Of a stretch of DNA of 64,000 nucleotides, positions 1-64,000 are shown piece by piece. Each line of letters begins with the position of its first letter. Position 1 is the first letter of the stretch. The notes beneath the pieces were generated by a model, which was not told the DNA's origin, searched no databases, and saw nothing but the letters and a program-made list of their open reading frames with translations. Source of the DNA: Eutreptiella sp. 'Long Island Sound 2002' (Eukaryota > Protista > Euglenida); assembly GCA_964036045.1 (NCBI GenBank), contig OZ038378.1, positions 81,406,001-81,470,000 on the forward strand, in the 5' to 3' direction. The position numbers and the translations under genes are program-made.

Positions 1-412
1 CCCGAAGCCCAGCAGCCCAAGCCAAGGGCCAAGGCCAAGCCCAAGTGCAAGGGCAAGGGCAAGGCCAGCCCCCCCCCCCCAGGCGCCAAGCCCCCTGCAA
101 GATTGCGGCTGGGACCCCTATGGGAATGTGGAGCGTGTGGGGGACACCCGGTATGTCCATTGGGCGGAGGGGGACAATGGGGGGACCGTCAGCCAAGTGA
201 CCGTGTTGGGGGATTGGGATGAGGATTTGGACCCGGGGGAGTGGTTGGTGGTGTCGCAGGGGTCCAATGGGGAGAGGGAGAAGGGGAAGAAGAGGAAGCG
301 GGAGAAAGAGGGGGGCACCTTCCGGGTGCCGGGGGAGCTCCTCTTCCGCACCCAAGAGGAGGCGGAGGCCCGCCTCCGGGAGGCCTTTGGGGGAGGGGGA
401 CGACGGCGATGA
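1..412 (+). pseudogene. K/P-rich segment followed by a Tudor/SH3-like beta-barrel fragment (transposon accessory ORF)
   Basis: ORF 128-412 (VGDTRYVHWAEG...TFRVPGELLFRTQEEA) resembles the frameshifted segment at ~9630-9790 minus (GEQVFVPYPDG...IFRVERHLLYASHAAA). The fold call is inference from pattern. Confidence 0.4.
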
Positions 413-1149
413 CGGGGATGACGAGGGGGACGGGGGTGGCGACAAGGGGGAGGGGGGTGACAAGGGGGGTGAGGGGGGGGGGATGACAAGGGGGGTGAGA
501 AGGGAGGGGACACGGGGGGTGAGAAGGGGGGTGCCGGGAGCAAGGATGAGCCCCGGCTACCCTCCACCACGCAGGATCGGGTAACCTGCGTGTCGCGACT
601 CGCGAAAGCAGGCCTGGGGGGGCAGGTGGGCTAATCAGGCTAACCGGGCTAACCCACCACCAAGTGACCCCGCGCCGGCCCGCCAAGTGACCATCCAAGT
701 GACCTATCGGGTGCGGTGGGGGGCTAACGGGGCTAACCGGGGGCCGGGGTGGGGGGAAACCCGGCGCTCCGTGAGTCGGGTCCAGCATCGGGACCCTGTG
801 ATTGGCCACGGCTGGCCATGGTAGCCGGGGCAGCTTCTCTTCCACGAGCGGCGGAGCATTCATATATATTGTTCTAGCGGCGTTCTAGCGAACCGTTCTA
901 GCGGCGCTCGCTAGAGCGGTGCTAGAACGCCGCTAGAATGAAAAAATTTTGCCCAAAATCGGGTGAAAACAATGAAGTTGTGAGAAAGAATATGGGCCCC
1001 CGAGTACGGATAGGAGGGTCCAAGTTAGACACCTCAACCCCCCCCCCCCCCCAGTGAAAGGGGGCGAGTATCCCCCTCTTTTTCTGTTTTAGCCACTGTA
1101 GCGGCATGTAGGCTACAACGAGATCTCGTCTTCTAGCGTGTACCAAGGG
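1..1149 (+). mobile_element. 3' end of a CCC-terminal DNA transposon (CMC/EnSpm-like), relative of the 8873-12676 element
   Basis: Ends ...TTCTAGCGTGTACCAAGGG (1131-1149), matching in sequence and spacing the ends of the 8873-12676 element (...TTCATACAGGCGCCAAGGG and ...TTCATACAGGTACCAAGGA). Has a palindromic GTTCTAGCG/CGCTAGAA array at 871-939. The left end lies outside the window, so the TSD cannot be tested. Confidence 0.65.
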
Positions 1150-4100
1150 CCAAAATGAAGGCGGGGTTGGCATATGCTCATGCACAGTCGAAGGTAGATG
1201 TGGACACCCTGTTGTTTGACTGGTGGCTCTCATGAAGCACGTTCATGTTTGTGGAAGGAGCGCCGCTAGACATAAATCATGTGAAGTGCCCGTGCATAAT
1301 GCCACGGCTGCCATAAGGCATGCGATCCAGTGTCTCAATGCACATGCCAGATGCTAGAGGATTGAACGTCCCCAGATATCATGCGTAAGGCCCCTGGCAA
1401 GGCCAACGGCTGCTGCTAAGCTTGGACGAACCCGCGCTTTCGACATTGAGCCTTACGTTTGACAGTGCGCATTGCCTGGATCTAGAAAAATGGCACTCTG
1501 CGCGAGGGGCTGTGGTGCAGTCGGCAATGCATGTGCTTGTGGTGGTAGAGATATGTTGGGAAAAACAGTTGTCCCGGCATGTCCCAGGCTATACAATGCA
1601 TCGCATCCAAGCACAGACATGCCGCGTAAGGAAGTGCAATTTGGGCGCGTGCCGATTTGTTTTTGGACCGGTAAGTGTGGTCACAGACACCTGTCACCAC
1701 TTCAAGGTAAAATCGGTTTGCAACGCTCAAGCGAGCAGCATCATAGGGGTGCACGTGCCCAAGCGCTGCCAACCTAAAAATTACAAAGAAGCGCTATCAA
1801 ATGTTGGTAGACTATGAGAAACAGCCCCACGCACTGAACGTATCGTTGGGGGACTGGCATGTCCCAACACGCAGCCCAACCAGATAATACCGTGCCGAAG
1901 TGCACGCGGCCCCCCTCCCAAGCTGAATGGAGCTCAAACTTAAGAAAATGTGGGCGACCATGAAGGCCAAACAAATCCACCACGTCACAGTGAAGTATGG
2001 GCCAGGATTGGTAGATCACCCGCAAGGCCAGGTCTGGGCAGCACTAACAAAACAACATGGACATTGCCTCCCAGAATTTTTAAGTACGTGTGTGCCGGCA
2101 CACTGTTGATGCGTTCTCCGTCCATTATGACGTGCCCCCCCCCCCCCCTTGTAATTGCACGGCCATTGCTGTTTGCAATACGGACCATACCATATCTGTC
2201 ACTATTCACTTTGGAATTGAGCCTCTTGACCCTGCTTAGAAACCTCTTTGCGTCCCTCTGCATGTTAATAATGGAGTGTGACAGTACAATAGTGTCATCA
2301 ACAGCCGAAATTATTTGTAAAACGACTTTGGACATTGGGAGTAGGCACTCGGTGCCTTGCATTACACGATGCACTGCCGTGAACACCAAGACCTTGTAGA
2401 GAACGTACCACAACGGGTCCACCCCCCCCTCTTGTTCCAAACCGTTTCTGTTGGGGTATAGGGGGGGGGGGAGAGCCTTGTCAAGCTGTAGAGACTGGGC
2501 ATTAGCCTCCTTAAGTAGTGGGTCACACTAGGTTTGCGCCACCAGAGCGCGTTGGTCCACTTGGCCAAAGGGGTAGAGTGGTCTTTTTCGACCACGATTG
2601 TCCGTGCTGCCTTGTCCACTTTTGGGGATGAGAAGGTTGTGAATAAACCGCCTCCCAAACGCTGGGAAAGACCTTTGACTATGGCAAATTGACACAGCAA
2701 ATAGAAATGCGGGGTGTTCATATGTTGGGGGCGACGGAACCATGCTCTCGGGTGCATTTTATGGCACCCTGACTCCATTGAAATTGGCCTGGTGCTATTA
2801 TTCAAATTATGTCCTAGCTTTTTTATAATGAGGAGGTGCGGCACTTTATGCACTTCAGCGCGGAGGTCCGCAATTGCGGCAACCAACGTAGAACCCATGA
2901 GTGCAAGCGCATATATGCCAAATACTATAGCGAGGAGGGGCGCAAACCCATACTGGCGGTCCAAGATGTGTTGTTTGTTGCCGTCTTTACAAACTCCTCC
3001 CTGCGAAACGGTTACAGGACCCCCTACCCGAAAGCCCCATGGGATGCGGCGACAACTTGGCTGTGCGTTGCACGCCAAACCACACTAAGGTGCGCATCAC
3101 TGTCAAACACCTCCAGATCCACGTGCCTGTGCACCTAGTGAGGGGGGGATGGGGATGGCGCTAGGGGGTGCCTCAGGGACGCCTCGCAAGACACTACGTC
3201 ATGCAGCGGGGGGCCTGAGACTACAATGGCAGTTCTAGAGTCATCGACATGTGACAGCCATAACATACTCGCCACCCCAAAGGAAGACATATTGCAACTA
3301 CGGAGTATGGGGGATAAACTCAAACTCAACCCATGGTTGCATCCACCAGCTGTTCTAATGGTACGTGCAATCGTAGAGAGCAGTCTCATGACTAGGTGGG
3401 TGCACCACAAGCTGATTGATTGGCCAACAGAGTGCGCCACCAACACCAGTAGCATGGGGGTGGTCACCCAAGCCGTTACAGCCACAGCCAATGTGGTCCG
3501 GCGTGCATTGTCTCTACCACTCCAAAATCCATGGACAGTCATATGCGGCCCCACTAAACAGGCATGTTAGCAGTTTTCCTCTGCGGACGCCCGCCTGTGG
3601 CGCGCGGCGGTGCATTACCTCATCAAGTGTGCGCGGTCCAACCACAAGTGGACCAGGAAAACCACATTGAGCGCCCTTGAAACGGAACGGGAATGTACAG
3701 ATTAGCACCTAGCAGAGTGTAAGAGCACAAATTATCCCAGCTTCTCTGCTTGGTGTATCCAAATGGGCTGAAGTCTGGAGCCCCTGTGCCTTCTAAGCAA
3801 TAGTTGGCGGTTGGAGCTGGGCCGAATAGAGACCAAATATGGCTACCTGCTAGTGGTGGCAGACATGAATGTCAATGCAGACGAAACAATGTGGGGGCTT
3901 GGGTGCGTGGTGGCCACGTGCGAAGGCACTGTGCTGGCCACCATGGGTGCCAGGTGCCGAGCAGTGCATGCCTCGAAAACCCTCTTTGAAGCCACAACTG
4001 TGCTGCAAGGCGGCGTGCAAGCGGTCTGCGACGCGCTCCACAAATGGGTTGTGTGTGGTAGAAAGTGCGGCGGCGGTGTAATAACCAGCTAGCAGCCTTG

Positions 4101-5480
4101 GTGTTGGCTAGCCACTCCACCCCGGACAGTGGCAAGTATCTGGAAAAAGTGTGAGCCCAAGCGACCATCCTCACAACAGATGCAAGGGCGGTGTTTGGGT
4201 GGTGCCGAGTACAACACGATACCAAGGTGTTCAAATGCCTGTCCAAACTCAAATGCAAGTGGAGACAAGGTTGCGAGGGAGGACACCTAGGATACAAAAC
4301 AGCCACAAGTCACGAGGGGCATGCCATCCTTAGGAGCGATGGCCACACAGTCACGATCCGTGCTACTGATGCAATGGTTGATGTGAAAAAAGCCGTGGAC
4401 ACACTTGTCCAGTGGTTCCCTGTATCAAGGCACGACACCTCACAGGGAAATGCCAGTGCGATTGTGGGAAGTGTGGGATCCAGTGGTGCAGCTGCATGGC
4501 AGTTGGCTGACATATGTCCGCTTGCACACAACAACAAACACCGTGTCCCATCTCACGTTCGTGTTTCATTACATCGGGGACATGATTGCAGGTGACAAAG
4601 GAATGGGCCAATATGAGGCACATGGCCATCGCAGTGCAGCCGTGTGTGTGCATTAAGTCACGTGTTGCCAGCCAATGCAGTGCATGCTATTGCAAAATAT
4701 GGGGGGGGGGCGTACCTCCCATGTCGGCAATACTCCGTGGAAGGAGCCATAATTCACAGGGGACGTGCGTTGTTTAGCAGTTGGGATGCAAAGGTGACCT
4801 GCTCATCCTGTGGTGCAATGGCAAGCACATATCCTACGGGGCCGTGCAGCGTCCATGGGCTGAGTGGTGGCCGCTGGCATGGGGTATTAGCCATGACAGC
4901 GGATTTCCATCCAGGATGCAGACGCTCCTGTCGGTGCCTATGGCTTTTTTTCCGTGCACCTGGTGAAATGGGGTGGGACAGTATTCAACTGCCTGCATTA
5001 TGGCGAGGGAAGCAACGTGTCAAAACTGTATGCCCAGATTTTTTGCCGCCATGCTCACCATGTGCTGTGGATGGCGAAACTCATCGCCTCGGTGTACGGA
5101 GCGCGCCTACAGCCTTTTTTTAAAAAAAATAAAAGGTATGGGGGCTCAAAACCCAATGTGATGCGCCACGGCACGACAATTGCACATACAGCCAGTGATC
5201 ATGGGGCTCCGGCCCGTATGGCCATGGCCTATGCAGTGTGTAGAATTCAGCGGGAGTCAGTTCCTTGGGAAAGAGTGTAGCGGGCGTTGGGACCCCATGA
5301 AGCAATCGTGAACGAATAAGGATGAACGCCAGCGCGGATGCACAACCACCACATGAGGTCATAGAACGGCCAAGAGTGCAAGCGAAGGGAGAAGGAGGCG
5401 TGCTTGACGCGAAGAATGAGTGCCTTGGCCGAACGGCATATCGCCATCGTTCTGAGGTCCCCTCCGTTGCTCCGCTACTA
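1150..5480 (+). mobile_element. Decayed non-LTR retrotransposon (APE remnant, RT, RNase H), related to family 2
   Basis: ORF 3226-3570 (MVRAIVESSLMTRWVHHKLIDWP...VVRRALSLPL) aligns with 46411-47349 (MRAIMDGTQTMRWVFRRIVDWP...VARRALYLPL). ORF 3811-4092 (VVAD...WGLGCVVATCEG...LFEAT) is the RNase H start. APE-like GDWH (~1850) and VDHP (~2010) remnants. Many stops and frameshifts. Confidence 0.75.
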
Positions 5481-5619
5481 CGCCGTTACTACCACTACAA
5501 CCAAACAGCCAAAACCATGACTACTATCACTACTACCATTACTACCACTACTAGCGCCTCCTCGCTCGAATCGGTTCCCACGACGCAAGTGAACTAATGC
5601 GTTTTGTATGTATGTACGT

Positions 5620-5930
5620 ATGTGTGTCTACGAACCAGGGGCTTGGTGCAATTTCCGGGCGCTCAACCTGCTTGGTGAGCATGGTGTATTTGGGGAGCCC
5701 ATGGGCTTCGTGCAATTCCCAACCCCTCAACCTACTTGGTCAGCTTGGTGCATTTCCGGCGACCATGGGTTCGGTGCACTTTGTGGCCCCTCAATTTGCT
5801 TCGTTAAGCTAGTGCATTGCTGGCAACCAAGGGCATGAGCAACTACTTGCCCGTCAACTTGCTTGGTGAGCGTGATGTATGGTGACCATGGGCCTCGTGC
5901 AATTTCGGGCCCCTCAACTCGACTTGCACA
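5620..5930. repeat. Degenerate ~62-bp minisatellite, with a further unit at ~6490-6560
   Basis: Unit CCATGGGCCTCGTGCAATTTCGGGCCCCTCAACCTACTTGG... with CCATGGG at 5699, 5763 and 5886, and a GCATGGG variant at 6508. Confidence 0.75.
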
Positions 5931-6609
5931 TCTCATTGTGGGCACTCCTTTGTCATACCTCATAGAGCCCAAACTGAGGACGTACAACAAAGTTGTGACG
6001 CGACAGTGCAGCATGGTCATGATGTGGTGGACATGGTCGCGCACATGTGGGGATGGAGACACAAATGGCATGTAAACAATAAAAAAAATGCTTTTCATTC
6101 TTCCAAAGAGACACGGGAACGAAACCCACTGTACATAGGCCCACATTGTGCCGGAGTGAACACCACCATGTTTTTCCGCGCGGTATGCAACTATGCACAG
6201 GTTGGATTTGACATGTCTTTTCCTTGACAAGCTTTCTTGTGTCCTGCTACCAATCCTCTGCTGCTCTTCGACCGGCGTACCGAGCTGCGTGTTTTGCAGC
6301 GTTGACAATACGCATTATCCTGGCATTGAATTACAGCACGTATTTGGGTACAGTGACATCAGCGTACCAACACTCAGACATCCCCATCACCTAGTTCGCC
6401 CCTGGGTATTTTGCTTATTTTTCCGAAGGTTATCGTTACGGCGATCAACGCCCAGCCCGTGGCCGACCCCGAGGGACTGATTGGTCATCCTGGTGTATTT
6501 CCGGCAAGCATGGGCCTCATGCAATTTCCGGGCCCTCAACCTACTTGGTCATCTCGCTGGTGTCTAGTGGCTACCACTACCACGACTACCACAACTAAGA
6601 CCACTGCCA

Positions 6610-7990
6610 CCACTAGTATTAGAGAGTTTGCCACGGGCGATGCCTATGTGGTAGGCGGATATGGGGAAGACAACTGCAATCCCGGTGGCCAAAGAGTGTC
6701 CATGCCGTTGGTCCCCCTTGCCTCCCTGATGTTCTTGTTGGGAGTCGTCTTCGATGGGCATCGGCAACAAGACGATCCGGCGTCGGTCCCCCTTCTTACT
6801 CCACATGCAAGGGGTGGCCTTGACCTTCCGCCTCTGTGGATTGTACACGGGGTGTCGGCACTCGACAGGGCGTGCAAGGCGTTATGGGAACGGGCAGAGT
6901 GCGCCATTGTATTACTGGTGCCACCGGCTCCAGCCCCTGATGTTGATGCGAGCCCGATCCCGGAGGTGGTCAGGTTAGACACTGCCATATGACCCGCACC
7001 TCGCTGTCACCGCGCTGCGTGAAGGGGGGCGGTGGGGCAGGGAGCAGTGGTGGTATCTCGGCCCATGGATCAATGACGGTTTGGGGGGCTAAGTATACCA
7101 CCGCACTAGAAGCCATCATGTCCATATGTGTATGCGGTGTACAGTGGCGGGTGCATGGAGTACATCGGCCGAACGTTGTCCTTTTGCCGGAGTTGACTGC
7201 TTCCAATGTAGCGCTACTAAATAGGGTGGTGGTAAGCCCACATTCACATGTGGAGTGGCTGCAGCCCCACAGGTACTGCTGGGTACCTGGGGCAGCAAAA
7301 GTCAAGTCGTCTGATGCCTCTCCACAGGAGGACGGGTTAGCAATGTGGCGGTGGCGAGCCACGGCAGTTCCACATGGACAGGTGCCATCCGTGGCACAGT
7401 CCCTGAGGCGGAGATTTTTGGGGCAACCGCTTACCTACTCAACACGCCTCCTTCATGCCTCACGGTGCATGTGCTGGATGCATCCATCATTGGGGCGCAA
7501 CTATGCAGAGCCTAGGAGGCCATGTACGGTGGCATCTAGGGACCAACCTCACACTTCATCAACCACCACGCTCTGAACTGCGTGGTGGAGGGGTTGTGTT
7601 GGCAGCCACGCAGGGTTGGAGGGCCCCATCATTGGGTGCTACATCAGAGCTCGCACTTGGCGCGGGTTCGCTAGAGGAGCCGGATTTTGCTGCGGCTTAC
7701 GCAAAGGCACCGCCAGTACACCTCACGGTGCCCAAGGAACACGCAACCCTCCTAGTGCCTACTGAGAGTGGGCTGCTAGAACCTCGGCTCCCTCCATGCG
7801 GACCCTCGAGCAGGTCAGGGAGGCACTGTGGGACTCGCTGGCGGCGCACACAAGGGTCCACACGCCGTTGGCGGGTGCTTGTGAACACGTGCCCTTGGGA
7901 GCGGTTCATTATGGCCCTACACATTGGGACATGCTGCGAGCGAAAGACGGTCGTCTCCCCACCATGCAAGTCATGTGACGGTGGTGGCAG
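6610..7990 (+). mobile_element. Decayed LINE 3' half (RT thumb and RNase H)
   Basis: LLTPHARGGLDLPPL (GGLxLP thumb motif), then KYTTALEA, HVEWLQPH and EDGLA (RNase H pattern) in ORFs 6411-6992 and 6989-7576. Confidence 0.6.
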
Positions 7991-7999
7991 AAAATCACC

Positions 8000-8872
8000 T
8001 GCGGGGTGATTCGTGCGCTTCCCTGCATCTTTCTTGGAGGGCCCGAGGAAGACACGGGCCACTTGCGCATATGGTGCGAACGGGATGAGGCAGTTGCCCG
8101 GCGAAGGTCGAGGTCGAGGAGGTCATAGCGGACACGCCACTAGCAGACAGGGCCATGGAGTTCATGTCCTGGAAGGAGCACAGATGCAAGTGGACGGAGT
8201 CCTGAATGGTGGGAGTTGTCCCGAGTGAACCCACGGAGTTGTTAGCCGAGGTGCGGGCTGCCTCATCCTGAGATCCGGCGAAGGCCAAGATGTCCGTAGA
8301 GGACATAGTCCAGATAGGAGAAAATGGCTAGGCCCGGAGAAATCATCGACTCACCGAGATCATGCAGCTGCCTCCGGAAGACCGCAGTAAACCTACGTAC
8401 GCGTTCCTCCGCGGTGATATGCCATTGTGCGAGCTAGTTGGCAAGGTCAGACAGCTGCCACCGTGGGACCCTATTGATGGCCTCCTAGGCGGTCTTTACG
8501 CGGCCTTTAGGCCAACGCCAAGGTCATATACATTAGGCATAATGAGGCCATGTCAACATTTCCCGAGCGGACGGCGGCGGCAGCACAGGCCTTTAGCAAA
8601 TGGATCGAGTCTTGGGTGGCACAAGACTTCGCCACGTTCCGCGCGCGGTCTTGTGAAGTGTCTTCGCAGTCGCGTGCCACCATTGGCGGTACCATGGTGC
8701 GCAACCAATACTGTCATGACGAACCATGGCTCAAGGTGTTTGTAGGCCATCCTGCAGTAGGTAGCATCATGGGCTGGCCCAGTGATGTGCTGCTTGTCTT
8801 CCAACAACCGTTGTTCTCCTTGCCGGTTTTGGCGGTGGCCATTGTGTTGGGCATGGAGGAACTGTGGCTGTA
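8000..8872 (-). mobile_element. LINE ORF1/APE fragment interrupted by the DNA transposon (continues at 12677-~12950)
   Basis: A GLAIF motif near 8330 resembles the APE GRGLAIF of family 2. Removing 8873-12676 plus one TA joins RDNPPRLPVI (ORF 12659-12865) in frame to QPQFLHAQ...RLLEDKQHITG (ORF 8553-8807). Confidence 0.65.
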
Positions 8873-9276
8873 CCCTTGGCGCCTGTATGAAAGGTAGTTT
8901 TGTTCATCATGAATCGTTTTATGAAATATGAACGGATTTTGCTCTTGCTGGGGTACCCATGGGCCATGTTCGTTCAAAATTGGGGGGGTTGGGTTACCAC
9001 CCTTGGGGTGAGCTTTTTTTTGTCTGCCGGGGGTTTTTTGGGAAAATTGCCATTTTTAACAGTGTTTGAAAATTATGAAAATCCTCCTCCCCTGTTCATA
9101 ATTTGGTTCATAATTCAGTTCATAATTCAGTCTCGTTTTATGAACCCGCAGAGCGTTTTATGAACGCGTTTTATGAACGCATTTATGAACAGCACCACAG
9201 GCACACAAAAATCGCTCAGGCTTCAATCTTTCTTGTCCTTGCTTGTGCTTCCTTGTCATTGCAGGTTCATGCCGCC

Positions 9277-11100
9277 CTACACCTCAGGGCTGGGGGTTGT
9301 TGGGTCTTCCCAAAGGGGGGCCGTGGCCTGGGTTTCACCTCCATCCGGGGCCTGGGCATGGGTTTGGGCTGGTAATTTGGCTGCGGGTTTGGCCGAGGGG
9401 TGCGTTGGGGCATCTGCCTCCATGAGGGCGGCCTTAGGGGCAGCTTTGGGCTCGGGCTGAGGGGCCTGCTTAGCCTCAGGCTTGGGTTCACGTTTGGCTG
9501 GCTTTGGGGCCGGCTCAGGCGGCGGGTCAGCGTCCGGTGTGGGGTTAGACTTCTTTTTGGTCTTGGCCTTGGCCTTGGCGGCCCTGTCGGCCTTCTGCTG
9601 CTCCCAATGGGTCACTGCTGCAGCATGAGAGGCATACAACAGATGCCTCTCAACCCGAAAAATCTCCTTTTCCCCTAGGTACTCCTGACCACACCTTACC
9701 CCCCCCCCCCTGACACAACTGAAGTTACAACCCCCGGGTAGACACCATCGGGGTACGGCACAAACACCTGCTCACCACGCAGGGGGTCAGGTGACTCATC
9801 CCCCTCCAAGGAGGGCGGCTCCTCGCGCCGCTTTTGCTGCGCCTGCTTCCCCTTCCCCTTCCCATGGGGACGGTGAAGTGCCTGGTCCGACGACGAGCTG
9901 CTGCCCGATGCGAAGGACTTGCGCGCCGGTGGGCGCTTCTTGCTTTGCGGGGGTTTGGGGGGGGGCCGCGGCAGGGGGTTTGGGTTTCTCGGCGGGGGCG
10001 GGCTTTGCTGGGGAGGCGCTGCGGGAGCTGGCCGGGCTGGGGGGGTTCATCCCACAGCTAGACATCACGATGTCCTCGTCCGAACACCCCTCCCACCCCA
10101 ACTCCCCCAGGGCCGCCCAGCAGGGGTTGTTGGCCGCCCACCTCGTCAGGCGGCGGGAGCGCTCCCACTCCCGCAGCCCGGACAGGATGGCAGACCCCCG
10201 CTGAGGGTTGAGCAGCAGCAGCTGGTACAGGGCGGACAGGGCGATGCTGAACTCCGCGGTGCCCAACTTGTACCAGATGAGGACCCCCGCAACGTCCGCC
10301 GGGTTCACTTCCACGTCAACGACCTGTGACCGTGCCGTTCATAAATGCGTTCATAAAACGCGTTCATGAATCGCGTTCATGGTTCATAAACGGGTAGTGC
10401 GGGAATTATGAATTATGAACGCGGAATCATGAACGAATTGTGAACGAATTATGAACGCAAATACCTCGAAATCCGGCTCTGGTCCAATGGTCCCCATGAC
10501 GCCCAGGGCGGTCCGCACGTTCGCCGCTGCACTGGGAGGGGCGCCCGGGGCGGCGCCGGTGGGGCCTGTGGTGCTATTGGTGGCCGGGGCTGCCCGGGCA
10601 AGGGGCTTGGCGGGTCGGGTGATGGTGAGGCCCTCCACGGCCCACTCGTACGAGGCCTCCTACCCCGGGTCATACACCCCCCCCAAAATGGATTCCCACT
10701 GGGGGATGCACTCCAACTTGCGCCCGGTGCACTGCAGCTTCACCAACCCCCGTTCCTCCGAACGGAGGAACAATAGCTCCCAATGGGAGCTCCGCATCAA
10801 GCGCCCCCCCGCCGCCGAAAAAAATTTGGCCTACGTCAAATCCCCCGCCCCAATTGGTTCCGGGACGGGGGACAGGGGCTTTCCCGCCACGGGCTTCCAC
10901 GACAATCCCCCCCCCCCCCCCCCGGACCGCCAGGCCCCCCCCTCCCCCTTGTTGCGGATGCGGGGCCGCAACATGCGCCGGAATGCCCAGCGCAGTGTGA
11001 CGTAAGTCACATCAAGGCTCAAAAAAAGGGGGGCATCGGGGGGGTACCCGCTGTCCAGCGCCCCTTACGCCCAGGGGAGGGTCAGCACCGGGCGCTGGTT
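9277..11100 (-). pseudogene. Second transposon ORF (TnpA-like position) with a GT-AG intron at 10324-10464 and a C-terminal Tudor-like domain
   Basis: The frame runs through ORFs 10831-11022, 10384-10638 and 9796-10314 with TAG stops. The spliced junction GPEPDFE|VVDVEVNPADV is in frame. Later frameshifts occur at G-runs, and there is a K/P/A-rich tail. Confidence 0.55.
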
Positions 11101-11479
11101 GGCCTGGGTGAGGCCCCAGGCATGGCCTGCCTCCCCCCGCAACCAGGGGGTCGCAACCAAACCCCCCCCCCCCCCTTGCCCCCTCCCCCTCTACTGCCAC
11201 GCCCTCGACCTCGGCCTTCACCTCCTCGATGTCCTCCGCGGCCTCCTCCTCCTTCACCCCCCCCCCGCTGCCTCCTTCTTCTTCTTCTTCTCCTCCCTCT
11301 TCTTCTCCTCCTACTTCTTCTCCTTCTTCCTCCTCTTCCTCTCCTGCGCCGAGGAGTCTGTCGACTCCTCACTTGAGGAGTTGGCGGTGGGTCGGGAGGC
11401 GGAGGCGGGGTGAGCGCTGTGGGGTTGGGGGTGGGCTTAAGGAGGCGAAGGAGCTTGAGGTGGACGTGGAGGTGGAGGT

Positions 11480-12561
11480 TGTCCTCCGAGCAGCGATGCC
11501 ATTCCACTGCTTGGCCGTGTCGTCACACACGGCCTCGTTGAAAATGCTCCCCACTTGGGGAGCCACGCTGATGCCCAGCAGCCGCCGGAGCCACGGCTGG
11601 TCCCCACCAAGGAGGACCTCTGCCGGCACCCAGCTGTCGCACGAGTAAAATTTTTTGCAGTTAATGATAGGTTGCAGGACCTGTGTTCATAAAAGGTGTT
11701 CATAAAACCTGTTTATAAAACGCGTTCATAATTCATAAATGGGCAGCACGGCGTTTTATGACGGCAATTCTCGAATTATGAACGCGCGAATCGTGAACAA
11801 CTTATGAACACGAAGATGCAGACTACAAACCTGTAGCACCTGAGCCCAAATTTGGCCCAAGGCAACCATATCCTTGTCCCCCGTGACGGCCAGGCCGATG
11901 ACCGATAGGAAGGCGGGTGTACGCGCCTTTAGCCCATGGTTCAATAGCCCCACCGATAGCTGCGGCCAACTGCCACCGGCGCAAGGATACCCGTCACCCT
12001 GCACCACAAAGGTGAGGGGGCGGGTCCAGTCAATAGACTAGCAAAGTGCCGGCCGGGATTGCACGTATTGTGCCCGCTACCGCAGGGGACAGCAGCGACC
12101 CGACGATGGGGGGTAGGGACGTTCCACCGGGAGGGACAACGCAAGCAGAGCGGTCAATGAGTTGCACGTTGCGTCAAATTGGTCCCGTGTGGGGATGGGC
12201 CGTGGGAGGGGCAGTCCCGTGCGGGCGGTGTAGGCGTCGCCCCGGCGGGTGATGTACTCAGACAACACTCGGAAGCCGCAGCGGGGTGCACCCAACTCCA
12301 AAAGGAGCCCTATCAGATACGGTGCGGGAAAGAGGGCCTCCGCATACGTACGGATGGCTTGCACCTTGGTTTTGTGGACCGCCGGGAGGGGAGCGCGGTG
12401 CATTGCCTCCGTAAAACGGGCCCGGATGAGGGGGGACGATGACATCCATTGGGCCAACAGGTCGGAACACTTGCTGTCCCGAAAACTGGTGGCACCACTG
12501 ACCCGAACAAGCATCATGTTCAGCTCCGTCAAGATGGAGGGAGGGTAAGACATAACAAAAT
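11480..12561 (-). pseudogene. DDE transposase N-terminal and catalytic part, with a GT-AG intron at 11681-11830
   Basis: One frame with two TAG stops: ...FVVQGDGYPCAGGSWPQLSVGLLNHG...IGLAVTGDKD...WAQVLQ|VLQPIIN...EVLLGGDQPWLRRLLGIS. The DGxP...SWP...N and D-P...L.G patterns recall CACTA/CMC (and Transib/RAG1-type) first and second catalytic Asp regions. No third acidic residue region was found, so it looks internally deleted. Confidence 0.65.
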
Positions 12562-12969
12562 CTGTGCACAAAGAAGCGTTCATAAAAGGTGTTCATAATT
12601 CATGGTTCATACATGAACCGTTCATATATGAAATATGAATTATGAAGAATACTACTTTTCATACAGGTACCAAGGATATGACCGGAAGCCGCGGAGGATT
12701 GTCCCGGTAGCAGAGGGGCGAAGGTGCATGGCACTCCCGGTGTGGTCCAAGCACCTTGCTAGGATCCAGGGAGACGACGCACCTGATCGCGTTACGGCGG
12801 GGCTGCTGTAGCTGTGTAGTTGCCGGATGGGGATGACGATGCGTCAACAGACGCCCGTCACACATTGGATACCTTAGACCTAGAGCCGGTGGTAGGGCCC
12901 AGTCAGGCGGGTAGGGATTGGTGATCGCATCGGCTTGGTGCCCCGTTCAGGCAGGAGTAGACTTCATCA

Positions 12970-14220
12970 TGGAGATAGTGCAGGACTATTCATGGAGGTT
13001 GCTGGCGAGGGGGACACCGCGCCTCCGGCCAGTGCGATGACCCCGGTTACTTGAATACCTGTCGGGAGGCCTGGACGGGCAGCCGGTTCTCGCCCCGGCG
13101 TCAACGTGGGACCAAGCGAAACGGAGCCTACTGAGTAGTGCCTCCTCTTGGGCCTTGGCGAGTACACTTCTCTGATGCCACGAGGCTTGCAATGATGTTT
13201 GGCAACACCCATGGTTTCAATGCTACGAAGGCGGATGTGTCCCCTCTGAGTCGATGCCTCAGCTGGTATGCATCGGGTGGGGCACTACGGCGCCGGTATG
13301 GGTGCAGCAATGTGCCTCTACCCCGCTATGTAAGTCATGCCGAGAGCGAGCCGGCAGGGGGCGGCCCAATGCTAGGTGGGCGCTGCGGCGTTCAGGACAA
13401 CTGTCGTCAAGGGCGTGGAGGGCAATCCAGCGAGACATATGGGAGGTATAGGTGGATGAAGTGCGCCGCCCAGATGACCCCACTGTAGTGCGTCCCTTGC
13501 TACTATGGTGTGCTGCACTGGACAGCGACTTATGGGTCCTGTGGCTCTGGCATCACAGAAGGGACCTGGCAGTTTTATACAGGGATGACTGGGTACGTGG
13601 ATGATGCAGTGTGGCCAAGCGCAGTGGTGGGTGGAATGCCTCGTGTTGTCCGTTTAGTGGATACAGCAACGGAGATGGCATATGAGACGCGACCTCGTAG
13701 TAGCCTTTGCAAGCGGCAGCGGCGAGCGTGATATACCAGCCATTGCGACGTGGCACGTCGTGCCGGACTGATAGTGCACGCTGCCGCCCCCGCATACACT
13801 GTTTGAGCAAAAGATGGCTATGTCCGCCTGGCCCAGGTTGCCGCTTACAATAGTTAGGTGTCATGGGTCGTCACCCTGTAGCGCATTCCCATGGCACCAG
13901 GGTCTGTACATGCTACCTGGCTATGGTAGTCACGGGGGTTCATCCTCGGCTTACTCCGGAGGTTCTAGATATGTATGTGTCCCCATGCCAGAGCGAACGG
14001 TGTTGGGCAAGGGCTGCGGGGAACATCTCGATACGTCGGGCTGCGCGTGGAGTTGCCGCAGCTTGGATGGCCACATGGGGTACGCAAAGGTGCTACGAGT
14101 CGATGGTAAATGGCGAGTGGAGAAGGACGTGGGCCCATAAGGCTGAGGCGGGCATTATGGCTTGGAGAGTTGTAGGTGTATGCGGTTTGGCAGTGGCGAG
14201 ATGCTGCTATGCGGGTGCCG
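12970..14220 (+). mobile_element. Decayed LINE RT fragment
   Basis: MTGYVDDAVW at 13585-13614 in ORF 13510-13731. The flanks are heavily disrupted. Confidence 0.55.
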
Positions 14221-14224
14221 CTTG

Positions 14225-14520
14225 ACCCCAAGAGCAACTCAAGGAGGTATTGGCGCGGCCCACGGGCCGCGGAAGAAACTATGTGGGGGTATAGGGGTGC
14301 CCCCCAACCCCAGGACCCACCCCGGGAGGCATCGAGGCCGCCCACAGGCCCCGGGAGAAAATCTGTGGGGGTATGGGGGTGTCCCCTAACCCCGGGACCA
14401 ACTCAAGGAGGTATAGGGGCGGCCCACGGGTCCGGGGAGCAATTCGGTTGGACTGTTCGGGTGTCCCGTGACCCCTGGAACAACTCATGGAGGTACTCGG
14501 GTGTCCCTCTGGCCCCTGAA
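14225..14520. repeat. ~82-bp degenerate tandem repeat, about 3.5 copies
   Basis: CAACTCA(A/T)GGAGGTA recurs at ~14236, 14399 and 14481, with a diverged unit at ~14319. Confidence 0.75.
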
Positions 14521-14539
14521 ACAACTAACAGGGCGTACT

Positions 14540-15930
14540 AGGGCATCCCCTAGCCCCACAAGCACATTCGAGGGACTCGGCCTGCGGGCATGTACGTAGC
14601 CTAAACGATTTACCTCTGCACACATGCCTGGTAGCACGGAGGTGGGGGCGATGGCGGTGGGCGGCGCAGAGTGAGGCACTCGCGGGTACAGGGCGTACAC
14701 AGCACCCCGTGGCCGGGCAAGGTGCGGTGGCCGTGCGAGCGGACGGTGGTACAACGCACTAGCGGTAGCAGCATGCATAGCCTTAGCGGTGATTGCAAGC
14801 TGGCAAAGCTATATAGGGGTAGAGTGGCATGAGCGGCCTATGATGTACCATTGTGCATCCTGCCTATATGAGAGGTCCACGGGGCGAGGCACAAGCCAAT
14901 GCCATAATGAGGCATGCCACGTCGTCGGTGGATGCCGAACCTGCGGATTGGCCGCCACTATGTCGGAGATGGCACAACCACGGGAGCTGACCAATCATTG
15001 CAGGTAAGGGTCAAGGATAGGCATCAGGTCAATGCATGTGGGCCAGATGGGGTCAACTTGGCTACCACAGCCCGGGGCGAACCTCTGCTATAGGGGGTCG
15101 ATAACCGAGGTACGGCATCCACCAGCCCAAATCCAGTCACCGATATTCACGGGATGTGCCTCTCATATTGCGCGGTGGCTGGCATCCCCGCTGTAGACCT
15201 TGGTGTTATGTTATACGAGAGTATGTGTATGTACAATTACCACGGGTGAGCTCAGGTAACTAACTGCCTTGGGGAGAGGCACACAGTCCTATATATGTGG
15301 GGTCCAATGGGGGGGTAGCATTGGCGCGGCTGCCAGCTATTGGTGGCAACAAAATGTTACCGTGTGCATACATACGATGATGTACATTTGTCTGGGGGTG
15401 CAGAAGAGGTGCCCGGGGTGGGCTCACAATACTGATGGCCTTTGCAATGCGGACAAGGGGGGGATGAAGGGACAGGGCCAAGCTAGGCTAGAACTCCCCA
15501 GAAACCTTGGCTACACGTCCGTGGACTTTTGCATGTGCGGTACCGGTTGCAAGGTGCATCTCGGCCGAGGGGAGGAAACGACAGGGGACATCAAGGGAGG
15601 ACACCATGACCGGGCTTGCTCTTGCTTTGCTGCATGCACGCTGCTTTGTTTCTTGGTTGCTGCATCGCACCCATAGGAGGCGCCCTCGCTTGCTGCTTGT
15701 TGCTATGTTGTTGTCATGCTATGCCTTGCCCCATTACCCCTGGTGACCCAATGGGGCACCGCTCGTCGCCGTTGCTAATGCTAACGGTCTGCAGTTGCCA
15801 CTGCCCCCCAAGCCTGGTTGGCCAGTATCCCCGGTCCTCTGGAACCTCCATCATGTTGTGGGCCACCCTAGGCAGCCCTGGGACCCACCAAATCGAGCAA
15901 AGTAAGAACCACCTGTTGCTGCGAGATGCC
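14540..15930 (-). mobile_element. Old LINE fragment (RT thumb, RNase H end, Cys cluster)
   Basis: VRIAKAISIVSPPRAPLLHP (15260-15481) resembles family 2 VARRALYLPLKTPRAFIY. A WLCHLRHSG..DDVA pattern lies near 14900-15000, and CTPCTREC near 14690. Confidence 0.4.
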
Positions 15931-15994
15931 CGGTAACTCCAATAGTCGGCATGATAAGTGGTTATGACTATGACTATGACGATGTATGTACATA

Positions 15995-18088
15995 TGTGCT
16001 GGCTCTGCAATGTGGTGTCGGTGTCCTGCCCCCCTCTGCCTTAATCTTTGTTATGTGTGACAACCAGCAAGCTGCTATAAAATTAGCACACAGGGTCCTC
16101 ACGCACAAGCCGAGCAACCCGATGGATAGGGTGGTAGCTGGCCTGGTTCAGATAGATACCACTGGTCGGGTGCTCATAGCATGGCTACCAGCAGAACACG
16201 ACACACACAGTCACACGGTGCTGGCACAGGTCAACAGATTTGTGGATGCTCGAGCAAAACAAGCAGTATCACACCCTGACGCGCCTATGTGGACGTGGCC
16301 GTCGGTGTGGTGTGATATGGACACCTTGGTGGGGTACAAGGGTGGGGCTCCTATGATGAATGTAAAGGCCGCCTGCAAGGAGCTCCCCATCGTAGTACCC
16401 CCCCACTCCACTAAACAATTGGTCGCCCCGAATTTGGTGACAACGGTGCCATGCCATCAGGATGTAGCCAGGTGGTGGCGACCTGCAAAGATATTGCACC
16501 CAACACAGAAAGCGGTCGCCCTGCTGGTGGCTTTTTACCGCATCTTGGAGCCTCTGTACTTGGGGTTAGAGGGGGAAGGGGTCCGCCAGCGCTGTCTCGG
16601 TGCTTATAGCTGTAGTCTCCTCCACCAGTTGAAATGCTCATCAGGGTTCTGGACCTCATGGCACTCATAGCGGACATGCTGACACGCACGGCCTTGCCAC
16701 GGGTGGTGGTCGAGACGTACTGGGCGGGGCTCCCGTGTCCAAGGCTGCATGTCCGCAGCTATTAATCACGTGGGCAGCCTAGGAGCATGCGCATGTTCAT
16801 TACATGTCGGTGACCCCACCCAGCTAGCCCCTATACCTTGCTGCCATGCCCCCATCGCACATTGTTTCTCGACTGGGCTATCTCCTGTCCATGTCTGGGG
16901 TGGGGGCCGTGAGGCTGATCGTGCAGTGCTGTGGCCACCTCCTGTTGCCACCTCAGTGCTGGCCACAGGCCCGGCCCTTCGGAGGTTTGCCAGTATGGGA
17001 GAACACTGCCACGTGGATGTGCAGCATACCCTGAGCAATTGCCCCTTCCCACAGTGACTGCCCCGGAATGGCGATGCATGTTCCACTGGTGTGGGCGCTA
17101 ATGACAGTGTGCCCTGTTCTGAAATTATCTTTAGGGCATCAGCAGGATGGGGCCCAGCCGAAGCTAGCGTGTGGTTTACCGACAGGCAGCCAACGCTATG
17201 TCTTGGGTGCGGCCCCCCAATTTTTGTCTGTCTCGCTAGCTGAGGCAATGACATACAAATGGTGTGCCCCATTTTTGACAGCATACTGGTCCGCCGAGAG
17301 CGTTCCCCCCCTGCCCCACAGTGGTCTCACCCAAGGGGGGGGTTCTTGCAGTGGAGCGCGCCTGTGAGTGCTGGGGTTGAGGTTGTCAAGACTGCCAGGG
17401 GACCACTGGCTGAACACTAGTGGTCCACGCTGCTCTGTGCGCTCAGTGCTGCTTGATAAATCTCCTGCATTTCGTGGATGGGGTGGCAAAGGTGGACATC
17501 GCAGCCAGGACAAGGGGCGGGAACGTGACCGCCTCCGTTTCAAGGACAAATACCATGGGCCCCAGATCGAGACTGGAGGGGTACGAAAGGATGGCAGTGG
17601 TGATGCTGACAACCCATACAACAAGGAAATAATATAGTCAGACAAGCCGAGTCAATTGTTGCCTAAGCATGCATGCACGGCGTGCCTATATCATCACTCC
17701 CCAGGGAGTGCAAGCCCCTCAGAGGCGCGACACTGAGCAGTGGCTCAATGTGTGCTACAGGTAGGCAGCTCAGTAAGTCGAGTATGACCGGCCTCCTTCC
17801 CTGCATATTTCCTACTCGTAGGCAGTGATACTCCGTCATCCTCCCTCGATGTGTGTTCTCCGTGTGGAGAACCTGTTTGACATGAAATACTCCACCAATC
17901 AGTTGCAACTCAGTGAGACACATGGTGCTGTCACAGGCGAATATCGGATCGGATGCGGAGGTATAGCAACAACACTAGCCACAACACACAATTGAGGGGA
18001 ACACCAACTGGCTAGGCACAAGCTTCACGGGTCTTGGGCAGGCGGTGTTGCGAGCCACAAATCAACCGACATCCGATCCGATCCGATC

Positions 18089-18089
<1 letters not shown>
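15995..18089 (+). mobile_element. LINE family A, 5'-truncated copy (RNase H, C-terminus, 3' UTR, (CCGAT)n tail)
   Basis: Homologous to 20957-23020. Motifs MCDN, WLPAEHD and VNRFVD in ORF 15951-16670. Ends CATCCGATCCGATCCGATCC immediately before (TAC)n. Confidence 0.85.
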
Positions 18090-18138
<49 letters not shown>

Positions 18139-18382
18139 GCTGCTTTTGCTGCTGCTGCTGCTGTTGCTGCTGTTGGTGGTGGTGGTGCTGCTGGTGCTGC
18201 TGGTGCTGGTGGTGCTGGTGCTGGTGCTGCTGGTGCTGCTGGTGCTGGTGCTGCTGGTGCTGGTGCTGCTGGTGCTGGTGCCGGTGCTGGTGCTGGTGCT
18301 GCTGGTGCTGGTGCTGCTGATGCTGGTGCTGGTGCTAGTGCTGGTGCTGGTGCTGCTGGTGCTGCTGGTGCTGCTGCTGCTG

Positions 18383-18420
<38 letters not shown>

Positions 18421-18425
18421 ACTAT

Positions 18426-18514
<89 letters not shown>

Positions 18515-19410
18515 ACTACTAACTACTAACTACTAACTACTAACTACTAACTACTAACTACTAACCACTAACTACCAACTATACTAACTACCAACTACGA
18601 ACTACTAACTAACAACCACCAACTACCAACTACTAACCACTAACTACTAACTACTAACTACTAACTACTAACTACTAACTACCAACTAACTACTAACTAC
18701 TACCTATGAACTAACTACTAAATCCTAAGTACTAACTACTAACCACTAACTACTAACTACTCACTACTAACTACCAACTACTAACTATTAACTACTAACT
18801 ACTAACTACTAACCACTAATACCAACTATACTAACTACCAACTACGAACTACTAACTAACAACCACCAACTACTAACTACTAACCACTAACTACTAACTA
18901 CTAACTACTAACTACTAACTACTAACTACTAACTACTAACTACTAACTAACTACTAACTACTACCTATGAACTAACTACTAAATGCTAAGTACTGACTAC
19001 TAACCACTAACTACTAACTACTCACTACTAACTACCAACTACCAACTACTAACTACTAACTACTAACTACTAAATACTAACTACTAACTACTAGCTACTA
19101 ACTACTACCTATAAACTAACTACTAGCTGCTAACTACTAACCACTAACTACGAACTACTAACTACCAACTAACTACTAACTACTACCTAGTAACTACGAG
19201 CTACGAACTACTACTAACTACTAACTGCTAACTACTAACTGCTAACTACTATCTACTAACTACTTACTACTAATTGCCAATTACGACTACACTACTAACT
19301 ACAAACTACAATACTAACTATATACCACCACCACCACCACCACCACCACCACTACTACTACAATTGCTACTACTATTGCTACCACCACCATTTCCACTAC
19401 CACTACCACT
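18089..19410. repeat. Compound microsatellite: (CTA)n, (CTG/GTG)n, then a (CTAACTA)n heptamer array with a ~250-bp internal duplication, then (CCA)n
   Basis: Read directly. The variant block AACCACTAA..TACCAACTATACTAACTACCAACTACGAAC recurs at ~18563 and ~18811. Confidence 0.95.
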
Positions 19411-19419
19411 ACAACTACC

Positions 19420-22400
19420 AATGTTTGTTGCCATGCATGTACCCTGTAGGAAGCAATACGGTGTCATACTAAATCAATGTACCCACCCAACCATTGGTAC
19501 GTTTGCATGCCTACGCATTCGTCAAAAAAGAGTCTTCTGCCGTATTGAAAGGGTCACAGACCCGTAGGACCTCAGCGAGTTTCAACATGCTGCCCTCCGG
19601 GCTTGTCATGTGTGCAGTTGCGTCCGTTAGTCCAGAATGTCTTTCTCCTTGGCGCCCAGCGATCCCCCCAAGTGCTCGCCGTATTCCTAGAGTTGTCCAA
19701 TGGATATGGGCAAATGGACAGGGAATGCGCCAGGTTGCAGACGGTCGACCATCCCACAATGGCCAGTGCAGTCAAACAACAGTTAGCCCTGTATACACGG
19801 CTCCTAGTACATGTGACCACAGCATATGGAATGTCTCTGCCTTATCACATCACGCATGGCATAGTGCAGGGGGGCGGAATGGATCCATACATGTACATAT
19901 GGGGATCGCTGTTGCTGTGGCACAAGCTTAAGCTGCGTGTGGTGCGGGTCCTTCTGCTACTCCACACAGCAGAGGTCATGGTCATGCAGGCGCAAGCGGT
20001 GATGGACGACACCACGGTGTGGGCCGCGTCCCCACAGAATGTGCTGAGGTCATGCGTATAGTGTAGGCACTCCTTGGTTGAAATGCTGCCTGCAATGCGC
20101 AAAAATTTGACCTGATGCATGTGATGGCATGTGACGGGTCACTGAAACTCGGCCGGTTAGCCATCTCTGTGGATGACCATGTCATGCGAGTAGCCTCAGC
20201 ATCAGACTACATCAAGCTGTTGGGTGGCAATGCCAACCCAGGGTAAAAGGGGAAGCAGGACTTACAAAGAGTCCGCAAAGAGGCACGAAGAGCGCTCAGT
20301 AGACTCAGGGCCAATACCCCGTCTCTCCCCACCATTCAAGCGGTGCTGTCCTCATGAAGTGGGTAACCAAGAGAATAGCACTCTAGCCTCACCTCCTGAT
20401 GGCCCCGAATGCTGCGGCGGATGAGTGCCGTGCCATGCAAGCCATCGTGTCCAACGTAGTGCGCCGGGTGCTCAAGCTGCCGCTGCGGACACCTACAGCC
20501 TTCATGCTTCACCAAAGAGGCATGCAGATGCCCCAGCTCAAAGACCTGGTCACACTACAGGCGGTAGTTGAAATTACCAGGGCGGCAAACTCAAGGCATC
20601 GGAAGGTCCGTGCATCCACGCAAACACTCATCCTACACGCATTCCAGGAGCACCCTCCCTTGCTTCTCCGTGGCAGTGATTATGACTAGCTGAGAACGTG
20701 GTGTGAGAGGGCTGGATGGGCCCCCCATCTCTGGTATGCAGGCCATGCAGGTGACGGATGGCAATGGGTGACGTCCACCCAAGCTCCACAGTGCGCCACA
20801 TATGCGGTAATCGTGGATGTCGGTGGTAGCCCATGTCAAACCCGGTGGGGCCTTGTGTATGCGGTATGTACACCGGCGGGTGCAATACTTGACTTGGGGT
20901 GGGCTCGCTTCGGGTGTCATAGTTCCAGCACCATGTTTTTTGAGGCCACGGCAGTTGTGCTGGCTCTGCAAAGTGCTGTTGGTGTCCTGCCCCCCTCTGC
21001 CATAATCTTTGGTATGTGTGACAGCCAGAAGGCTGCTATAAAATTAGCACACAGGGTCCTCACGCACAAGCCGGGCAACCTGATGGATAGGGTGGTAGCC
21101 GGCCTGGTTCATATAGATACCAGCGGTCTGGTGCTCATAGCATGGCCACCAGCAGAACACGACACACACAGCCAGACAGTGCTGGCACAGGTCGACACAT
21201 TTGTGGATGCTCGAGCGAAACAAGCAGTAACACACCCTGGCGTTCCTATATGGACGTGGCCGTCGGTGTGGTGTGATGTGGACACCAAGGTGTGGTACAA
21301 GGGTCGGGCTCCTGTGATGAATGTAAAGGCTGCCTGCAAGAAACTCCCCAACAGCCCAGTACCCCCCCTCCTCCACTGAGCAATTGGTCGCCCCAAATTT
21401 GGTGAAAGCGGTGCCATGCCATCACAATGTAGCCAGGTGGTGGCGGGCCGCAAAGATGTTGCACCCAACAGAGAAAGCGGCCGCCCTGCTGATGGCTTTT
21501 TACCGCAACCTAGAGCCTCTGTACTTGGGGTTAGAGGGGGAAGGGGTCTGCCAGCTGGGTGCTTTCAGCTGTGGTCCCCGCCACCGGTGTGTAGAGTGTC
21601 CTACAATGCTCATCGCGGCTTTGGACCTCATGGCACTCATAGCGGACATGCTGATACGCGGGGCCTTGCCAGGGGTGTTGGTCGAGACGTGCTTGGCGGG
21701 GTGCCTGCTGTCCAAGGCTGCATGTCCGCAGCTATTAATCACGTGGGCAGCCTAGGAGCATGCGCATGTTCATTACATGTTAGTGAGCCCAGCCACCGGA
21801 CCCCTATACCTCGCGGCCATGCCCCCATCGCACATTGTTTCTGGACTAGGCTCTCTCCTGTCCATGTCTGGGGTGGGGGTGGCGAGCGTGATCCTGCAGT
21901 GTTGTGGCCACTTCGTGCTGCCACCTCAGTGCTGGCCACAGGCCCGGCCCTTCACAGGCCTGCCAACATGGGAGAACACTGCCATGTGGATGTGTAGCAT
22001 ACCCTGTACAACTGCCCCCTGCCACAGTGACTACCCTGGAATGGCGATGCCTGTGTCAGTGGTGTGAGCGCTAATGACTGTGTGCCCTGGTCTGAAGTTA
22101 GCCTTATCGCATTAGTAGGATGGAGCCCAACCGAAGCTAGCGTGTGGTGTACCCACAGGCAGCCGGCCCTATGTCCTGGGTGCAGCCCCCCATTTTTGTC
22201 CTGCCTCGCCAGCTGGGGCAATGCTGTACAAATGGTGTGTCAGCTTTCTGCAGCATACTGGTCCGCCGAGAGCGTTCCCCCCCTGCCCCACAGTTGTGCC
22301 ACCAAAGGGAGGGGCGGGTCCTGGAGTGGTGCGCGCCTGTGAGTGCTGGGGTTGAGGTGTTCATGACTGCCAGGGGACCACTGGCAGGACACTGGTCGTC

Positions 22401-23020
22401 CACGCTGCTACGTGCGCTGCATGATGTGTGATAAATCTCTTGCACGTTCTAGATGGGGTGGCAAAGGTGGAGATCGCAGCCAGGACAGGGGGCAGGAACG
22501 TGACCGCCTCCGTTTCAAGGGCAATACCATGGGCCCCAAGATCGAGACTGGAGGGGTGGCAAAGGATGGCAGTGGTGATGCACACAATCCATACAGTAAG
22601 CGAATGAAAAAGTCAGAAAGGCAGAGTCAATTCTTGCCTAATCATGCATGCACGGCGTGCCTATATCAACACTCCCCAGTGAGCGCAAGCCCCTCAATGG
22701 CGCGACATTGAGCAGTGGCTCAAGTTGTGATACAGTGACACACATGGTGCAGTCACAAGCGAATATCGGATCGGATGCATTCGTCCATTGCCTGTGTCTG
22801 CCAGTGCCTCTTTCTTGAGATGCCGTGAGGTATGGGTATAGGTGGTCATGGGTTTGAAGGAACAGCACGGGCAATAGCAAAATGCAAGAGGCACAGCAAC
22901 AACATTGGTCACAGTGGACAAGGGAGGGGAACGCCAACTGGCTGGGCACAAGCAGCAGGGGTGTCGGGCAGGTGGTGTTGCGAGCCGCAAATCAACCGAC
23001 ATCCGATCGGATCCGATCCC
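19420..23020 (+). mobile_element. LINE family A, longer copy (RT, RNase H, C-terminus, (CCGAT)n tail)
   Basis: HGIVQGGGMDPYMY and QAVMDDTT in 19603-20061. RNase H IVD...FFEAT...MCDS...WPPAEHD...FVD in 20768-21379. Tail at 23000-23020. Confidence 0.85.
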
Positions 23021-23130
23021 TACCACTACCACCACAACTAGCACTACCCACTGCACACTACCCCACTACCCCACTATCCCACTACCAACTGCCCACTACC
23101 CAATACCCACTACCCACTACCCAATACCCT
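23020..23130. repeat. (CTACCCA)n-type heptamer repeat; another block at 24838-24910 follows (CTC)n
   Basis: Read directly. Confidence 0.85.
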
Positions 23131-23344
23131 AGTGACTTGACACCATTATACAAAGCCTCAGGACGGTAGCTGTGCGACAGATTACCCACACGCACTGCCG
23201 AGCGTGAAATCGGTTGTGGTTCTCTGTGTGTCTGCCCTGTGTCAAGCCGGGCCCAATCGGCCCGCCAACCGTCCAAGACGCCTCCCTGGGCCACAAATGT
23301 GGCCCTATGGGGGAGAGACGCACCTACGTGGCTCCCCCCAACGC

Positions 23345-24030
23345 CGGATGCCGACGTGGCGCCGGCTCAGTGGCACGGTACCACCGTGGTGCCGCAAAAA
23401 TACCTGTGTGCCGGCGTGGCGTAGCCTTCGGGGCAAAGCGCCCCCATGGCGCCGCCGAAACAATCATGCGCCAACGTGGCGCCCGTTCGGTGGCGGCACA
23501 ACATTGTGGTGCAGGCAACGTGCACCTGCGCCGCCATGGGTCGATCTTTGGGGCAGACCACCATCGTGGTGCTGCCCAGACAGCCCTATGCCGAAGTGGC
23601 GCTAGTTCAGTGGCAGAGCGCCACCGCGGTGCCACCAACGTATACGTGCGCCATCGTGGCGTGATCTTCAGGGTAGAGTGCCACCGTGGCACTGCCGAGT
23701 CAGCCCTCCGCTAACGTGGCGCCATTTTAGTGACACAGGACCACCGTGGTGCAGTCAACATGCACATGCACCGTCGTGGCGCAACCTTCATCGGACAGCG
23801 GACCTGTGGTATGCCTAGACGGCCTTGCACCAACTTGGCGCTAGCTCAGTGGCAGAGCGCCACCGTGATGGAGGCAACGTACACGTACGCCACCGTAGTG
23901 TGCCATTGAGGGCAGAGTGCCGCCGTGGCGCAGGCCAGACGGTCGTGCGCCGACGTGGCGCAAAGTGAACGGCAGAGCACCACAGTGGTGCCGCCGCCGT
24001 GCGCGTCTGCTGCCATGACGCGATTTTCGT
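23345..24030. repeat. Hierarchical 30/60/120-bp GC-rich minisatellite, about 12 units of 60 bp
   Basis: CGTGGCG-like anchors at 23355, 23415, 23475, 23535, 23595, 23655, 23715, 23775, 23834, 23894, 23954 and 24014. Confidence 0.85.
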
Positions 24031-24911
24031 GCGCCAGCCTCGCCATGGTGTCAGCTCTAGGCCAATATTCGAGGCAGCATGGCGGGGTCTGCACCTGCGC
24101 TCCGGCAACCGCGATGACACCCCATGCAGAGGTGAGTTGTCATTGGCGGAATTCGCCGCCTCACGTGCCGTTGGCAAACCTTGCCGTCTCGCTCTAACAC
24201 CGCCGTCGTGCCACTTTCTGGGTCACGTGCCGTCTCGGTGCATGCATCGTACGGCTCGTCATTTGGGCTGGGACTTTGGGGCCGGGCGTCGTCGATGACC
24301 TCCGCGGCATTGCACCACCGTGGTGCTATGGCTATGACGCACGTCCCGCACTCACAGAACCCGGAGGTACGCAGGCCACCGGCAGTGCGCGTGATCGTGT
24401 AGCGTGACCGTACTCGCGGCACCATCAGTACTCAACCCTCCGGCAGTGCGGATAGGCGTATTGGGCCTCGATCTCTTAGCCCACGAGCCAGCATAAGTCG
24501 TGGGTGATGCCCCGGGGAGACCAACGCCTTCACAAGCCGGACGATTGTGGGACGCTACCTCGGGTGGATCATGGGCCTTCAGACGGTCGGTAACATGGAC
24601 CCGGAGGCAGATCCAACCTTGGCGATGCCGTAAACCGGCGCTAGGACCACGACGGCCTGCGGGGAGGAGGGTCCTTAGGTGTGTGGCGAGATCCGTCTTG
24701 TTGTCGCGGAGGTAAGACGGAGGAATCCCCTAGCGGGTCTGCGTGGGACCTCCGGGGGACGATGCTCAGGCCTATCGTCCATGGGACCGCAGCAAGCTCT
24801 CCTCCTCCTCCTCTTCCTCCTCCTCCTCCTCCTCCTCCACTACCCACTACCCACCACCCACTACCCACTACGCACTACCCACTACTAACTACCCACTAAC
24901 ACCACTACCAC

Positions 24912-27900
24912 CAGAGGTCAGACGTTAGAGGTCAGAGGTAACGAGACGCATTCACGGTGTCACCCCCCCTACACCATGGACTCTACCGCTCCGTGTGCTA
25001 CACATTCACTCTGATTTTCTTCATATCTATTCATTTCTTGTTCTCTTTGTCTCCCTATGTACCCTACTGTCTGGCTTATCCCTATTTCATTTCTTCATGA
25101 TGTTCCACACTTTGCTCCTTCCTTGCTCGTGCTCCCTCTCACCGCACGTGACTTGATTTGCCGCCGCTTTCCCATTTGTTTTTGAGGCGGCCATTAGCTT
25201 TGACCGATGACCGATTGTGGTGCAACCACTTGTGTCGTGTGCCCTCGTGCCCTTTGATGCAAGACAAGCACTTAGTGGTCTAGAACCTCATCATATTCTG
25301 CATTGCCTTTGCTGCCCTTTGTTCACACGGGCTGCTGGCATCCGAAGGGTGGTCTGTCCACGCCCCGTCCTCTCTTATAAACTGAGCTCTCAGGCCAGGG
25401 GCTGCCATGTCTGGCGCCTATGTCAAGTGCCTGCGTGGGCATCATCTTGCTGTTCCTGCGATTTGTTTGGCATGAAAGATGCGCTATCTTTGCGCATTCT
25501 CTGTTTCTGTTCTGCTTGGCTTATATAGTGTGGGCACATGGACGACCCACTGCCTCGCCCCTTTCCTGTTTTGACTGCCTACCATGGAAGATGCTTAGTC
25601 GTCCAGCTGGGTCGCACTCATCCGGTACACCACTACCACCACTAGTACCACTACCACCACTACCACCACTACTACCACTACCACCACTACCAACAGCACC
25701 AAAAGAACCACCACTACCACCACTACCAACACTACCACCACTACGACCACTACCACCACTACCACTACCAGTACTACGACTACTACCACTACTACCACTA
25801 CCACCACTACTACCACTACTCTCCTCAACCGGGTCCTCTTCTGCGAAGATAGGAAATAAAGAACCAAGAGCTGCCTGAATTGATGTGGGTTGTTGTGTGC
25901 AGTGCAATCTCACATTTCCGCCTCTTGCCCTCAGGCCGTGGTCATGATTATGCCAAGTTGGGTGGACGAGAGGTGGTCTTATTGGAGTATTCTGCGCTGC
26001 TGCACTTTGCTGCTTTGGGAGTTTTTCATTTCAGCAGTACCAACAGTGGATGTTGAGCTCTGTGAGTTATGTGCGGGATTACGACTCGATATCTGTGCAT
26101 ATGGAGTTTCAGGAGCCGATTTTTCTGGGGACGTGCCTACGTCAATATGTGGTTCAAGTGCCGCGTGTGGAGTCTGCAGTGGATGTCGAGCTCTGTGTGT
26201 TGTGCTACAGGAGCTGATTTTCTAGGAACGTAATTACGTCACTTGGTAGTTCCACTACTGCGTATGGTGCCCTCAGAAATTGCTGCTGCACTGCCCACGG
26301 TCTCTTTTGACTTGTGTGCCTCTGGCCTTTGTGGCCGTTGAGGCGTGCAGTCCTGAGTTTGTGGTGTAGTATTCTAAGTGCTGCAACTCAACGGTACAAG
26401 CTCCTGCTCTTCATCTTGCGGATTTCTACAAATGTACAGGGGCTGATGTTTCTGGAATAGTGATTACGTCAATTCGTGGTTCCGGTGATGCAGGTAGCCG
26501 TGGTGTTGCAGGTCGCCGGGGCGACAGCAGGTGCGCCGGGGCGATAGCAGGTGCGCCGGGCGCAGTGGCTGATGAGCTGCAGTGCGACCAGGTTCCCTGC
26601 TGCCACCCTGTGCGTGCCTCCTTACAGCCGGACTGCTCACTGGCTCTTAGACCTGTGGGCTTTCGGCCTTTGTGGCTGTTGAGGCGTGCGCGCATGGGTT
26701 TGTGCTGCGGTCTTCTTAGTGCGGCGACTCAGGTGTACAAGTTGCTACTGGAGTATTTGGCAATTCTGACCATCTGGTCCGAGAGTCAGAGTATGGAAGT
26801 AAATGTCACTGGGACTGACTTTACAGGGTGCTAGCCCTCTCCGATGCCTGCCGAGTGCAGATACAATCGGATCATGCAATTCTCTATCAATAGTGCCCTT
26901 CTTAGGGCTGGCAATTGTCTCCCAGATGCCTGCTTGGTGCAGTTACAATCTGGCGATTGAAGTTCTCAACACATGAGTGCTGTGGCGAGTAGTTGCTGAG
27001 TTGTCTGAGCATTGTTTGTGTCCTACTGGGAGCTCGTTGTGCTGCCTCTCAGTGCTCCTGTACATGCCAAGTTTTTCTTATGGTCTGGGGCAACCTGGTT
27101 TGGAGAACCCCTTTGTCCTCTCTCTTGCGCTTCTTGCTGGCAAAGTAGACTCTGGAGTTTGTGAAGTAATTCTTGCCCCGCGTCCAGATGTCGTCACTGA
27201 TTCATGGTGTTCTCTGAAGGAGACCCTGTCGCAATTGGACGAAGCAAAGATTGTTGGGTCCATTTCCAATTTGACCAAGCGCAAGGGGTGGACGCAATTG
27301 AGCAAGCTCGAGAGCAAGTATCACTGCCTAGGGCCAGTGCTGGGATGTGTCAGCTACGTTACCTTGAAAAGTGGGCTATGAGAAAGGAGCTCTGGTTTGC
27401 TGCACAAAAAAAAAGCCCCGAGGGTGATGTGGTCAGTGCGCTGCCCCACTTTCTTTGATGTTGTTGATCCCATCTCTGATGCCGAAGACGATCTGAGAAG
27501 TGTTGATGCAGGAGCCCCTCCGTCCAACGCCACAACAATTGAGAAGTCATCCCATGCGCAGGTGCGCCTGCTCTTGGAAGCGCATGATAACTTGTCGCTG
27601 AAAGAAGAAGATCATCTACACAGTCTCTTGGCTTCCTCCTACCGAGATGCCTTGGCTGCCGACCTGCTGCTCCTGCTTGCTGCAGGCATTGTTGCAGCTC
27701 TTCAGCATGGTTCCCCATGCCTCTCAGGATGAACTTGCCTGGCTTACAAGTACTCTGGTGGCATTTACCAAAAGGGTCCGTGTTGACCGTCAACAGGTAC
27801 CTCAACTCCAACGTGACAAGCAGCGCAAAGAGTCTCTGAAACGCCTTCGGGAGCCATCTGCGTCTCCCAATGCCAAAGCTCACAAAAAAGCCAGTCTGGG

Positions 27901-30900
27901 ATCCAACCCCAGCTCAGCCCGTGTGCTGGATGTCGACGAGGCACAGCGCGCCACGGAGTCTCCCTTGCCTGTCGACAAAACACGTGAGTCCAACGCCCAG
28001 CGTGCTGGAATTCGCAATGATGCAGGCCGTCAGGAGGATCAATCTCGACAAGGACAACCGTAACTCAAATGGACTGATGGAGCAGGGAGAGGCCCTGTAA
28101 CAATTGAGAAGTATGCCAAGTCTACTAGGTTGAAGCCAATTCTGTTGCAGGGCCTTGAGCGAGTGGATGCGCTGGATGCCTTTGCCGCTGTCCAAAAAGT
28201 CTTTGGGATGATAAGCTTAGATTATCACACTTTCCGCGATATGCTCAATCAATACGGGGAGATTGCGATGTACATTCCGAGACCCCAGCTTGCCCTTCTC
28301 ACGGAGGGCTAAAAAACAGGAAATCTGAGGGTGTCCTCAGCTCGTGACCGGCATGGGTACTCAGATCAAGTGGAGGTGAGAGAGTTGACCATCTTGGATG
28401 CCATGAAACGAGTGGGGACACATATCCCAATTCCTCCGCCCACCAAAATGGAGTCAACCCATACGGTTCAAATGGTACATTGATGAGTGGGCAATGCCCC
28501 CGTGTTGCCCTGTGTGCAGCTCCTCCTTTTTGCCCTAGCAATGCGTTTGTCTCCTTGTGGGGTCCTGGTTTACAATGTGAGTTCGGAGGGGCTGTACTAC
28601 TACCACTGGAAGTGCCACAGATTTATGCCGAATTCTGTGAAATATTTGCCAAGCATTCTATATGGAGTTTAGTCTCGGTGTTCGGTAGTGGTGGCAGAGC
28701 TCAATGGACTGCGGAGCCTCAGTCAAATGCTCAGTGGGAGTCAGCACGTCAACAAGTTGAGATATCTGTCAAGCAATCCTATGGATTAGCCTCGGATGCT
28801 CCATCCTGGGTCCGCAGTTCCGTTGCGAAATCCAAATGTGTCTCCCGTGCTCAGAACAATCGGGGCAGTTTGAAATTGGGCAACTATGGTCCCACATCCA
28901 GCATTCTACCCACTTTGACAAGTGACTGCGGTTCTTTGACTGCCATTTGAGAGCCGTGTCACACGGCACAGATAACGCAGCGAATTTCACGCACAGTGCA
29001 AGTATCTAGGAGTCAGAGCAGTGCCGACGTCGTCGAGGTTATTGGACCGCAGTGGTCTCGGAAAAGCGACTCCTAGCGCAAAAATGGGCTTCCAGCTCTT
29101 TCTCTCGTTGGCTGTTCGTTGGTCCTCAACGATGTGAGTGAAGTGTGTACCTCAAGAGTATATGCACAGGGATCCAGCAAGTTGCACTTGGAATTCTCAC
29201 CAGCAGTTTTTGGAAGCCTTGCAATTGTTCATTGGCCTGTCAGTGTGGACACGGATCAGCAGGACGACACACTGCCCCTGTGGTCTGCTCTTCATGCCCT
29301 GATTCAAGGTGTCAATGCACAAGTGCTTCAACGTAATGGTCGATCAATTGCCCGTCGTCGAAGTCCCATTCCAATTCAGCTAGATGCCTTGTGGTCCAAC
29401 ATGTGTTCAGTCACCAAATTTGATTCCTCGTGCAAATCATTCTGCGGTCAAATTGCCCGATGTGTCGTCCGAAATAGCGAGCATGGGCCACTTCTATCCC
29501 TGTTCCTGAATTGGACACCCCCGCTGTGGTGTTCCCAAAAGTATCAGGTGAGTGTGTGGTCCAACATGCTGGTGCTAGCGAACTTGAATCCGGTCTCATG
29601 TGAGATCTCCATGCTCAACATCAACCTGCAGGGAATCAATCACTCCACAAAAACCCCTGTGACCAAGTGGGATCAAATATTGGCACTGCAAGTAGAAAGC
29701 ATGTCCGACGTGATCGCACTGCACGAAACATACGGAGCCCCAAAGAGGCGTCGTAGCCGCTAACTGAATGGTTTTTGGAGTAAGCGCTCCAAAGCAGCAT
29801 CTGTTGGCAAAGGTCTAGAACTTTGGGTCAGAGGAGCATGGGCTTCCTTTATTGTTGTTGTTCTGGATGAGTACTTTGCGCTTCTGGTTCTGGTCCGCCC
29901 GGCGCCAGGACTTGGGATTGCTCGATCGCTTCATATGGCTCAGCGGTCTGATACGGCCGAGTAGGACAAGCAGCTCCTGTCAGTGGTTCGGGTTATTGAA
30001 GGGTCCGCTGTTATCTCGACTGCACTGGACTGCGCTGGGTGCTGATTGGAACCGCGACATTAGGAGTCATCGTCAGTCCAATGTGGTGTTCGAAAAACAT
30101 CACTTAAATGTTGTTTCTATGGAGGGTTCTCCGATACTGCCCAAGGATTTCTTTGTCGTGAAGGGAGTTGGGTCTGCTCTGTCTGGCTTGTGTCGAGGCA
30201 GGAAAGTTGAAAGGAGCTCACAGAAAGCTGTTCACAGAGATATTCCAGGCACTCAGTGGAGCCATTCGTTCCCCGTCATTGTGGATGCAAGCCTGTAGAG
30301 AGTGCCTGGTTGTTGCCCTACGTCCTTGTTCGCAGCCTCACGTACATACCTCCAGTGGACGTCATTAGTTAGAAGCGATTCTACAAGGGCAAGGATGGAA
30401 GAGAAGAGAGTCGGTTGCCAGGTTGGAGTGAACTGCGTACTGGGAGTCGGTTATCTCGGATTGGAAACAAGTCTCCGGTCATAGCCTTACCAACAGGTCC
30501 CTGAGCGTGCTGAAGTTGAGGCGTTCGAATCCATTTATGGTCATGCATCAAATCCACTGTTTTGCCACAAGCTCCCTAGTGAAGGGTCCGGCAGTTTTGG
30601 CAGTTGCGCGGCAAGAGTGTGCCAAAAAGTACATTCTCATGTCGGATCCTACTTCGGTTGCGTGGATCAAGTCAATGTATCCGCAATGCCCCGTGGTTGC
30701 CCTTGGTGCAGTGTGGCGCCCGTGGATGGAGCAAACCCGATCGCCGCACAAGTGCTTTTCAATGGAGGCGCTCCTGAGTATTTTCAGACTCTGCTCAAGC
30801 CCCAAAGCTGGAGTAGACTGCTTTGTGCCCTCTTTAGTCAAGGATATGGGTCTCGCCAGCTTACTCAGGTTGCTGAGCCTTCCCCGTTTACCGTACAAGC

Positions 30901-33900
30901 AATGGCCACCTGAAACTTTGTGGATTCTCCACCTAACACTATTCAAGAGTGTTGGATTTGACATCAATCTGAACTCTCGTCCGATGAAACTCATGTCGGC
31001 CCTCTATCTCCTTCATGCCAAACTCCTTTTAGTGAGGATGCAAATGGGTACCACCCCAGCTCATTCATGCGGGAGACAGTTTGCTGGATATGGAGTCAGC
31101 TCGAATCATGGTTTACGCTGCCTGGTGCATCTGTGCATGCATCAGTCTCTCGCAAGGTTCTGTTCGGCCAGGGTGATGTTTCTGGACCTGGTAGGAGCGT
31201 ACGACGAGACCTCCCGAGGAGTCCTTGCTGCCGCTGCCAGTGTAGATTCCCTGACTCTATCTCCTTCATGCCAAACTCCTTTTAGTGAGGATGCAAATGG
31301 GTACCACCCCAGCTCATTCATGCGGGAGACAGTTTGCTGGATATGGAGTCAGCTCGAATCATGGTTTACGCTGCCTGGTGCATCTGTGCATGCATCAGTC
31401 TCTCGCAAGGTTCTGTTCGGCCAGGGTGATGTTTCTGGACCTGGTAGGAGCGTACGACGAGACCTCCCGAGGAGTCCTTGCTGCCGCTGCCAGTGTAGAT
31501 TCCCAAGAAATAGCGGACATTGTCCTTCTACTGTTGGAGCAATATTCTGCTTTCAGTACCTCAGTTGTCACGGCTCAGGGGCTGCTACACCCCTATCGTC
31601 AACTTGGAGGAGTTCTATAGGGCGGGGGGCTTGATCCCCTATTCTACATTCTGGGGATTAATCTCCTGCATGTGGCAGTGGCCCTGAGGCGTCTTGGTAT
31701 GCCGGTGGCAATGAAGTCGGCGGACGAACCTTTGGGGACAGTGGGGTATGTCGACGATACCTCTCGTCTTGCAATAGATGACGAAGGTCTGCAATTCTTA
31801 GCCTACAAAATTAGGGCAGTGATAGATCTTGTGTGGCAGCGAAACCACAGCGGCAAAATGAAACTGCTATCGCTTGATGTAAAAGGCACCTCAGTGACTC
31901 GTGTTCGATCCACAATCACGTGGGGGTCGGACACAGTGGAGTATGTGAAGAAGTACGCGTACGTCGAATTTCTGAGTGGAAACGCCAATCCTGTGGGTGG
32001 TGTCGCAAAAGTCCGTCGTATCATCAAGGCAGCATGCAGGCTTGTGATTGGCAGACTACGCAACTGGCCTACATCCCTTCAAGTTGCTCATGCCATTGTG
32101 GCTGGCCTGGTTGTCTGCAAGCGAATTTTTCAATGCATCGTGAACATCCGTGCTCAGGCACACCCGTTCCACATGTTTGGCATGACATGCAAAGCATACA
32201 AAGTTGTTTTTGGGATTCCCTGTAGAACCCCGCGGCAATGCCTTTTCAAGTGTCTAGGGGTTCCGTCTCCAGAGCTTGTGTTTTGGGCCATTGCTCTGCA
32301 TGAGCAGTATAAAGGGTTCGGCAGTCCCGGTCCTGTGCTACGCCAAGCGCCTAGGGTCCATTGGCAGCGAAGCGTTCTGCATCATTTGGATAAAGATACT
32401 GTTCGTCTTCGGGCCCTAACTCATGCCATAGGGATCCACTTTCGGTGTCTGTCGGAGTGCGAGGCCTTGAAGTGGTCCCTGACGGTTCCCTCACACTATC
32501 CGTCTCCTTTGGTCCTCTTTGTGTTTGGTGACACGAGTCAAAAGCGCCTATTGGGAGGCGCAGCACGCGTTCAAGACGCCCTTGGACAGATTTGGCTTGA
32601 CCAGTCGGTGACGCTACATGGCCATGGGTTCAGCACAAAGCTGAAGGAAGGTTCCATGTTGGCGCAAGCAATAGTTGCCATCAGAGAAGCTATCGACGAG
32701 CTGCACGTGCCCGTGCGTTTGGTCTGGTCGTGGTCCGATTGCCTTAGTGCAGTTCAATCTCTCAGCTCTGCGACACTGACAATGCGTCCTGGTCATATCT
32801 TTGACAGAGTGGTAGCAGCGGGCAATGTCGCAGGAGTCCTGCAGAGATGGGGCTGGTTTCCAGCACAACATGACAGCAACCTGAAAGATTGGCTGTCTGA
32901 AGTCAATGCGGAGATGGACACAAATGCGAAGTGGGTAGCGGATGGTCATCCTCGGAGTGCTGTGGTCCTCTCTGTGTGGCTCGATGGTTCTAGTGTCTTG
33001 CCGTTACAGGGTGAGGAAGTGATTGTGCATCTTAAAAAATTTGTTCAAGAGGCTGATGTGCTTGGCTTTCTAGGGGTCCAGAAAGGTGCCACCCCAGCGT
33101 GCAGGGCGTGGCAGTGCTCCCAGAGTCCACCATAGGAGCCCCGCATTGGCTGCAAGTATAACGCCTTCGATTGGAGCTCTGGGGGGTTGCTCGATGCTGG
33201 TTACTGTACTCAACCACACATGAATGGTTCTGGGATCATGAGGGTGGTCAGTGTCCCCTGTGCAGGCAGTGGGTACCACATGTTTCTCTTCATCAACTCC
33301 ATGAATGTCTCTACACCAAGCTGAACATCTTGCGGTGGCTAGAGGATACTCGAAGGCTTCTTGTGGACGCCGGATTGTCGTCAAATCGCGTCGAAGTCGT
33401 GTGGGGCAAAATCACCGTACACGGCACCATTCCAGTTCATATTGTCGGGATCCATCCGGATCAAGTGGGTCGTCTGCCATCTCTTGACTCCCTAGGGCCA
33501 GTGCACTGGCCTGTGTGGATCTCCTCAATGCCATTTCGTGGGATTAGCGGCTGCCGTCTTCGTCACGGTGTTCAGCTTCCGCAGGTGTTGCAAGTGCAGG
33601 TTCTTGCGGCTGCGAGTCAAGTACTGCAATCAGATAGCGAGTTTGATCTGCCTTCTGTGCCGGCAGCAGAGCCTCGTCTGGTCTAGAATCTTCTGCATTC
33701 CATCAAGAGTAATGATCTTGTTGGATTTTCTGGTCATATTTGCAGTCATAGACAATCGTATTCGACGGGGCTTCTGTGGGTGCTTGTGTCTGCATAAAGG
33801 GAGCATGTCCGAAGTCATCTTAGCCAATTCTTGGTCGACCCTGTGTGCGTTGCGGTTGGTTACTGGGGCCCACGATGTTCAGATGTATGCCTGGTTGAGA

Positions 33901-35356
33901 GCCATAGAGACCTTGCTGAGATGATGGAGGTTGCAGCGTCTCACCGCCTCGGGCAACGACAAGTCTATTGGTGCATCCTCTCCCCCAAGTGGCCCTGGAG
34001 TGGTGTGCGGCAAAATATTGGCATCAATCTCTGGCACTTCCATACATTAAAAGGCAATAGTGTTGGGTTTCTGGTGTCCGATTATCACATGTCTCTGGGT
34101 GTTCATCCTGAAGTGGTATTCTCCTTGTTGGTTCAATTGAATCTCTAATTGCCGTTGACTCCCTCTGCAGGTGGCAAGGGCACTGAACGTCCCAGATTCC
34201 AGCCTCAGAGGTATTCGCAGAATAATTTCCACGCAGCGATTGCTCCCAAGTCGTCAGATGCCCATCGCAGTCATTACATTACAAGCAGGAATACCATCAA
34301 GACCGCTCGCTTGGTCAAGCTCAGTGGGGCTATTCACGCAAATACTAAGTTCATGGGCTGGGGCCAGCTGTAACTCTGGCCAGATCCAATGCATACACCT
34401 GTGCCGATACAAGCACAAGATCTCAGTGACAGCTTTCACCACGTCACACTGTTTGTGGCTGTCTAGAGTTACGTGTGCGATCGCTGATGAGGGAGTGCGC
34501 CAACGTGCAGGGACACCACGAAAATACAGTCAGGGGAATTGTCACGAAACTCTTGTGCCGAGTGTGCTGAGAGGTTTTCAAGTATAAGTGACCCAACGGA
34601 CGTGTGGTGCGTTCAAGTGGCACTGTGCAGTCCTGGTGCAGGTTGATGTGTGTGCATTGTCCCGCTGATGAGGGAGTTCAACGGCGTCCCACGGGGGCGA
34701 CCAAACGTTGTTGCCTGGTACTCAGGAATCATTCTCCATTAGCCTCGGGTTCTCCTTCCTCATAGGAGGAAACTATGTCCACAGGTGCTACTCCATGAGA
34801 TAGCCCAGTTGCGCTGTCTGCTCCGGCAGCGTGTGTGCCAATAATGTTGCACATTTCGATCCAAAGTCTTGTGGCAGTCCGTGCCTCGCATCTCAAGCAT
34901 TCATCAATCAAACTTCGAATTATTGCTGATGCAGTGTGACGGTTGGTTGACGGTCAGTGTGTTGCAAATGTGTCCTGGCTATCATGAATTGCATGGTTGG
35001 AGAAGCAAAGGTGAGGGTTCTCAAAGTGTAGTGAAAGGTGTCTTGGGGCAGTTCCGGGCAGGTGAGACATTATCCAACGGAGTGGTTGCGGTCCAATGCA
35101 AGGGAGCCCAATGAGCTCAAATTAGGTGCGCACAAGACCGGATGTGCCAGACTTGATCAGTATGTCTCCATCAGCGTCAGGAAGTGTGTGCCGGGGTGCT
35201 GCCCGGGTCTGGGTTTGATTTGAAGTGACTGGAAGTGTCGACAGGTGCAACAAAGTGGAAAGAAGGGTGTAGGTAGGTATTAGAAGAGGATAACTGCGCA
35301 GGGACCGGTACGGATCCGGTACAAAACCATACACTCAAATCAAATCAAATCAAACC
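24912..35356 (+). mobile_element. LINE family 1, copy 1: ORF1-like region, APE, RT, RNase H, CCHC-like finger, (CAAAT)n tail; 5' boundary uncertain
   Basis: APE INLQGI...IALHE (29620-29730). RT DLVGAYD, (Q)GGGLDP and GYVDD (31747-31758). RNase H FGD...KEG...SDC...WFPAQHD...EMD. Finger CPLC...HQLHEC. The tail CAAATCAAATCAAATCAAA precedes a CTA-type array. Multiple stops and frameshifts. Confidence 0.9.
31002..31504. repeat. Apparently exact 250-bp tandem duplication inside the RT
   Basis: 31002-31251 and 31255-31504 are separated by TGA. Copy 2 has a single unit. Confidence 0.9.
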
Positions 35357-35996
35357 AATAGCACTACTACCACTATTAACACCACTACCAGTACTACTAC
35401 CACTACTACCACTGGCAACACAACTACCACTATTACCACCACTACTATCACTACTACCACCAATACCACCACTACTACCACTACTACCACCAACACCACC
35501 ACTACTATCACTACTACCACCACTACCACTACTACCACTACTACCACCACTACTACCACTACTACCACAACTACTACCACTACTACCACCTCTACCACTA
35601 CTACTACTACCGCTGCTGCTGCTGCCCATTACTACCACTACCGCTACTACCACCTCTAACACTACTACTACTACCGCTGCTGTTGCTGCCCATTACTACC
35701 ACTACCGCCGCCGCTGCTTCTGCTGTTGATGCTGCCTACTACAACTATTACCACTACTACCACTACCAGTACTACCACTACTACGATTACTACCACTCCC
35801 GCCGCCGCTGCCGCTACACCACTACTACCACTACTCCCACCTGCTGCAGCTGCTGCTGTTACTCCTGCTGCCGGTGGTGGTGCCACCGCTGCTGCTCCTC
35901 CTCCTGCTGATTCTGCTCCTGCTGCTGCTGGTGGTGATCGTCCTCCTGTTGCTGTCGCTGCTCCTGCCGCTGCTCGTGCAGCGGCAGCAGCATCAG

Positions 35997-36027
<31 letters not shown>
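35357..36027. repeat. Compound (CTA/CCA/CTG)n microsatellite
   Basis: Read directly. Confidence 0.95.
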
Positions 36028-37497
36028 ACGAAATCTGGACGCAGGGCACGAATTACTTCACAAACTCCAGAGTCTAATTTGCCAGCAAGAAGCGCAAGAG
36101 GGAGGACAAAGGGCTTCTCCGAACCAGGTTGCAGCCACAGGGACACCAACTCTCACACCGCTTCTCCTTCATCGGGAACCCATCGCAGTTGGACGACATC
36201 CGTGGGGTCACCTCAAAAATGCCCCAGACCATAAGAAGACATGGCGTGCACAGGAGCACTCAGAGGCAGCACGACGAGCTCCCAGTAGGACACAAACAAT
36301 GAGCAGTCAACTCAGCAACTACTCGCCACAGCACTCATGAGCTTAGAACATCAATCGCCCGATGGTAACTGCACCAGGCAGGCATCCGGGAGACAATTGC
36401 CAGCCCTGAGAAGGGCACCACTGATGGAGAATTGCATGATCCGATGGCATCTGCACTCGGCAAGCATTGGAGAGGGCCAGCACCCTCTGAAGTCAGTCCC
36501 AGTGACATTTACTTCCATACTCCGACTCTCGGACTAGATGGTGAGAATTGCCAAATACTCCAGCAGCAGCTTGTACACTTGAGTCGCCGCACTGAGAAGA
36601 CCGCACAATAGACCCATGCGTGCACGCCTCAACACCCAGAAAGGCCGAAAGCCCACAGGTCACAGAGACCGTGAGGAGTCCGGCTGTAAGGAGGCACGCA
36701 CAGGGTGGCAGCAGGGAACCTGGTCGCACTGCAGCTCATCAGCCACTGCGCCCGGCACACCTGCTGTCGCCCCGGCGACCTGCAACAGCACGGCTACCTG
36801 CATCACCGGAACCACGAATTGACGTAGTTTCTATTCCATAAACATCGGCCCCTGTACATTTGTAGAAATTCACAAGATGAAGAGCAGGAGCGCGTACCCT
36901 TGAGTTGCAGCACGTAGAATACTACACCAGTGACTCATGACTGTCGCTTCAACAGCCACAAAGGCCAGAGGCACACAAGTCAAAAGAGAACGTGGGCAGT
37001 CCAGCAGCAACTTCTGAGGGCGCTACACGCAGCACCGGAACTACAAAGTGATGTAACTACGTTCCCAGAAAAATGAGCTGTTGTAGCACAACACACAGAG
37101 GTCCATATCCACTTCAAACTCCACACGCGGCACTTGAACGACATATTGACGTAGGCACATCCCCAGAAAAATCGGCTCCTGAAACTCCATGTGCAGAGAT
37201 TTTGAGTCCTAATCCTGCACATAACTCACACAGCTCAACATCCACTGCTGGTACTGCTGAACTGAAAAAGTCCCAAAGCAGCAAAGTGCAGCAGCGCAGA
37301 AATGTCCAATTAAACCACCTCTCGTCCACCCAACTTGGCATAATCATGACCACGGCTTGAGGGCAAGAGGCGGAAATGCGAGACTGTACTGCACACAACA
37401 AACCTACTTCATATCGCGCAGTTTTTGCTTCTTTAGTTCCTATCTTCGCAGCAGAGGACCTGGTTCAGGAGATTAGCAGTAGTAGTAGTACTAGTAT

Positions 37498-37562
<65 letters not shown>

Positions 37563-37563
37563 C

Positions 37564-37637
<74 letters not shown>

Positions 37638-40600
37638 CTAGTAGTAGTAGTACTGATTCATGGTGTTATCTGAAGGAGTCCGTGTCGCAATCGGACGAAG
37701 CAAAGATTGTTGGGTCCATTTCAAAGTTGACGAAGCGCAAGGGGTGCACGCAATTCAACAAACTCGAGAGCAAGTATCACTGCCCGGAAGCAATGCTGGG
37801 ATGTGTCAGCTACGTTACCTGGTAAAGTCTCCTATGAGAATGGAGTTTTGGTTTGCTCCAGAAAAACAAATCCCTGAGGGTGATGTGGCCAGTGTGGTGC
37901 CCCACTTTCTTTGATGTTGCCGATCTGATCTCTGATGCCGAAGACGATCTGAGAAGTGTTGATGCAGGAGCCCCTCCGTCCAACGCCGCACAAATTGAGA
38001 AGTCATCCTTTGCGCAGGTGCGCCTGCTCTGGGAAACACACGGTAACTTGTCGCTGGAAGAAGAAGATCATCTGCAGAGTCTCCTGGCTTCCTCCTACAG
38101 AGATGGGCTGGCTGTCGACCTGCTGCTCCTGCCTGCTGCAGGCATTGTTGAAGCTCTTCAGCGCAGGGTTCCCCATGCCTCTCAGGATAAACTTGCCTGG
38201 CTTACAAGTACTCTGGTGGCGTTCAGCAAAAGGGTCCGTGTTGACCGTCAACAGGTAGCTCAACTCCAACGTGACAAGCAGCGCAAAGAGTCTCTGAAAC
38301 GCCTTCGGGAGCCATCTGCGTCTCCCAATGCCAAAGCTCACAAGCAAGTCAGGTTGGGATCCAACCACAGCTCAGCCCGTGTGCTAGATGTCGACGAGGC
38401 AGAGCGCGCCACGGAGTCTGGTATGCCTGTCAACAAAACAGGTGAGTCCAACCCCTAGCCTATTAGGATTCCCAATTGATGGAGGCCGCCAGGAGGATCA
38501 ATCTCGACAAGGACAACCGCAACTCAAATGGACTGCTAGAGCAGGGAGAGGCCCTCCAACAATTGAGAAGTATGCCACATCTACTGACACGTTGAAGCCA
38601 AGTCTGTTGCAGGGCCTTGAGCGAGTGGATGCGCTGGATGCCTTTGCCGCTGTCCAAAAAGTCTTTGAAATTATGAGCTTAGATTATCGCACTTTCCGCG
38701 ATATGCTCAATGAGTACGGGGATACTGTGATGTACGTTCTGGGACCCCAGCTTGCCCTTCTCACCGACCGCGAAAAAAAAGAAAATGTGATGGTGTCCTC
38801 AGCTCGTGACCCACATGGGTACTCAGATCAAGTGGAGGTGAGAGAGTTGACCATCTTGGATGCCATGAAACGAGTGGGGACGCATATCCCAATTCCTCCG
38901 CCCACCAAAATGGAGTCAACCCCATACATATCTACAGGTATATTGATGAGTGGGCACTTCCCCCATGTTGCCCTGTGTGCAGCTCCTCCTTTTGGCCCTA
39001 GCAATGCGTTTGTCTCCCTGTGAGGTCCTGGTTTACAATGTGAGTTCGGAGGGGCTGTACTACTACCACTGGAAGTGCCAGAGATTGATGCCGAATTCTG
39101 TGAAATATTTGCCAAGCATTCTATGTGGAGTTTAGTCTCGGTGTTCGGCTGTGGTGACTCAACTCAAGGGACTGATGAGCCTGATCAGATGCTCAGTGGG
39201 TGTCAGCACGTCAACAAGTTGAGATATTTGTCAAGCAATCCTTTGGATTAGCCTTGGATGCTCCATCATGGGTCCGCAGTTCCACTGCGAAATTCAAATG
39301 TGTCTCCCGTGCTCAAAAAAATCAGGGCAACTATGTTCCCACATAGTTGCATAGCATTGCATAGCATTCTACCGACTTTGCCAAGTGGCTCGGGTTCTTT
39401 GACTGCAATTGGAGAGTTGTGTCACACGGCAGAGATAACGTAGCGAACTTCACGCACAGTGCAAGTATCGTCTGGGAGTCAAAGCAGTGCCGACGTCGTC
39501 GAGGTTATTGGACGGCTGTGGTCTCGTATATGCGACCCCTGGCGCGAAAATGGGCTTCTAGCTCTCTTTCTGGTTAGCTGTTCGTCGGTCCTCAACGATG
39601 TGAGTGAGGTGTGTACCTCAGGAGTATGTGCGCAAGGATCCAGGAAGTTGCACTTGGAGTTCTCACCAGCAGTTTTTGGAAGCCTTGGAATTGTTCATTG
39701 GCCTCTCAGTGTGGACACGTATCAGCAGGACGACACACTGCCCTTGTGGTATGCTCATTCAAGGTGTCAATGCGCATGTGCTTCAGCGTAATGGTCGAAT
39801 TGCCCGTCGTTGAAGTCCCATTCCAATTCAGCTGGATGCCTTGTGGTCCAACATGTGTACTGTCACTAAATTTGATTCCTCGTGAAAATCATTCTGCAAT
39901 CAAGTTGCCCAATGTGTCATCGCAATCAGCGAGCATGGGCCCTATCTGTCCCTGTTCTTGAATTGGACACCCCCGCTGTGGTGTACCCAAAAGTATCAGG
40001 TCAGTGCGCGGTCCAACATGCTGGTGCCAGAGAACGTGAATCCGGCCTCATGTGCATTCTCCATGCTCAGCATCAACCTGCAGGGAATCAATCGCTCCAC
40101 AGAAACCCCTGTGAGCAAGTGGGATCAAATATTGGCACTGCAAGCGGAGAGCATGTCCGACGTGATCGCACTGCGGGAAACATACGGAGCCCCAAAGAAA
40201 CATTGTAGCCGCTAACTGGATGGTTTTTGGTGTAGGCGCTCCACAGCGGTGTCTGTTGGCAAAGGTCTGGAACTTTGGGTCAGAGGAGCATGGGCTTCCT
40301 TTAATGCTGTGGTTAAGGATGAGTACTTTGCGATTCTGGTTCTGGTCCGCTCGGCGCTAGGATTTGAGATTGCTGGATCGCTTCATATGGCTCAGCGGTC
40401 TGATACGGCCGAGTACCGCAAGCAGCTCCTGTCAGTGGTTCGAGTTATTGAAGAGTCCGCTGTGATCTGGACTGCGCTAGGTGCTGAATGGAACCGCGAC
40501 ATTAGGAGTCATCATCAGTCCAGTGTGGTGTTCGAACAACATCACTTGAATGTTGTTTCTATGCAGGGTTCTCCGATACTGCCCAAGGATTTCTTTGTCG

Positions 40601-43600
40601 TGAAGGGAGTTGGGTCTGCTCTGTCTGACTTGTGGCTGTCCCCCATTGGATATCATTTTGTAGTTCACGTCTCCGGCTCAGTGTCGCTGCAGCGTGGTGC
40701 CACAGGATCTGCTAAGCGCCATGTCGAGGCTGGAAAGTTGAAAAGAGCTCAAAGAAAGGTGTTCACGGAAATGTTCGAAACCCACTGGAGCCATTCGTTC
40801 CCCGTCATTGTGGATGCAAGCCTACGGAGAGTGCCTGGTTGTTGCCGGTGCATACCTCCAGTGGACGTCATCAGTTAGAAGCCATTCTACAAGGGCAAGG
40901 ATGGAAGAGAAGAGAGTCGGTTGCCAGGTTGGAATGAATTGCGTACCGGAAGTCGGTTATCTCGGATTGGAAACAAGTCTCCGGTACTAGTCTTACCGAA
41001 TGGTCCCTGAGCGTGCTGAAGTTGAGGCGTTCGCATCCATTTATGGTCATGCACCAAATCAAGAGTTCTGCCACAAACTCCCTAGCGAAGGGTACACCAG
41101 TTTTGGCAGTTGCGCCGCAACAGTGTGCCAAAAAGTACATTCTCAGGTCGGATCCTACTCCGGTTGCGTGGATGAAATCCTTGTATCAGCAACGCCCGGT
41201 GGTTGCCCTTGGTGCAGTGTGGCGCCTGTGGATGTAGCAAACCCGATCGCCGCACAAGTGCTTCTCACTGGAGGCGTTCCTGAGTATTTTCAGACTATGC
41301 TCAAGCCCCAAAGCTGGAGTAGATTGCTTTGTGCCCTCTTTAGTCAAGGATACGGGTCTCGCCAGCTTACTCAGGTTGCTGAGCCTTCTCCGTTTACCGT
41401 ACAAGCAATGGCCACCTGAAACTTTGTGGATTCTCCGCCTGACACCGTTCAAGAGTGTTGGATTTAACATCAATGTGAACTCTCGTCCGATAAAACTCCA
41501 GTCAGCCCTCTATCGCCTTCAGGCCAAACTCCTTTCGGTGACGCCGCAGCTGATTCATGCGGGAGACAGTTTGCTGGATATGGAGGCAGCTTGGTTCATG
41601 GGTTACGCCGCTTGGTGCATCTGGGTATGCATCAGTCCCTCGCAAGGTTCTGTTCAGCCAGGGTGATGTTTCTGGACCTGGTAGGAGCGTACGACGAGAT
41701 CTCCCGAGGACTTCTTGCTGCCGTTGCCAGTGTAGATTCCCAGGAAATAGCGGACATTGTCCTTCTACTATTGGAGCAATATTGTGCTTCCCAGACCTTA
41801 GTTGTCACGGCTCAGGGGCTCGCAGACCCCTATCATCAACTTCGAGGAGTTCTACAGGGCGGGGGGCTTGATCCCCTGTTCTACATTCTGGGGATTAATC
41901 TCCTGCGTGTGGTAGTGGCCCTGAGCCGTCTTGGTATGCCGGTGGCTATGAAGTCGGCGGACGAACCTTTGGGGACAGTGGGGTATGTTGACGATACCTC
42001 TGGTCCTGCAATAGATGACGAAGGTCTGCAATTCTTAGCCTACAGAATTAGGGCAGTGATAGATCTTCTGTGGCAGCGAAACCACAGCGGCAAGATGAAA
42101 CGGCTGTCGCTTGATGTAAAAGGCACCTCAGTGACTTGTGTTCGATCCGCAGTCACGTGGGGGTCGGACTCAGTGGAGTTTGTGAAGAAGGAAGCGTACG
42201 TCAAATTTCTGGGCGGAAACGCCAATCCTGTGGGTGCTGTCGCAAAAGTCCGTCGTATCATCAAGGCAGCATGCAGGCTTGTGACTGGCAGACTACGCAA
42301 CTGGCCTACATCCCTTCAAGTTGCTCATGCCATTTTGGCTGGCCTGGTTGTCTGCAAGCTGGTTTTTCAATGCATCGTGAACATCCAGGCTAAGGCACAC
42401 CTATTCGACATGTTCGGCAGGATCTGCAGAGCATACAGAGTTGCTTTTGGGATTCCCTGTAGAACCCCGCAGCAATGCCTTTTCAAGTGTCTCGGGGTTC
42501 CATCTCCAGAGCTTGTGTTTGGGGCCACTGCTCTGCATGAGCAGTATAAAGCGTTCTGTAGTCCCAAACCTTTATCACGTGAAGTGTCTTGGGTCCATCG
42601 GCAGCGAAGCGTTCCGCATCATTTGGATCAAGATACCGTTCGTCTTCGGGCCCTAACTGATACCATAGGTATCCACTTTCCGTGTCTGTCGGGGTGCGAT
42701 GCCTTAAGTGGTCGCTGACGGCTCCCTCACACTATGCGTCTCCTTTAGTCCTCTTTGTGTTTGGTGACGCGAGTCAAAAGCGCCTATGGGGAGGCGCAGC
42801 ACGCGTTCGAGACGCCCTTGGACAGATTCGGCGTGACCAGTCGGTGACGCTGGATGGCGATGGGTTCAGCACAAAACTGATAGAAGGTTCGATGTTGGCG
42901 CAAGCAATAGTTGCCATCAGAGAAGCTATCGATGAGCTGCATCTGCCTGTGGGTGTTGCGGTTGGTCACTGGGCCCCAAGATGTCCAGATGTATGCTTGG
43001 TTGAGAGCCACGGGGACGTTGCTGAGATGATGGAGGTTGCACAGTCTCACCGCCTCAGGTAACGACGAGTCTATTGGTGCGTCCTCTCCCCCAAGTGGCC
43101 CTGCAGTGGTATGCGGCAGGATATTGGTATCAATGTGTGGCACTTCCATACATTAAATGGCAATAGTGTTGGGTTTCTGGTGTCCGATTATCACATGTCT
43201 CTGGGTGCTCATCCTGAAGTGGTATTCTCCTTATTGGTTCAATTGAATCTCTGATTGCTGTTGGCGCCCTTTGCAGGTGGCAAGGGCACTGATCGTCCCA
43301 GATTCTAGCCTCAGAGGTATTCGCAGAAGAATTTCCACGCAGCGAGTGCTCCCAAGTCGTCAGATGCCCATCGCAGTCATTACAAGCAGGAATATCATCA
43401 CTGACCGCTCGCGTGATCAAGCTCAGTGGGGCTATTCACGCAAATACTAAGTTCATGGGCTAGGGCCAGCTGTAACTCTGGCCAAATCCTGTGCATACGC
43501 CTGCGCCAACTCAAGCACAAAATCTCAGTGATAGCTTTCACCATGTCACACTGTTTGGCTGTCTAGGGTTACGTGTGCCATCGCTGATGCGGGAGTGCGC

Positions 43601-43745
43601 CAACGTGCAGAGACACCACGAAAATACAGTCTGTGGAATAGTCACGAAACTGTTAGACCAAGTGAGGTGAGAGGTTTTCCAGTGTAAGTGACCCAAAGGA
43701 CTTGTGGTGCGTTCGAGTCGCACTGTGCGGTCCTGGTGCAGGTTG
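36028..43745 (+). mobile_element. LINE family 1, copy 2: 5' segment inverted (36028-37653), internal ~1.1-kb deletion, 3' end missing
   Basis: 36028-37474 is the reverse complement of ~25820-27190. 37654 onward is collinear with 27191 onward. GYVDD at 41984-41995. The junction at ~42948 skips copy-1 ~32715-33845, and homology stops at copy-1 34645. Confidence 0.9.
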
Positions 43746-43751
43746 CTGTTG

Positions 43752-43805
<54 letters not shown>

Positions 43806-43901
43806 GTACTAGTACTAGTACTAGTACTAGTAGTAGTACTAGTACTAGTACTAGTACTAGTACTACTAGTACTACTACTACTAGTACTAGTACTACTACT
43901 A

Positions 43902-43932
<31 letters not shown>
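43746..43932. repeat. (CTA)n/(CTAGTA)n microsatellite
   Basis: Read directly. Confidence 0.95.
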
Positions 43933-43934
<2 letters not shown>

Positions 43935-46900
43935 GAGGTCAGAGGTCAGAGGTCACGCTGCGTATCAGGGCGCAACCCCTCCCTACACCGTCACCCATTT
44001 TCTGCTAATGTGTGAAGGTCTGTTCTTTGCTGTGATGTTGTGGTTCACTGAGATTCGTTCTTTTCCTTGATCTTCCTCGGGTTGTCGCCCTAAACGGATT
44101 GTTTCACGTGCTTATTTCACTTGACAGCTGCACAAGGATGACTTTCCATTCCCTTGTTGACTCACCTGTTGAGTTTTGTTGATCATGCTCGGGACCCTCT
44201 GACCGAGGACCTCTGGTGGCAGGACGCACAGGCACTGGTCGCATTCTCATTTTTGTTGCAAACGTGCTGTAATGTATACCAGGCTGGGCCTCAGTTGTTT
44301 GACACGGTGGAAATCTCTCGCTGACAGTCACATACATGTGACACTGTGATTTCTCTGGACCTCAGGCCTACCTGGGCTCTGGAGATATACATATAGCATG
44401 GAAATTGTGTTGTGTGCCTGTCTGTGTCCTTACATATATGCGGGCTTTACAGCCAGCAGATGAGCTGCGCAGGTACGCAGTCATTTGCTGCAGACTTTTT
44501 GTTTTGTGCGCTGGCGCATCCACGTGTTCACTCTGTGACACACATGATGTGATGCACTCTGGCTGGAGGTGCACGTTGGTGCACTCCAACACATAAAAAC
44601 TGACTGGCTGACTTGCAGACTGTAAAAGAGGGCAGAGACAAGGTGAAATGCGCACAGGCTGATGGTGCACTGTGGTGCACACTGTCACATATGAAAGAGG
44701 GCACAGGCATTGGTGCTCTGTGACATGCAGACAGAGGAGGGGGCTTATTTACCCTTGTACCCTTTGCCACCCTTGTGGCCGCTTTTGCCCCATCCTTTGC
44801 CCTTGCTCCAGTGCCAGCCTCGGCCTCCATCCCAGTCTCGCTGATGGTCTCCACTGCGGTCCCATCGTTCCGCTCCATCTCCTTCTCTCTCTCGATCTCT
44901 GTCTCCATCCACATACCGGCCTTGTCCTCTCTGTCCTCTCTGGCCCCTGGGCTGTCCTAAGAATGGCGACAACGGAGGATGTGCTGCCACTGGGGCACCA
45001 GAATTGGTTGCTCCTCTGGGGCAGCGACCCAGCACTTCTGTTTTGCATGTTGCAGACGTATGATCTTGACTCCCTGATGCTCTGCTTGATTCTTCTCTGA
45101 TTGCGACAGGATTCTGTTACCTACCACGACGCCATACGGATCCCAGTCTCGGATCCCCTGTCTATATGCCTACTTGCTTATGTCCCCTGTGCCCATCTCT
45201 TGCCTGCCCCAGTGCTACCATGCTCCATCCACTCTTGCACGGCACTACTCTGATTTTGCCTCCCTGTCCCCTCACAAGACACGCAGCAATTGTGTTCAGG
45301 ATGGGTGCAGGGATGAGTATGTGTGGTTGGTGGGGCGCTGTCGAGGCGATTCTGGGATCGGCCCGGAGGTCTGTGTCATTCATCCACCACTCATGTGAGT
45401 CTGGCAGTGGTGCCTGAACTCCCCTGTGGCTGACTTCCTGCTGTACTGTGCTCATGCACGTTGTCAGTCTGGCCGCTATCAGTGCCGCCGGTGTTTCCAG
45501 CAGTGTCTGCAGGTTGGTCATGGCTTCTCTGGGTGGCAGAAGGCCGAAGGCTGTGGGCATATGTCCTGCCTTTACTCGGAGTTTCAAGTCCTCTGCTTCT
45601 ATCCACTTGGGATGACACCACTGTATGGGTACCTCCGTGTTCGCTCTCTGGACACACAATCCTCCCCATGTGGGCACTGTTGTGACTCCTTTTCTTGCTT
45701 TGCTGGCGATGAAGGTCACCATGTCATTCATGATGTCTGGTATCATGGCCCAGAGGGCTGGACACTCTCTGTACTCGTGGCACTCTTTTGATCTGTACTG
45801 CTGTCCACAGAGCTGACAGGTCCCCTGTCCTTCATCACCGATGTAAAACTCGTCCCATGAGTGATACCTTGCTGTCATCATGATTCTGGCCGTGATGTGT
45901 GGATGCAGCGGGCACCAGTGGGTCCACATTTTCTTCGATTCTCCTGCTGCCTGCCACCAGCTCCGGAACTTGTATGGGCTGATTTCCTCTCCTTCTCGTT
46001 GGGTGACATCATGCCATTGATATACTCGTCTTGCAGCATCTTTGACGTTCACTATCACCGCTCCTTTGATACTCAGCAGCCTTGTGTCTCCATCAAGCCA
46101 TGTGTGTGGCACCTTCCATTTCTTGCTTTGTTTTCCTTGAACACCACATTCCGCCTCTTCATCTGCGATCTTGTTCAGTTCGGACAGCAGACCCACTGCT
46201 TTGGTGTCATGCTCTGCAGGCATCCAGCCACACTGGAATTCATTCCTGTGATGAAGGATTTCTAAATGTGACAGCACCGTTCCTTGGACAGTGTACAGGT
46301 TCTGAAGGATATTCCTGTCATTGCTCTGCTCTACTCCTGACTTGTTATCGCACCAGGGCCATACCTTCAGATCGCTCCTGTGCTGTTTGATTAGGGCGTT
46401 CTGGACACTGTCAAGCAGTTCTGCCACTCCTGTGGTTTCCATGAGCGTGGCGTTTGCACAGTGCCATCACCGTGGCTCTGTACCTGCCCAGGATCTCTCC
46501 TTTTGCTGTGGCAGCCACTCCTCCAAGGCCCCATACATCAGGCTGGGACGGGTGCATGGCACAGTTTGCCACCACAAGAATTGCTGCATACACTGTCCTA
46601 AAACTTGGCAGATCTTGCTGCCATCGCCCTGCCATCTCATTCTCATAGTGCTGCATTTCCCACCCTACTCCTTGCATCCACTGCTTCAGTTTTTCATAGT
46701 CAGACACTTTGTTGACCCTGCGCAGTGATCTGCAGCTGTGGTGAGGTGGTCGGTCTATTTCTCTCGCCGTCGTGCCTCTCACCCATTTGTGGGGTGACTG
46801 CAGCCCTTTGATGAGCTCTGACACTGCTGCGCCCCACAGTTTTTCTCCTGGGTGCGGCACTCCCAGATTTCCTTCTCCAACTTCGCCGTATATAAATGCT

Positions 46901-49900
46901 CTTGGCGTCTTTAGGGGCAGGTACAGTGCTCTGCGCGCGACTGCCGCCACTGCTGATACCACCATCGTGGTCTCTCCTTTGTGCGCTGCATTGGATAGGA
47001 TGTCTTGAGGCCAGTCAACAATCCTTCGGAATACCCAGCGCATCGTCTGTGTGCCATCCATTATGGCTCTCATCATGGGAATGGAGCAGGGTTGTGTACT
47101 CATCCTCTGCTTCAGTCGTCTGCAGCCTGTTTTGAGCTCCTCTAGATCTTCTTTTGGGTTGGACAGGATGTTCACATTTCCTCCTACTAACTTGAAATAC
47201 TCCTTGGGGCCCACTGCTGTGATATTCTGCCCCTGTATGTTGACTTGTGCCTTCTCCACGACCATTCCTTCTCTTTTCTTCACATACACCAGCAGTCCAA
47301 ACTTATCCGGGTTGGGCTTGCCATTGATGTGCCGCATGGTCTTTACCATGTCATTGCCTCTGACTCCAGTACTGGTACTCCATTGGCCATGTGAAGGATG
47401 TCATCTACTGTAAGCTGGCTCTTGATGACGATGTCCTCTGTTGCCATGTGTACTGTGACACCCACACTCTTTCGCTCCACGTCACTCAAGAGCAGGTTGG
47501 TGTAGTGCACATACCAGTATGGGTCCATTTCTCCTCCTTGGATCAGGCCACTTCCTAGGTGATATGGTGGAGACATGCCCTTGGCTGTCACGACGTACGC
47601 CTTGGCCTGTGCGTATTGGTGCCGTGCTTGTTTCATGGCTGGGTTCAGTATCGGATCATTTTCCGTCTGCATTTCCAGGCCGCCAAGGTCTTTCTGTCCA
47701 TACGCATTGCTCTGATCTCCTTTCAGGCTTGCTAATGTCTTTTCTTCCTCCACGTGTTGCAGCTGAATTGTGTAGATGAGGCTTCTCATCTGTACTGCTG
47801 TCGCCCCCTTGTACACTGCCTGTTGCATGTTCTGGAACTGTGCCGGCGTGGTCACCCACTGTAGCCTTCTGGCTGTCAGTTTCTGTCGATCTCTCTGCAG
47901 CCCTGAGCCAATCAGAATTGGCCTCGTGCATCTGTTGATGTCTGCTCCTGGCTTCTTGGTGATGGGGGCATGAACATATTTGTGGACCTCCTCTGGTAGG
48001 TCATGTATGTTCTCTGTGAGCATGTGCTGATGTTGGTATGACGTGAACGGACCATACTACTTGGCCAATCGTGGTGCATACCAGTCCATTACTGCTGTGC
48101 TGGAGTGGATATCCTTCAGAATGCGCAGGTACTCCACTGCGTTCACAGGGTACAGCGTTCCTTCCCAGATTCTGCCTTTGGACAGTCTGTGTGCCTGCAG
48201 ACGGCATGCTTGCTGTACCTGTGTGGTGTGTTCAGTGGCTTCTTCCACTGTGGGTCCCACATGACTGTGGACCCATTCTCTGGTTAGTGGTCTTGGCACT
48301 GGGGGATGTCGTTTGGCCGCCTCCAGTCCTACAACTCTGGGCACGTCATCCCCTGTTATTATTCTCTATCGTTCTGAGTCCCATACCGTTGTGATGTTGG
48401 CAAATGGTACTCCTGACTTAAATCGGATGATGCTCGTGGCCTCGTCGCTGATGCTGGCTGCTTGTAGCACTGCTCTGTCCTGCATCAGGGACAGCCACCT
48501 CTCTTCACACACCTGGGCTTCCCAGAATACTGGTTCATCTTGTGCTGGTGCTGCTTGTATCTCTTGGACCTTCCTGCGGAGGACATCACCTGTTCCCCTG
48601 TCTCGTTCCTCACGCCGTGCGGACTCCACTGCAGCCACAAGTTCTCGGTACCAGCAGAGCCACTCGGCAGTGCACCATGCTGGTTGTGAGATGGCTTCCA
48701 GGATGTCACACGCTTCTGCTTTCTGTTTTTCCTTCCATGCTCCTACACTCACTGGTCTATATTTCTGTGCACCGCCACCTCCTGTGTTCGGGTAGACCGT
48801 GAGTGCAGCCAGTACAGTGGGATGATCTGCTACCGGCCTGTCGTAATGCACTACTCCTGTGTGGGTGTCATTGGATGATACCAGTATCCAATCTTTGTGC
48901 AGCCTGTTCTCAGTGCCATCATGTACTGCTGTGAGTCGGCGCTCTACACACATCTGCAGGACATCTGGATTCTGTAGTGCGTGTCTGTTGAAGTCTCCTG
49001 CATACACTTCATATGTGCCATCTCCTGGCTTCCTTGTTTTCTCTACCTCTTGCTGCTCGTGGCGGAATGCTGTCACTTGGTTTCTCTGTGGGCTGTGGCA
49101 GTTGTTAATTTTGCACGGTACACAACACACTGTGACTGTGACGGTCAGTGTGTGACGTGCATCTCTCACCAGGGCCATTTCCTTGCAGCTCTCCTTTTTG
49201 CCAAAGATCGCCAGTCCTCGTCCCGGGCCTCGGATGTGTGAAGTCCTCCTGAAGTAGCCTGACAAATGCCAGTCAAAATCCCTCGCATTGCCAACTTCTT
49301 GTAGCAGGACTAAATGTGCCCCGTAGTGTAGGGCCTTCTCGCTGATGTGCTCCCATTTATCTTTGTTGAGACCCTGCACATTGGCGACCACCAAGATGAT
49401 GACCACTTTCTTTGGTGTTTTCAGTGACCTCACCATCCTTTGGCCTTGCCAGGGTCCTCCTGTGTGTACTACCTTCTCTCCTTCCCAGTGGATGGCTGGT
49501 ACACGCATGACCAGTTGGTGTCCGTAGGTGGTGTTGTAGGCAGCGACAGTGCAACTTTGCCGTAGCAGGTCGTCTCCTGTCTCTTCTGCACCCAGAAACT
49601 TTCTCCATTCCGAACTCCACTGAGCCAGCTCGTGACCACATTCTGGGTGACTTGACTGCTTTGCTCTCTCTCCTCCTGGCCATATCCATACCTTGCGGGT
49701 GTATGCACTGTACAGCAGCGTCAGGAACTGTCGCACTGTCATGGTGGTCTCAAACGGCAGAATTGATCCTGCATCCGACAGGACTGTCCATCCTGTGTCA
49801 TGGACTATCTGTTTGTTGGTGACCAGCTGAAACACCGTGCTGCCGCACCTGTGTTCTCCTGTGATGGCTTCCCCTGGCGGTAGCGTCACTCCGCTCTTGG

Positions 49901-52200
49901 CCGTGTACTGGACCCGCCTGGTTCCCATTCGGTCTGTGGTTCCCGTTTTTTGGTGCACCACATCCGGTATTGCATCACACCGATGGTATTGCCACTCCGA
50001 TCCAATTGCTGCTGCCATGCCTTCTTCTATGGTCTGTCTCTCTGTCTTCTGTACCAATTGTAGTTCTGGTAGGTGGTCCTTTGTTGGTCCATGTGCTCTT
50101 TTCGGTCCTTTGGCTTTGCGGTACTGTTTGGTGAATTGGAGTTCTCTCTGAAATTTGACTGATGCCTCTATTCCTTGCACTCCACACTGTACTCCCTGGT
50201 ATTCCGTTCCTGTCAACTTGCGTCGCTTGGATGTGTTGTAGTGTGTGGTCCCTGCAGCTACCCACATGCCTCTGGCATTTCCCAAGTCCCGGCGCCAGGC
50301 ACTTGCTGCCTGCGCTTTCTCAGGAGTCATGGGTTTCGTGTACACCGCTTTGGCCCCAGGCCCTTCTTGGGTGTGGGCTGATCCCCAGATGGATATGTGC
50401 GGTGTGTGAGGGCTATGTGGGTACACAGGGGAGTAACACAGAGTCATGGGTATACCTGTCGCACTGGAGCCTCCAACATCCACTTGTCGACCCTCTCCTT
50501 GCGGCCTGCCACTCGGTGGTCCCGGTCGTGCTTGAGATAGCCGTAGGATGACCTTGAGTTCGTGGCGCTGTGAGATGGTCACTGTCTTGCCAGACGACGC
50601 CAGAATCATGCGCTGGTACTGGCTGCCTCGCAGATGCTTCTCCAGCGACGACTCGTCCACTACCAGCAGCATTTCGTGATGTTTGTCACGCCTGTTAGTG
50701 CTGCACGCTTCCTTCAAAAGTTCCCATGCATCATCTCCATTGTGAGCCTTGAACAGCCTGTTGTAGTCGACCATGACTTTCGAGGGTTCTGCTCCTTCCA
50801 GCCCGCTGATGCTTGCCACTGCGAGTCTTCGCGTTTTTCCTCCTACCAGCGTGTATGGTGCTGCCTCCAAGTCTTCATCATCGGGTTTGGGGTCTACCTG
50901 GGCAGCTTTCTGGAGGGCCGCCACCAGACTCTTGACAGATGACTCCGTTGTGCCTCCTGTCTCCTTTGCTCCTTCTTCTTCGTCTTCTTTCTCGACGTCC
51001 ATCTTCGCCTTTTGATTGCCTTCTTTGGCCTTTTTTGCTGGTTTGTTCTCCTTGTCATCTCCATTGTCTCGTTTCTTCGGGCGTCCCTCTCCTGATTGCT
51101 TTGCTGGACTTGTCGCTTGAATTCTATTGTCCTGCACCTCCTTGGACATTTGGCACTGTACTATCGCCTTCATGATGGCATCTTGTACATTGGCCCTCTT
51201 CTTGCCTGCACAGCTCTCCATCAGTTTCTGCAGAGCATCTACTTTGTCTGCCATGCTGTACAGTGGCCAGCACTCTGACGTCATTCCTGCCGTGATCAGC
51301 TGTTTGGCTACAGCTTTAGAGATGTTTCTGACGTCCGCGTGTTCCATACAGTCCGCTTGCCAGAGCATCTCCTCTACTTTGGCTTCTGCTGGGCGCTCCT
51401 GAGGTCTGTCACGGGGACAGTCATCAGTGCGACTGGGGGACTCCGCTTCCTCAAAGATGATACCCGCCAATCTTTTGATGTGGTATGCCCAGCCAGCGCC
51501 ACATCTGAGGGATGCCACCGTGCTGGGCTGCATGGGGCTGACCAGGTGAACATTTTCTCTGCACGCCTGCTTTGCAACCGCCACCGCAAGAGACATCTGT
51601 TCCCACGCCGAGAGATCAGCACCTGAAGTGAGCGACTGGACTTCTGGGATGTTGAGGGCACTCGCAATTGTGGCTCGCTGTACGTCATTCAGTTCACGCA
51701 GCAGTGTCGGATAGTCAGCAACTTGCAGGCTGCCATCAACTCCTGCCAGGACAGCTCTGTCCTCATTGGATATACCATATGGTGCCAGTAGCGTCAGCGT
51801 CAGCAGCTTGGCTCCAATTGAGTCTTGCTCCAATACCATCGCCATTGGACTCTCATGCTTTCCTCCTTGATGGTCTATCCACTCCACCGTCCCGCTCGTG
51901 ATCAACTGTATCATGGCGCAGTCCTGAAGCATGATGTTCCGACTCTTGGTCTGCCTAGCCGGCGACCGTCGCTGTTGCGTGGTATCTGACATGATGTGAC
52001 GTCAGATCTGTGGGGCATACAGACACAGGTGTTGGTTGGTGCGCCTAGGGTTCGCGCATATTGCAGCGGACTTCCCTTTTTTGGCAGCAATTTTTGTGGC
52101 TTGACTTCGCGCTGGGAGCTGCGTTGCTCTCTTGTTTGCTGCTTGTGCTTGATGTTTCTCGGGGTTCGCGCTGGCAGCTGTTGTTCTCCCTGACACCATC
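43933..52200 (-). mobile_element. LINE family 2, near full length, with a (TGACCTC)3 3' tail
   Basis: Contains the large ORF listed next. In element sense it ends GGTGTAGG...TGACCTCTGACCTCTGACCTCT followed by (AGT)n. Confidence 0.9.
44745..51992 (-). pseudogene. Single ~2,400-codon LINE polyprotein: ORF1-like region, APE, RT, RNase H, CCHC, RG/KG-rich tail
   Basis: The intact 1208-aa part has VANVQGL, LLQEVG, AGDFN, DWILV and ADHP. The same frame continues through TAG 48366 and TAG 48057 to RT (TRPI, GDQSNAY, IQGGEMDP, TVDD). Frameshifts at ~47350 and ~46450 precede RNase H (MET, WCDN, WMPAEHD, IADE) and CQLC...CHEYREC. TAG 45162 and a TAA at ~45117 precede the final TAA at 44745. Confidence 0.9.
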
Positions 52201-52354
52201 TGTGCTGTTTTTTGTGCTCACATTCTCAGACAATTTCTTGTGTGGCCAGACCTCGCGCTTACAGCTGCGTCAGTCACCTGATGTTGGTGCGCGCCCTTGG
52301 CTGTTGCACTGATGTGACTTTTCTTCGTGGCCATGTTGGCATCTTGGGTACCTT

Positions 52355-52990
52355 ACCTTACCTTGCCTCCTGTCGCCCGGAGGCTTCAGTTCTGGGTTCT
52401 AACACCCTCTCAGGCTGTGACTCTGTATGTGACTTTTGTGATACCATACCTCTTGTTACCATGCCTCCTGTCGCCCGGAGGCTGCAGTTCTGGGCCTTAA
52501 CACCCTCACTGACTGTGAATGTGACTTTTGTGATACCTTACCTCTTGTTACCATGCCTCCCGTCGCCCGGAGGCTGCAGTTCTGGGCTTTGACACCCTTT
52601 CTGGCAGTGACACTGAATGTGTGTTTGTGATACCTTACCTCTCATTACCGTGCCTCCTGTCGCCCGGAGGCTGCAGTTCTGGGCTTTGACACCCTCACTG
52701 GCAGTGACACTGTCTGTGACTTTAGTGATACCTTACCTCTGGTTACCATGCCTCCTGTCGCCCGGAGGCTGCAGTTCTGGGCTTTGACACCCTCACTGGC
52801 CGTGACACTGTCTGTGACTTTAGTGATACCTTACCTCTCGTTACCATGCCTCCTGTCGCCCGGAGGCTGCAGTTCTGGGCTTTGACACCCTCACTGACAG
52901 TGACACTGAATGTGACATTTGTGATACCTTACCTCATGTTACCATGCCTCCTATCGCCCGGAGGCTTCTGTTTTGGGCTCATTCTCCCTC
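52355..52990. repeat. ~98-bp tandem repeat, about 7 copies, upstream of the family 2 ORF
   Basis: TGCCTCC(T/C)GTCGCCCGGAGGC anchors at ~52363, 52461, 52553, 52650, 52748, 52846 and 52944. Confidence 0.95.
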
Positions 52991-53349
52991 ACTGGCAATG
53001 ACACGGGATTTCCCTGCACGCACAAGACATGATGTATTTGTTTTTCTCATTCTCTTTCATCTTCATCTCCTGATGTTCTATCCCGTCCTGCACGCACAAG
53101 AAAACTTTTCACTTCTCATTCTCATCCTCATTCGTCCCCCAATGTATGATCCACTCCTGCAAGCACCAGAAAGAAAGAAATGTGAGTGTGACTTGATGAC
53201 TGTCCTCATCATCTCTCTGGTGACTTGTTTATGCTTGCTTTGTGGACGATGCTTGTTTGTCTCGATGAACACTTCATATTCTCTTTCTTGCTTGATTCAA
53301 TTGTGGCTGTACCTTCACAAGCAAAGCGTAGTGGGGTATAGGGTGGGAA

Positions 53350-54958
<1,609 letters not shown>

Positions 54959-57829
54959 CCCCCCCCCCCCATGTGTCCAAGAACCAGCAATGTTTGACCG
55001 TGGAACCAGGGGTTGGTTCTTGCGCACACTTTTCCCCTTAAATTTGACCGCGGAACCAGGGGTTGGTTCTTGCGCACAGCCGTGGCAACCCCGTACCGCG
55101 AGAAGAAAAAATTTCCGGCGCATTGCGCCGGGACATGCCTGCCCTCTCCTTTCCCACACTTAACCACGTTGACAACTGAACACCAAAGGAGTGAATCGCA
55201 GCTGATTGGGCTGTAGTGTGCCTTCCAACGTGCATGGAATGATCTTCTGTTCAACTGGCTGAGACGTGAAACCCTTCTTCCTGTGATACACCATCCTGAA
55301 TTCCTGTCTGTGCTGCCCCTTGGGGCCAGGCTTCTGTGCTACACTCGCCTTTGGAGCTGGCTTCGGCTTAGGCTTGGGGACTGGGACGTTAAAATGCATG
55401 GGGACTGCATCATCATCCATGATGTCCCTTGTGAAAAACAGCTTGTTGTTGAACACATGTGCCAAGCCCCCGACACCCCTGGATGCCTTTGCCCAGATGA
55501 TATCCACACACTGGTCATTCGCAGAAGCACCATCACCTGCCCCGTCCGAGTCGGAATTGTCGTCAGAGTCAAAGACATCCCTAACGTCCGACCCCAAGTC
55601 CCTGGAAGAGTCTGCATCTGAGTCTGAATCTGAATTTGTGTCTGTTCCACTGTCCATGCACGAATCGGACTCACAGTCATTCTGGGCTGCGTGCCGAGAA
55701 AAATCGACATTTATTGGGTGTTGCTCTGCAAAAAACGCAACATCTTCGAGTTCCGATAGCTTCAGACTGCCTAGAAAAATAGCACGCACCATGGCCTTAC
55801 GCAGATCCTCATCACGGATATGCTCCCAGGCGTCTCGGACCCACTGTGCGAACACTGCCTCGGGTGGGGCACGACTGGTTTGCGGTCATTAGGATCGCGT
55901 TCCAGCTCCTCCCCGACCCAATTTGTGTACCGATGTTCCATGTCTTGGCCAAAAATTTTGTTTATTTCTGTCTTGTCACACGCCTGCGCCCATGGGGTCA
56001 CACCTGGCGGACTAAAATATTCCTGATACCTCTGCTTTTTCATCGCCAAAGGCACGGACGCATGCATGTGTGATGGAGCCCCATCCACTGGGTCCCTTGT
56101 CTTTGGCAGACAAATGTGGCAACGCATTTTTTACAATATATAGCATCGTTCTTTCGTCCGTTTTTGCATTGACCTGAACTGTTTGCGCAATGCGTGCAAC
56201 TCTGTTTTTCTGTACCTCTTGGTGCACGCGACCATTGCGTTTACCCTTGGACACAATGGTGGGTCTTCCACGCAAAATATCAGTGAGGGCCAGTGCGGGA
56301 TCACCGTCGGCATCGGTGGTGTGCTCCACACGGACCACGAAATGAAGATACACGGTGACATTGTCCTTGATGCGGCCCCGGATGCGCACCACCGACTTCC
56401 TCACCCCCTTCGGTTCAAGTGTGGTCTTTGCAATTGGCTCGAGAGACACGCTAGTCTCATCGCCGCTTCCGATCCACGGATATCGGCGATCTCTAAGGCT
56501 ACGGTGGATCTTGGCCCTGCAAAGTACACGCGCACACAGCGAAATTTGATGCGCGCACGACGAAAATGGCTGCACGCGGGACGAGAATGGACACATACGG
56601 ACCTGTAGTGCTTTGGTAAAGGTGCCAGCAATTCGTCATCCACGTGGCGATATGACAATACTTTCTTCATTGTCAGTCTCCTCCGGCGCCGAAATCCAGA
56701 CCACCAATTGGCCAACGGATCACCCTTGAGCTGTGCTATTTCTGTACTCATCTTGGACGTCTTTGCTAACACCATTCGTTTCGTCACGCAAATGCGTCGT
56801 GCACGTCGCTTGACAATCCACGCTCGGAGCTCCCCCTCCAGTTCATGAAACCGTGATTGCTTGCCGTGGTGAAGACTCTTTGTGTTGCCCTTTTTTTTCG
56901 CTAAATTTTTCCATAGCCTTGCGCTTGTCGTCCCACTTACACACCGAAACGTGGCTCCCAACTTTGTAGATGCGTGCTGCCTCGCGTGGCCCGTGCTTGT
57001 CAGTGTACGCCAAACAACGCAATTTGCGACGTACATCGTAATGCAGACGCTTTGGCGCCCTGTCGGTTTCAGCTCGTGACCGCCTGCGCTTGCGAACTGC
57101 CGGCTCCGCGCGGACAACGATTGTGGGTGCAATGTCCTGTGCAGAACTGCTACTGGTGGGGGGTGAAGCCTTGGGCCCAAAAAAGTTGGTGATCTCCGTT
57201 TGCTTCTGGGCGGGCGCCGTAGAAAAGAAATCGGTAATCTCTGGTTGAATCTGGACAGGTCGCACACTGGGGGGCGCAGAATGCCGTGGGCGCCGTTTGG
57301 CAGATCGTTCCGTTGGTCGTGTCCTTGGGGGTGGGGATGGGGACCGACTTGGTGCACTGTCCCATTCCGGAGAATCGGGGATCGTGGGAATGCGACGCGA
57401 GAGGTTGGCAATTAAAGCAGCTGGGTGCCTCACCACACGCTCATTGCGTTTGTACTCAATCTGCACTCTCTCAGACTGTGCACCAGGACCCAACACAGTG
57501 GCTGGAACAAGAGAGCCATCAGATCACCGATAGAAGACAGACTCACCGGCAGTGTACATGGGAACGTCTATGGTACAGAACAAGGAATGGAAGACATGGT
57601 ACAAAAGCAAACATGAGCCTGTGAGTGACTGATAGGGTCCCCCCCTGATGGGGGGACCCATAGTAACACACATGAAATGATGTCCTGCACACCCGAATAG
57701 CTGTCCTACATCCACCAGAAACATGAAAAACCCATTACCCTGGTAAAAAAAGTGATGCGTGAATTTGACCGCGGAACCAGGAGTTGGTTCTTGCGCATGG
57801 TGGTTCTTGGACACGGGGGGGGGGGGGGG
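54959..57829 (-). mobile_element. pogo-superfamily (Tc1/mariner-type) DNA transposon, defective
   Basis: TA|C12-AT-GTGTCCAAGAACCA ... TGGTTCTTGGACAC-G15|TA. The empty site CTACTA|CTAGCGTGAAG matches intact satellite units such as 54431. Confidence 0.92.
55160..57496 (-). pseudogene. pogo/Tigger-like transposase (two HTH domains and DDE_1, DD35D) split by about 4 frameshifts
   Basis: HTH1 KRLHYDVRRKLRCL...EAARIYKV...KW. CENP-B-like ELEGELRAWIV...WWSGFRRR. Catalytic region GDET...KG.K, then DGAPSH-(35 aa between the Asps)-QACD, then WVRDAWEHI. Confidence 0.9.
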
Positions 57830-57869
57830 TACTAGCGTGAAGAAGTGCAACCAGAAAGTGGCAAAACAT

Positions 57870-58261
<392 letters not shown>

Positions 58262-58529
58262 CCGTGATCGGGCTCACTTCATAGAAGGCTGACGGTCGAT
58301 AGTTTGGTACAGGGATGGGTACTACCCGTAGTCAATAGATTGTCCCTCATTGTAGGTATTTCCGCGAGGAATCAGTAGTTTGCGGACAACGTCAACCTCG
58401 ACGACTCTATGCGACGGGGACTATGAGGTCTATCAGGGGTGAAACAGGAGTTTGCGGACAAAGGGTATGGCTGCGGATGATGATGGAGGGCTGCGGGCAG
58501 CGAGACCGAGACCATCCAACATCTGCATC

Positions 58530-59830
58530 ACCACCAACGGGCGTCTTGGTCCCAGCCCTGTAGAGAGAGTGGACCGCGTCACCCGCCTCAACAACCACCA
58601 TCGGGCGTCTAGGTCCCAGCCCTGTAGAGAGAGTGGACCGCGTCATCCGCCTCAACAACCACCAACGGGCGCCTTGCACGGCGACTTCCACGCCATTGGC
58701 GCTTCCATGTGCACAGCCACCAGCACCCCCAGTGCCATGGTCAGGTCAACGACCCTACCCCAGATGCAAACGGTCAGTGGTAGTGCAATTTGGTTATGGG
58801 ATTACTAGTGTATGGATTTTAAGATGGAATTCTGCTTTTAGGCATCTGGTCAATGGCCGCTGGTCTGAGGTTTGAGCTATCTGGTTATGTGGCTACAGTT
58901 CTGGATTTTCTGGCACCTGGCAGCTGATTGGCTACTCGATTTCAGTTACTGGAAGGTATTGTTTGCTGCGGATGGGTTATTTGGACAGTGAATACTGGTT
59001 ACAGGTTACTGGCTATCAGGTGTGCTGCGTATTAGTGGTTACTGGTCATTGAATGTTGGCTGCCGATTTTCTGGTTTGGAGGCATGGACCTTGGAAGATG
59101 GATTCTGGTATATGACAAGTGTGACACGGTCGTTGTGTGGCAGCTCTCGGTCTGTGTGGTTGCGTGCCGCTGCTGTATGCAGTTGGTGTGACACAATGCT
59201 TAATGTTGACAGCTTGAGCTTGCAGTGAGTTCTGCCCCGTGTCTGTCACGTGCCACTGCTACTGGCAGCTGGTGTGGTGCTATACTCGTAGGTGGGGGTC
59301 ACATATTATTGGAGCTGTCCCGTGCCGCTGCTACATGTGGCTGGTGGCACGTATCATTGGAGCTGTCCCGTGCCGCTGCTGAGGGCAGATGGTGGGACGT
59401 GGCGTTTGTTGGGAGTGCTATTCGCCTTCGCGCTGTCGGATGCGGGTTTTCTGATTTGGAGGCATGGATCTTGGATGATGGATTCTGGTACATGACATGT
59501 GTGACCTGGTCTCTATGTGGCTGTTCTCAGTCTATGTGGTCGCGTGCCGCTGCTGTGTGCAGTTGGTGTGACACAGTGCATATGGTGGGCGGCCTGAGTT
59601 GGCACTGCTACTGGCTGCTAGTGTGGCGCTGTACTCGTGGCTGGGGATAACGTATTCGTGGAGCAGTCCCGTGCCGCTGCTGCATGTGGCTGGTGGGACG
59701 TATCAATGGAGCTGTCCCGTGCCGTTGCTGAGAGCAGCTGGTGGGACGTGGCGTTCGTTGGGATTGCTATCATTTCTGGAGTTCTATTCGCCTTCGCGCT
59801 GTCTCGTGCCGCTGCATCGTGCAGTTGGTG
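58530..59830. repeat. Repeats upstream of the family 3 ORF: 63-bp duplication (58530-58672) and ~350-380-bp degenerate duplication with ~48-bp subunits (59050-59830)
   Basis: GGTCCCAGCCCTGTAGAGAGAGTGGACCGCGTCA occurs twice. 59081-59198 is homologous to 59461-59578, and GGAGCTGTCCCGTGCCG is repeated. Confidence 0.8.
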
Positions 59831-59899
59831 AGACGTGGCGCATTCTGCAACAGATGATGACAACCATGTCGGCACAACGGTGCAATTTTATTGTCTTGG

Positions 59900-62800
59900 T
59901 TATGATGTCCTCATGACTCCTTGTTTGCTTGTACAACCGTCTTGGTATGTAGACCGTTTAGGGGTTTTACTTGCTGTTACTATCCTGTGCAGGTACATTT
60001 TTTGTTATCCAGCATGGCGTCATCAAGGCAGCTTCGGGAGATGTATCTGGGAAATTGGTGCAGTGGTGCCCAAATGATGGACCCACTGTTACGGAGGCTT
60101 TGGCTCTGTGGCTGCAGCCCGATAGTACCCGAGTTCATATTATGTCGCTGCTATTACTGGCTGGGTCAGTACCCAGGGCTATAATCGATGCCATCACCAA
60201 GCTCTGCCCAAGTGCTGAGCTTTGCAGCCTGCGGGATATCAAGTCGGACTTATCAACATCTCAGGAGCTAGAGCTGGTGGAATCCATACAGAAAGGCCCA
60301 AGGAAACATACGTGCCTCCTTAACCAGCTCAAGTCCAAGTGTATTACGGCTGACGCTATGTCAGCAGCCATTCGCCACTAGTCGGGCAAACTACCACTGG
60401 CTGAATGGAGCTCTGCACGAGTTGAAAAGAAAAAGGATGTTCGCACCATTTGGAACCTGTTCTTCAAGGACGTGCTGGGTGACACAAATGCCCAGTCTGA
60501 TGTTGAGAATGAGCAACGCGTTGAGCAGGCTTAAGATGAGGCTGGGGGGGGTGCAGATGTGCGGGACAAAGTCATCATGCATCTGGATGCTTTGCGCCCC
60601 ATTACCGCAATGGAGTCCGATTACCTGCACTCGATTCTGGCTGACCAGTACAACGAGGACATTGATATGGAGGTGCTGACCTATCCGATGATCAGTTTGT
60701 TGTTCCTGGTGCGCTCCAGAGTTGCGGTCGCAGACGAGCAGGAAGTGGTTTGGTGGAAACAGGTCTTTATCTCCTTCTCCAAGAATATTAGGGCGCAAAG
60801 GAGGGCGGAAGATGTCGAGTACCAAGAAAAAGAAGCCAAACGCCAACGTATCCACCAAGACTCCATGAAGGAGGTGCCCCACGCAGCTCCGGTCAATCAG
60901 GGGTTGGGGGATGCGGCAAAGCGGTCAGCCAAGGGATCCAACAGATCACCAGTAGTAGTAGATGACCTGGACAAGCAACCAGCGGATGCGGTTCCCGTGC
61001 ATGGTATCGAACAAGTCCAAGCAGAGCGAGCAGTTCCCAGTATGCCCCCACAGACCACGTGGGAATTCGGCACGGGTCAAGGAAAAGTAGTGATCGAGAA
61101 GTTGTCCCGCGACAAGGACAGGCTACGACCCATCTGGGTTACTGGTTTTGAGGTAGCTGATGCCATGGATGCCTATGGTACATTTCTGGCTGTCTTTGGC
61201 TCTATTTCGCTGGATTATCCCACCTTCAAGCAAATGCACAAACAATTCCATGAAATTACTACTTTCGTACCGGGTCCGGCATTAGACATCTTCATGCCCA
61301 CTGACCAGAGGTCTGAAAACATGCGCATCACTGCAGCCCGTGATCCCCCGGGCCGCTCTGATCATGTGACAGTGAAAGAGCTGCCCATCTTGGAGGCACT
61401 ACGCAAGATTGGCACAAGGATTCCGAGCACAACGACGACCAAGAATAGAGACCAGGCGGTACCCATATCAGGTGTGCTTGCACAGTGCCCCCCGACTCTT
61501 TCACTGTTGGTGGTGCCTCCATACTCAGTGGGGGAATGCTTCGTCTCTCTATGGGGTCCTAGGTATCAACGGGAGTTCCAAGGCAACATTCGGTTCTATC
61601 CAGATGACAAGGAAGTAGAGGAATCACTGATGCATGTGGTCGGACAGCATGCCATATGGAGGGTAATGCCGAGGAGCAATGAGGCTGCCAGCACCCGGTC
61701 ACAGTGGGCGAGAGGAGGATTGGAGTTTGGCTAGAGACGGGGTGGAAGTGGCCATTCACCATAAGCTTTATCAACGGAATGACCAACGCACCGTGCCGGA
61801 TATTGGGTGGATCAAAAGCAAAGCGTGGAAGCTCAAAAAGAAGAGGCAACAGCGTACAGAAATTGGAGGGTACGTTCAGGTGTCAGAGCTAATTTCAGTG
61901 CCACCGAGGGACTGGGGTTGTCTCAAGTCCATCGCAGAGGATGACCCTGTGTGGAGGGTTCCTTCTGGTAGCGAATTTCAGAAGGTCCTGTGGTGTGGAG
62001 GGGACCAAACTACCGTGGAATTGGTCCTCGGTCCGCGGTTTACTGGACTGGACTCTGGTTGCGAGCGCATTGGGCGACGAGTGGTACAACTATACACTGC
62101 AGGAGCTGCAGCAGTAACTCCTGACGGTTACTGGGTCAGGTCAGGTGTTATCCAGAGTGGCAACACCTTTTTCCGATTCCAATTCCACCCGGCGGTCCTG
62201 GCGGATGTGGGTATTGTTCGTTGGCCAGTGGACTCTGATACGCCCGTTGAGGAAGTGGTTGTTCCTTTGATTGCAGCCTTGCAAGTGGCGCTGTGGTTGG
62301 GACATAGCGGACAGTTGCTTTGTTTCAGCAGTGGTCTATCATATCGTCGTCGCAAAGTACCACATCCCAACTTCAGCGATTGGTGGAAGGGACTATGCAG
62401 GCTCCTTCAATTCGATTATCTCAGCAGACCTTACGAGGCTGAACTCGTAAAAGTACGGACTCAGGACGTCAAGGGGCATATTATCTTGTCGGTGCACCTG
62501 AATTGGCAGCCGGCACGTTGGGAGGTACAGTTTTATGAACACACAGCGTGCCAACATGTTCGCATCTCAGAGGTTGCGAGACTGGATCCGGTTGAAGTCA
62601 GTGTTCTGTGTGGGAATATCCAGGGCTTGCATCGTACGCGGGAAAGTCCGGTCACAAAGTGGGATGAACTCGTCGATGCAATGGCCATTGGAAACTTCAC
62701 AGTTCTGTTGGTGCAGGAGGCTTGGGCCTCAATGAAGAAGCCCAGCAAACGATCGCTAGAGGGTTTCTGGTCAAAGATCTCCCAGCATCAACATCGAGGA

Positions 62801-64000
62801 CAAGGCAATGAGATTTGGACGAGCTCTGGTTGGTGCAAGTTCCTCATGGTGACTATGGACGAACCGTTCGCTCTTCTTCTGCTGGTGACTAATGTGATGG
62901 GCACGGGGGTTCTGGGCTCGGTACATATGGCACAGCGCAAGGCACAATCCGAGTTCCAGCAACAGATGGTCCAGATCGTGTCAGCCCTGGAGAATATCCC
63001 CTTCATGTGGGCTCTGGTAGGAGGCGACTGGAACCGCAACATCAGGTCGGATAAGCACACCAGGTGATATTGTACAGGATGCAAATGGCTGTGGCTGCCA
63101 TGGGCAATGAGGTGGACCTTCCCAAAGATTTTATAGTGGTTTACGGGCTGGGGCCTCTAAGGTCATTCTGGCTCAAGAAAGTGGGGGATCACCCTCTGGT
63201 ATGGCTCCAAGGCTCTCACAGTCCTACTGGCTCGCACACAGGGGCGTTGACGAGACCGGTTACTCCGGTGCGGTGGCCCAGCACAGTGAAGACCACGTTC
63301 TCCGATGTCTTAGAAGCCCTCAGTCAGTGATGCTCCGATTCTGCTTTGTGGCTGCACCTGTACAGAGAATGCGTGTGTCTGGGGAATTTGTTAATGGAGG
63401 AAGTGGAGCGAGGCGATCAGCCGGTCATGGGGCAACAGAATTTCCGCGACATTCTCAAGGACATGCAGATCGTGGTGACGGGACAAGGCTGGGCTCATGC
63501 GGATAAGCGGGAACAGCGTCAATCGGAAGCTTACTGGCAGCTCATGATACGCAACTGGAAGTCGGTCTCTGGGACGGGGCTTCAGGGCAACACGCTGCGA
63601 CTCCTCAAACTCAAGAAGTCCAGCCCTTGCAAGGTCGTGCACACAGTGCTGGACACCTCCTCGGGTCAACTGGCCACTGGACTGGAGGTGCTGAGGGTGG
63701 CACCTCAGGAATGTGGGAACAAATATCGTCCACGAGCCACGGATATGCCGGACGAGTGGCTGGCCTCTTTGGGACTGTGGGCTGAGGAATGGCAACCGCA
63801 ATATGGTATGGGCTTGCAATACTACTCAGCATGGCTTTCTCGCAGGGGGTTATACCGAATCTGGATCAGATCTTGCAGGACTGGAGCAAGCTCAACAACA
63901 AGACACCCAGTGTGGACGGAATGGTGGTTTCGTTGATCAAACACTTTGGACTACACGCTATGCAGCAATTGCTTCGCCTGCTTAGGACCCCACTTCGGGA
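59900..64000 (+). mobile_element. LINE family 3 (relative of family 1): ORF1-like region, APE and start of the RT linker; runs off the window; 5' UTR may begin at 58262
   Basis: SLLLLAGSV...CSLRD...LVESI...LKSK aligns with family 1 SLALLAGKV...CSLKE...IVGSI...LESK. APE motifs GNIQGL, LVQEAW, GNEIW and GGDWN in ORF 61679-63067. Confidence 0.88.

Follow-up and report, generated by a model that had tools for sequence, protein, structure and literature searches.

Transib and RAG1-like transposons (ProtoRAG, RAGL) move by cut-and-paste, are bounded by terminal inverted repeats (TIRs) with a CAC heptamer-like start, and are flanked by GC-rich target-site duplications (TSDs) of 5 bp. CACTA/En-Spm elements carry numerous short, TnpA-bound subterminal repeats of either orientation and encode TnpA-type and TnpD-type products; in En/Spm, the repeats are terminal rather than spread through all introns. 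Internal sites are known from phage Mu, where the internal enhancer (IAS), like other internal transposase sites, assists assembly of the synaptic complex or doubles as an operator. Repeats make up more than half of the Euglena genome, with a third unclassified (PMC11252322). Introns whose ends meet through secondary structure are known from euglenids (PMC3935182, PMC12501133), and the nonconventional class is recognized by borders other than GT-AG, CAG at positions +4 to +6, and a CTG that precedes the 3' end by 5-6 nt (PMC12501133).

The window analyzed here is a 64-kb stretch of DNA (64,000 nucleotides), and positions 8873-12676 of it are occupied by one copy, decayed and with an internal deletion, of an abundant cut-and-paste transposon of a euglenid genome. 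In the full element, arrays of the word GTTCATAA fill each non-coding segment, namely both subterminal/UTR regions, a unit in the 3'-UTR, and all three introns. The family resembles Transib/RAG1-like elements in its mode of transposition and its TIRs, and its best structural matches were RAG1, BbRAGL, and HzTransib. It differs from them in a TSD of 2 bp, in TIRs that start with CCCTTGG (CCCGGG in the related L040 family), in the lack of a sequence-level match to RAG1 in Pfam or to PDB, and in its euglenid host; it also adds subterminal and intronic arrays, a multi-exon unit, and an ORF2 unrelated to RAG2. With CACTA/En-Spm it shares the many short repeats and probably the two products, but not the end sequence, the TSD length, or the transposase family. 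The likeness to the Mu IAS, in internal transposase-bound sites that would aid synapsis or serve as operators, may be one of function only, as enzymes and hosts are unrelated and the window family has numerous such sites, which consist of the subterminal word and are placed in introns of the spliceosomal type. Introners, the euglenid nonconventional introns with a proposed MITE origin, and 'intermediate' introns have in common with the introns described here transposon-type inverted repeats, stable hairpins, and a euglenid genome (PMC3935182, PMC11282704), but the introns of the window family are of the GT-AG type, have no termini and no TSD, occupy conserved positions, and lie within a transposon gene rather than in host genes. 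A literature search found neither a description of end-type motif arrays in all introns nor a paper linking Transib with Euglena.

Anatomy of the element and its genomic copies

The hexamer GTTCAT occurred at 56 sites in the window, compared with 28.8 +/- 5.8 in shuffled sequences (maximum 43), and 29 of the 56 sites fell within 8873-12676. With at most one mismatch allowed, the GTTCATAA 8-mer had 33 matches within the 3804 bp of the element, compared with 20 in the remaining 60196 bp, where the 8-mer map revealed no other arrays. On the + strand, motif clusters were located at 8902-8933, 9073-9190, 10337-10456, 11685-11809, and 12578-12647; the words were mostly 11-15 bp apart, and in each internal cluster a forward run came first and a reverse run followed. 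The original prediction had placed clusters of GTTCAT(AA) and (TT)ATGAAC at both termini and in two GT-AG introns of a DNA transposon. The map bore this out, one of the clusters being a 3'-UTR unit, and the predicted limits, 8873-12676, proved exact, with TA at 8871-8872 and again at 12677-12678 as the two copies of the TSD.

The inverted repeats at 8871-8910 and 12639-12678 are 40 nt long and 83% complementary. The TIR at the 3' end of the gene (8873-8910) has the inward start CCCTTGGCGCCTGTATGAAAGG and is conserved in more than 30 copies; the TIR at the 5' end of the gene (12639-12676), recognized from the inverted repeat and from end conservation, has A as its last base in the window copy and G in other copies. 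Across more than 30 copies the ends read CCCTTGG(TAC/CGC)CTGTATGAAA with unrelated flanks beyond them, and the termini of the full element are CCCTTGG...CCAAGGG. A perfect 2-bp direct repeat (AG, AT, TT, CA, or TA) bordered five of the six copies for which both ends were available. Genome-wide, the end sequence was found 445 times with at most two mismatches, and a first look for the catalytic exon gave more than 6000 candidates. That the host is euglenid follows from the spliced-leader 24-mer, which is printed in two Euglena papers and matched this genome 5161 times and a control sequence 0 times.

Comparison with other copies, which match positions 1-2609 and 2606-3803 of the window copy at 88-95% identity with ~1095 bp in between, identified the window element as an internally deleted, non-autonomous derivative of a full form of ~4.88 kb with its gene on the - strand. 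In the L031 copy, the extra block runs from 2697 to 3793, and the edge at 3793 lies ~58 nt into exon 3. The deletion junction in the window (11478-11481) shows a 4-nt overlap, and the ~1.1 kb missing there took away the greater part of exon 2 with its C-x-x-H and E motifs, as well as the start of ORF2, the whole of intron 2, and the first ~58 nt of exon 3. It had also been proposed that internal synapsis between arrays could yield MITEs. One deletion edge in the L035 copy falls within the intron 3 array; however, the breakpoints seen, including that of the window, lie mostly outside the arrays, so this idea found no support.

Gene model and array-bearing introns

The full unit consists of four exons, of which exons 1 and 2 encode a DDE-type transposase; ORF2 extends from near the end of exon 2 through exons 3 and 4. 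Exons were delimited from ORFs together with alignment (exons 1 and 2) or copy comparison (exon 3), and introns and arrays from the sequence, the motif map, and inverted repeats. Read along the - strand, the window copy begins with a 5' subterminal motif array (12578-12650), followed by exon 1 (11831-12553, start codon 12553-12551), which carries the first Asp motif, GDGYPCAGG, and contains stops and frame breaks. Intron 1 (11681-11830; 150 nt, GT-AG) holds five forward and two reverse motifs and precedes the remnant of exon 2 (11482-11680), the start of the catalytic exon with the second catalytic-type Asp motif, GGDQPW. Beyond the deletion junction, exon 3 (10465-11478) covers a low-complexity, proline- and acid/base-rich part of ORF2; it lacks ~58 nt at its 5' end and has homopolymer runs and frame breaks. 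In intron 3 of the full-length element (10324-10464; 141 nt, GT-AG), which was found in 23 aligned copies, four forward and five reverse motifs account for nearly the whole length. Exon 4 (9277-10323; ORFs 9277-9639 and 9796-10314) encodes the C-terminal part of the probable ORF2 protein, which is rich in proline and lysine over one stretch and ends in a conserved block, and showed weak conservation with the L040 family (E 2.9e-5). The palindromic 3'-UTR unit CTGTTCAT ... ATGAACAG (9092-9192; three forward, then four reverse motifs) and a small terminal cluster of one forward and two reverse motifs (8902-8933) complete the element. The motif maps of 10324-10464 and 11681-11830 confirm that introns are built of the subterminal motif, as had been suggested, and full-length copies (~4.88 kb) have a third intron (intron 2) of the same array type.

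Colinearity of the exons with the uninterrupted relative P0133, together with positions shared among relatives, indicates that the introns are real. With intron 1 excised at GT-AG, the end of exon 1 meets the start of exon 2 precisely between residues 101 and 102 of P0133. Where a comparison of positions was possible, that of intron 1 is common to the window, L040, and L039 families, at 37-40% protein identity, and those of introns 2 and 3 are common to the window and L040 families. Nonconventional splice borders were considered for intron 1 and rejected because six codons would be lost relative to the relatives; at the GT-AG borders that restore colinearity, the nonconventional signature (CAG at +4 to +6, CTG 5-6 nt before the end) was absent.

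RNA folding of the intron 3 region (10328-10465) gave -50.3 kcal/mol (z = -7.1), with z = -4.3 for intron 1 and z = -4.4 for the L031 homologue of the 3'-UTR unit; values in the window family ranged from z -3.5 to -7.1 relative to shuffles. In L040 and L039, intron 1 reached z -0.8 and -1.7, respectively, and strong hairpin folding is limited to the window family. There, the stable structure joining the intron ends fits the 'conventional/intermediate' class of PMC3935182.

Structural relationship of the transposase

Pfam searches with E up to 10 found no family for the exon ORFs of the window, for better copies, or for relatives, the exons being searched singly; the RAG1 Pfam models likewise matched neither the element exons nor the relatives, and neither a single protein nor a profile matched any sequence in the PDB. 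A large HMMER search returned 774 relatives, which made the alignment deeper, and all 150 listed were unnamed short products without a family name. No recognizable DNA-binding domain was found by Pfam in the exons and relatives or by the ESM atlas in ORF2. A feature search of the ESM atlas with exon 2 yielded RAG1 fragments, a weak lead.

An AlphaFold model built from just the catalytic exon and few aligned sequences was unusable (pLDDT 44). The fold query was P0133, a natural uninterrupted relative ~35% identical over the catalytic exon, in place of the spliced protein of the window element; its AF2 model had a pLDDT of 79 and a pTM of 0.82. In a Foldseek comparison of this model with the PDB, the top 48 matches were all RAG1, BbRAGL, or HzTransib (best E 1.6e-9, TM 0.56), with Hermes at 0.03. 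Alignment of the same model with VIA-align gave Z 15.9 over 371 residues for RAG1 and 15.3 for BbRAGL, followed by the P element (11.7), Transib (11.0), and Hermes (6.9). The P0133 model has the RAG1-type catalytic core fold, an RNase H domain with a helical insertion and a C-terminal domain, for which the P element also scored Z 11.7. As modeled through this relative, RAG1/Transib is the nearest solved fold to the transposase. The family alignment conserves D...D...C-x-x-H...E-S-x-N-x-x-x-K, a layout that we take to be that of the RAG1/Transib group, and the GDG, GGD, and ESxN motifs, compared as sequence motifs only, occur in the order expected for RAG1 D600/D708/E962.

Motif covariation and the possible role of the arrays

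Of six related families compared, five, four of them represented in this genome or in a different assembly of the same genome, carried their own motif in the end/UTR regions and in introns or a cluster after ORF1, with nearly none in the exons. For four families, the top end-region 6-mer occurred at 18-65 per kb in the introns of the same family (in the L043 family, a cluster right after ORF1 was counted in place of introns), at 0-0.5 per kb in its exons, and at most once in the introns of other families (Fisher p 7e-22 to 6e-6). The sixth family, L050, showed the same layout, its word being the GC-rich TGCGCGCGCTA and most copies pointing the same way, and in L039, represented by a partial contig, the word of the 5' region (ATTGAAC) differed from the intron word (TGTCAAAA). 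The words of co-resident families were GTTCAAAA, GGTTCAACC, and TGCGCGCGCTA. Within the window family, motif cores were slightly better conserved than spacers in all four clusters tested, which is weak evidence. Because hairpin strength varies among families, the word itself, rather than RNA pairing, is favored as the conserved feature. The original prediction held that putative transposase-binding arrays are hidden in introns; covariation of end and intron motifs in five of six families strengthens this idea.

On balance, we lean toward the interpretation that the words are family-specific protein-binding sites parked in introns, a function deduced from their distribution in the sequence. The GTTCATAA words would be bound by a protein of the element, be it the transposase through its non-catalytic part or the protein made from ORF2, and would be spread along the whole element by occupying the sole internal positions that spare the code. 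Internal words may help to gather the ends into the transposition complex, or may let the protein regulate its own gene. The forward/reverse layout additionally turns each window-family intron into a long RNA hairpin. We regard as doubtful the further idea that intron and subterminal arrays together form an 'address label' for the transposition complex or for private family recognition and are the raw material of hairpin-type euglenid introns.

Since a single transcription unit holds every array in its UTRs or introns, and all would thus be part of the primary transcript, the arrays might instead act in the pre-mRNA, as hairpins that assist or gate splicing in the manner of euglenid 'intermediate' introns, through small RNAs directed against the ends of all copies, or through an element protein that controls splicing by binding the word in RNA. 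The folding of window-family introns far beyond shuffles is in keeping with such a role, as are the euglenid introns with ends paired by secondary structure (PMC3935182, PMC12501133). We nevertheless consider it rather unlikely, given the weak hairpin potential of intron 1 in L040 and L039, the mostly same-orientation repeats of L050, the occurrence of both motif orientations in the window family, which suits recognition of double-stranded DNA, and the plain GT-AG borders that lack the nonconventional signature. The covariation could also stem from homogenization without function, the subterminal repeats having spread into the non-coding parts of the element and become alike there as a by-product of concerted evolution, whether through slippage, through gene conversion, or through template switching while gaps are repaired. 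Tandem-like short repeats favor slippage and microhomology, the window deletion junction overlaps by 4 nt, the L035 deletion has an edge within the intron 3 array, and cores exceed spacers in conservation by little. Against this, six families with different words, base compositions, and orientations all retain the layout, intron positions are common down to 37-40% protein identity, the exons are nearly word-free, and neutral homogenization would not be expected to last in all lineages or to fill all introns; we judge this explanation improbable.

Membership of the CACTA/EnSpm (CMC) group, with TnpA-type and TnpD-type products, would agree with the subterminal arrays, the short TSD, the intron-rich unit, and the probable two products, and, there being no solved CMC transposase structure, RAG1 might be the nearest fold for CMC too. 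The affinity to CACTA/EnSpm that had been suggested was nonetheless not upheld and seems very unlikely, as the CCCTTGG ends start neither with CACTA nor with CACTG, the TSD measures 2 bp against the 3 bp of that group, no Pfam family matched at E up to 10 (Transposase_21/24 included), and RAG1, RAG-like proteins, and Transib lead the fold search. We give hardly any credence to the view that the introns were born from MITE- or introner-like miniature derivatives in the transposase gene and that the same units seeded host-gene introns. Each intron does resemble a tiny element body, with a forward and a reverse array, and a MITE source has been proposed for the nonconventional introns of euglenids (PMC3935182). 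However, the introns contain neither the CCCTTGG/CCAAGGG termini of the element nor a 2-bp duplication pattern, their positions are common to families with different words, and the 64-kb window holds no other arrays. The search for arrays beyond the element, which had been advised, gave 1393 genome-wide matches, the first 100 of which all look like parts of element copies, being the element's own clusters spaced as in the copies, with no introner-type solo copies among them. Intron birth from miniature derivatives is unsupported because solo array units were absent from these 100 matches and termini were absent from the introns.

The window family constitutes a defined, abundant euglenid transposon lineage that may include autonomous copies. 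A RAG1/Transib-like fold combined with a 2-bp TSD and different ends widens the known range of this fold and bears on the origin of V(D)J recombination. That ends and introns change their word together in each family leads to predictions on self-recognition among co-resident families. The element also provides material for testing whether, as proposed, transposons are linked to the hairpin introns of euglenids; the evidence presented here opposes a simple birth by insertion. If the 'address label' and raw-material reading were true, it would tie a RAG1-like transposon lineage to the origin of the unusual introns of euglenids.

Ends, copies and gene organization of the element

The element occupies positions 8873-12676 of the window, exactly as in the original prediction, and carries a 40-nt inverted repeat in which 8871-8910 pairs with 12639-12678 (83% complementary). 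When the genome that contains the window (2.28 Gb in 2317 contigs) was searched at the DNA level, many copies 88-95% identical to the window element were recovered, nearly all of which matched in two blocks, 1-2609 and 2606-3803 of the window copy, with about 1.1 kb between them. The window copy thus derives from a longer element by internal deletion, its junction lying near 11478-11481 with an overlap of 4 nt; full-length copies measure about 4.88 kb (e.g., L031:1500-6378, of family A, and L032). The catalytic exon alone yielded more than 6000 first-look candidates in the genome; those scored showed 59-91% protein identity, several with open frames of about 380 codons. The 24-nt end sequence occurred 445 times at ≤2 mismatches. 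When the ends of more than 30 copies were aligned, similarity was found to cease at C-CCTTGG ... CCAAGG-G, and five of the six copies with both flanks displayed a perfect 2-bp direct repeat (AG, AT, TT, CA, and, for the window, TA), for which our own arithmetic gives a chance expectation of about 6e-6. The element is a cut-and-paste transposon and duplicates 2 bp at its target site.

The gene lies on the minus strand of the window. Three GT-AG introns were located in the full-length copy (L031 2347-2493, 3583-3735, and 4833-4972); the window copy retains intron 1 (11681-11830) and intron 3 (10324-10464), and intron 2 falls within the deleted part. Exons 1 and 2 encode the transposase, with the conserved motifs GDGYPCAGG, GGDQPW, CILHC, SPDGEE, VVESxNxILK, and then RGGG. 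P0133, a natural relative with an uninterrupted 434-residue frame on Logan contigs of about 1.9 kb from another species, matches exon 1 through its residue 101 and picks up exon 2 at residue 102, the two alignments joining without a gap. In L039 and L040, relatives 37-40% identical, an intron was found at the same point as intron 1, and by eye introns 2 and 3 of L040 also occupy corresponding positions.

In the L031-type full-length sequence, a probable second reading frame, ORF2, opens with ATG-GAC 63 nt before the donor of intron 2, keeps its frame across intron 2, and extends through exons 3 and 4. A comparable Met-Asp start occurs in the L040 and L046 families, and comparisons between families show weak conservation of parts of ORF2 (E 2.9e-5 and 1e-3). 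The ORF2 C-terminus (window 9277-9760, minus strand; L031:5527-5700) is conserved over a short stretch, VFVPYPDGV ... WVEYPGEKEMF, whose sequence to our eye resembles a Tudor- or chromo-type barrel; Pfam does not identify it, and conservation of the stretch in the L040 family is weak. Long C (or G) homopolymer runs at window positions 9693-9710, 10903-10935, 11162-11175, and 11255-11266 break coding frames. Such runs are also present in other copies and may reflect real slippage or long-read assembly errors.

Structural class of the transposase

Protein searches, run exon by exon, gave no Pfam match for any exon or relative and no match in PDB sequence searches. Word-based and full HMMER searches found relatives (774 at E ≤1e-3), and the products listed were all unnamed; those of their contigs that were traced derive from two ENA assemblies, one of this genome, and from Logan run assemblies. 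An AlphaFold model of P0133 built from a 74-row alignment reached a pLDDT of 79 and a pTM of 0.82. In a Foldseek comparison of this model with the PDB, the top 48 hits were all RAG1, amphioxus RAG-like, or Helicoverpa Transib structures (best E 1.6e-9, TM 0.56), with Hermes far behind (0.03). An independent search of the same model with VIA-align ranked RAG1 highest (Z 15.9, 371 residues, rmsd 4.4), followed by BbRAGL (Z 15.3), P element transposase (Z 11.7), Transib (Z 11.0), and Hermes (Z 6.9). Both rankings place the modeled enzyme in the RAG1/Transib-like structural class. The likeness is one of fold, as modeled for P0133; the element differs from Transib in that its duplication is 2 bp, its ends are of the CCC type, and similarity at the sequence level is missing, which sets it outside Transib as currently defined.

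The element had been likened to CACTA/EnSpm transposons. To our knowledge, no CMC transposase structure has been solved, which leaves room for a distant CMC link; the end sequence, a 3-bp duplication, and the Pfam families that define CACTA were all missing, and membership is very unlikely.

The Euglena spliced leader (25 nt) had 5161 matches in the genome versus 0 for the reversed control, and a 24-nt stretch of it is also printed in two Euglena papers; we take the host to be a species of Euglena. More than 5000 exact copies are dispersed along chromosome-size contigs, not just in tandem arrays, and a fragment resembling the leader lies at L039:2797-2823, inside the metagenome contig with an element relative, and gave the first hint of a euglenid host. 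Our literature search on Transib in Euglena found no report linking the two; unclassified repeats make up 32.7% of the E. gracilis genome in its published description (PMC11252322).

Motif arrays in six related families

The window contains 56 GTTCAT sites, versus 28.8 ± 5.8 in dinucleotide-preserving shuffles, and 29 of the 56 lie inside 8873-12676. Allowing ≤1 mismatch, the family A word GTTCATAA has 33 sites in the 3804-bp element versus 20 in the other 60 kb. The motif map of the 64 kb showed five main clusters (8902-8933, 9073-9190, 10337-10456, 11685-11809, and 12578-12647) and no arrays outside the element. In each internal cluster, forward words precede reverse words, and in full-length L031, same-orientation neighbors are 11-15 bp apart in 16 of 22 cases.

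The word was compared across families A-F. Besides family A (window and L031), these comprise family B (L040; word GTTCAAAA, ends reading CCCGGGCAACCTGTCTGAAAC), matched at 100% in this genome (C2:111356057) and with at least 285 first-look candidates; family C (L046; GGTTCAACC), which shares its assembly record with L040, itself a 100% match to this genome; family D (L043; GTTCTAC), from another species and without intron 1; family E (L039), a partial metagenome contig; and family F (L050; TGCGCGCGCTA), from this genome, with an uninterrupted 493-codon frame and many stop-free copies. In families A-D, the commonest end-region 6-mer was found at 18-65 per kb in the introns of the same family (for D, in the cluster that immediately follows ORF1). 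The introns of any other family contained it no more than once, and the exons of its own family 0-0.5 times per kb (Fisher p 7e-22 to 6e-6). By eye, family F has the same layout across four introns and UTRs, with a GC-rich word mostly in one orientation. Family E is the exception, its intron word TGTCAAAA differing from ATTGAAC in the 5' region. The layout is therefore conserved across the lineage, and, family E apart, each word co-evolves between ends and introns.

The L050 sister family (G000:C2:38313800-38321800 and about 97 scored places; 8520 first-look candidates) may have been recently active. A chimeric L040 subfamily was also observed (L047, C12 from 55105800; L048, C9 from 66557000; L049, C7 from 29610600): in at least 12 copies, the match starts at the 5' end and stops with the final base of intron 1, the junction being its acceptor; beyond it, these copies run into unrelated sequence that they have in common at 97%.

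Interpretation of the internal arrays

The paper with the MITE hypothesis for euglenid introns stated that transposons were still to be identified in euglenids (PMC3935182). Intron birth from miniature derivatives, one option raised in the original prediction, is scarcely credible here: no element termini were found inside the introns of the window or full-length copies, intron positions are common to families with different words, and among 1393 genome-wide matches to a two-forward-one-reverse pattern, the first 100 all repeat the sequence of a cluster of the element itself, spaced as within element copies. Nor did array-to-array synapsis gain support as the source of deletions, whose edges mostly lie outside arrays; in one copy, L035, the break falls inside an array-bearing intron (intron 3).

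Action of the arrays at the RNA level is a lesser possibility. Folding is much stronger than in shuffles for every family A cluster (z -3.5 to -7.1) but not for intron 1 in families B and E (z -0.8 and -1.7), and the family F arrays are mostly direct repeats; the conserved feature is thus the repeated word rather than RNA pairing. That the arrays represent non-functional homogenization is more doubtful still. We slightly favor the reading that they are putative family-specific binding sites for an element protein, to which their identity with the subterminal repeats, the covariation of the word, the roughly helical spacing, and the presence of both orientations in family A all point. Internal binding sites of this kind could aid complex assembly, could allow the element to regulate itself, or could provide private recognition among co-resident families.
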